DNA of 57,559 bases, filler included, from Sphacelaria rigidula (taxonomy: Eukaryota): assembly GCA_964200075.2 (NCBI GenBank). It is 6 parts of 6 records of this genome, joined end to end, with 100 filler letters (N's around TTAATTAATTAA, not from the genome) between each part and the next. Parts side by side here need not be neighbours in the genome. Positions count along the whole stretch, not along the records: positions 9,612 to 19,122 come from CAXNAA020008328.1; 5 more parts are not named here. One strand, given 5' to 3'. Under the pieces are notes generated by a model that did no database searches, had not been told where the DNA came from, and saw only the letters and a program-made list of their open reading frames with translations. The translations under genes and the position numbers were made by a program. This document shows positions 1-57,559 of the stretch, in pieces (within the stretch, counting starts at the first letter, position 1; every line of letters starts with the position of its first letter).

Positions 1-447
1 ATACACTAAAACCAAACGTGGGCCGGTGAGTGGCCTGCAAAATACTGTTCCGAATTTCTACCGACCCGGTTTTTGATAGGCCCATGCTCTTTTAGACATT
101 TAGAGTTGGACGCTGAAATTTGGTACAGTATGGATAGTGCATAGGACATGAAAAAAAAATACTGGAGTACCAAAAGTTTTTTTTTTCATGAGTTAAGGGC
201 AATAATCGGTTTTCAGGTATCAGTAAAATGCCCCTAACTCATGAAGAAAAAAAGGGCAAACGTCACACTAGGGTATTATACCATGGTGCATTAGCGACAA
301 ACCTGGGCACCCTCTTTGTTTGGAGGAGAAATGAGAGCAGCTAATTGGCCAACGACCATTTTCACCCGGCGGCGGCGGTAGACGGCCACGGTATACCCTG
401 CTGTGACTTCTTTTCTCCCAATGGTACCCTTGTTTTTGGAAATCAGT

Positions 448-695
448 CTCTTCCATCGGCCATCTTCGACGCAACAATCGCTTTCCGCCCCCAGCAAAGG
501 GCCCCAAAATACAGATGTCACCGCTGCAAACAACCATGCAGCCCGTGCAGAATATCGTGACCACGGATCTTCCATCGGCCCCTTTGGCCGAAGGAATGAA
601 TCACTTCCCCCTCCCAGCAAAGGGCCCCATGATACAGATCCTACCGTTGCGAACAACCACGGCACCCCGCTCAATGCCGTTGGCACGGATCTTCC
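448..695. repeat. Two and a bit imperfect ~120-bp tandem units
   Basis: TCTTCCATCGGCC...CCCAGCAAAGGGCCCCA..ATACAGAT...AACAACCA occurs at ~448 and ~568, and a third GGATCTTCCA starts at ~687. Confidence 0.7.
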
Positions 696-1878
696 ACCCC
701 CCTCTCAATATACCACATATCACGCACTGCACCCGCTGCTTGCTGTACACAGCTTGCTGTACACAACACCGCCGTATGTAGTAAGGAGGAGTGATGTTCA
801 CGGGGCATTTACGGTATAGCGTCGTGTGTCGTGCTGCGATAGTACTACTACGTAGTTACTGCTGTACACGCTGCTATGTGGAGTATCATTAAGGAGTGAT
901 GTGTGTAAAACGCTTCGTTATACGTAGCTGTATATTTTTAGAGATGTATATAGACTGCAGTGCTTGCTGTGACAACAGCAGGTCTCTTTTTCTCTCTTTC
1001 AAGCAATCAGGCCTCAGATATCGTAGATATACATGGTCATTTGCACCCGAATTATTTTCGGGAAGGGATACAGCAGTAGTTACAATTGGCTACACGCACA
1101 AAGGGACATGCGTGCGTTGTTTGTCCGCGAGCCGTATGCAGGCGCACGACTCCAGGCGGAAGCACCCTGCCTTCTTCTGCATGATATTAGTACGTCTCCG
1201 TATATTGTTATTGATGTTTTCATTCTATGCCACCTCAATAATATTTTCGACGTATTTCGTACTCGACAACAATGTCAATCCCAGTCCTGCGAACCCAACA
1301 TGCTTTATGGTTCTGTCCAGAACCCACCGTACTTCTTGATTCTGTCCATAGGAAACTTGTAGCCACGAGAAAGATTCCTCGGGTTGTCGGAAACACCAAT
1401 GTCTGCAAGGCTTCTTGGTGTTACGGTCCTATGTGTAGCTCGGAGGTCTCTTTTTACTACTACTGATTGCTTAAAAGAGAGAAAAAGGGACCTGCTGTTG
1501 ACACAGCAAGCACTGCAGTCTATATACCTCGTTTTACACGCATCACTCCTTAATGATACTCTACATAGCAGCGTGTACAGCAGTAGTAGTACTATCGCAG
1601 CAGGACACACGACGCTATACCGTAAATGCCCTGTGGACATCACTCCTCCTTCCTACATACGGCGATGTTATGTACAGCAAGCAGCGGGTGCAGTATGTGA
1701 TATGTGGTGTATTGAGAGAGGGGTGGAAGATCCGTGCCAACGGCATTGGGCGGGGTGCCGCGGTTGTTCGCAACGGTAAGATCTGTATCTTGGGGCCCTT
1801 TGCTGGGAGGGGGAAGTGATTCCTTCGGCCAAAGTGGCAGATGGAAGATCCGTGGTCACGATATTCTGCACGGGCTGC
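538..1878. repeat. Long inverted repeat: arms ~538-1010 and ~1463-1878, spacer ~450 bp
   Basis: The arms are reverse complements with small indels, e.g. GCCCGTGCAGAATATCGTGACCACGGATCTTCCAT vs ATGGAAGATCCGTGGTCACGATATTCTGCACGGGC, and AAGCAATCAG vs CTGATTGCTT. Confidence 0.9.
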
Positions 1879-2544
1879 GTCTCGAATCACATGTATGTCC
1901 AATATATATTGTCATGCATTACTTCACGATCGTGACACGAGAATCTGCAGCTGCTTCCGTGATGTATCATTTCCTTGGGTGCAGAAGGTCTTCGTGAAAT
2001 ATCAGCTCAAGAGTCGTCGAACTGGGCCGTGCGTGCAACGTGTTGCGTGACGCTGCTGCTGCACCCATATAATTCATGTGATAGAGGACTCCAATTATGA
2101 AGGTCATGAGTTCGAATCCCGACATATTCTCTTTTTTTTCCGTGCGTCGTTAAGGCCATATATTATGCAGTACGTTTTTTTTCATTTTTTTTTCATTCAG
2201 CGGCGGTGCTGTGTGTTACTAGGTTGGTCTGCACTTCACAGTGATATGCTCACATCCGGTTCATTCGGGAAACTAGGAAAGTTGTAGTGTGAACGACGTT
2301 TGGCCGCTTTTAAGCTGGCCCAGCTCGTATCAGAAGGCATATATCCCGGGTCGCCTCTTCTGTCACCATATTTTCCGGCCGATCTATACATGTACCAAAC
2401 GCATTCGACAACTCTCCGTAGCAATGCACGCGAACTTCTGCGGCTTCTTTTCAAGCTTTTCCCAATCTGCACGGGCTCCGGCATCCACCGCGTCTGGGTC
2501 TTTCTCAAACCCTACGCCATACTTGAAATATCCAATACTTGCTA

Positions 2545-2750
2545 TATATTGACCGGCCAATACATTGGTACCCACGCGGCCCCAATATATTTTGACCGGT
2601 CAATATGTTCTCACCAATGCGGCCCTAATATATATTGATGGGACAGTATGTGTGCAATCCCACGGTACCAATATATCTTGGGCGGGCAATATGTATGCAG
2701 CCTCACGACATCAATATATATATATTGGGCGCGCAATACGTGTGCAGTCC
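2545..2750. repeat. Degenerate ~43-bp tandem repeat, about 5 units
   Basis: Recurring AATATAT(A)TTG..GG.CAATA(T/C)G motif. Confidence 0.55.
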
Positions 2751-2955
2751 AAGGATACCGCTACGTCTATTATGCCAGCAATATATCGCAAAATTTCAGT
2801 GTGATAGACTAGTATATATATTGAAAACATTTTGTGTGTGCGCAGTGTACCGTACTATATTTTTTGTACGTAGTATCTGTTTTCCCGTGATATCTTGAGG
2901 TTGGGTCAGGGTGGTTGTGTGTCTGTCTGTCTGTATGTATGTATGTATGTATGTA

Positions 2956-3338
2956 CTTCCTCTGTCCCATAAGGAAATGTACCTAAATTTGTACGGCCCC
3001 TTAACGATGTCCGATCTCTTTTTTTTTAATGAACTCTACGGTGTTTTTTGGGTTAAGAAAACGTTTTAAAAATTCGCACCTCGTGCTTGCACCATGCCGC
3101 CGAACGGCTGCAAAAAAAGTAGTCGGCCCAAAAATGGCCGTTTTTTGCCCCTTTCTCAGGGAAGAAAAAGCGTCGATTTTTTTTTGTTTTAATCGCCTCC
3201 GCCTTCACTGAAGCAAACTTGTATAACACGTTTTCTTGACCCAAAAACACCGTAGAGTTTATTAAAGAAATAAAAACGATCGGACATCGTTAAGGACCCG
3301 TACAAATTTAGGTACCTTTACTTATGGGACAGAGAAAG
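2956..3338. mobile_element. Stowaway-like (Tc1/mariner) MITE
   Basis: ~105-bp imperfect TIRs CTTCCTCTGTCCCATAA... / ...TTATGGGACAGAGAAAG, flanked by TA at 2954-2955 and 3339-3340; no coding capacity. Confidence 0.85.
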
Positions 3339-5338
3339 TATAAAACGGTGATTATAGGGTACGATGTAGCTGACGTCTTGATGAACACAATGCCATCGCT
3401 GAATTATACTACTGTACTGTAATATTGATTCCGAAGTCATGTCTTGATTATGAGATCATCGCCTGCGACACAGAAGTCTTTTGTTCAGACCACGGTCCAA
3501 TGGCGTATTTCTCCCCCTGAACCGTACATAGCTGGTGTGTGAACAGTTCGTACAAACAAGTGTCTTGGAATATGGAAGCTCATAGGCAACTGCCGTGGGC
3601 ACCTCCCTCGCCAAAGACAAGCACATGACCAAGTTGCAACTTCGATTAATTGTTGCACATTAACTGATCTCGGACAAACTCAGTCATGGTCATATCCAAG
3701 ATAGATGTGCCAAAGCGAACAAAATGGATCGCAGACCGACAACGGCGTCGAATAATCAGTCTCAAGTCTCGAACCATTCGGCGGCCCCTGAAACTAAGCT
3801 CGGCGGCAAGCGGCCGATCGCCTAAACATTTGTCAGCACTGCCCATCAACAAGAAGTGAACTTCGACGCGCCGCGCAGCCGCACCAATTGACATCCTTGC
3901 TGCACACTGCTTTACTCCGTGGAATATTCCATGCTCCAATGTCATTGCTAATAACGGGTCAACCCTCGTGCGAAACGAAACCTGAACAAAGTCGTACAAT
4001 AGCGAATTCGGTGCTCAAAATGAATTACTTCTCCCTTCCTACGGAGCCATCCGTCGGCTACCATGTAAAACAGTAAAAAAACTAATACTGCTAGCCGAGA
4101 ACAAGCCCATCGTTTGCATTATACTCTTTTTCATCGCACCCGTCTATACGGGTCGACACGTCGGCATCCTGTGCCAGTTCGACTTGTTCTGAAAGTATAT
4201 CAAGCCAAGTTGTTCTGGCTGTACCCGTTCGGTGCCCTTTGTTATACTCGAGGAACACGGCGGCCACTGTGCGTTTGGCAGACTTCGGCGTTTGGGATGG
4301 GATCTTGCTCGCATGTTGTGTGGTACACGGCATCGCATATTGAGGCGGAGATCACTTTTCCGAAAAATTATGTCCTCCTCTGAATTCTCGTCATCAAGGA
4401 GTTAACCCTTCGACTGCGAGCGTAGGCGATCTGTAAATGACAAGATAATGGGGAACGTATAAAAAAGTGCACGAATTGGATATTGTGCGTTGATCCTCAT
4501 TCATCGCCCTGCATGTATCACGATCGCACCCATTCCGCGGCGATATGTAAAAACTGAATGTTGCGATTGGCGGAATTTCTCGGTGATACCAAACTCCAAA
4601 CGACAGGCTGTTGGCATCGATTGCACTTACTGCCGACAAGCCACCTCGCTTCAGCGATGAGTCGGTGCTACAGTAGACGATGACCTTTAACGATCAGTCG
4701 GAGGTGAAGGTCGTAGCGGCGGCGAACAAAACCAGGGTGGCTGAGAGGACCCCGAGAAGTCCAGGCAACAGTGCACATGATGAAACAGATTTACAGCTCG
4801 ATGGCCACGGGGTATTATGTACTGTAAAAGGGTTTCAGCAGAAGTTGTCACCATGTCGACAATCGGGCCACACAATACAATCATCACCTGATAAAGACCC
4901 TCTGGGGCGAACTATCTGTCGAGAAATCACGCCATCGTGAGCTTCGCAATTCACGAATAGACGAAAGAAAATTCGGTCTAGAAATATCACACAAGGTATG
5001 GCTTCCGGGTGGTTTGTAAAACGACAGTCTTCATACACTGGCTCCTTGATTTTGACACCGTGCATTATGATGGGTTCCCAGCTTTGTCGAAACTGTATCA
5101 TCAGAAGATTCGTCGAGATTTTGCGTTGCTTTGGGTTTGCTGCATGAGAGATGGACTTTTATCACCCCCAGCAATTTTTGTGACGACGCACCTTGGCTTG
5201 CTCTCGAATCCCTATTTCCCCCCCCGCCCCCCAATACGAAACGTTTGCACACGCCGTAAGCATCACGTCCGCATCCTCTGCTCTGCACCTCTCGCCCTCA
5301 TTCCAGGACGTAGTACTCTGAACAGTCACGGCAAGAAC

Positions 5339-6187
5339 ATGACGAAGGGTGAGGAGACTCTGCCGTTGACCGGCGCCTCAAATACAGTCGGACACCGTGA
5401 CCAACGAATAATGCTGGGCATAACGGCAGCGGTTGCGTTGCTCACAGCCGTGTTCTGTCTTCCGCCGATAGTGCCCGCGTGGCACAAGAATGAATTTCAG
5501 CACACGGAAATCCAACAGCGAGCGTGGACGTGGTTCGGAGTAAACTCTCTGTGGTTTTCTTTGCCCCTGCTCTGGACAGTTTGTCACCCAGACAATGGTC
5601 CTGCGGCAGCGGCCGGGTGCTTGTTGTGCGCCATATTTTGGGCGTACCTGGACGTCGCTCTCATTACGCAATTTGCCAGAGGAATCCTTGAGTGGACCGT
5701 GGTTTTGGATTTCTTCATCCATGCTGTCCTGTGCGTGTTTTGCGCCCGGGCGGCGTGGGGCGGTGTAGCGTCTCCAGTTCATGCGTCGCGATCGGATGGC
5801 AGCAACACGAGTCGGAGGATGATCCGGAAGTGGATTCTTGTCGTGGCTAGCATTCAGTTATTTATGGCGTTCGTGGCGTGTTGGCCTTTGGGGGAGCTTG
5901 CTGTCACCCCGCCAAGGGCTGAAAGGGAAGCTGCTCCATGGGAGTGGAATTCGGCGGTTTTGTTCACGCTGATGCTGGCTGTACTATGGGCGGCCTTCCT
6001 CACGCGCGGCGGGTACGTGGATGAGACGAAGCGGGCGATGTGCGTGTTTTGCGCGATTGTTTTTGCTGGAGGGTTTGCCCTCTCGTCGTTCGATTGGCCG
6101 TATCTTGGGTTGATCGGACACAACGTCATTACATCCACTGTTCTCGCAGTAGATGCGTGCGTCTTTCTTGTTGCAGCGGTGATCTGA
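5339..6187 (+). CDS. Intronless ~282-aa multi-pass membrane protein of unknown function (about 8 TM helices, 4+4 internal repeat)
   Basis: Open frame 5009-6187; preferred ATG 5339 (MTKGEET...). Many 20-aa hydrophobic stretches, and the halves resemble each other (AWTW...LLW...CLLCAI vs PWEW...VLW...CVFCAI). Confidence 0.7.
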   Translation: MTKGEETLPLTGASNTVGHRDQRIMLGITAAVALLTAVFCLPPIVPAWHKNEFQHTEIQQRAWTWFGVNSLWFSLPLLWTVCHPDNGPAAAAGCLLCAIFWAYLDVALITQFARGILEWTVVLDFFIHAVLCVFCARAAWGGVASPVHASRSDGSNTSRRMIRKWILVVASIQLFMAFVACWPLGELAVTPPRAEREAAPWEWNSAVLFTLMLAVLWAAFLTRGGYVDETKRAMCVFCAIVFAGGFALSSFDWPYLGLIGHNVITSTVLAVDACVFLVAAVI

Positions 6188-7764
6188 GAACAGAATTTCG
6201 ACGAGGAGATTTTATGTCGCCGTACCTGAAGCGGGTCGTGTGCTCTTCTCCTAAGTGGAGCTACTGAGCTGCACAATCTTCCGTGAAATTTTCGCAGGTG
6301 CGATGGTGTCGCACGATGTGCTTGCACACACCATTCTGTATACTCTCCGCCTTGTTTCTCGTGATGTAGCTGTGAATTGCTACTGTGTATGCGGTAAAGG
6401 AGGGACGTTGCCCTCTCCGAATTGTATCCGGGTATCCGGCGCACGGCAATGACTGGGGATCGTGGGCAGGGAGCTTTGCCCAAGATGTTTCAGCCTGAAA
6501 TTCACTCGAACAGATCGCCTCCAGTGTTCACATGAGGGTGCTTGTTAGCTACTGTCTCCCTTCGAATGGCGTCCCTGTAACTCTTGTTCAAGACTGGGGT
6601 GGATATTTTCATTGATTTTTTTGTGTAAGTCTCGGCAGTACTTTACATACATTTGTTTCTGCGGTATACCGGCCGGTGGAAATGATTCGGTGACTTGCGG
6701 ATAATTCCCTGGGGTCCGGTCTGTTGGTGGCAATTTATATATATATATAATAGTGTGGTTGGCTGTTACAAAAGCAGTCACTGTTTTGTCACCCGAACTG
6801 TAATTTTCGTACTGTCACCGAAACGGTAAGTGTTCGGGTTCAGGAGGTTGGTTATTTTAGTAGTAGCCGACACGGGCGAGTCCCTGATTACGATTGTTTT
6901 TCGAGAGATGGAAACGTGTCGGGGGAGACCGTAAAGTGGTTGCTGTACTCCGTGGTGAACTCGAAGGAATGAAGCCATCGAGAGAGAGTGTTGGATCCGT
7001 CACCTGCGGTTCGTTTGCAGCAGGTAAGTGGCACCTTCGCTTGTCGTGCTGCTGTGATGCATGTGGGGCATACGTCTACTGACTACAAGCCTCGGCACAC
7101 GATCCAATTGTCGCTAGGGAAACCGTGTGTGTTGTGTGTGTGTACCCATTCGTGGTGGTATTGTTGTACTATGTACGTGAGCTTAGGTTGAATTCATTCG
7201 TTGTTGTGGTCGTTTGGATTGTTGCTGTCGTCACTTTAGTCGGCTGTTCACGAGGCCTAAATGGGAAACTACTTGTGTTGGAGCCAGTTGGCACGTCCCA
7301 TATACGCCTGCATGTATGTATGGAGGAAACGTGTCTGCGGGGGCACGTCAGTACAGTATGTTTCCTTGACGGGCAACAATCCACGAGATTCATTCACTCC
7401 CTAGCTTGGCTCAATTTGTTTATTGAGGGGCTTCCCCTCATTGTCTGCTGAGTCCCTCCGAGTTACAGATTCTTGGCTCTGGATTATCGCTCCCAGAGCC
7501 TTTCTCCCTCTAGAGAGGTCAATTTTTGTGCGGAGGGAATTATGGGGTAAGCCAAATGGCTGCGTGTCTCAGTCGCTCAGAAAAGAGCAACAACCTCGAA
7601 GATTGCGTTTCTTGGCCAGGATCTACCCTTTCTGCTTGTTCGTGAGGTGCACTCGCTATTATGAGCAATATATCATAGGGACACACCCAAATCCTTGCGT
7701 AATATCCGGTATTTTACTGTTGTAAACACTGGATTTTACAGATTTCAATTTTTGGGGGGGAGGA

Positions 7765-8088
7765 GGACGAGCCTTGGGAATCTTCAGCACCGCAATATAT
7801 GCAATAAACAACGCAAATGCGCTCTTCGGCCGTGATGTGTGGCCTCGCTCATCCTAAAAAAAAGTCTGTCTGCGAATTTTAAATCCAGTGTTTATCCCGA
7901 ACAAATCTGACCATCAATATGTTCCTTCCCGTACAAGAGGTCGTTCCCAATTTTCAGAGTCCCAGGACTTTTCAAATTGCGAGTGGATTTTTTCTCAGGA
8001 TGGGTGAGGCCTCACAACACGGTCGGAGGGTGCATTTGCATTGTTTTCGAAAATATTTCGATATTATGAAGGTTTCCAAGGCTCATCC
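7765..8088. repeat. Old degenerate inverted repeat with ~100-bp arms (MITE-like remnant)
   Basis: GAGCCTTGGGAATCTTCA...GGCCTCGCTCATCCT vs AGGATGGGTGAGGCC...TGAAGGTTTCCAAGGCTC. Confidence 0.55.
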
Positions 8089-9511
8089 ATAAAACAAAAT
8101 CCATCTACAAATGTAAAATTCCGCTTGGTACACAACGCAAAAAAATGGTGTCTCTGAAAGCCTCGCGCTAGAGATTCGCGAAAAATAACTAAAGATTCGA
8201 GAAGAGGTGCAAATTAACCACTTCAGGCCACCACCAATGTTTTTTTTTTCACGGAGTGACAGGCTGGTGCCACTACTAGAGACGAAAAAGTGTCTCCAAT
8301 GATTTCTCGCTCGAGGCGTGAGGTTGGAGGGTACGATGTGACATTTTGAGGAGAGATGCCTATCAACCATTTCAAGAAAACCAACTCTTGTTCCTTCTTT
8401 CGAGTCGGGTCAACTTTGCAAATATCTCGAAGAAAATATCCACTCCTCTCTCAGGAATAAAGCAATGAAGACCCACTGGGGATGTCCTTGGAATTGTCTT
8501 TTCACACTTCTGCTCAATCAAGGTCCAGTTGACTGAACTTCCGCAAAACACTCCATCCTCGCCGGCAGAAGAAGAACTGACCACGAGTAGCGATAGGTTT
8601 TGAGTTCTCGATTTGTGGTTCATATGAACATTTTGCGGTCCCGTGAATCTTCAGAGAGGTCAGCTCCGGGATTTGGAGGATTTGAGGCAATGCGGCGCGT
8701 CTTTTGCTGGCATGTCGGCAAACTCATTTTCCTTTTTTTTTTTTCACGTACACCACATATTCATTCCACGACACCATATATCCGATGATGTGCTGCCCCT
8801 TCCACAGTTTGGAGTTCTTCACTCGCGATAACCAAGCGAGATATAATCCATTTTTTGTATCGAGCCGGGCGACTCGGGGCCATAAGGGGCCCACGTTTCG
8901 GCAGCTAAAATCCTCATTATGTCTTGGACGAAAACGAGAACACGGAAACCATTGCATACGAGGGCGTTCGTATGTGTGTGTGTATATATAGAGAGTGTAT
9001 ATATATACTTTGTTCTTGAGTTTGTTGCTCCCCTCAAAATTTGGGGTACTCAAAAATTCCAAGCAATACATTCAACAAGTTGTGGGTAACAACATTTTCG
9101 CCAGATTGAGTCTACCTTCGGGTTGAGATTGACGCTCTACAGCATTAAGGGACACGTTGTCTTTATGTGTTACTTCTAATGAATGAAACGCTGAGTGGGG
9201 AGAGGAATAATAGGGATTGATCCGCTTTGTTGAAGAAAAAAAAGGGGGAATAAACATAACAATCTCAAAATATACTTACACTAATAATGTGCTGGTGCAC
9301 GTTGGGGAGGGCATGGTACCAGATCGCACATAATGCCGCGCATTAAAAAATAACACAGGGTCCGGAAAAATGGGGTTGGGTTTTATTAGTGGGGCTCAAA
9401 CCCACCTTCCGAAAATTCACATTTTTCCCGTGTACAGTACAGTTTGTGACGCTAGCAGGTCTGCTAGTACTGCAGCGTCTAAATACTGTTGAGGGACTCC
9501 CCAGCTCTTCT

Positions 9512-9611
9512 NNNNNNNNNNNNNNNNNNNNNNNNNNNNNNNNNNNNNNNNNNNNTTAATTAATTAANNNNNNNNNNNNNNNNNNNNNNNNNNNNNNNNN
9601 NNNNNNNNNNN
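9512..9611. other. Artificial contig linker
   Basis: 100 nt of N containing TTAATTAATTAA (stops in all six frames). Confidence 0.99.
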
Positions 9612-10530
9612 GGACTGATTTTTTACCCGTCTTGGACAAACATTCTTGTTTGCCCAGAATGAAAATTGTGGCCACCGGAAAACGGGAAGGTGTGCTGGAA
9701 CCGCCTCAACCCGTAAAACGAGTCATTCCAAGGTGTCAAACGCCGCCTCGCTCTATCTTGGGGCGTAGAACGACGTAAAAGCTCCGAAAAGGCACTCTTC
9801 TAGATTTTTGTTCTTGTCTATCCTAACAAGCGGCCCAAGAGTCAGCTCTTTTAGAACCCACAGACGGTTTTTGTTTCCGTGAATCGGCATCATTCTTGGG
9901 TCGGAATGATGCCGAATCACGGAAACAACAATCGTCAGTGAGTTCCAAAAGGACCAAAAAGACGCGCTTGCATGTTTTCGCCTCAAGTGTTTACTTCTTG
10001 TCAGCGAAGCGTGGAGCATCGTCACTCCCTCTTGACGAACAGAAGTGCACGTTGCTTGGGTTATTTCTGCCTTCTCCTGCACGCCTACGTTTGCGGTCTG
10101 TTTCGAACGTCGCCCGCTAACCCTTCGCATCCTACCCTCCCACCCGCAGTACTGTACCGTCTGTACTGGCTCAAGCTGACGGGGCGTTTCCACCCACTCG
10201 CTCGTCCGACAGCGAACACCACGATGGGACAAGCCCCAAAGCCCGATTTGCCGGTCGGGTGTGCCAAACAAAACTGAGCCGCACAGCACAGTCTGCAGAC
10301 GTTGCGGGCTGGCACAGCCACTGCGCAGCACAGCACAGCGTTAGCTAACCGTATCCAGATGATTCCCCGAGATGCCGACTGAACGTCTGAGGAGCGCCTG
10401 GGGACAGGTCGGGTTATACTTTGACGTATAGCGTGCAGAAAGGCGCATTTTGTGATTCCCAGCGTCCCCCGAGTTTGTTCATGTGGCATTTCGTGCTTCA
10501 ATTTGCTCCAGCGTTTTTTTTGTGGGCATA

Positions 10531-10559
10531 AACCTTAACCCTAACCCTAAATCCCTAAC
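10531..10559 (+). repeat. Interstitial telomere-type repeat (CCCTAA)n
   Basis: AACCTTAACCCTAACCCTAAATCCCTAAC. Confidence 0.8.
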
Positions 10560-11108
10560 ACATAAGTGCATGCCTGGTGCACAACGAAATACGCTCTCCT
10601 AACTCTAAGAAATGCATTATCGGAACATAAAAAAAGCATTCCCGGAACATCAAAAGAAATTTCTTGGGAACAGAAAAATGAAACTAACATTAGGAAATAT
10701 AAAGCTTGTCATAACTATTTCCAGAACACTCGAATGCCTCCAGGGTTTCCACACGGGACCCCTATCCCCCGCAAGACGCCCACGGAAGGTTTCCACGATC
10801 GTGGTCCGCACACACCCCCCCACCCCTTTCACTCCTCTTCGCCTACCCATCAAAACCAACAAACCCTCGACAGTACGGACACTTCTTCTCGCGTTTCTCA
10901 TCCAGGTTTGCTCAGGTGAGTGCCAAGCATTGCACTATAGACTAATTCGAGGTCGGAGAACACGCTGGTGGCGTCCATTCCTCGCAGTTCGACGTGTACA
11001 GGGAGTTGTGTATCTATTAAATCAAAACTCTCGCAAAACCTTCTCTTTCCGTTCGAACACTATATTGCAAACATTCACTCACTTCATTGACGTCGTCACC
11101 GTCTCTCG

Positions 11109-11136
11109 TTAAGGTTAGGGTTAGGGTTAGGGTGAG
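11109..11136 (+). repeat. Interstitial telomere-type repeat (TTAGGG)3
   Basis: TTAAGGTTAGGGTTAGGGTTAGGGTGAG. Confidence 0.85.
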
Positions 11137-11579
11137 CCTCCTGTCGCACATTTAGGAGTCGACCACGTTCAGGAATTGTACCACGATGTCAATGTCGGAT
11201 TCGCCGAGTTACGGTTGGTACTGAAGAAGGTGGCGATCCCCGAAGCAGCAAATCACCCCGTAATACCCGCGTCATTGTTTAGACAGCGTTTCTACTTGAC
11301 CCTGTGAGCAGGGTCCTAGCCCAACTTTGTTATGTAAACATACATAGCTCACGATGGGACGTCTATGATATCAAACGTACATCACCCTATACCCTCAAAA
11401 CGTAGAAACCCTCCATCTCCTGCTGTTGTTCTGGTTGTCATCGCAGAAGATGTACGCACGTCAATCGTTATCCTAACCCGGATGCTGGAGACGTCGTCCC
11501 GGACGATGGCGTTTAAAAGACTGCCGGTGGTACGCCGCCCCCCCTGAAGCGAATTTGGACGGTTTTAGGGTTGGTGACA

Positions 11580-12460
11580 TGATATGTCACCAGATCCTAT
11601 CCTCAGACACTACCCAAACCTGACGTACTTCGCCGATTTTCACGAAACCAGGGCATTTACTGAAACCCACCTAAAACATGCTGAACACGATTCTTCTTTC
11701 TTTGTCCTCTTCTCAAGCATCCGTCGCGAAATGTGGTGAAACTCGGACACGCCGGGAGTTGTGACGCCCAACCCTAAGTTTTTGGGGTCATGCAGGCAGA
11801 CAACGTCACTCCTGGCACACGGAGTTTCCGAACTCAATCCCGAATACGCTGACGACAGATTGTGTTATGTTTCCATTTCATATGTCGCAACGTCGTCTCC
11901 TCAGCCCCTCCCCTAAGCTGCTGTACTTGATCAAGTGACGCGAAACCCGGGCATTTCCTGAAGCCCACCTCAACTTCGCCGAACACGAGTAGTCCTTCGC
12001 TTCCCTTTTCTCCGACAGTCGTCGCGACATGTGGTGGCTCCAAGTAGCGGGAGTTTGTCACGGACCGTTTCAAATTATTTTGGCCCTACTGGCAGACAAC
12101 TTCACGCCTGGCACGCGGATGTTCCTAAGTCAATCCCGTCCACGCTGACGACAACCAGTGTTATGTCGCCATCTTATGTATCGCAACGCTTGTCTCCCGA
12201 CACATAACCCTAACTCGACTTCGTAGGCCAAGTGCCGCAGAACCAGAGCCCATCCTGAAATCACGTCGAGTTCGCCGAACCCGAATCTTCCATCGCTTGC
12301 CTTTTTTGAAGCAGTCGTCGCAACATGTGGTGACTGTATAACGCGGGGGTTTGTGATGGACTGTTCAACGTAATTTTGGCCCTGCTGGCGGACGAACGTC
12401 ACTCGTAACCCTAACTTTTCGGAAGGCAATCCCGATCATGCTGACGTTTCCTGCGTTATA
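11580..12460. repeat. About three diverged 296-bp tandem repeats
   Basis: CAATCCCG....GCTGACG anchors at ~11834, ~12130 and ~12426 (period 296); GTCGCGA.ATGTGGTG and GCAGACAAC.TCAC also recur. Confidence 0.85.
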
Positions 12461-12644
12461 CTGCCGCCGAATATACGACCGAAAATCATACGAAATACTG
12501 GTCGTAGGCCGGCCGTGACCAGCGATAGAGAGACCGACACGTTACGTAACCCATGACATCGTTCTGGAATGGACAGGGAGGTACGCACCACGAATGTTGT
12601 AATTTATGTACCTGTACTCCTTCTCCTTCTCTCTCACCTTGCAG

Positions 12645-12855
12645 CTTCGCGTCACGCGGTAAGATGCACAACGAGAAGCACTACTCGAGCAGGACGGTCC
12701 GTAACAAAGTAAAGTCCGTGCTGTTGGACATGGCGGGCGCCATCACAACATGTGCGGACAAGATCGTAGAGACCGGGCTGGCGCGAAAGGACGTCACCGA
12801 CCTCGTCGAAGTGGCGAGAGACGCGTCCTGTACCCTACCGCCCGTCGACCCCTTG
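12645..12855 (+). CDS. Putative internal coding exon of an unassigned gene
   Basis: Polypyrimidine tract plus TGCAG acceptor, open frame FASRGKMHNEKHYSS...PPVDPL, donor TTG|GTGAGT; neighbouring exons not resolved. Confidence 0.4.
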
Positions 12856-13940
12856 GTGAGTCGCAGGTGTTTTTGTTAAGGCCGGACGTAGCCGCCCGAG
12901 CTGCAATGACCAACACGCTCAGGGTACCTCAGATGAAGGAACAACCCTCACCACTGCGACCATGACACTCGTCTCGACAGCCATCAACTGTTTGCGCACC
13001 TTTAGGCAGCGAGACGGCTGCCGTCATCGCGAAGTGAAACCCAAACTCAAACGTGACCAGAGGCGAACTTAACCCGCCGCCCTCAACCCTACGGTCACTG
13101 AAATTGACTACCTGTACGTACGCTACATTGCGCAGTACCAAACCCAAATATATTTACCCTACGTGGATGTGGGCGATGGCAGACCATCAAACCGTAACGT
13201 CGCGAGTCACCGCTTCTGGTTTGTTGATGAGGATGTGCACTTTTATGCCCCGCCCACGCGGGTGGTACATTCGCTACCCTATCCGCAGCACCTGGGAAGA
13301 AGAACGGGTACGCCGGCCGCAACCGTAATCGTGAAACCCTAATCGAAAGTAGTCCCCTAAACTGCTTCCTGTTGCCCACGACTGACTGTTTCAACCCATT
13401 AAGTCCCTAGGACGGTGCAGCCAACGTAGAGGGACCCTGTCCCTAAGTCGAAGAGAGGCAAACTCGCCCACCTGTCGGTCAACGCCCGGCGGCGAGATGT
13501 TATCGCAGGCATGCCACTGCTAAAAGGAGGAGGAAGCCAAATTCTGTTCGACATTATCGGTTTCCTCCCATGAAATGTAAAACCTGCGACCTCTAAGAAG
13601 AAATGTTACAAATACCCGCTGATGTCAATATAATGCGTGGCGCAAGGCTATCAGACATAAAAAGAAAACTCTCCGTGGCGGGATTTCAGAGGTGCAGACA
13701 CCGAACGTCTGCACCTCTGAGTTCCGTTGGACTTTCCCTCCCTTTTCACAAGCCACCAGTCCATGGAGCGCTCGGTCGGCGTTTTGTGGATGCCCCATCC
13801 GGCGATCCACATGAGTGAATAAGTGATGATTTGAGCAGTGCAGTTACTCGTCTTGAGTGATAGGACCACGTGTGCCTATTGCGTGTAGCACAGCACACGA
13901 TTTCGTCAGGGGAGAACGTCGTGAACGCCGCCCCCGACCA

Positions 13941-13970
13941 CCCTAACCCTAACCCTAACCCTACCCCAAC
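13941..13970 (+). repeat. Interstitial telomere-type repeat (CCCTAA)3 plus variants, upstream of the OTU gene
   Basis: CCCTAACCCTAACCCTAACCCTACCCCAAC; a further AAACCCTAA at 14065-14073 just before ATG 14081. Confidence 0.85.
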
Positions 13971-14080
13971 TCGTAAGTGATCCACCGTGAGGGAGCAAAT
14001 GTCAGGCCGAACTGTCGCCGAAATCTTATACAAACCTCACCCGACCGCGTACAACACCGTTCTCAAACCCTAACGAACAC

Positions 14081-17000
14081 ATGGATACTCCGCCTCGACC
14101 GATGTCTTGGCAGAGTCCCGGACAAGAATTTGACGTCTGCCACTTGGATGCTTACGCGAACGCCCTTCTGACGGGGGCCAAAGAGGAAGACGGGGGGGGG
14201 TGGGCAAAGCCCTTCAGTCCACCGGTGACGGCAATTGTTTATTCAACGCTGCAGCGACGAGCGCCTGGGGCAATGGACGGCAACGACCCAATGAAACGGA
14301 CCACCTCGCTCTCCCACTGCGCCTCGCCGTCGTCCTTGCGGGTGTGAGGCACCTGGGGGAACTCAACGACGACAACGATGGCTTCTTCCGGAGGATGGAG
14401 GCCTATGATGGGGATGTGACCGACAGGGCCGTGAAGAAGAAAATGCAATTACCCACAACATCCCCAACATCAACCATATATGCGGCAGACGTCTCGCGGG
14501 CACTCCTTCTTCTAGCGTTAACGACGATAACAGGCGAATGCACGGACGGCACCATATTTTGCCTACCTTTGATCGCGGAGGTTATCGGCGTCAACGTCCG
14601 GTGCTACTACCCAGGTGAGATGCTTTGTTTTACGCCCATCAAAAGGTGTGGGCTTATGCGATACGAGCACTTCATTAACCTCCCAGTCCTGCACCCAAGA
14701 AACGTCCCATCGACGCCGGTCCACCAGGCTTCACGACGGAGCCAGGAATAACGTAACCCAGCAGTCAACCAACCCTATCTTCCCCCTCGTCCAGGAACAC
14801 TGTACCTTGGACATATAAAAGGCTGACCGTAACGACCCGGAAGTCCCTGAGCGTGACGAAGACACGCACAAATGGGGGAAAATTGCTCCGCGCCCAACAC
14901 CAGCGCAGACACCCCGGCCGCGATGAAGTTGATATTGACGTGTCCTCTGTGGAGTAACGACTCTACCCGATTTCTGTACCTGCTCTGTCATCTCCCCTCC
15001 CGCAGTCGCGAGTATTACGAGTTCATCTGGAGATCATCTATCCTTCGGAGGACAATGGAACAAGGAAGTACACTCGCCACGAACAGCGGAGGGAAACGCC
15101 CGGCCAACAGTTACCATCCACCTCGTGGTGTCATCGTACAATAAGGGCGAGCCACCCTCCTTCCAAAACCTCGAACAGTTCAAGCAACAGTGCTTAGCGA
15201 CACGCACGAGCGACGATGGGAACAAGACCTACGAATACCTCAATCTTCCCCAAGTGAACCATTTCGTCCCGATCTGCCCAGGTGGAAGAGACGTTGTACG
15301 CGAGGTGGGTCCCAAAATCCACAACCGTCGAACGTGTTTATCGCTGAGCAGGTCAAATGTGAAATGCACGAGCTATTGGACTGGAGATTAATTCATACAA
15401 CATTAAAATATCCCCAGATAGGAACACGACGGTGATGCATGATAATCTATTAGCCACCCCGCACGAGGAGTGTCGAACCCTGACCGTAACCCTCACCCTA
15501 AACTGCGACGATATGATTGTTTAATTTCAAAAGTGCTCACAATGTGCCTCCCACAGGGCCGTCGTACTCCATCGACCGGTGGGAAGAAGAAAAAAGGAAG
15601 CACCACGGCAACGTCCTCCGGTCGAGGGAAGCAGAGGGGTCGCCCCCCGAAAGGGGGAAGAGGGAGGAAAGCCACAAATAAAACAAGGCGGCGAGGTAGC
15701 GTGGAGCAGACTACTTCCGAGAGTGACTCGGCGGGCGATCCTTACGCGGAGGGGAGCCAAGACGAGTCAGATCCCGCTTGGGATAGGGGCACGCGAAGCA
15801 GCGAATACTTGCAGAGCCTGGGCGACGAAGCACAGTCGGCGATGGCGCTCGCTCATGGTGACAAGCTTGATCTGAACACTACGACCTTACTGGGTGGAGC
15901 ACACGACCTGGGGACATCCGAGTCTATGTTACCAAAGTGCCTTTCGATGGAGGAAGAGCCCGGTGATCTAGACGCCGATTACTCAAGACGCCTCCTGCTG
16001 ACGGAGGACTTGGGGCAGAGGTTCATGTTGGAAGGAGTGGACACCCTCACCTACGAAGTTCCCAACCTGCGCAATATCGACATGCCACCGGACTGCGTGG
16101 CGCTGAACGTCGGGCGGGGACCGGGAGTGCTTCAATGCCTGCTACAGCTGACCCCCGGGCAGATGAAGGGCAAGGATGTCAAGAAAAGGAAAGAAGAGGA
16201 ACTCGCAGCTTTGCGTGACCGCCTGCTTCAACACATCGCAACATGCCGGCCGGCTATGCCCCTGCAACCCAACTCGAGGCCTGAACTGATGTGCCGAGCA
16301 CACCAGACCGTCCCGGCGGCAGCACTCCGACAGGCGCTACAAAAGGAACGCGTCAAGTACGTGTATCTGTACATGTGGGGCATGAAATCAGACGTAAACG
16401 ACTACCAACACTTGGACAAGGCTTCGGTTCGTGCACACGAGGAGATTGCCAACGATGATGGAAGTGTTTTTTACCTACCTAACCTGCACGACATAGCTCG
16501 AACTGTGAAGACCGGAAAGTCAGGAGTTCCCTTCGTCTGGTCGTATACAACAGGTCGGGGGTTTCCGGGGAGAGGGACCAGGGGACAACACGGGTGCGCT
16601 TCGATGAGAACCTTCGGTCAGATACCCGGGGTGTGGTCAACGGCATGCGGGTCCGTGCAAACGAGGGGGCCCACGGTGACCCAGTGGAACGACATAACGA
16701 AGTACACCATGTATACGCTCCCTGATCACGTCCTGCGCTCTGGAGGGCGCTTCACCTTCTTACTGGGCAAACGGGTGAGGACCGGTAGAGAGAGGATTAA
16801 GTGGATACGGCAATATTGGGACAGGAGTGTAGAGGAGAAGGTGGCCACCTTGAAAATGATCGGACAGGGCCTACGGATGGAAGCTCGTGTACAAGGAAAG
16901 GTAACCGCGGCAGACGCGGCAGCAACCTGTGTGGAGCAAAGGGTGCATGACGCGCCGACAGCATGGCGCGACCTCGGCCAGTACCAGACTGCCCTCGACG

Positions 17001-18820
17001 AAGATCCTGTCACCGGCGGGAGTGACCCCCACGCGGTCTTCTTCCCGGTGCGGTTCATGAAGCCGGAGGCGATGGCAGCACACGGGATTAGGGTGGCTGA
17101 TGCGGCGAGCGAAGTAGTGAGGGGTAAAGGCTCAAAAGAAATGACGGCGTCGATGACACAGGTGCTGATTGATGTATATGGAGCAGCCGGCCGCACTATA
17201 AAAAATAAGCGGTGCACAGACCCCCGAACCCTGGCGAGAGAGAATAGGACTTTCTGGGTGTTCGATGCCGAGGCCAAGCGTCGCGAACGCTTAGGGTTAG
17301 GAAAACCTCGCAGAACCAACCCCCCGCGCCGGGCAAGACCCTCAAAGGGGACGCTAGCAGAAGATGGTCTGCATCGGTCACCGGTCCCTCCCAGCAAGCG
17401 CGCAAGGCCGATTGAGGAGGACTCGGAGGCTCACCTGTCCTCCTCCTCTTCGTCCGACGAGGACGACGATGAAGACGATCAGGTATGTCCAGGGGGAGCT
17501 CGGTCGGGCAGGTCAAATTGGGACGGGACAGTCATAGGAGAGGCCTTGGCCCGGCGAAGGTGGAAGAGACGCCGTACCGACAGTCTAATGGGACAGGAAT
17601 CCCCCGGAGGTAGCGTGCAACCGCACGTCGAGTCGACTCGGAATAGTGAAATCCTAACAGACGATATGTCTGTTGACGACGAGGGTGTGGGGGGCAGCGG
17701 AGAGCGTGACGCGGAGACTCGACGCGGCAGAGTGGGCCCAGACCCTACTGATGGGCAGTCGCTTGACAACGACGACGGTCGTGATTTCCCCCGTGGGAGC
17801 GAGGACGGTACCGACGCCAGCGCGGGTCTAAGTGAACCGTGTTATGATAATGCATACCGTGGCATAATCCCAGGAGGTGGTGCAGGTGGCCACGGGGATG
17901 GCAGCGGGAGCGATATAGGAGAAATACACGGCAGTAGCACAGATGTGGTCCCAGACATTGCGTCTATTACTGGTGAAGGTGGTATTGGTGACGCGGCACA
18001 CAGTGGAAGCATGGAAATGAAAAGCACGCGGGGTCCTGGAGATGGCGGAGAAGACGCGGAGGGCGGAGGAGCCAAAGTTGGCACGGAAGTGACGCGGAGT
18101 ACAGTGGTCGGGGGTAGGGGGGGGGACCCTATGAGATACCCTACGCGTATAAACCGAAGTACAGCATCCAACGATGATACACATGTGCCTCGGGGTCGTC
18201 ATGGCAGCCGCGTTCGACGGTCTGGACTCCGACTATCAGCAGCCGTCCGAGAGACAACAGATTCTACAGCCCTAAGTCAAGAATTGTCGTCCCCCCGACA
18301 AGTACGAAAAACGCAAGAGCGGACTGTTCGCAGAGGCCTTAATCGCAGCAGCAAGACGACGTCGGGTGCTGCTAGCGACACGCGAAGGAACAGGGACGAC
18401 GATGGTCGCCCGCGTCACAGGGCACGGCGGGCACAACGCTTCGGGTTGCTAAGCGCTGATGAGTCAACATCGAGCAGTAGATTCAGCCGTGTACCGCTCT
18501 TTTCAGGTGAGATCACCAGGGCTGAGTCGTCGACAGAAGCGAAGGCGGCGGAGTCAGCGAGCGAAAAAACCCAATCACAACGTGTGAGGGCAGATGCTCT
18601 ACAAAGGATGCGGCAGACCGTCGTCGTTCGGAAAAAAAACGAATTTGGTCGCAGAGGGTTGACATGGGCAACGACTCCAACCTCCGTCGACAGCAGGTGT
18701 GGTAGTGGCCACCTATGCTGCGAGAAAGGTAAGGTATATGAGGCGATATGGGAAAAGTACGGAGCTGCGTGGGCGGACCATGTTGTGACGGAGCGTACCC
18801 AGCGCCATGGATCACAATAA
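14081..18820 (+). CDS. Three-exon gene: OTU/vertnin-like cysteine protease, AT-hook and large unassigned region (exons 14081-14614 with a frameshift at G9 14192-14200, 15006-15304, 15557-18820)
   Basis: OTU Cys box STGDGNCLFNAA in exon 1 and His box VNHFVP in exon 2. Splice sites are phase-compatible: CCAG|GTGAGA to CGCAG|TC (phase 1) and GAG|GTGGGT to CCACAG|GGC (phase 0). RGRPPK AT-hook-like motif at the start of exon 3, which is open for ~1,090 codons. Confidence 0.8.
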
Positions 18821-18944
18821 ACCGTGATGGCTGGAAGCATCAGCGTCGACAAATGCACTTCCGAGCCCGACGGGAGTGGATTTTGCATGAACGCCTGACG
18901 AGGCTGCCGCCCGCCTCCTTTCGGAGGAACATGCAGCCAAGCTG

Positions 18945-19122
18945 ATGGATCTTCAGCGACAGGCTTCCCTAGACCAAGCCACTAAGACGGCGACACACAG
19001 AGCTTTGCAGGAAGGGAAGATTGCAGCCTTGACGGCACAAAGGAGGGTCCGCGAGCTCCAAGAGCATGTTCGGCGCACTACGCGAGAAGCCGAATCGTCG
19101 AGGGCGCGGGTGACTCACCATC
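18945..19122 (+). CDS. 5' part of a possible coiled-coil ORF cut by the contig end
   Basis: ATG-initiated, A/Q/R/E-rich helical sequence open up to the gap. Confidence 0.3.
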
Positions 19123-19222
19123 NNNNNNNNNNNNNNNNNNNNNNNNNNNNNNNNNNNNNNNNNNNNTTAATTAATTAANNNNNNNNNNNNNNNNNNNNNN
19201 NNNNNNNNNNNNNNNNNNNNNN
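19123..19222. other. Artificial contig linker
   Basis: 100 nt of N containing TTAATTAATTAA. Confidence 0.99.
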
Positions 19223-19374
19223 ATGCTCCTTGCACTCTGTGACCACGGGTTCGAGAGATCGAGCTAATGTGATGGATATGATAATAAATAAATATAACCC
19301 AATCCTGACGATTGCCCTGAAAAGATAAAGGTATTTGCGGGTACTATCAATTCCAAATCTTGCATATGCCCCAC

Positions 19375-22300
19375 CTTTTCCTCGGACGAAGCTGCACCCC
19401 TCTCGTCTCTGCTACTCCCGCTGCCATACAGGGCGGCGCTGTACTCAGCTTCGTCTTCAGTATTGCGGAACGCCGCGCCGGTCAGCCGTTCAACCACGTC
19501 GAACTGTCGGGCGCGTACCGGCGGGGGGGAGTCCCGGGGTTCAAAAGCACGACGCATTTCAGCAGTAGGTGAGGAGCGATGGAACGTAAGCACTTTTTGA
19601 GGTGCAAAGATGCAGCGAGAGATGGTCCGTGGAAAAATGTTTGAGTACGGTCCAAGTTCTTTTTGTCAGGCAAGGGGCACGTTGACGGAAATATGATAAT
19701 GACCATTTTCTCCACGCATTATACTTCCTCCGAAAGTATGAGACTGCCCTCCGAAAGTATGAGACTGCCCTCGAAATTCAGTTCATGTCGCAACGAAAAT
19801 GGATTAGGTGATCCTGGGTGTCTGCCACGATACGGACGCCTTCTCGACGCCTCCAAATAATTTTTTTGTTGACGTATGGCTTGTGCATGTACATACACTA
19901 GAAACATAGCCTGTGTGCATAGGAATCTCTGTATCTCTGGAAATATATACCGTGAATTAACATGGATCCGTGGCCATCGAAGTGGCTGGCCTCGAGTCTA
20001 TGTGACTTTGGTCAGATTTTTGTCTGCAATAGATATCGTGTTTGTGATTGATTACGTTGTTCAGGACCCCCAACCATCGTAGGCAATGATGGAATTAGAT
20101 TTGGGCCTAATCCTAACCCATACACAGAAGCAGTGACAGCACCCGGACCGTTGTAAACGATCTATCTGTCTCATAGCCTCCACCTCGTACTCGGTTTTTT
20201 TGTGTGATGGGAAGATTACGATGTACTTCCGCCTAGAGTGTTCCAGTGACGCGCCCCTCAGGATCCCACTTCTGTTCGTGTTCAAAATTCCGCTGAGACT
20301 TCTCCCCCTAGGGAACCATCGGTGCTACGTCGAAAGCAAATGGTTTTTTCAGAGGAAATAGGGATTACAGCCAGTGGTCGCCCTCAAAGTATCGACATGG
20401 TCGAAGATTCTCCAGGAAAGACGGTGAAGCCCACCAAATCCTTTTTTGCTCTTCTTCACACATTAAACCCTTCCCTTTCCTCGGAACTGGTTCACGATCT
20501 CATGTAAAATGTGACTGCACACATGAATCCTACGTCATGGGCATCGTATTCACCCCGTACCTTTCGCACCCCCCTACCATCGTTACCCAACATTCCCCAA
20601 CCGAACTGTACCTGAAGGTATTCCTGCGCCTGACCCATGCCCTTGCGGGCTCCAATAACGGCAGGCGTAAATGTACACTCGGCGAGTTCCTTCCCCCCTC
20701 CGTCACGACAACACCCCTCCGCCGCCGCCGCCGCTGCCTGAGTTATCCAGCGACAGGGGAGATGGGGCGGTCTACATTTTGAATTCACTGGCTTTGCATA
20801 GTGCAATGCTAATTATATTGCACTGCGCTTTCTACATTCAAGGGCTGCAAGAACATGACCGAACTTGACTGTACCGTTTTGCGCTGCTTTTGTATGCACA
20901 CGCGATAGCTGCTCTACCCAAACCACGAACTTCCCATGCACCCAGCACGGCTATTCGTCAATCGCAGGCACAATATCCAACTCCTCCTTCACCAGCCGAC
21001 GATTTGAGCCCACTTAGGTCGACTTGGCCACTCGACTTAGTCCCTACACTATAAGGGGCAAACCATGCGTTTTTTGTGAGCTCAGGCTTTCCTGAGTACT
21101 GGGAAACCGGATGTCAAATGCTGTCATTCCCGGTATGGCTTCGAAAGTCCTGTCTTTCTGGCAACATAAGAAAGGGAGAGAATGAGGTCAACCTTGGTCC
21201 TGTGCATCTCTTTTCTCATGATGGAACTTGATTATCATATTCCGTGAAAACTGAAATCAAATATCCTTTACTGTTCTTGGTTCAAAGTGATGTGGCCAGG
21301 CAACTGTTTCAGAGCACTCGCACACGTTTCAGCGTTTTTCCCAATGTCAACATTTGAAGCGCGTGGATTTTGAGTCGCACACACATCCGTGCGTCATCGA
21401 CAACGATACGCTAGGTTAGACACATTCTCAGTATAATCGAATAATCAGACAGTACTTGTAGGCTGACGATTCTATTTCTGAGGTACTAGACGGTAAAAAA
21501 TAAGGCAGTTTACCCTTCCTTCCCGTCACACTCTCGACCCCTCCCCTTCCTAGGGATGAGTCCGGGGTCTCAAATGATCAAAATATCATTCTTCGGGCAC
21601 ACGCCTTGAATTTCGGCGTCGCGGATTGGATCAGGACTGTCGGCACTCCCGCACCGCGTCAACTCTCGTCGAACACATTTTCTTCCCCACTCACTTCCTC
21701 ACGCTTTCAACGGAGGAAATGAGATATTTTTTCGGGGAAAGAACCCGAGCGCATCTACCAAAAGTCGGCCCCGCAGCCCTCTGCCCTACCTAGTTTCACA
21801 TCCATCAGCTACACCACCAGGGTGGGGCGCGATATACAGTACAGTATCAATTCATACTGTTTCTTACTATGCTTGTAATTCAACACTATCTATCTTCTGG
21901 TGTGTGTTGGAATCGAACATCCCGACTCCACTCCCCTTCTCCTGTCGAACAACTCGCCTGCCGATACCGCGATCTCCCCCGGGGGATCGTATAGTTTCCC
22001 CAAGCTTCTGTTATCACGGCTTCTCGTGCGTTGTTGTCGTCGTACCCAGTCGCATGTTGCGCGTCATCCGAACCCGTCCCAGCTTGTCGTGCCTGTTGGC
22101 GTCGTTGCTGGAGGAATTTAGCGGCGACTTTCTCGGTGACTAGTTCCGGCCTAAACGTGCATTCTTGCCTCAGCTTCTCTTCCGCTTTGGCCGCTTGCTC
22201 CGCCTCAAGGTGTGCCCGATCCATGTCCCTGGTGAGGCGAGAGGAAAGGGCAACCGGCAGTGGGGAGTGGGGACAAGGATACTCAGGAGTGAAAATATAT

Positions 22301-23542
22301 TGTAAGCAAGATAGGAAGGCGGTGCTTGCATCCCAACGTCGAGTACACTGCGGTACATTGCTTCTGAATGCACCTAGTGAGGGCACTCCCTGACGGAAGA
22401 TGTACAACGGACTTCTAGGTTTTTCAACATGTGAGCCCGTCTGCTTGAAAAAATGGCAGGTAAGTCAAAATCGCTTCTGAAGCAAGCGTTGGGACGGAGG
22501 GGCAGGAGGCAGGGCGAGAAAATAAGTTACCATGAACAAATATCTAATGTAGAGATGCCAAAAATCATTAAACAAAAATGATTCCGGGCGGCATCAGGAT
22601 TTGGCAGCGGCGTCGCGCAACATTCTGCGCCCCGGGTGTTCTTGTGGTTCACCGTGGATCTGACCGTGCTTTCTGCAGTCAAGTTTCCATTATTGACGTA
22701 CAGTTCTTCCGTGGAAGAGGATGTCGAGAAAACAGATTTCAACACTCATATAAGTAAAAGGCAAGACTGAGGTTCGAAACAGTAGTAGTATCGGATGGAG
22801 ATAGACTCGGGTTCTTTGTGAACACTCGTGTCGGCGAGGCAGAAAACAAAAATCAACGTAGGATATACAACCACCAGAAGAATCATTTTGTAATATATAT
22901 ATGTAGTGGTATGAACCCAGGGCACACTACAAACGCAGGTATAGTACCCCAGTAGTACAGGTATCTTGCCAAAGCAGAAGAGTGCTTGCAAAACGAGTCA
23001 TCTAAACACAACTTCTAGGCGAGCCACAACCTCGGCAAAACTAGACAGACAACGATGTTGAAACATACAAAGTGACCCAGCATATATTTATATATTTATA
23101 TATACAAGGATTTCGGCGCCATGCGCCGCCAAGCTGAATGGATCGGCTTCCAAGACACATGAGAACCGGTGATAGTTATGTGCCTCACGTAATTGCAGAT
23201 GTCATATTTTGAAAGGAAAAGAGTGGCGTAAATGTTTGATAACAGGCTTTTCCACCTACAACAACCGACAACATATTATCGCTCGAACTGTTGCTTTTTT
23301 TGCGCAAGCAGGTGGCATCGTAACACACCGTCTCCTTGGTGGTTTTAAGAGGCGACAGGCATGCGTGTGCAGCCCAGTTGGGTCGTAGTTTCCCGTCAAT
23401 TGCACCTTCGTACGGACTCGTCGAAGAGTCGCTCGTCCACGGCGAGGTGTCGTTCTCCGAGGGCTTCCCGCCGGGTAACAGCGGCGCGACGGGAAACTAC
23501 GTTGACGTGTGGCGTAAAAGTGCAGTGCTCCAATTCCTTGTC
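19375..23542 (-). CDS. Partial multi-exon gene for a CTFxP-repeat protein (exons 23542-23406, 22228-21958, 20737-20612, probably ~19592-19375)
   Basis: Three phase-compatible exons each carry one motif: LEHCTFTP, RQECTFRP, LAECTFTP. The second ends in a GC donor (CAG|GCGAGT). The phase of the last exon is unresolved. Confidence 0.7.
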
Positions 23543-24436
23543 CTACGGCAACAAGGTTACGGCGCATAAGGTGATTGGCGATATGATCAGGCTCGAAGGG
23601 CGAACATTTGTTCTCAAGGATTAACTGGATGCGTTCCGAAAGAGGGGGTGGAGTGGGGAGGGTGAAACAAGGAGGGGGGCAAACGCGGACAATACAGTGC
23701 GTGCTGTTCCCGGGCCCTCACGGAAAACCTTGAAAATATGTTGGGTGTACGTATGTACCAATTGAAATCACCGTGATTATTCCTGTATAGCTTTCCTAAG
23801 TTTTCACCGACACCCCATTTTATTTCATGCAGGAGTTATCTCAGCCACGTAAGTTACGTCATGCTGGACCTCTATGAATACCATCTGAACTTACCGTCGG
23901 TAGCAGTCCGCTTCCATGCTTGTCTGTTCCTCTACTTGTAATACAATTTATTTTTTAGAGACAACACATCATCACACGACAACAGTTGTATCGATACGAA
24001 GTTTCACGCGATTTGACCCGCAAAATAATGACTCGGGCAAGCACCACACGCAAACCTTGGCGTCCCGGCGTCGTGGGAGCAGTACTCTGTAAATAACATT
24101 CCTACCCCAACTGAATTCGGGTATTTTGGAGAATAGTTCAATTATTGATCAATGTCAACAACTAAACGATATTGATGCCAACATAAAAAATTGAACAATT
24201 CACAATTTGCTCGCACTTCGGCGGTGTACATGACGAACCCGGTACGTTTCTCCCATGACTAAGAGTTCCAATGCTTTGCTGGAGAGGCTCAAGGCGAATT
24301 GCCTGCCCTACGAGTTGCACTCGAATTGATGTAACGGTTCTCTTGTGATGCTGCATTATCTCTTGGTGTGAAGTCGCGCTTTTGCTCTTCAGACCGCCAC
24401 GGCCCAAAATATTACTAGAATATGTGCAGGAGTGCT

Positions 24437-27400
24437 GGGGGGGGAGGCGTACTCATTTGTTGCTTGCCTTAGTCGGTCGACCATTGACCACGCACGCCTT
24501 CCGAAACGGAGCACCGTTCATACTCCTAATAGAGGCACCTCCAACATTTAGGTGCCCATTACGTTCCTTCCATATACACTACACAAAGCCCTTTTACATA
24601 TCTGATCCCCGTCCTGTTTTGCCGTCTGTGGCCACCATCTATCTCCTAGTATAGCCATCGATTTTTTCGCTATTATCTGATGCATCAAACGATTTCATCC
24701 CACTTCGTTCACGTCCCGCATTTCCCCCTCTAGCACGTCCCGTTCTTCCTTATGTAGCCTATATTCTGCCACTACATAAGCTCTGCTCTCTATTGCTTCA
24801 CCACAGGATCAGTTCTGTGCATCTACTCCCTCCTCCTTTTGACAACTGGTAAATATCTTTCTTCTTTCTGACAGGTCCAGGTCACTCACCCGAGATCGCA
24901 ATTCCAATTTTTTCGCCGTGTCCATTGGGCCATGCAGATATGTTTTCATCCCTATCTCCTCTCTCAACCCACCGTATATCTTGAGGTGTTCTTTCTCGTC
25001 TACTTTGCGTCGTAGCGCTCCTTTCCCCCTCATTTCGATTATGTCTCTTATTTTTGCCTTGTACCCCGCGCCTTCACCTGTGGACAGTATTTCGTCTTGG
25101 TTTTTTGCCATACGTTCTCGACCTCTCTATCCCACCTCATTCCAGCCTTCCCTTTCGTAATTTCTCTCCATACAGCCTTGTCAACTATAGCTGGCAATCT
25201 GTTTCTCTGCATGTTCTTTACGCTATACTGCCATCGCAATTTTCTCATTTCTCTGTTTGTTTCAAGTGGGCACATTCTCCATGTTATTTTACCTGTCGTT
25301 TTCGAGCATCGAAGCATTTTCTTAGCTGCTGCCATCTGTACTGTTCCCAACTTCTTCCCCAACTTCACGTTCCCCTCCCACACTTCTCCTGCATACTCCA
25401 GCTTTGGTACAATCACGTTCATCAGGATACATCTCTGAATTCTAGTATCTAGGTGCGAGTATCTGAGGATTACGTCCATCCTGCCTATTTGTGACTTACC
25501 CTTTTCGATTATTTTGTTCATGTGTGCATCCCAAGGACAGCGTTTTGAGATATCTGCGCCAAGGTATGAATACTGGTCCACGATCGGCAGTTCCCCTTCT
25601 CCCCACTTCCATTTAACCTCTACCGGATTTTTCTCATCTTCGTTACAGGCGAGTACCGCGTATCTGTTAACGTTCGCTGTTACCCTTCATTTCCTAGTGT
25701 TTTCTAGCGCCTTGTCTATCTGTGTCTGCAATCCTTCGGCTGTTCCTAAAATCCACACAAAATCATCCGACATCAATCCTGATACCATATCTTGACCCAA
25801 CTTGACCCCTTGCTTTGCTGCTTCTATTGCTAATATCAGGTCATTAATAAATACCTTGAACAGAGTGGGTGATAACGTTCATCCTCGTGCAACTCCTCGT
25901 AGAATATAAAAATATTTCGATATTTCCCCGTCTAGCATCATGGCACTTTTGGCATATTCTGTCATCTTCATCACTATTCTCCACATCTTTCCTCTGATCC
26001 CACTTTCCCACAACGTTTTCCACAGCCATTTTCTCCATACTATGTCATAAGCCTTTTGCACGTCCAGGAAGATACAGTACGTCGTCAGCTTGGCGTCTTT
26101 TCTACCTTGAATAATCTTACCTGGTGTGTACACATGGTCTACGCAACTACGGTTTGGTTGAAGACCTGCCTGCCCCTTCGCTGAGTTTCTCTTCCTTTTC
26201 TAGCATAATTCCTACTCTATCGTTCAGAACCTTACAGAATATTTTCCTCACCGTGCTTAGTAGTGGTATCCCTCCATAGTTCCCTGGGTCAGCCTTGTCT
26301 CCTTTTTTGAAAAGGTTGACAACTACTCCTCCTCTCCACCTGTTGGTTGGGTACTCGTTTTCCCGATCCAGCTATACAGCAGAACCATCATGGTAATCAT
26401 TCCCTCTCCCCCGTACCTAAGAAATCCCTTCACTATTTCGTCTGCCCCTGCTGCCTTCCTGTTCTTGAGTTCAGCTACGCACTCCTTTGCTTCATCTCTG
26501 GCGACTTCTCTTTGCAAATCTTTCGAGCCACTATCCTCCCGTTTTGACGTCTCTACATTTGCCTCTGCCCATGTGCTGATTTCTTTTTCGAGTTCTATGT
26601 CGAACTTCGTTGATTTTAGGCGTTCCTAGTTTACGGTAATGCTCGACTAGCACTTCTCTCTTCCCCTTCGAGCTGCTGACCATTTTTACCCTTCTGTGCC
26701 CGAAATTTGACTATCCCGTTGTCCATCCTTCCTGCCTGGTTTCACGTCATCCCTTTTATCCCTACCCACAATTGTTTGATTCCGCCATCGAAATTTTCAT
26801 TCGTTTTATTCACTACTTTTTCCCATACTCCCTTATTTTTCTTCTCTAACATCTTCTTTAGTTCCTTTCGAGCTTTAGTATACTTCTCCCATCCTACCAT
26901 AGTTTTACTCGATATGCATCTCGCGTGGGCCTCTCTCCTCCCTCTTATAGCCTGTTTTATTTCCTCATCCCACCATTTTACTGCTCTGTCGTATACGATC
27001 AGTTTCTTCTCTATGACTTTACTCGCTGTACTCTTGACCAACCGCTCCCGTCCTTCAGTAATCTTCGCTCCTGCCCAATTTCTTTCCATTTCGGTATGAA
27101 CTGTACCCACGCTTTCCAACAGCTCGGAAGATTTCACAGCATTTTTGGCTACCTCTTCATTGAACTGTTGCTGATTTTTCTCCATATCTAGTTTATCGAT
27201 GTTCCATTTGTACAAGTTTCTACCCCGCCTATTGCTTTGACCTCTCGTCTATTGGCTTTCTGTCCATATTATGCAATGATCTGTAGTTCCCACGTCCGCC
27301 GCGCATACATGTACTTCCATTTCTTTACTGTTTCCATGCTTTACCACTATATAGTCAAGAACGGACTTCTTCTCTCTTTTTTTTTTTAATTCTCTACTTG

Positions 27401-28732
27401 ATAGGCTTTGCGCCTCTGGCTCTTGTGCCTCCATCGTTCAGCGTCTTCATGTCGTATCAGCATTTCCACCCCACTCGTGCCCTTCTTATCTCCCTCGTAT
27501 TGTCCCATGATATCATCCGGTTGACCTGCTTTTTCTACCCTTGCACTAATATCTCCCACTAGCATTACTTCTCCTTGCATTTTATACTTATGTACATCTG
27601 CTACTATCTCCCTCAACCTCCGCTGTATATCGTTCATCCTACTCTTCGATGCTGGGGGGATTCAGGTGTTCCTCACGAATAAGTCCTTCGTTCCCCGCTC
27701 ACCTGGTGCTCGTATCCATATGCTCTCGTCGAATGTCGTGTCGTCGATCACTCCCATAATGCTACACAGGTATTCCTTGACTAAAAACCCTACTCCCCTC
27801 GCTCCCCTGCTCTTGGGGTTCTGTCCCTTGCGTTTTTTCCTTATCCATGCGTACTCTTCAGCTTTGCATCCTACTTCCGCCCCTTCTTCCTCGTATGATA
27901 CTTGGATTCCTACGATATCTAGGTCGTGATTTCTTACCTGTTGCGCTGGTTCTATTATTTTGCGCTTGCCTGTGGCGAATCCACACACGTTCCATGATTC
28001 CATGCTCAACTTCCTTTCCGAATCATTACCCACTCTCCTGTTGTCTACTGTTCTCTCTCCGTCGCTTTGACTTCTGCTTTCCCTTGCTTGCTTGTTCTTT
28101 CGGTTTCCTATTCGATCCTTGTCCATTCGCTTCGGACCGCTGTGTCCCCGCCCCTTCCCCTTCCGGGCACTTACTTGTTTCTGCTTCTCTTTCCCTCCAT
28201 TCACCCGTGGACTAGTCTTAGGTTTGTTGTTTCGTCAGCAATGCATACTCTTCATCCTACCTTTCGAATCCATGCCGACACCTTACTCGTCTCTATTCTT
28301 TCCCACTCCGTGCTCGCGCTCTGTTTAGCTTGACTCGAAAGTGTTCTCCTTCTCTTTCTCCTTTTCCTCTTGCCAAACAGTATAATCCAACTGCATTGCA
28401 TTTCTTTTTAAACTCCATCCTCGTCATATCGGGACGGACTTCGAATACCAGCACTACTAGTACCTTACCCGACCACTCTCTACTTCTTCATCCGCCCTTC
28501 CTTGCCGTCTCTCTCTCATTCTTCTTCGAGAGTATTTCCAACTTGTTCATTTTATTTGTCTCCGTGGGGTATCTTAAACGTACTGGGATATCCCAATCCT
28601 AGTACTCGTTGGGGGTCTGGTGTCTGTCAGTTCTTTTGCTGGCTCACCGACACTAAATTATGCCTCCAACACGGGCTCGTAGCCTGAAGCCAAGTTCATC
28701 ACCTTTGTCACAAGTACCCCACGTTTGTGCCA
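24437..28732 (-). mobile_element. Decayed LINE with APE endonuclease and reverse transcriptase; many stops and frameshifts
   Basis: APE motifs SWNVCG, LDIVGIQ, GVGFLV, LVGD, LDYI and TDH at ~28010-27250. RT motifs KAAGADEI, FLDVQKAYDIVWR, GVARG, MSDD and YSYLG at ~26500-25500. The 3' tip ends at a G/C run near 24440. Confidence 0.93.
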
Positions 28733-28832
28733 NNNNNNNNNNNNNNNNNNNNNNNNNNNNNNNNNNNNNNNNNNNNTTAATTAATTAANNNNNNNNNNNN
28801 NNNNNNNNNNNNNNNNNNNNNNNNNNNNNNNN
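28733..28832. other. Artificial contig linker
   Basis: 100 nt of N containing TTAATTAATTAA. Confidence 0.99.
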
Positions 28833-30131
28833 TCTAGAATCGTTAGGAGCCCCTGAACCAGACAAAAATTCGCGAAAAAAGTGCACCCCTACCGTAGCAT
28901 TGCTCTACTGTGACTCCCATCAATCCTCCCCCATGGGACTGATTCGGACCGTGGTTCGTCTCACTGCTCTCGTACCCTTCTTCTATAGTCATGGAGGAAT
29001 TTCGAGGGAAATGCTGCACTGCGGTACAGTCAACCCCACGTCCGGCATGTATGGATCATACGTCGTGGACTCGATAAATTATTCCAGAGAACTGGCGATG
29101 AGGTAGCAAGGAACCACATCGACATTGGCAACCGCAGTAGTTGTTCGTGCACGAAGGCGCAGAGGAAGCATGCGTGATAACGTTCAAAGACAAAACAGAT
29201 AATACGCGATGCAGAAGAGTTTGTATACACGCATGAATAGTGTACAACACCGCGGACAGAACTTCGTCGTACAACAGTACAGTATGTAGGGGGGGGGAGG
29301 GTCAGGGGCTGGGATATACACAATACAAAAGCATGCCGCAAGGTGCCATCATGCTAATATCAGTTCGCGTGAGCCAGATGCAGCTGCACGGATAAAAAGA
29401 CAGGGGAAGCTCAAGCATAGCAACCTGGAATCTTCAAGGGGTGCAGTTGAAACTATTGTGATGCTAGTTTACGCCAAGTGCTACTGGTCCTCGTGCGTCT
29501 ACAGTACAGTTGTGCGGTTGTGCTGGCAATGAGAGGAGTATTGTGCCACGGGCACCTGACCACGCGTTGGATGTATGCCAACTTTTTTGTATTGTCTCGC
29601 GCAGCAAACCGGTAGCAGATGCGCCGCTAATTACAGGGATTGCGACAGCTGCCGCGTAAACGAGTACACACGACCAAAGCCCTGCAAATCTCTACAGGGT
29701 GCCGGCAGGTCAACACGGGCGTTATCAGAAGCTGAATACAGTGTACTTCACTTGTGCATTTTTGCGGGTGCTCTATAGAAGTGCAGGAGCCCTATTTGTC
29801 TGCAAGACTTCAAACGCCCAGCGGAGTACGGTAGTGCTGTTCGCGCGCCACAGCAACGGTTTTGTTATTGACGAAGATATATATGATGATTCCCAAAAAC
29901 AAAATAACGACGACAGGCGCGCGATCTGTCTGTTCTACCTTTTGGTTAGAAAGACGGCGTAGTTCTGCGAGATTTATGTACTACTGCATACTCGCCGGCC
30001 GTGCGCGCCGTGATGTCGATGTTGCGGAGCTATAGAGGGAGAGGGAAAATGATGGCAGTCGGCTTGCGAGACTGATAGTACCAGGAGTAAGATTGACACG
30101 TGTTTGTCCTTGCATTGTACTGTTGTTGTAG

Positions 30132-32545
30132 TCGACTGCGGATGTATGGAGGCTGAGTTTTTCAGTATATGCCCAAGGCCGCAGATTGTGTCCGAATATG
30201 ACTTCATGGATGAAGGTTATCAACCATTATGCATTGAAGTCAGCAGTAACGTCGTCTGCACGATACCGGATACCTGCAGTTCAGCTTGTTTTCTCTGGGG
30301 TAACGGGGTATGTCACTACATACAACGGTCAGCAAATACCACTCACACGATGCGCCGTTTACTGGCTGGCTGCCCCATCTTGTGGACGGCCACTATTTTT
30401 CAGGTATACGGGACACTTCCAGCAGGTTGATGACCGTGCGAGTTCGGCTGTTACGTACATATGCAGATAGTTTCGCTCAATGGGCCGAGAAACCTTCATT
30501 CCATTCACTCACTTCTCGGGGCGCTGTTTTTGCACTACTCTCGGCTGGGACAAATCCCCTCCGACCAGATGAAGAAGCCATGCAACAGCTTCGCGAACAG
30601 GAACATACGCGGGACCACGGTGGTTTTGTAGCGACCATGTGGTGCATGAGGTTAGGGTGGGCACAACATACAGCACTACCTCTACGGCTCTGCAAAAGCT
30701 GCACGCGATGCTTCAACACGCACAACGACGCATCGGTCGACTGGGTACGGCGCGTGTTTTTCGGGGTTGGGCCCAAGTAGAACTGCATAAGCGAACCCAT
30801 CGGCATTTACAGCAAACATAGCGCAGTAAAAACAATGTCGACGGCACCACAATTCGTCATTTGCGTTCATAATTTTCCCAGTGTTATTTGGTGTTGTTGC
30901 TGACTCCCAAAAATGAAAAATACACTTGCCCCATCGACAACGTCTGATTGGTAAACCCCCCTGTTCCATGCGTGCTCTCGCATTGCCCTCTCCCAACAGG
31001 GAGGGATGTTTTCGCAGCCGTTTCGGTGCAAAATGTTCCACATCAGTGCTTGAGGAAATCCGCGGGCGGGAACGGATGTGGAAAACAAGCTCCCGGTCGC
31101 GGGATTTCATATCTCCATTTTTTCAAGGAAGGTTCCAATATTCAGGGTGAGTGTACGACACATCCGACACTTTCTACGATAGCCCCCCCCCCCAAAAGTG
31201 CATGGTTTGGGGGGGCAAAATCTTCACATAAATCGAAATGAGAAAAGCTGAGCACAACGAGAAGCTGGGAATTCTCACGCTTGGGGTCGTTCTAGCCAAT
31301 GCCGCCAATGTGAGGCGCTTCATGCAGCCTGAACCCGAACACCAGGCGTTGTATGGCCATTGTTTTCGTGACACTTTTAGCTGGTTTTGGGGGGGGGGCT
31401 ATCGTAGAAAGTGTCATCCGGAGCATTGGATACCGTAAATGGAAGCCGCAACTTGCTTGGACGTCTGTTTGTACTGAGTTTGGTCCCGTGTGCGCTACAC
31501 CACACTGCAGGTCGACTGAGCCGGGCGTTTCGACCGATGTACTGTAATCGTTTGTCTTGTAGACCACGGTACATATCAAGTGAGCTCATACCGTTCTTAG
31601 CACTACCATTACAGTAGTCAAAGTTCAAATATTGTATTCAGTCAATCAAGACTTATTCACAAAAATTTTGTCACTGTTACTCGAGAGTTTGAGAGTCGGT
31701 GGGCGTTGGAAAAAAAAGCAGGTCGTGCTCGAAATACATTTCTGAATTCTGTGATGTCCCAACGTGATGGAGGAAAACCCCGTTTATCAAGGGAGTGTTA
31801 TCGACCGTGTATGACCAAAACAAACGGTTTTTCGGCTGCAGCGTAGTGAGAACCGAAAATAAAAAGCAAAAACGAAGCCAATGAGTAATAATTCATTGTA
31901 ACGACCCGGATCGGTTCGGTCGAGCGAAAAATTCAAAGAGCGAGAACATGGGGCTGTTCACTCGTACCTACGGACTTCCAGATACCAGTGAGCCCGTATC
32001 TCGTTCAAAATTGGACATAAAAAAATAAATTGTTGGAAACTTGTGCCGGGTACTCGTCTCTCTCGATTCCCGGCGTTCGAGGCCAAACACGAACCGTGGT
32101 GAGTCGTCGTGACCAAAGAAAACTGAAGAAAAGGTTTTTGAATCGTAAAAATGCAACGTCTAAACTTTGACCGCTACATGTGCCCAATGACGTACATATT
32201 ATCGAAATAATTTTATGTTGTGTTAGATATCGGTCGCCCTCTCAGGAACATACCAGAGTGGATGGTAGCTAAACCAGTATACTCGTACGGCGACCTGTTT
32301 CTGCCCTGTATCGTTTCACAGCGCCACCCCTTCCCATGTATATACCATACCAACAGACAGGAATTTCCATGATTTCCCCCCAGCTAAGCGTTGTCTTGGG
32401 GACGTGGCGACGCCACCGTGCGCATCTCAGCGCCTCGCGAGAATTTTGGCCAATAGGGAATTCAAAAAGACGCAAGATGGAGGGCATTTCCGCCAGGGCA
32501 ACTTCCATGGTCCTTCCGACATACTCCGTGCACCGGGACTGCAAG
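30132..32545 (+). CDS. Putative spliced gene or pseudogene of unknown function (exons 30132-30215, 30467-30650, 31000-31146, 32361-32545; possibly more to ~33650)
   Basis: Four AG/GT-bounded exons join in frame (phases 1, 2, 2). The next candidate exon at ~32741 needs a frameshift. Confidence 0.45.
31167..31414. mobile_element. 248-bp MITE with ~30-bp TIRs and a 6-bp TSD
   Basis: ACACTTTCTACGATAGCCCCCCCCCCAAAA / TTTTGGGGGGGGGGCTATCGTAGAAAGTGT; CATCCG at 31161-31166 and 31415-31420. The interior resembles 39980-40080 in reverse. Confidence 0.8.
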
Positions 32546-34479
32546 GTAACTCACAAAGCAGGCTTACGGGCTGGTGCTCCCATTACTTGAGACAAATGTG
32601 GGAACAAAGATAAGCAACCCGAACAGCAGCATCATATACTACAAACGTTCGGTCCTCCACTATCGCTACACTGCCAGGGTGTACTACACTACGTGACCTG
32701 ATCGATTTTTCGGGCACGACTATCACTTCGCACTGTGCAGTCATATCCGACACGGCCTCGTGGCGATAGCAGAAATTTGGTGAACACGTTGCTGATACCA
32801 AGGCAAAAACAACAATACATGTTCGACGCCCAAACCATCGTCGTCCGGAAGTTTTGTGATAGATATTTGAGTGAACGGAAACAGTCATACATGGGATTTC
32901 CAAGACCTTGGGATATATATATCTTGGATTTCTTAGCTGAGGTTTTGAGGTTGTTCACCTGAAATTTTGAGGACACGTGCACATCGACCGTTGAAAGCCA
33001 TCCTTAACGATTCTCTTTTCAGCTCTTTCCCGAGGCAGGGGCGGATCTTTTTTCCGACATAGAGTCAAATGAGTATATCTTCATAACCAAGCGGTACTAA
33101 TGATGGCCTTGAAATGGCCGATGCGCAACTCCCCTCCAATTCCATGTACCGACTCCCAAACCTTGAGCGAAAAATCGTCGAGGACACTTTTTCGTGTCAA
33201 GTTCTGAGACAAGCCTGTATATATTCTCTAGCGGGAGCGTTCGGCTCGTTCGCCACACGGGCTAGCACCCAGACTGGGACTGCCGGCGCCGGTCCATGAG
33301 TGAGTCATTGCATTCGCAAAGGTACACGTTTCACACTCGCCGACCAACGCTCTACTGCGCGCACAAGTGAGTAGTTGGTAGATGGTTGCTTTTTCGTTAT
33401 ATGCGTGATAGATTCTCTCCCCTCCTCAGCATGTGCGCTCGAGGAGAGGGCAGTAAGTAGTGGACACCCTTCGCCGTGCTCATCTCGTTTACCCTACCGC
33501 CATTGCTCATCGATGCGATCGTCCGCTGCGAGTATAGCAAGCAACAACGACGCTTATATTCAACGGCCAACAACTCCACTGTAAACACACATATTGTAGG
33601 CGATACTTGGGGTTTTCTCTGTTTGCACACGGGACTAGGAGATGGATTTAATCTATGATTGATCGATTGTCGCACAGTAAATAATCCATAATATTTTATA
33701 GGCAGCATTCCATACTATTCGCGAGCAGCATCCCGTGGGCGACTGGGTTGTTTCTCTCCTTCCATAAGACCAACAGCACCACACCCCACTGCAACACAGG
33801 GACGTATCCTGCATCTTTGAGCTCGAGAGTCACTGTGAGCGGTAGTCGATGCAGAAATTTTGTTACGGGAGCTGGCATATGTTCTCCTTATCGTTGCCTC
33901 CACGGTGAGTATGATGACTGCAGTGAATGTACAGTACCACGAAACTAACTCTGTGCTTCCAGGACTGCGCGGCAAACCACACCACGTCATGAGGGGTCTA
34001 TTCGTACTCATCAGAACCCTGCATGCTGCATCAATCGAGGCAAGCCGAGCTGACCCATGTGATTGGCTGTTAGGGCCACCTCTTCCGCGGGTTGAGCGAA
34101 AGTGGTGCATTTCTCGACATCGTATTTGTGCTCACCGACGATACCCCGGCGTCCGTTTTTGTTTCGTCAGCATTTGCCCGTTGCGTACTACGAGTATCCT
34201 GGAGTTCATGATACCCAAAAATTGTTTGCAGTCGAAGGACGATAAAGCGATTGGGCAGCATGTTGTTCCTGGTTCTGCCCTTGTGTGCGGCTGTCCACGC
34301 AACGGAATGTGCCAACCGAGCAGAGCGAGGTCATGCAGTGATTCGTTTATTGCGACCAACTACCCCGTAGGTTGCATGACGCAAGGGCGACCCCAACACC
34401 GTTGCTACACCAAATGAGAAACATGTTACGTCGCTGCACGTATACTCTCTCTCCCCCCACTCGAGCCACACTCGATCTA

Positions 34480-35700
34480 ATGACCATCTAGAAATGTTCG
34501 CTGTGGGCGACGGCTTCTGACTCGTATGTACTTCTCGGCGCGGTCTCCCCATATTGTGTGACCTGGGAACAGGAAACTCATCTTCTGAGCCCAGCGCGGG
34601 GCGTTATTATACGGACTTGGCAGCGCGATCGCCGGCCCAGCAGTGTCAAGGGATAACTCTTGAGGACAAACGATGCAGGAGACACCCGGGGAGGGACTCG
34701 TTGTATTGCCACCATCATGGCCCTCCCCGCAGCGGTGAGCTGTGTACCGTTGTCCATGCCATGTAGCACGCACACCGAGTGGAGCGGCGCCAATCCATGC
34801 GACAATCTGCTTCTTGCGATCAACTACCGCACATACTGCTCCACCAGCAAGTTCGTTATCGACACATTTGTCGTGTCAAACGAAAACGCCATGCGTAGCT
34901 ACATATTTCCATCTTGGCTCGTGTACTCCCCCCCCCTCAAGCCATGCTTGAGTGCATGACGCCCAAGAGATGTTCGCTGTGGGCGACGGCTTCTGACTCG
35001 TATGTACTTCTCGGCGCGGTCTCCCCATATTGTGTGACCTGGGAACAGGAAACTCATCTTCTGAGCCCAGCGCAGGTTGCTCTTCTACGATATCGGAGGC
35101 GCGATCGCCGGCCCAGCAGTGTCAAGGGATAACTCTCAAGGGCAAACGATGCAGGAGACACCCGGGGAGGGACTCGTTGTATTGCCACCATCATGGCCCT
35201 CCCCGCAGCGGTGAGCTATGTACCGTTGTTAATGACACGTAGCACGCCCACGCCAACCCATGCGACGATTTGTTTCTTACGGCTAACCACTGTGCAGGTT
35301 ATATGACCGGATGATTCTTATCGACACGGTTGCTGTCAAGCGAAAACGTCAAACAAAGGTGCGCATTTCCATCTCGGCTCGTATACTTTCTCGCGCCGTC
35401 AAACCGTGCTTGAGTGTATGACGCCCCAGAAATGTTCGCTGTGGACGATGACTTCTGACTCCCGTGTGCCTCCTCGCGTGATCTCCCCATGCTGTACATC
35501 CTGGGAGTAGGTAAGTCATCATCTCAGCCCAATGTGGGGCGCCCTTTTGCGACCTCGGCGCCGCCGTCGTCTGCCTTCCAGTGTAGCGGGAGGATTTCTG
35601 AGGACAAAAAGTGCAAGAACTCTCCAGGGAGGGACTCTCAGTATTGCCACTTTCATGACCCTTCCCGCAGCGGTGAGGACGTACGCGCTGAGCACGATGC
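34480..35700 (+). repeat. Three tandem exon-plus-intron units (periods 476 and 462 bp)
   Basis: ATGTTCGCTGTGG.CGA.G.CTTCTGACTC at ~34494, ~34970 and ~35432; units 1 and 2 are very similar, unit 3 is more diverged. Confidence 0.92.
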
Positions 35701-37208
35701 GTCGCGGACTGCAAGACAAACCGCATGTCCGTGAAAAATTACGAGTATAACATTTTTGGGCTTTTTGCTTCAAGCTTCCACGGCGGTCAACTGCGGTGGT
35801 GCATCGTGGTGTAAGGTACATTTCTGCTGCGGTGTCGCGCAAGTTCATAAATCCAGTACCGTAGCATACCGCCTAATCGCACGATCGTGACTTTCCATAA
35901 CCGTGGAATACCGTGCCGCGAATCCCTGGTACCGTGCCGCAGATTTCCTGTGCCATGCCGTACCATACCGGGGATTGCCGATGATATCATACCGTGCAAA
36001 GGCCGTGAAATACCTATCGTCAATATTTCGTTCAAGAACTGCTGATTATCACGGAACGAGAACGTTCCCCCGGGTCTTGTTTACACGCGCTCAAGAATAC
36101 ATACGGTACAATACACGCAGCTAAATGGCTGTACTTGGGCCATGCAAAGAACCACGACTCCGCGATCGGATACCCAGTGTTTCTATTCCCGCGGGGGAAG
36201 CCCAACGAATTTGAGTTGACCTTGTGAAAACCGCAGTCCTTTTGGCCTCTCGCCGTCCCGACGTGCACTTCACAGGTATCGCACACCCTGCACCGCAGTG
36301 ATACCGAGAAAATCAAGTGCCATGCCGTCGCAAGCACTCCCCGGATACCGCTTCCGAGCAAAGCACTGAACATCTCCAGTGGAAATCCACTTTCGCCCGG
36401 AAGAAAATGGGCGGGGGAAAGACACACCTGTTCGATCCCACACAAATACGTATCCTATTTTGTTCGCGTTCGTAGGTTGGACGTGTTTTGTCAGCACTTC
36501 TCCCTCGCCCTGAATTTCGCGTGATGCGAAGTCGCCCCAACGGCTGCGATGAACCTCTTGTGGGACGTTTGCCGGCACCCCATGCCATGATTTGCACGTT
36601 CCCCACTGGCCCCACGTACAGTAACAGTGGACGAGCCGACCGATGCCCAGACGAAGAAAACGTTGGACGCACAAGCCCTGAAAATACTCGAGAAGGGCCC
36701 GACACCCCAGGATGGCGAAGGGGTTGTCTACATACTACGTGTCCGCGGTCAGAAAGACGAACCGTTCAAGGTTGGGATGACCATAGGCCTCAAAAAACGC
36801 ATAGCGACGCTCAAGAGCCAGAACAAGGAGGAGTACGAGCTTGTCGGCTTCTGGAGCGTGCGCTGGCGAAAGAGATGTGAACAGGCGTGCCACGCTGCCA
36901 TGGAGGACAGGCGATTGCTCCACAGGCTGAAGGGGGACAAAACGAAGCAGAACGGAGGTAGCGAGTGGTTCCGCGGGGACGAGCAGGCGATCATAGACAT
37001 AGTGGACGGGGTGGTACGCTCGGCAAACACAATCGCTGCGGGAAAAAACAAAACACACGATAGGAAAACATCTGCTGTAACCCCGAGCGCCCCCTGCAGT
37101 CTGATGGTACAACGGACACCAAGAGGGTGGGGGAAACACGGGTTCGAATCCTGCCAGATGCGCCTTGTTTTCTTTTTGTCCTCAGAACTGATCGATTTCC
37201 GTCCTTGA
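34573..37208 (+). CDS. Spliced gene, 5' end not found: three C-x9-C-x10-C-x2-H zinc-finger exons (34573-34734, 35049-35210, 35511-35672) plus a T5orf172/MUG113-type GIY-YIG nuclease exon (36622 or 36628 to ~37208)
   Basis: Each finger exon is 162 bp, bounded by AG| and G|GTGAG, phase 1-1. The last exon starts in phase 1 and reads GVVYIL...FKVGMT...KRIATL...EQACH...GGSEWF. Confidence 0.8.
37100..37180 (+). other. tRNA-derived SINE-like head (Pol III A and B boxes)
   Basis: TGGTACAACGG A-box-like at ~37105, GGTTCGAATCC B box at 37141, closing TCTG/CAGA stem, then a T-rich run; no anticodon arm. Confidence 0.45.
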
Positions 37209-38196
37209 ACGCGTGACGAGGACGTGAGAAACAAAAAGAAGAGGTCCCTTTGGCTGAGTTTGTTTAGACGACAGTCGATGGGGTGCAGCAGTGCCGGTTC
37301 AATCCGCGATGTAAACATGTAAGGAGCGCACCGGGGGGGAGCTGGCTGGGTGGATCTGTTGAGGTCACGAACTCGTACCGAGAAAGGGGAGGAGTCGGAA
37401 GTGAGACGGGGAAGCAAAACAAATGCTGGGCTACATTCTTCAGCCCGTTTATTGGAGTCGGTCATGATGCGTGCACCGTGAACGAACGCTCATCTGTGGT
37501 ATCGTGCAGCGGGGAGACGACTGTTGGCCTGAAAAAAGGCAAAGTCGCGATCATGTCCGAATGCTTTCAAATTACCTTAGCTCGAGAGTGAGCAAGACAA
37601 GCCTTTGAACAATTTTCGGTATGCCGCCAGCAGAAGGAAAAAAATGTATATAATCAATTGCAAATACATCACAGTGCTTGACGCCTGATTGGCGTAGTAT
37701 TGCGAGCTAACCTCCAAGGATCATCCTGTCGGGCGAGTATTACCCGTGTCGTCATTTATGCCAGCATCTCGCGGTGGGGGGTTTGGTGCGCAGTACCAGC
37801 TCTGCGAATACCTTTTTCTTTAAGTTTGTGTGTTGGTGTTGTATAAGTAGCGCGGTCTGCCGTAATCACTGCCAGTGGTACGCTTGTAGACATGGCATGC
37901 GAAGTTCCCACATTTGTAGCACGGCATCTTTTGCCTTTGTGCATGTCACCACAAGCTGCAGTGTGCATCTCAATCCCCCGAAGATCCTGTGAGAAATTAA
38001 TTGAAATATAATGTTGTGGTGATTTCCACGCTCTTGTATGTATGGGATGGTGTACGGACATGGGTAGGAAGATTCAGCGGAGATGCGACTGATCGGTTGG
38101 CAGCACAAGGGGCTTGTCAGCACAAATCATGCAAGATCAACACTGCTTGAAGTTCCTACATTCGATTGGGAGGGCAAGGGAGAGAGGGGGCGGGAG

Positions 38197-38268
38197 GCGT
38201 ACTCATTTGTTGCTTTTATTTGCATTAGTCGTTTAAAACCTGACTGTGCATCCCTTGCGAGACGGAGC
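38197..38268 (-). mobile_element. Diverged short copy of the LINE 3' tip
   Basis: GCGTACTCATTTGTTGCTT...TTAGTCGTTT...GCATCCCTTGCGAGACGGAGC between G-runs; matches 24447-24513. Confidence 0.7.
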
Positions 38269-38341
38269 GGGGGGGGGTGTACTCATGATCATGCATGCCA
38301 TAGTCATAACACCACTGACCTCGCATCCCTACAAAGCCGGG

Positions 38342-38441
38342 NNNNNNNNNNNNNNNNNNNNNNNNNNNNNNNNNNNNNNNNNNNNTTAATTAATTAANNN
38401 NNNNNNNNNNNNNNNNNNNNNNNNNNNNNNNNNNNNNNNNN
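38342..38441. other. Artificial contig linker
   Basis: 100 nt of N containing TTAATTAATTAA. Confidence 0.99.
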
Positions 38442-40292
38442 TTTATTTTCTGGTATCGCCACTTCCAGAGACAGCCACAGCTTTTACACGGCCTCATGGG
38501 TGTCTAACCAGGCTAACTATTCTTGGGGGGGGGGGTGATGTAAGCCCACAGAGTATGGTTCAGCATACCACTACCTCGATCCGCCTCAAACCTACTTCCG
38601 TCCACTGCCACAGTAAAAAACTTTATCATGAACAGCCTTCTATATTATCATACATTCCGAAAAAATGGGGAACGTGGCCTAAGGAGGTATCCCCCTCCTA
38701 GCCTTATTTACCTCTTATTCGAATCACAGCACGCACCTGTTGCCCTTCAAGGATCACGAAAGCCAACTCCTTCTCCGCAAGATCGCGGTCTTCTTTTGTC
38801 CATTTTTTTGCCTTTTTTCTAGCAACAGCTGTTTTGCCATGCTGCCTCCCGCCGTTGTTCCTCCTCCCCGACATACTCTCTCCCACCCGTAACTTTCTAG
38901 CTTCCACGAATAGTTCGCCTCCTACCGCTGCTTCCTCTGGCCCTTGGGAATATCTTATTTTCTCCAACAATGCAGAAGCCCTCTTTCCTGTGAGCGGTGG
39001 ACAGGACGCCCCCTGGTAGAACCGGCCGAGGGAGCAAGGAACAGGCAAAGGGGCGGCGGGGAGTGCAGCAGGTGCAGAATTTGTGCCATTTTTGAATTCG
39101 TGACAAGGCTGTCAGCCAAATATATTAACATGATGAGGAAGATTCTGCGCATTACTTTCTGTCATAAACTGGGTAACCATAAAGTTACTACGTGAGTGAT
39201 ACTCGTATTTTGGAAAACTTAGGGAGGGAAGGTGTTATAATATTTTGACCAGGACGCGTTTGGATACAGAACTCTACCAAATGATACGGACTAATGAGGG
39301 GTGGACAGATGTGTTTGCGCACGATGTTTGCGTAGGATATTTGTACCTGTCTGAACACGCGCCGTCCGACAGCGTCCAACGGAAGAATCACGACGAGCGG
39401 AACGCTGTACATCATCGAAACACCGCCGCGCCCGAGGTAAACCTCCGGGAGATGCCGGGAGATCAATTCAATGAGTTGTAACATTTTGCAACTTCTTCAG
39501 AATTTTGAGTTGCATCTAGAAGGTTACTGCCCTCCTTTGCTGGCCGCCACGCTCCGGGGGGGAAACGTTGCATGGATCTATCTAACAGTTTCCTGACGGA
39601 AACGGGAAACGAAACAGTCTGAGAACAGGCTTGGGCCGCGATTCTTTCCTTCGACGTTACCCGGTCTCTATATCATAGCAGTGCTTGCACGGTAGAACAG
39701 GTGTTACGGGCGGTACAACATTGTGTTTTCATTCCCCACAAACCATGGAGTTGTTTCGGTGCTATATCCCCCTGACCAATACGATCCACCCAATCCACAG
39801 AACGAAAGAGCTGAGGTACACATGAGTCAAAGCTTTGCTGTAACCAACGGACGATTTGAAATCAGAGTCGAGTGGTTCGGCAGAGTCAGTGTCAGACACT
39901 CTGAGTGATGCCGCGATAGCCCCCTCCAAAACCAGCGCCGAACCCGTCACGAAACACTTGGCCAGACCACGCGTATAAAGTTGGTTTTCAGGCTGCATGA
40001 GGCGCCTTATGTTGGCGACATTGGCGAAAACGACCCCAGGCGTGAGAGTTCCCAGTTACTCGGTGTGCTTGGCTTTCGTAATCATGATACGCGTGTAGAC
40101 TCTACCTCCGCAAACAAGCCACTCTATTTTTCAGGGGGGAATCGCAGCATCACTCGCTACACATTGAACATGCGTCCGGATTCCGACGGCATGTGCTTTG
40201 CCACAGGAATCCAAACGGTCTTTGACTGGCGTTTGACTTTGTGAACTGCCGTGCCACAAGTGCGTGCCCATGACAGCATATTCGTGTGAGCC

Positions 40293-40541
40293 TATTCCTT
40301 GGCTCAGGCATAGGGTAATGGTGTATATCTTTTATGAGAGTCCACCCAAGTAATACTGTAACTTGGGGGAGTGCTGAAGAAGAGGGAAACTGATGAGAGT
40401 GAGGACGGGTGGGGGCAGCGTGTGCACCCCCATCGTCCGTAATGTACCACATAAACACTTGACTGCCGGTATTCGTACGTCACCCCCGATCCCCTGTTCT
40501 AGGTAGATCCAGCACTACTGAGTATCTGAATCACTCGAATA
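40293..40541 (-). repeat. 3' LTR (249 bp)
   Basis: TATTCCTTGGCTCAGGCA...GAATCACTCGAATA, next to the C-run (PPT on the minus strand). Confidence 0.93.
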
Positions 40542-41111
40542 CCCCCCCTGGTCGGATACCTCAGCATTCAAAGCTGACATGGTTTATAAAGAGGAAACTC
40601 GGCCTTCCGAGCAAAAACCCACAACACACAAACTCCACCGCTTGTGCTCAAAACAAGCAGTCATATTTTGCAGACGCCCAGGCCAGGGCACCTGCACTTG
40701 ACAACGGAAAACGCCCTACAAACCCATGCCCCACAAAGTAGCGTGAGCGGCTTCGCCTGACATAAGTGCAGGTGCGTTACGGAAACCATTACTTGAAACA
40801 TCTAGGGCTGACAGATCAAAAGACACACAGACAAAAATATAATATGTGCCTACTCGATATCCCCCATGTTCATCAAGGCACGACAATGCCTTGCGGACAG
40901 CGTGATTGGGAACGGCTTTGTAAGAATATCAGCTCGTTGCCACTCTGAATCCACATGTGTGATCCTTACTGCTCTCGTCCTAACCAAGTCCCTGAATAAA
41001 AATGCCACCTCACATCAATGTGCTCACTACGACCCGAGCTAAGTGGGTTGTCAGCCAGAGCCTTGGCCCCCTCGTTGTCCTCATGAAGAACGATATCATA
41101 CTCCATTTTAA

Positions 41112-41490
41112 CAGAGGATTCTATAAAATGAGGTTCATCAAGGGAATGAGGTTCGAGCCAAAAACAGTACTTTCNNNNNNNNNNCCCCTCGATCGCGTAG
41201 ATACTTTTTCAGCGCATTTTACCGACTCTGTGAGCTTACAGCGCTGACCGAAACTGCTGTTTTCCCTGATATCATCCCCCCCTAAAACATAAGTAGAAAT
41301 GGCGGTTTCGGACAGCGCTGTAAGCTCACAGAGTCGATAAAATGCGCTGAAGAAGTATCTACGCGATCGAGGCGCATTAGGCCGACAAGAAAGTCATTGG
41401 GCACCATCGCTGAAAGCGTGGAGAAAGTACTATACTGTTTTGAGCTCGAACCTCATTTCATTGATGAACCTCATTTTATAGAATCCTCTG
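41112..41490. mobile_element. Foldback MITE inserted in the Copia RNase H
   Basis: TIRs CAGAGGATTCTATAAAATGAGGTTCATCAA / TTGATGAACCTCATTTTATAGAATCCTCTG plus an inner ~70-bp inverted pair; flanked by TAA and TTA. Confidence 0.9.
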
Positions 41491-42782
41491 TTATTTGTCG
41501 TCCCGACACAACTCTTGGTCGTAGGAAAGATAGTACCGACGTGACAAACATACACTCCTTCGCCCCGTGGGCCATAGCTATGTACTCGGCCTCGGTGGTT
41601 GACAGGCTAACGCAGTGTTGCGTTCGACTAGTATACTCGATGCTACTATCCCTCCGTACATTACCGGTACCCCGGAAACTGATCACCTGTCTCTCTCTTT
41701 CTTGGTGTAGTCAGCGTCACAGTAGACTGAGAGCACACTTTTCCCTGAACTTAACGTCAGACCGTAGTCTCTAGTCGTGTTCAGGTATGCTAGGACTTCC
41801 AACACCCCTCGCCAGTGTCTTGCGCATGAGTCATGTGGTTGATGGGCCAGGTCTCGGGCTGCATTTGCTAGGTCAGGCCTGGTTACCGCAGCCAGCCACA
41901 TCAACGCCCCTTCGGCACTCCGGTATGGTCTATCTACCACCTTGTCTCCTTGCTTCACCGGTCCTAAGTCTGCTCATACTTAGGCAGGAAAATCAGAAAC
42001 ATCCGTGACTTCAAAACGCTTCAGTATGGTGTCAATAAATATCATCTGATTTACATACATGGTAGCTCTTCTCCAGTCCCTCTCTATGGTACACCCCATA
42101 TACTACTAGACTTCACCCAGAATGTTCGTCGGAAATCTTTTGTTAAGGGTATCACATACTATCTGTACTCTTTTGTTTCACCCCCAATCAGGACGTCGTC
42201 TACATGCACAACTAGTATGACACATACACTCCCCCTTATCTCCTGCTTGTATACACACGGGTCAGCTTTAGTTTGTGACATCCCTATTTTGTTCAGGAGG
42301 AGGGACCATTGCCTCCCTGCGTGCTTGATGCGATACATGGATTTCTGCAGTCTAACTGTACTACCCGTCAAGGGGCCACACCCGTCTGGGAGCTTCATAA
42401 ACACATTGTTTCTATTTTCGATCGTACAAAGGCCTGGGTAACGTCAAAGTGATACAGTGGTCATCCTCCTTGCATTGCCACGGTCATGACCATTGTTATT
42501 GATGTAATGGCTGAGGTGGCTGCAAACGACTCGAAATAGCCAACCGCGAATCTCTGGCCAAATCCACGCGCTGCAAGTCTCGTCTTTGTTTGGTGATTGT
42601 ACTGTTAGCGTCGGTTTTCCAACTGCACACCCATTTTGCTGTTGTAACATTCACTCCTTTTGGGATATCTTATTTTGACAATGTACCGGCGGTTTCATGC
42701 CCATTCAGTCCTGCACGCATGACACTCCACCATATCTCCTTGTTTTCCGATTTTTCCACATCTTCTACTGTCACGGGGGGGG

Positions 42783-42850
42783 GGCGTACTCATTTGTTGC
42801 TTGCCTTAGTCGTTTGACCATTGACCACGCATCCCTTTCGAGACGGAGCA
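42783..42850 (-). mobile_element. 68-bp retroposed LINE 3' tip with a 16-bp TSD
   Basis: ACTGTCACGGGGGGGG at 42767-42782 and 42851-42866; the insert matches 24447-24513. Confidence 0.85.
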
Positions 42851-43328
42851 ACTGTCACGGGGGGGGCTCGATATCTTTCTCGTGGAGACCGATGGGGGAA
42901 CGCAAACCAAATCTGGGCTCTGCCTCTGTTTCGTTTTCGGCCGCAAAACAAAATTACTGTTGCTTCGTAAACGTATCCTCGATCAGCATGGCCGCGCTGC
43001 CTCCAACCTCTGGTTCGGCTGCTGCAGTGATCAGGTCCGTCATCTCGAACCTATCCTCCGCCATTCCTTACAGTAAAGTTTCCGCTTGAGCCCTCGCTTG
43101 GGCCCTCGTCATCATGCGGGAACAATATTCATCTCTTTCCCACGCCAATATTTCTTTCAGCTCCTCTGCCGCCGATGCTAGCTCGTTCCGGTCGGGTGCC
43201 GCTCTCGTCGCACTACGCGTGCGGCCTGCCATTTTCGGAGGCAGAGACAACTCGTCGTCGAGTGCAAGATGGCGTAGCTCCGCCCTTGGGAGTTCGGGAG
43301 CTCCACCGCCCTTCCCCGTCGTTGCGCT

Positions 43329-43399
43329 GCTCCGTCTCGAAAGGGATGCGTGGTCAATGGCCAAACGATTAAGGCAAGCAACAAATGAGTACGCTCTCA
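43329..43399 (+). mobile_element. 71-bp retroposed LINE 3' tip with a 10-bp TSD
   Basis: TCGTTGCGCT at 43319-43328 and 43400-43409; the empty site is visible in the inverted duplicate at ~44025-44050. Confidence 0.88.
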
Positions 43400-44459
43400 T
43401 CGTTGCGCTTGGGGGCGTCGACAGTTGTCGGCGACAATGTTGGCTGGGTAGTTGTTGGTGATGCCGCAGGGGAATGCGGTGCCGGTGATGCGGGCGGTTG
43501 TTCTAGTGTTGTTGTCGGCGCTACGGCTGTCGGCGTTTTCGGCGGTGTTGTCGGCGCTGCGACTGTCGGCGTTGTCGGCGTTGATGTCGGCCCTGCGGAT
43601 ATCGGCGTTGTCGGTGGTGATGTCGGCGCTGCGGCTGTTGGCGTTGCCGCCAGTGTTGTCGGCTCCACCGACGTGTGGGCGGCGCCGAGCCCCGGTCATC
43701 GATGAAATGTTGAGCTGGGTTTCGTAAAACCCCCCGCCCCCTCCCGCCTGTGCAAGGAGGCGGCGAGGTCATCTAACCCCCCCCCCGCCGATAGCGGAGG
43801 TCTGTGGTGTGGCGTCGTCTGCGTCCCGTTCGGAGTTGGGGAGCAAAAACGACACGCGACGTGAACCGCGTGGTGGAGCCCGCGGCACCGGGGTTTGCTC
43901 CACGGGCTCGCTGCCGGCCAGCCCTCCTTCAATCCGGTCACCCCTCGCTCCGCCGAGCGTCGGGATCGCTTGCGGTATCACCAACAGCTATCCAGCCAAC
44001 ATTGTCGACGACAATCGTCGACACCCCCAAGCGCAACGACGGGAAGGGGCGATGAAGCTCCCGAACTCCCAAGGACGGAGCTACACCGCCTTGCACTCGA
44101 CGACGAATTGTCTCTGTCTCCGCAAATGGCAGGCCGCACGCGCAGTGTGATGAAAGCGGCAGCCGACCGGAACGAGCTAGGGGTCTGCGATGTGGCGTCG
44201 TCTGCGTCCCGTTCGGAGTTGGGAAGCAAAAACAACACGCGACGTGAACCGCGTGATGGAGCACGCACCACCGGGATTTGCTCCACGGGCTCGCTGCCGG
44301 CCGGCCTTCCTTCGATCTGTTCATCCCGACAACACCGACGAAAACGCCGACAGCCGTAGCGCCGACAATAACGCCAGAACAGCCACCCGCACCGTTGGCA
44401 CCGCGTTCACCCGCTGTATCACCAAACACTACCCAGCAAACATTGTCGTCGCGTCCTCT

Positions 44460-45834
44460 ACAGTACTTCGGCAGGCAATCAGCTGGTGTCGTCTCTTACC
44501 CCACCTACCGCAATACCTGTCTGGACAGTCTCTCGCTCGATGCGTTGTCATCTTCTGACAAATGTGGCAATTCCACGTCATCGCAGCCTCCGACTGGCTC
44601 GTTGACGATGAAGTCGGCGACTGGCTGTTTTCGCCCTGGCCCCCGTCCCCTCCGGACTTGGTTCCTGGGTCTTCACCGGTTTGCCTTTCCGGCGTGAGCC
44701 ATTAGGTTTACCGGGTTGTTCCTTGACAGCAAGGGTCTGGTCGCCTGAGGAGAACTTCCGCCCCTTCGCGAGTTCCTGCTTGAAAAGTGCCGATTCGAAA
44801 CGTTTTCGAACCGACGCTGCCACGATTTCCCTCGTGAATGCCCCCTCGCGCTCGTCCAGCGCATGCTTCTGGTAATGATACTCACAGGGAAGTGCATTGA
44901 CAGATTTGAGGAGGGTATGCGCCTCGGTCAGGTTGATGGTGGTGTCGTGTGATTGCATATCTCTCGCCACTTCTTCCATCTCGATCAATTTCTGGACCGG
45001 ATCACCACGAACGCCGATCTTCACATGGCCATACTCGTCCAAAAGTGCTAACCTAGCTCCGTTGGTCTTGGGACTGTAAAACTCATTCAAGTCACGCCAC
45101 ACAGCTGCAGGAGAAGGAATTCGGAACAGAACATCCCGGTCCCGTTTGTGTCCTAGGCTTGCCACCAACATCTACCTCGCTCTGATGTTTGCAGCTACAA
45201 TGCCCTTCCCATGCCTTGCCTCTAGATACCTCACGGACAGCGCCGTGTTCCCCACCTCCACATCGTGCGAACTATCTTCCGACATGGTGAATACCCAGTC
45301 ACCTACTTCACTTCTTGCAAAATTGATGAGTTCTTGTTTGTAGTGGAAGAAATCTGAACTCTTTCCAGAGAACTTGGGTACAGTAGCCTTGAAAACCGGC
45401 ACCCCAGGAACAGTTTGGACATTTGGTCTATCATGACCGAACACTGCGACGGATTCACTTGCGGGGCCTGCACCGCTTGCTCCGTCGCTTGCTGTCCTAT
45501 GGTCGCTCCCGCTCGAAGCTCCCTGCTCGCCCTCGAGGCTACGTCTTCGACCTTGAGATGTGCTGTGCTTGGCTGAGCTGTCAGCCTGGTGGTGTTGTGT
45601 TGCATGATCGTCTTCGCTTTCGATGACGCCGCTCCACTGCACGCCCCGGGGTTCTTGATCTTTTATGCCATCTACTCGACCCAGTAGTACAGTTTGTTCA
45701 TACTATACATCCCTAACTAAATCAGTCAATGTGCTAAAGTCACCGCTGAAAAGGCTGATCATGTTTTCAAGTTGATTCGCCGGTCCATTTATCCTTCCTG
45801 CAGAAGACGAAACGTTACCATCATTACCAGCCAT
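44460..45834 (-). pseudogene. gag: Copia gag remnant
   Basis: ATG at ~45834 just inside the 5' LTR; interrupted frame with VWRDLNEFYSP and two CCHC-like knuckles; in-frame stops. Confidence 0.8.
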
Positions 45835-45861
45835 ATTTGCCCAATCGATTGATCACTAGTG

Positions 45862-46114
45862 TATTCCTTGGCTCAGGCACAGGGTAATGTTTTATTTTTT
45901 TATTAGAGAGCACCCAAGTAATACTGTAACTTGGGAGAGTGCTGAAGAAGAGGGAAGCTGACGAGAGTGAGGACAGGTGGGGGCAGCGTGTGCACCCCCG
46001 TCATCCGTACTGTACCATATTTGCACACACTTGACTGTCAGTACTCGTACGTCACCTCAATCCCCTGTTCTACGTAGATCCAGCATTACTGAGAGTATTT
46101 GAATCACTCGAATA
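45862..46114 (-). repeat. 5' LTR (253 bp)
   Basis: Direct repeat of 40293-40541 with scattered substitutions and indels. Confidence 0.93.
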
Positions 46115-47294
46115 GAGCCGGATCGTCACTGTTTCTTCGGACGCTGAACCATACGTCCTGAGTTTGCTAGTCTTGACCTCATGGGTGGATTATTGAGTCG
46201 ATGCTTCCTCAACAAAGGTTCGAACCTTTACTCGTGGAACAACATGTCGCGTTCAGATTTTCAACTTCGCTACACTAGGCCACGTTACAAACTTTGATAT
46301 AAAGCCCATTGTAGGCAGGTAAGAGGAGGGCACCCATTTCGTCAAACGCCTCATTTGATTTGAAAGAGATTGCTGTAACTCCACCTCACGTTGCCAGATC
46401 GACGAAGTAGACGCGGCATACCGATGCGAGTAAGGGCTTGAATCTCTAGTTGAGGTGCATCGGCTGTACCGTGCATTATTCAGGCCAACCACAACGGCTA
46501 TAAAGTAGTCGAGTATGTTCCTTGATACGTGATCCGTAAACAGGGACAGCTGGACACGACTGATGAAGTCGATCAAAGGACACGGCTGAGCCGATCATAT
46601 TGATGTAGAAGAGTAGTATTACATAGCTTGACTAAGCAAGTCAAGGAAGGAAAAGAAGAAAGAGAACGAAGTGTCTGGGTGTGGCTACCCCAACACCATG
46701 ACAAGCAAACATTGCGTACGTAGGTACAAGACATACGCCTACTATGGTATCAAATCCCACCGCATGTAACTGTCACAACCCGTGAAGACGGATACCTCTG
46801 TACCGTGGCTGATCAGTACTGTAGACTACACTTAACGGCTGTTCACCTCAACAGAGTATCCGAAAAAGACGCCACGATCTGGTCTTCGAACATGCTGCTC
46901 TGCTTCTAAAGGTCGACGAAGTGTTGTTTTCAGCGGTTGATCGCGAGCTCCTTCGATTCTCATACAGTCAATATGGCTGATAAGATGTAGAAATGGTTGA
47001 TTTTTCCTGGAGATGCCTGTGGTGTGTCTTCGCTGTTGAATGCGGTCAATACATTGGCTTGAAACTGTCCGGGTTCTTCGGCTCTTGCTCATGTTTTCGG
47101 GAGGTGTTATGATGCGAGTACCGTACAGGCAGTGCAAAGGGATCCTTGGTTCATGAGCTTTTTCGATAGATTCTGGTGGTCTATAGAGTATATATTAGCA
47201 CCGTGCCGTACTGCATTGTACGGTACAAGTGATGCACAGTGCCGCTCTGGCCGCCTGATGATAAAGCATCTTCCTGAGGTCAAAATCCAGGGAC

Positions 47295-47705
47295 ATACAC
47301 GTTACACGTGCCACAGCGTTACACGTTACGTTCATGTTACGTTTTGGCCGAAACGTGACGTGAACGTCAAAGTTTTTAATGTGATGAACGTCACGTGAAC
47401 GTATCGTTATCTTTTTAAGATGAAATACGTAACGTTACGTGAACGTTGGATTACCCGAACGTTCAAAACACGTAGTATGAAACGTTTCATGTCACTTGTA
47501 ACATCTAGTACACGTTACACGTGCATTGGACGTTACAAGTTACACGAAACGTTTCATATTACGTTGCACGTTACATGAAATGTCTTAAACACTTTACATG
47601 AAGCAGTGACACTTCAAGTTTGCGATGAATTCTAAAATCCCAGAAGATTGTGCTTTAGCGTCACGTACAAGGTGACGTCACGCGTTACACGACACGTTAC
47701 AACGC
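47295..47705. repeat. Dense degenerate ACGTTAC/GTTACAC repeat field
   Basis: Many copies of (AC)GTTAC(AC) and GAACGT in both orientations. Confidence 0.65.
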
Positions 47706-47950
47706 CTTAAACACTGGTAAAGAGAGTTTCGGGGGGGGGAAAGCAGAACTCGGGGATAAGCGAGAAACGACCGGATTGCTCACTGTTCAAAATCGAATGT
47801 TCCTTGATTGAACGTCATATACCCGTTACAATGAACGACTGCTTTCCAAGAAAACCATCCGTTATTTCAGGACTTCCCCTGGGATCTAATAACAGCCGAT
47901 TTTATATTTTGGGGTTCATACAAAATATGGGGTTGAAGTAGCATATCTCT

Positions 47951-48050
47951 NNNNNNNNNNNNNNNNNNNNNNNNNNNNNNNNNNNNNNNNNNNNTTAATT
48001 AATTAANNNNNNNNNNNNNNNNNNNNNNNNNNNNNNNNNNNNNNNNNNNN
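47951..48050. other. Artificial contig linker
   Basis: 100 nt of N containing TTAATTAATTAA. Confidence 0.99.
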
Positions 48051-50695
48051 GGTTGTTGTTGGGGGGGGGGGGGCAAGACAGCCGCGCGGCCTTTTAGTGT
48101 GTTTCTTTTTTTTTGTTTTTTGATTCCCCCCCCCCCCCGTGATCGAGTAATAAGGTGGCGGATTCCGTCGGTATATACTATACGGGCGGCACGATAGTTC
48201 GTACTTTATTCCGCTCTTTTCTTACTTGATTCATTCACCAGCATTCACTACTGTGCTGTAGTATCACCGAACACTTGGAAAAACATACGACTTCTTCGCA
48301 TGTTCAAGTTGAAATGTAGGCAACAGCCCAACAACCGTACTCGTACTGACTGTACTGTCTTCACGAGTACGAGTACAGTAGTAGCATTTTTTTCATGTCT
48401 CACCATCGTAACGTATACTTTTGCGGACAGTACCGTACTCTGCTGTTGTACTGTTTTGTAACCGCCACCAAGCATACATACCCCAACCTCGAGGGTTGGT
48501 GCTGCAGCGCAAGGGAATTGCCGTACTCGTACTTTTTATTTACGCTGCACCCTGCTGTTTTGTACTGTAGAGATTTGGCAGCACAATTGCACTACAGTAC
48601 TGATGGTTGAGAACCCTTTCTCCTTCTCCCAAGGTGTCACTGGAAGTCTTGTCAATGCAGATGAAGCTACCACTGACGCTTCAGAGCCGGAGGTGTTGAT
48701 CATATGTATGTGGCCTCATTTCGGTCCTGTTTCAAGTGAAAATGATGCCGATCCCACAACTGCGTACCTCCGACGCTGAACGGGTTAACAGATTGACCGC
48801 GAGGGTAGGCCATTTGGTCGTGCATTTTTTTTTTTCCGGAGTGAAATGGGGTTGACTCAACAGATCACCCGTGCTCGCGGTCAAAGGGTTACATCTGGAA
48901 ACGACAAGTCCTTCGGTAGCTGGTGCCGTCGATCTTACCTCAGGGTTAGGTTTTCCAAGGACGGAATCACCATCATATTTACTCGAAAACGAGTGTCAGG
49001 CTCGAATGTCTACTTGAAGTGCTCGTGCGCGAGGGTGGTGGAAGCCCTTTTTGTCAGTGAGCGTAATTTGGGCGCCAGGCTTTGTAGGCAGATCCGTCCA
49101 CCTTCTGAATTTTCAAAAATTTCAAATTTCATGATCGAAAAATGGTTCTGATAGATTCGATTCTACTTTCTCCTTCTGTTGTCCATCCAGGACTTTCGAT
49201 GAACCTGTACGCAGTAGGTTTGAGTTTCCTTTTGTTTGGTGCCGAATATTGAAGAATGAAGATCTTCCTTCCCCGCACCCCCCCCCCTCTTCTCCAAGGC
49301 CTCTTCCTCAGGGAGAAAACCTTAACGTGTCTTGACCAGATTTGTTTCTTTTATGCGAACTTCAAATTCTGCAATGGCCCGATATTTCATGCGATGGATT
49401 TCGTGTCTAACAAGTCGCTTTTCATACATTCACACATTCACACATGTTCAGGATATATTCTGTTTTTAGCTCGCCTCGAAGTTCTCCTTCGGCGTGTTGT
49501 TCGCTGCCGTGTGTGTTTGTGTGTGTGTTTGTGTGCGTTTAAGGCGCCCAAGCGTGTGCTGTGTATCTCTTTTTGAATAATAATGATAATAAACGAGTAC
49601 GAAAAAGACTGGTGGAGCAATCAAAGTGCTTTTGCTTGCATGGGCAACAAAACACATCGTTTTACATGATCGTTCACATTCGTCATGCGTGAATTGCCAT
49701 GCGTGGGCAGCGCATACATTCTTTTTCCTGACGATGTGGATTATTATTTGACTCTTTTCATAAAGAGTCAAAAATACGCATGCTAGCGCAATTCCTTCCT
49801 TTCTTGCCTCCCCCCCTCCTCCCCCCCCACCCCCCCCCACCACCACCCAACCCCACACCACCNNNNNNNNNNTTTTTTTCTCTTTTCATAAAAAAAAAAA
49901 AAAAAAACACACACCCGAACTCCCCCCTTTTTTGCCCCCCCCCCCCCCCCCCCCTCCCCGTCCTTGCCCCACCTCTGGACACAAAATATAAACACACGAA
50001 CACACAATTTTCCGGGGTACCACTGTTGTTTTCGGCGATCGCTGGAGGGAATAGTTTGCGGTTGCTTCAAGCGAACTTATTCCATCAGTACTGTCACTAC
50101 ACGTAGGGCACGATCATTGAGAGTGGACTTCGGTGCGTAAGCACGGCCAACGCTCCGGGTGCTCGCGGAAGGAGCCGTCGACAATCCCACCACCAGCCCG
50201 ACCACCCTTTCCACTTCCATTCGAAATCTCCATCCAGACTTCAGGAGGAACTGAGGCGGAGAATATTTACGCGAGTCTTCTTGCTGCACTTCAGTACAGT
50301 GCGCCGTATCATCCATCGCGTTACTGGACCTAACTGCAGATACCTGCCAGAGTACAAATACTGTGCGGTGTACTGCTGCTTGGTAACGTGTCAAGGACGC
50401 CGTAACTTTGGCATATATCACTCTCGGGTCAGAGAGTTTGCGGAGACAAAGTAACACGCACGCAGCCGGTGACTTTTTTTTTGCAGTCCTTGTTGGCTGC
50501 TGCTGGTCATCAGACAAGAAAGAAAACAAAACAAAGAGATAAAATAAAAATAAGTTGGTTGATTCACTGGTCGAGGAAGGGAAGGAAGTAGTCAGTAGGG
50601 TAGTAGATTGTGGAGCAGCAGTGTACTCGGGACACTCCGAAAATTCGCTCTCGCACAGAACGAAGTGACGCCAAAAAAAAAAGGAAAGGATCAAA

Positions 50696-53600
50696 ATGTA
50701 CAAGTTTCCGAGCAGCGGGAGTACCACCACTTCCTACCAGCTTCTGCATACCAAGGGCGGCGGCATGAACACTAGCCGGAGGGCTTCCGTGCTAGACACG
50801 CACTGGCAGCAGCAGCAGCAACAGTCGTCATTGGCGGCGCCAGCCTCGTCGTCCTCTGGCGCTAACCTCTTGTTGCGTGGGACTGGGGTGGACGACTTGT
50901 ACACACAAGATGTCTCCACCTCGTCCAGCGCGGCGGCCTCGAACACCCTCCCGACCATATCGTTCGCTCTCGGAGGGGGGGGCGGGGCTAACAATGGTAG
51001 AGACGCCATCAACAGTACGTCCTCGCTGCTGCTTTTGTCCCCCGATTCTCAATCCCTTCACGATGACGATCCTTTGATTTGCAGACCCGGCGATGCTTGG
51101 CCCGAGACAAACGCCGGTACTTCGTCTTCGGAAGCTGGTGCGGTAATGGGGGGGGGTGTGATGAGCAGCAGCAGCAGCAGCGGCGGTAACAACAACAGCA
51201 GTAATAACAACAACAATAACAGCAGCAACGGCATTAATGGCAGCAATAGTAGCAGCCGTGGTTTTGGTCTCTTCCCGAGGCCGGAGTGTGCGACTAGTCA
51301 CCAGGCACTCGGAGGAACGGCGGCTGGCTCGAAGGGGGACATGCTTCTACCAAGGTTGCTTGATTCGGATCTCGAAGGCCCGAGAGAGGTATGTTGAAAC
51401 GTATGTTTTGTATTGTGTTCATTTGAGTACGGTATGGACGATCGAAACGTGTGTCTTCGCGTATTTTCAGGTTTGGTTTTTGGTTTTTCATGTCATTTCA
51501 TGTCACATCATGTATGAGTGTTATGTATTTATGTATGTATATACGTGTGTGTATATATGAAATCATAATTTCTTGCCCTTCGTTTTTTCCTCATGTTGCC
51601 CTATATGGCGATGAGGCACTCGTTTGGAGGGGTCGTGTGGATGGATGCGTGTTTCCTTGCCCATCTTGTGATGATCGAGACCTGCCGGTTTGTTCTGTTT
51701 TGTACTGGTTGTACCATCTGTCGTTGGTTGGTGTCGAGGTGTGGGGAGTTGAGTCTTGTGTCTTTTGTCATACCTTCGTCTCATGTTTGTCGCGGATCAG
51801 CAGTACTGCTTGCAGGGCTAGAGGTGAGTTCATTGTGGATATCATGTTGCATCCTCGGTTGTTGTTGATGGAGCGGGGGAGGGAATCATGATTTCAGGGC
51901 TGGTCGTGCGCGAGAGGTGTGGGGTTCGTTCATGAGGGCCGGTAGGCAGGGAATTTTGACCTCCGGTTCAGTGTCCGTTTTTCTGTTTGAAGTCAAGGAG
52001 CTTTGACCAAAAAACGAATAACACGGATGATGTGATGGAACAACACGACGAAACGTTTCGTCCTTATAACTTCACACGACGACAACCGTGGTACATGCGC
52101 TTTTGTTTTATTTGTTGCCAGTCAGGCAATTGTTGGCACCCTGCATTCTGGTTTGTGTGAATTGTTCACTGAGTGACTCATTTGGTTGGTTGATGAGGGG
52201 GTTGGAGGGGCAGGGGGGGGGGTGAGGTTAGGATGTGAAGTGATTGATTGAACTGGATCAGGGTGTTAATTTTCTTGTAATGATGCGGTGTGTGTTTGTT
52301 TTCCTTCTTTGAGGGGAATGGCGGCGGAGTTTGACTGCCGCCGTATGTTGTGCACTTGGCTGTATACAGCAGTCACGATACAGCTCGGGGCCCTCGCGTT
52401 CGTTCCCACGGCACACAATGTAATTAGAGTAATTGTTTTGTGGTGGAATTTTGTGGCGAAATATTTCGATAGGCTCCGGCAGCTCTTGTTCAAACCGCAA
52501 ACACCGAGACTTCCCGCACGCAGTGATGTTTTGTTCTGACGAGTCATGCTCCCCCCCCCCCCCTTCCCAAGCTGCCCCTGCGGCCGCCCCTCCCCTCGAT
52601 TTCCCATAACGTTCCAAGAGAGCACTGTAGACCTTCTTTTTCTTTCTCGAGTCAAGCACCGTGTTATGATTCTCATGTGCTAACGTTTTTTTTATGTGAT
52701 TTGAATCTTCCTCCCTCCATTTTTTTGTTCTGTATCCTCATTCCGTCTCTTTATATCGAGCTAGCCAGCCAGCCAGCTCGCCCCTGCATCCTTTTTTTAT
52801 TGTGTGAAGCCTTGATTTTTCTGGATTGCGTACATAATTTTCATTGTGGATTAATGCCGAGGGCCGCGGGGTATGGCGATCCATTCAACCGGGTTACTTC
52901 TTCGGCCCGCTTGACTCACTCCCTGTTTCCAAGAAGCACCCCCGCGCGCTGCGGGAGCCTAGATATTGTGCGTGATCGTATATATTCGGCAGCGATTATA
53001 AATCCATTTCCTGATTTTTTAATAACGTATGCATGTTGTGACAACAAATAGTTCATCCCCGTGGAAAAAAAACCACATCGTAATTTACCGACTGCTTTTA
53101 ACGAATAAATGAAATACCGCAAAAGTGTTCGTTCGTTTTTTTCATCATCCCGTGCTCATTAAAATAGCACATCTCGGGATTGTCGGCTTTGTTCGGTTCG
53201 TGCTTGTGTTTTCCCGACGTGTGTCTGTGTGTCGTGTCGTGTTGTGTTTTGTATGGTAACTCAACAAAAACTCGGCCAGGTGCGCGCCCGGCGCCAGCAT
53301 CAGCTACCGCGGCCCCCACCCCTGCGCGCATCCACATTCCTTCAGCAAGTTGACGGAGCCGGCGCAACCAGTACGGATTACGATGGAGATGTACGATCTG
53401 GCGAATTACTTCCGCCGCCGTTCGATCGCGCCTCCACCATTTCATCTCACCCCTGGTCGCGCCCAGCTGTCGCGACGTCATCGCTGGCGGCCACCGGCAG
53501 CAGCGGTGGTGACACGGGCTTCGACACCGGAGCCGGGTGGGGCAACATTATAGATGATATTCACACGACGCCCAACTCCTTCGGATACGGCTCGGCGGGG

Positions 53601-54535
53601 GTGGATGCCTCGTCGTCATCGTCGGCGCCGACCTCTTCTGGCATCTCATCGGACGCGATGATGGTACGCGGGGGCGGTGGTGGCGGTAGGCACTCACAAC
53701 TTCATCACACCAGTTCTATGGGGCTCTCGGATACCACCAGCGGTAACAGCCGGAAGCGGCGAGCGCCGTCTCCGCCGACAAGTGCTCCCAGTGCTGCAGC
53801 CGCTGCTGCTGCTGCGGCTGTCGTTGCTGCCGCAAGCGTCCACTCTCCCACGGACGGTGCGCACGACGGCGATCGAGCGCCGGCACTCTTGCCCAACCTC
53901 TCGGCACTGTATAACACCAACCGAACGCATGTTTCGACGAGCGGGATGTCTGTCGGCGGCGAGAATGATGGAGCAGGAGACCGCGGAAGCGGTGGTGACC
54001 ATGCCTCCTCCGGTCTCGCATGGCACGCGCTTGGGGCAGCGGCGTCGCGCGCCGGGCCATCGAATGCGAACGGAATCGGAAACTCGTACGACACGTCTGG
54101 GCTACCCCCGCCGCCCAGGGAGTCAGGCCACCGCCGGATGCTCCCCAGCGCCCTCGAGCCTGACCATTACTACTCTTCGCAGCTTCCGGTCGTACACCCG
54201 CGATACATGGTCGGGCAGACGATAAACGCGTCCGCTGGCACGAGGGCCGGCCGGAGTAGCACAGGCGGCGTCGGCGGCGGCGTTGGCAGCGGCGGTTATA
54301 ACCTCTCCGTGGACACCCCGTCGCTGGCGTCTCCCTACGCGATGCATTCGTCGTCGTTCGTTACTGGAAACCTCCAGGCGTCGGGCGAAGAAAATAGAGG
54401 ACTGGGTGATTCAAGGGTTTCCGATAATATTTCTGCCATGAGGAGAGCGCAAGCGGCGGCCGCCGGGGGCGACATTGGCGGTGACCTTGGTGTCGCTGGG
54501 TGGCGGCAGCAGCCAGCACGTGCTGAGCAACGCAG
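50696..54535 (+). CDS. Partial gene for a low-complexity Ser/Gly/Ala/Asn-rich protein (exons 50696-51388 and 53346-54535)
   Basis: Two GC-rich long open frames joined in phase 0 (GAG|GTATGT, TTCAG|CAA); next donor AG|GTGTGT. Poly-Q/S/N/A tracts and a basic SRKRRAPSP motif; downstream exons not found. Confidence 0.7.
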
Positions 54536-57500
54536 GTGTGTGCGCGGTAACGTGTGCGCGACTTGAGATTTGGAGTGTTGTTCCGCGGGATGCATTCCTG
54601 ACCAAATTTCGTTGTTGGATGTTTGATTTATTTTCTGTCTGTTCCTTAAAGTTTGGGCACAACGATGACCCTGCTGCGGCGCACCCAGAGGCTCTATTTG
54701 GCCCCGAAAAGTATTTTGTTTCGAAGCGTACTTGATGTACATACATACAGTACATGCGCCACCTCGGTTGTCGCAAGAATGCCGGTTGCTGCCCTGTGGT
54801 ATGCATGTGTGTATGTGTGTCGAGAGTTTGGTGCAATCTTCGTTCCTGGTGTGCCATGGTCGTCCCGTTTGGAAGGAACAAGTGGTAGCTCCGTCTTCGT
54901 CTTTGTGGTCGTCCTCTGTCTGCCGGGTGACATTTTGCTTCAAGGTGTTCAAAGTTTCTTGTGTGTGAGCAGGCGCCTTCATAATTTTTTCTAGTGTTTC
55001 AGGTTTTACCGGACTGTTTTATGATGATGATTCATCCTCCCTCACACGGACGCGATATACACTGCATACACACAAACACACACGCGCACGCGCGCACACA
55101 CACACACATATCCCCCCGCACGAAGAAACACAACACGCCGGAGAGCAGGTGGTGAACGAATTCCAGCAGGTCCGTGTTTTTGCTTTGCTCCGTACCCCCC
55201 TTCCCCCTCCGCTACCGTGCTTCCACAAACCCGCATCCAGTAAAAGCGCACGGAAAGGCAGGAGTAGCGGCATCAACGAAATTTTCCAGGTTCCTCACAA
55301 CAGAAAGTCATACTTGAAGGTTATTGCATTCAGTTTGTTGACTGTATTAATCAATGTGTGGCAGGCGTCGACGCACGCATTGCGCTCATCCTCTGCATGT
55401 CGCCAAGAGGTACGCTATACGCCATTACTCATGGCTTCGCTTCGAAGGTACTCGGTGCCGTGTTTGTGTTAACTCTGGACTGGATTCATGCCACGTTCGC
55501 AAAACACCCTCGTTTCTGGTTTGCCATCGTCACGCACCGCGCCGTCCGTGCCTGTGTCTGTTCCGGCAGCACTTTGATTGCGGTACCTTGATTTTGAAAA
55601 AATAAATGTTCAACGTCGGGTATTTTCCCAAGGCGTTTTGCTCAGTAGTTAGAGGGGGTCAACCTACAGTCTGCCTTGTGATGAGAGCTAATTCGGGGGG
55701 CGTTCGGGTACCCGTCGTTTTGGCCGAAGTCTCTTGACACTTGCATCAACCGTTTACGGTCAGTTTCTGGTCACGTGTAGTCTAGAAGTGGCTTTTTGGA
55801 TTGAGCTGAGATTTCACGTTTCCCCCGTGGTGATATGTGAACTATTGATTTTTCTCTGTACAGACAGTGTTACAGTACGAGCTCGACATTTATTTTCATT
55901 TTTTCACCAATGTACTGTCTGTTGAATTGATCTCGATCGGGGTCTCTGTTGTTGGCACAGCAGTGGTGGTACACGAAAGGGATCACACTCAGTCAGGTCC
56001 TGTTTTGTCCTTCCCTATCCGTTCTTGTCTTGTCCTCTGTTGTGCGTTCATTCGGGTGTACTGTAATTTATGTACCAAGTCCTAGAAGTCTTTGACCCCG
56101 TTACTTCATTTTTTGACAAGATGGTTGTACGGTCGGATCCGCGTATACGCGAGCCGTATCTCACATATCGTGCACGTTGAAATATTATACGGCCCCGTAT
56201 GTTCATGGGGTATCATTGCACCGTTGAAGGCACTTCATACCGGCTACTCACTCGGCCCTGGGCATACATACTACCTCGCTCGGGCAGGCCTACCGCTTTC
56301 GCCTTGCCCGAGCGGAGCCCATCGTACAGAAATATTTATTCACGAAAATAATCGTTCTTGACGAGGCGGACTAGCGTTCCTCGCACTTATATCGCGTGAA
56401 ATTAACTGGTTCGTTCATCACGGTCATGTTCGGCGTTTGGTGCCGCTACCTTGAAGCAAGCCATGCCGTTTCAATACGTATGACAAGAACAATGTGACGT
56501 GAAGAACACCACAGAAGAAGTCCGCACTGGGCACCATGTCGACCCATCGTTTCTTCAAAAAAAAACATTTAGTATTCTTCCTATACTGTACCATGACTAC
56601 TCTTGTACCGTCAGTTTTGTCATGAACGAGGAGAGAGGAAGTGGCCTCGTCGTCATAGTTATATATTGCATCGTATATCCAGTGACCCTACAATAAATAG
56701 TAAATAACGAATGATCGAGCCTTGCCGTCGATCTCGGAACGAATTGTTTTGGCGCGCGGGTCATTTCCCGCTTTTCAGGTTTCCTTGCGCGGGCGGTAAT
56801 ATTCCGACAAATGTTCCGCCCTGGCGAAGGTGTGCGCGGTGTTTTATTTGGCCCGCAGTCAGCCGAATCGATCGATTGAACGTGATGATCGAATGCATTA
56901 GCTGGCGCCACCACACGCTCTTTGACGTCCCATGGTGCTTTATCCCCGCCGCCCGCCCCCCGTATGTATTCGTTGTGGGCTGATGTTACAGGAGGGACAA
57001 CGGAAATGGTACGGCACCCGCGACCACAGCTTCGAAGGGTAGAGGCTGTCAAGCGGAAGATTGCGATCGGCGGCCCATTTATGCCTATAAGGGCAGCAAA
57101 AAAGCGGCATATTGTGCCAAGCACAGGTATGGTTTTATGTTAGGTACACACACCGTAATTGGTAAGTAGTATACCTTGAATGTGCTAGTACTACTGCATA
57201 TAGTACCGTAACTGTTTCTTTTTCTGTGGGGTTCCGTGATTGCTGACCCGTGGACAAAATACACGTAAGGTCATTGCCCCGCGAATGGCCTGGCTACATA
57301 ACAGTACACTGGGGGGAAAAAAAAGTCCTCTGTTGACCCTCCTCGTGCGTAACCCCGGCTCTCCGTCCACATATACCGAATGGTGTAGACTGGGGCCCAG
57401 AATAGATGGTATGACAACACGCAACACACAGCACGGCACGCCTGCAACAGATGCGCTTTTGGGGGAGAGACCAAATGCCGTCGAATAGCGACTTCTGTGT

Positions 57501-57559
57501 GTGTGTGTGTTGTCGTCCCATTTATTCTGGGTACCAGTCTACACCTCTCGGCATATGTG

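Follow-up and report, generated by a model that had tools for sequence, protein, structure and literature searches.

Rolling-circle initiators and relaxases belonging to Rep_trans (PF02486) include RepC/RepD of pT181, RepSTK1 of pSTK1, Orf20 of Tn916 and RstA of CTXphi. Helitron proteins are built differently and combine a Pif1-type helicase with an HUH Rep whose catalytic Tyr sits on a helix; to our knowledge, HUH endonucleases serve all the known eukaryotic rolling-circle elements (Helitrons and CRESS-DNA viruses). The conserved motifs of Rep_trans proteins follow the order N' (D), I (RxD), III (Y..) and IV (RxE) (PMC5714925; Carr 2016). The family has been described as restricted to bacteria, and a distant archaeal branch, Rep-Arvir (DUF7845), formed by initiators of archaeal viruses and plasmids, was recognised in 2026 (PMC13107129). 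Its recognition involved marginal Foldseek matches in the PDB and BFVD matches to TBP-fold proteins and to A0A345MNV4, an Inoviridae Rep_trans initiator, with conserved acidic residues and a conserved Tyr, an rmsd to RepDE of about 4.5 A, and no sequence similarity (PMC13107129). OTU domains have been published as fusions to Ginger1 transposases and as ORFs in Helentrons. One report lists an OTU-like cysteine protease for phaeovirus-derived elements of brown algae (PMC11890097).

The locus described here was analysed within a window of 57,559 nucleotides from Sphacelaria rigidula (GCA_964200075.2), in which unplaced contigs are chained with N44-TTAATTAATTAA-N44 spacers. It is a four-exon gene whose product, if intact, would have several domains and about 1,418 aa (Table 1). 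Because it joins an OTU-type protease to a domain whose predicted fold comes closest to bacterial rolling-circle replication nickases, the gene may point to eukaryotic selfish DNA of a kind not yet described. A sequence-only reading of the window had proposed that three ORF fragments splice into one protein of about 1,360 aa, starting from an ATG at 14081. The three stop-to-stop ORFs (14134-14751, 14939-15391 and 15446-18820) were recovered, and the junctions 14614/15006 and 15304/15557 are in phase, with GTGAG/GTGGG donors, pyrimidine tracts and CAG acceptors. The gene is real; its exons number four rather than three, the upstream exon having been missed, the predicted length was too short, and the supposed start falls inside intron 1, with exon 2 opening after a CAG acceptor. 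The homologue P0008 (Nemacystus decipiens, EukProt) is collinear with the window gene from exon 1 to the big conserved domain, unites the OTU-like part with the big domain in a single protein, and is continuous over the 14614/15006 junction (..NPVASIP.., against ..YP/V/ASIT.. in the window). The position of intron 2 is matched in P0164 and P0165, where unrelated residues follow ..FYPG at the same point, and P0004, from another sequencing run, is 99% identical to exon 4.

The spliced fragments join in phase as proposed and do not form a single open frame: exon 2 is broken by a one-base frameshift in a run of nine G at 14192-14200 (+), at which the reading passes from frame 2 to frame 1. Frame 2 carries the start of the exon (14114-14200, ending ..ANALLTGAKEEDGGG), and frame 1 the Cys box; in tblastn with P0008, residues 66-93 correspond to 14117-14200 and residues 97-231 to 14209-14613. 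The exons sum to 4256 nt, which is no multiple of 3. At this site P0008, P0164 and P0165 are unbroken and read EDGGG(A/S)G... The length of the G run is identical in contigs of runs X1 and X3, with 0 gaps over the site, in runs among which the window's own source may be present. This frameshift inactivates the window copy or, at minimum, interrupts it.

Table 1. Features of the gene, in positions of the window
Feature	Position	Strand	Basis
Exon 1, 64 codons, ATG start, GTGAGT donor at 12856	12664..12855	+	BLASTP, P0008 residues 1-70: 22/70 identical, E 5e-9
Intron 1, 1258 nt	12856..14113	+	donor and acceptor read in sequence
Hairpin in intron 1, 19-bp stem	13681-13725		z -5.5
(CCCTAA)3 in intron 1	13941-13958		repeat search
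Exon 2, N-terminal half of OTU-like domain	14114..14614	+	tblastn with P0008; exon-level homologues P0164, P0165
Putative catalytic-Cys box GDGNCLFNA, Cys codon 14236-14238	14224-14250	+	Pfam OTU match confined to Cys box
Intron 2, 391 nt, phase 1, GTGAG...CAG	14615..15005	+	splice signals; P0008 spans junction
Exon 3, C-terminal half of OTU-like domain	15006..15304	+	His box within
His box VNHFVP, His codon 15260-15262	15254-15271	+	P0008 ..LRHFVPICP at matching place; outside every profile alignment
Intron 3, 252 nt, phase 0, GTGGG...CAG, closed by stop codons	15305..15556	+	splice signals
Telomere-like motif in intron 3	15476-15506		repeat search
Exon 4, 1087 codons + TAA; AATAAA overlaps stop	15557..18820	+	P0004 99% identical
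AT-hook-like basic motif RGRPPKGGRGRK	15635..15670	+	sequence alone
Predicted TBP-fold, Rep_trans-like domain, ~455 aa	15926..17293	+	AF2 model; structure search; invariant columns
D60/D62	15971-15979	+	family-invariant columns
N230/D233	16481-16492	+	family-invariant columns
T305/Y307	16706-16714	+	family-invariant columns
R361/E363/R365	16874-16888	+	family-invariant columns
Low-complexity tract, G/R/S/D-rich, predicted disordered	17474..18586	+	composition; modelled start pLDDT <50
C-terminal W/Y-rich domain ..RKKNEFG..GLTW..VYEAIWEKYG..W..	18590..18817	+	alignment A5; tblastn with P0007

The big domain was modelled with confidence by AF2 from 19 sequences (pLDDT 82.1, pTM 0.79). Among 48,161 chains its top structure match is chain 4cij_A, RepSTK1 (Z 6.0 at an rmsd of 4.3 A; the alignment takes in 196 of 267 residues and spans 57-417 of the model and 4-248 of the chain), and after re-alignment of 494 Foldseek candidates the top three are all Rep_trans proteins (Z 6.1, 4.3 and 4.0), followed by five TBP chains (Z 3.4-3.6, about 143-150 residues); a best Z of about 6 lies under the tool's "clear" level, and unmatched models typically reach a best Z of 7-8. 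Foldseek searches of the model against the PDB and BFVD gave nothing at E<=0.001; nine of the best 20 BFVD rows come from one accession series, A0A345MNV4 included. Nothing was found for the domain in Pfam, PHROGs or NCBIfam (in Pfam, none for 19/19 members at E<=10), and hhalign comparison with five self-built Rep_trans sets was not significant (P 0.1-0.67, probability <1%). The family columns are invariant or nearly so: D60 and D62 in 13/13 sequences, D233 in 16/17, T305 and Y307 in 15/15, R361 and R365 in 16/16, and E363 in 15/16. In the model D60/D62, D233, Y307 and R361-x-E363 occupy four different predicted strands (301-308 for Y307), and along the chain they follow the Rep_trans order N', I, III, IV; a K/E context after the Tyr is present in P0010 alone (YNKKEH). 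Judged from the alignment range, D62 would be equivalent to D9 of RepSTK1, both lying five residues from the alignment start, and E363 to E196, with 54 and 52 residues, respectively, to the alignment end; Y191 is the candidate counterpart of Y307. The invariant acidic residues and the Tyr point to chemistry in addition to DNA binding, and catalysis by the domain is inferred.

The Cys and His boxes of the OTU-like part were found on separate exons, as had been claimed. The Pfam OTU profile (PF02338) matches the Cys box only (profile positions 2-20, E 0.07-0.14), the whole-domain score of 13.1-14.1 bits is below the gathering cut-off of 23.3, and the same search of P0008, P0164 and P0165 returned no match. 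When the profile of alignment A4 was compared with the PDB, the sole two chains at E<=10 were the OTU deubiquitinases A20 and Lpg2248, with their Cys boxes aligned. In the ESM Atlas, the best clusters for residues 60-345 of P0008 are OTU clusters (score 0.92, 181/256 features shared), and 20 of 30 matches fall in the OTU set. The AF2 model of this part, made from five sequences, is unusable (pLDDT 35.8). The assignment of an OTU domain draws on the Cys box and the language-model features and finds no backing in the Pfam score or the fold model; the part is a putative OTU-like protease. The RGRPPK motif was confirmed at 15635-15652; the R-G-R-P core with basic flanks is present as KQRGRPPKGGRGRK (core RGRPPKGGRGRK), and its counterpart in P0012 is GIGRPPKK, at a position kept in some members but not in all. 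The remaining regions, i.e. the one of about 450 aa, the disordered tract and the W/Y-rich C-terminal domain, were all recovered as described. The tract is not conserved among homologues, and the C-terminal domain is family-conserved, with 12 invariant columns in six sequences (alignment A5), and has no match in the PDB or Pfam.

The gene is located on a short (9.5-kb) unplaced contig rich in telomere-like hexamers. The telomeric motifs reported around the gene are indeed concentrated there, as 22 of the 29 CCCTAA/TTAGGG matches of the window fall within this contig, i.e. within 16.5% of the window length. Hairpins occur on it at 9848-9951 and 13681-13725, without any tie to the protein, and neither an origin nor a nick site was identified. 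A tblastn search with homologues, P0008 and P0007 included, found no second copy of the gene within the window, and among the scanned ORFs of the contig none matched a Pfam domain of mobile or viral type, whether helicase, reverse transcriptase, integrase, capsid or another. A T5orf172/MUG113 ORF is present on a different contig of the window. The family is rare and very patchily distributed, with 27 representatives among 1.84 billion proteins, one of them named, from the brown alga Nemacystus; no relatives of the big domain or the OTU part were found in three scans of IMG/VR viral contigs, and no relative in two scans of metagenome contigs. Single-nucleotide variants comprise 16 nonsynonymous and nine synonymous changes (75.6% nonsynonymous expected), small counts that may mix alleles and copies. 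Their density is 0.0059 in coding and 0.0051 in non-coding sequence, again from small counts and from runs that may include the window's own source. Recent variation looks near-neutral.

The reading preferred here, held tentatively and at somewhat less than an even chance, is that the locus is one copy, inactivated recently, of a gene with which a selfish element joins a tyrosine-nickase-like DNA enzyme to a deubiquitinase. A selfish element had already been proposed. Of that proposal, the spliced fusion of OTU-like part, AT-hook and big domain on a short unplaced contig rich in telomere-like hexamers is borne out; no mobile or viral domain turned up on the contig and no relative in the scans, and the epithets "large" and "viral" are conjecture. 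The frameshift, the near-neutral variation, the patchy family, the transposon OTU precedents and the Rep-like fold are compatible with a selfish origin and are not proof of it, and mobility and the role of the OTU domain are inferred. The protein comprises, in order, a short N-terminal helical segment, the OTU-like cysteine protease, the AT-hook/basic linker, the ~455-aa domain with its predicted TBP-like curved beta-sheet, the long disordered tract and the small W/Y-rich C-terminal domain. Under the proposed mechanism the big domain would act as a metal-dependent tyrosine nickase/ligase of the Rep_trans/Rep-Arvir kind, its metal held by D60/D62, D233 and E363 and the phosphate bound by R361, R365 and K198/K303, while Y307, which lies on a beta-strand, would attack DNA to yield a 5'-phosphotyrosine linkage. 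The AT-hook could guide the protein to AT-rich DNA, and the OTU domain could strip ubiquitin off its own protein or off chromatin or repair factors of the host, in line with proposals for Ginger1 and Helentrons. The gene would then be part of a rare transposon- or episome-like selfish element of brown algae and other protists, recently decayed in the window copy. A bolder version is, taken as a whole, doubtful: that with this family the TBP-fold tyrosine nickases gain their first eukaryotic branch, and that the family defines, with OTU and AT-hook, a new rolling-circle transposon- or episome-like class in brown algae and other protists, parallel to Helitrons in mechanism and unrelated to them.

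It is rather unlikely that the locus is instead a lineage-specific or domesticated host gene, i.e. a nuclear factor of chromatin or transcription that would use a TBP-like saddle and an AT-hook to bind DNA and would deubiquitinate chromatin proteins, the window copy being a pseudogenised paralogue or allele. The ordinary splice signals of its four exons, the host-like GC, the single occurrence in the window, the contig free of transposon ends and partner genes, the gene model in the Nemacystus annotation and the place of TBP chains as second-best structural class all agree with such a gene. However, a DNA-binding saddle alone leaves the invariant Asp, Asp, Tyr and Arg-x-Glu on strands unexplained, and the Rep_trans chains outscore the TBPs. 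The extreme patchiness of the family, the frameshifted copy with its seemingly unconstrained recent variation, and the unplaced, repeat-rich contig likewise fit a host gene poorly.

Less probable still is the remnant of an endogenised giant-virus gene (phaeovirus-like Nucleocytoviricota) that gained introns and now decays in the host genome. For the OTU part, the nearest clusters of the ESM Atlas are OTU proteases labelled 98-100% Viruses, most often Nucleocytoviricota, but these taxa come from few labelled members and are no test of descent. Brown-algal endogenous viral elements bear an OTU-like cysteine protease and can acquire introns and host-like GC, according to the same report (PMC11890097), and the T5orf172/MUG113 ORF could be counted on this side. 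The viral reading is opposed by the empty IMG/VR scans, by BFVD, which holds no significant match, and by the contig, which has no viral core gene. The contig, at 9.5 kb, is short enough that a larger element may extend beyond it. A gene of a Helitron/Helentron-type rolling-circle transposon, hinted at by the sequence-only reading, is most improbable: Helentrons carry OTU ORFs and the fold of the big domain resembles a rolling-circle initiator, but Pfam matches to HUH Rep and Pif1-like helicase are absent from the gene and from the other scanned ORFs of the contig, and the model is a TBP-like sheet with its invariant Tyr on a strand.

Among the known systems, the closest to the big domain is Rep_trans, which shares the TBP-like crescent sheet as best structural match (Z 6.0-6.1, with 196-207 residues aligned), the succession of Asp, Asp, Tyr-on-strand and Arg-x-Glu, and a GS(L/V/I)Q(S/T) turn resembling motif II of the Tn916-type members. 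In contrast to Rep_trans, the window domain has roughly double the length, additional helices being placed from the Tyr to the RxE strand, has NxxD in place of RxD and lacks the YxKxxE context, with no conserved K/E after the Tyr; sequence or profile similarity is undetectable, and the gene is eukaryotic, has introns and is fused to OTU, AT-hook and a long disordered tail. The resemblance to Rep-Arvir lies in recognition by similarly marginal structural matches without sequence similarity, whereas a Pfam DUF7845 match and an evident wHTH are absent here, the host domain and domain partners are other, and Rep-Arvir is backed by mutagenesis while the window family is known from sequence and models. 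TATA-binding proteins have the same curved antiparallel sheet with equal connectivity, at lower scores (Z 3.4-3.6), and the internal repeat symmetry was not seen in the sequence of the window domain. Ginger1 and Helentrons share with the window gene the physical linkage, in genes with introns, of an OTU-like protease and a putative DNA-processing enzyme; there the protease is paired with a DDE integrase or an HUH Rep/helicase, whereas here it is paired with a TBP-fold domain, and the window OTU is too divergent for the Pfam cut-off. The OTU-like cysteine proteases of Nucleocytoviricota supply the nearest language-model clusters but are stand-alone proteins of about 240 aa, in contrast to the fused window OTU. 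Read conservatively, the locus represents a confidently folded, uncharacterised protein family with enzyme-like invariant residues. If the reading as a eukaryotic nickase is true, the TBP-fold class would occur in all three domains and provide a new type of transposase or initiator for eukaryotic mobile DNA, and the OTU fusion would join Ginger1 and Helentrons as a further independent case in which transposition is tied to the removal of ubiquitin.

The gene joining an OTU-like part, an AT-hook and a large orphan domain is real, but it was mis-modelled at its 5' end in the sequence-only reading, and it is broken. The three open frames and the phases in which they are spliced were recovered as that reading had them, and introns 2 and 3 are each closed by stop codons. 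The contigs of all four sequencing runs compared carry the introns and so say nothing about splicing or expression. What did not hold is the single protein of ~1,360 residues: it is interrupted by a frameshift in a G run, and the intact length would be ~1,418 residues. Support for the splice model, independent of the window, is provided by P0008, the sole named relative (brown alga Nemacystus decipiens, EukProt gene model g15360.t1), a single protein with both the OTU-like region and the large domain. At the exon 2/exon 3 junction it reads ..RIFNPVASIP.. against ..RCYYP-V-ASIT.. in the spliced window. In the exon-level homologues P0164 and P0165 (ORFs of other records) the family likeness ends right after ..CFYPG, i.e. 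at the same intron position. Translation from an ATG at 14081 is rejected, because exon 2 begins at 14114, after ..TCTTGGCAG, and this codon therefore falls inside the 1258-nt intron 1. The 5' end is supplied by the upstream exon 1, which matches the N-terminus of P0008 (first 64 residues, BLASTP E 5e-9).

The exons of the window copy total 4256 nt. The start of exon 2 (SPGQEFDVCHLDAYANALLTGAKEEDGGG, 14114-14200) is read in frame 2 and the Cys box in frame 1, the switch being located in a run of nine G. Since P0008, P0164 and P0165 read this region (..EDGGG(A/S)G..) unbroken in a single frame, the window copy is one base short. An assembly error of the window record alone was rejected: in X1 and X3, two public runs from one study, contigs cross the G run without gaps and at the same length, so the break is not a private error of that record, although these runs may include the window's own source. 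No indel is listed at the locus for any of the four runs compared. At its 3' end, intron 3 contains an in-frame ATG that opens a 1092-aa ORF, reported by the gene callers as P0004; the large domain could be translated alone from an internal transcript despite the broken upstream frame.

Coordinates of the gene, the spacers and other features of the window
Feature	Position	Strand	Remarks
Exon 1	12664-12855	+	ATG; consensus GTGAGT donor
Exon 2	14114-14614	+	
Exon 3	15006-15304	+	
Exon 4	15557-18820	+	
Exon 2/exon 3 junction	14614/15006	+	GTGAG donor, long pyrimidine tract, CAG acceptor; codon split in phase 1
Exon 3/exon 4 junction	15304/15557	+	GTGGG donor, CCCACAG acceptor; phase 0
Stop-to-stop frames	14134-14751, 14939-15391, 15446-18820	+	all three present
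Nine-G run	14192-14200	+	frame switch
Internal ATG	15542-15556	+	MCLPQ/GRR..
Large domain	15926-17293	+	~455 aa
Spacers	9512-9611, 19123-19222, 28733-28832, 38342-38441, 47951-48050		steps of ~9.6 kb; TTAATTAATTAA stops all six frames
Hairpin	9848-9951		near-perfect 48-bp stem, 8-nt loop
~298 bp unit	11582-12446		~3 copies, roughly 70-76% identity
Hairpin in intron 1	13681-13725		19-nt stem, 7-nt loop, z -5.5
Degenerate telomere-like CCCTAA(C) motifs	13335-13365, 13940-13970, 14066-14078, 15476-15506		3' parts of introns 1 and 3
Coiled-coil-looking open frame	18891-19122		runs off contig end
Strand-asymmetric contig	25001-29000		GC skew about -0.32, AT skew -0.30 to -0.38
Non-LTR retrotransposon ORF-like frames (by eye)	25048-25686, 26742-27248, 27662-28234	-	no Pfam match at E<=0.01
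ORF with T5orf172/MUG113 (GIY-YIG-like) domain	36591-37208	+	E 5.6e-12
36-nt tandem repeat	43510-43663		4.3 copies, 62% GC stretch
Copia-type gag fragment	44578-45171	-	Retrotran_gag_2, E 5.2e-7

For the large domain, Pfam, PHROGs and NCBIfam gave no match in any of 19 members, ESM Atlas no usable neighbour, and the PDB sequence-profile search no accepted match. CFAP46, found in that search at E 1.5 only, was discarded as a relative. A HMMER search of 1.84 billion representatives returned 27 proteins at E<=0.001 (9 at E<=1e-30), and the members have a common layout: the large domain, a low-complexity tract and a small W/Y-rich C-terminal domain, the last without a PDB sequence match. The fold is given by an AF2 model built from the family alignment, which is confident (pLDDT 82.1, pTM 0.79). 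Foldseek gave no match to this model at E<=0.001 in PDB or BFVD. A structural aligner run against 48,161 PDB representatives gave its top rank to 4cij_A, the structure of RepSTK1, which initiates rolling-circle replication of plasmid pSTK1 (Z 6.0, rmsd 4.3 A, 196/267 residues aligned, model residues 57-417). Re-alignment of 494 Foldseek candidates ranked three chains of Rep_trans, the bacterial TBP-fold initiators, highest (Z 6.1, 4.3, 4.0), with five TATA-binding proteins next (Z 3.4-3.6); these scores are modest, and by the aligner's own warning a Z below 8 may represent a common arrangement only. In BFVD, 9 of the best 20 matches belong to one accession series, and the one identified by name, A0A345MNV4, is an Inoviridae Rep_trans initiator of a 2026 paper (PMC13107129).

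Sequence comparisons are suggestive, if incomplete, for an OTU protease in the N-terminal region: (i) a Pfam OTU match confined to the Cys box (E 0.07-0.14, 13-14 bits vs a cut-off of 23.3); (ii) a conserved and correctly placed His box, (N/R)HFVP; (iii) two chains only at E<=10 in the search of the region profile against PDB, A20 and Legionella Lpg2248, both OTU deubiquitinases aligned at the Cys box; (iv) OTU clusters as the nearest ESM Atlas neighbours of P0008 residues 60-345 (score 0.92, 181/256 features; 20/30 matches in the OTU set). Pfam gave no OTU match on P0008, P0164 or P0165. The per-domain modelling proposed in the sequence-only reading succeeded for the large domain but not for the OTU part, for which AF2, with five sequences only, reached pLDDT 35.8.

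The window is a chain of ~9.5 kb contigs joined by spacers (44 N, TTAATTAATTAA, 44 N). Its contigs are unplaced and ordered by size into a pseudo-chromosome, and neighbours across a spacer are therefore unlinked. The gene sits on contig 9612-19122, where telomeric motifs had been noticed; indeed, 22 of the window's 29 CCCTAA/TTAGGG matches are located there. No segment of this contig is repeated in the window's other contigs, the gene being single-copy within the window. Scanning this contig for Rfam families and tRNAs returned nothing, Pfam revealed no further mobile or viral domain on it, and no element ends or target duplications were found at the locus. The longer hairpin, 2.7 kb upstream of the gene, folds as ssDNA at -38.6 kcal/mol (z -10.1; 0/200 shuffles fold equally well) and might represent a foldback of the MITE type or a structure resembling an origin. 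Each copy of the ~298 bp unit, just upstream of exon 1 and unreported by TRF, contains the motif AACCCTAAC. Introns 1 and 3 have a 31-nt motif in common (71% identity), and the CTAAC of their telomere-like motifs presumably resembles the branch-point consensus. The open frame (..LQRQASLDQATKTATHRALQEGKIAALTAQRRVRELQEH..) that begins 70 nt past the stop codon is without a Pfam match. On another contig the tandem repeat is located near the gag fragment.

The best reading, which we put a little below an even chance, is that of a recently inactivated gene copy of an undescribed selfish element, whose core enzyme would be a Rep_trans-like tyrosine nickase of TBP fold, joined to an OTU protease; the fold and the invariant residues are shown, while catalysis and mobility are properties we infer for it. 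The earlier claim of a selfish gene coupling DNA binding with deubiquitination is retained in part. For selfish or decaying sequence speak the frameshift, the SNP pattern, the patchy family, the unplaced hexamer-rich contig and the OTU domains published in Helentrons and Ginger1 transposases. Among the run contigs, 16 of 25 coding differences (64%) change a residue vs 75.6% expected by chance, and the SNP densities of coding (0.0059) and non-coding (0.0051) sequence are counted as the same. Against a selfish element speak the one copy in the window, the missing ends and partner mobile or viral domains, and the three viral-contig and two metagenome contig scans, which gave no confirmed relative. 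A distant branch of the family is represented on other records by six variants (P0011, P0038-P0042) with 99.4-99.8% identity; their contigs measure 7,720-8,876 bases, and in three cases exactly 8,876. Such a set could represent a discrete repeat or circular unit, but a single locus sampled from several strains would explain it equally well. A rival explanation is a giant-virus origin of the gene, to which the viral ESM Atlas neighbours of the OTU part point, their clusters being labelled mostly Nucleocytoviricota; according to PMC11890097, intron gain can occur in brown-algal endogenous viral elements, which also bear an OTU-like protease. A Helitron is rejected, as neither an HUH motif nor a helicase was found in Pfam scans of the gene and of the other scanned ORFs of its contig.

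Among the matches listed, titles and abstract openings gave no account of a eukaryotic Rep_trans. The literature found on TBP-like-fold rolling-circle enzymes in connection with eukaryotes was the archaeal study, and that found on brown-alga OTU proteins and transposable elements had nothing on this family; the supplements of PMC13107129 and PMC11890097 might name relatives.

In the family alignment, D60, D62, R93, Q171, K198, D208, N230, D233, Q289, T305, Y307, H312, R361, E363 and R365 of the large domain are invariant polar columns (13/13 to 17/17 per column, at most one exception). Rep_trans proteins carry the Tyr on a beta-strand and hold the metal by Asp, Asp and Glu from three separate strands, within the motifs N'(D), I (RxD), II (T/SxY/ExG), III (YxKxxE) and IV (W/LxRxE) (Carr 2016 PMC4797284; review PMC5714925). 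Comparison of the family with assembled Rep_trans sets by hhalign was not significant (P 0.1-0.67). The sets were drawn from genome contigs and a 301-genome scan with matches in 8 genomes; relatives of pT181 RepC among the matches listed were all at least 86% identical and unfit for a deep profile. In sub-optimal alignments D233, the GS turn and Y307 were paired with motifs I-III, and once R-x-E with motif IV, a possible lead at sequence level. In the family, D60/D62, NxxD233, G286-S-x-Q, T-x-Y307 and L-R361-x-E363 follow the motif order on separate predicted strands, and matching offsets at the ends of the structural alignment suggest that D62 and E363 would correspond to D9 and E196 of RepSTK1. 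In contrast to Rep_trans, the motif contexts of the family differ. The archaeal Rep-Arvir branch was tied to Rep_trans by structure alone and later proven by mutagenesis (PMC13107129), a precedent that, by analogy, would make a structure-only route to the Rep_trans link plausible.
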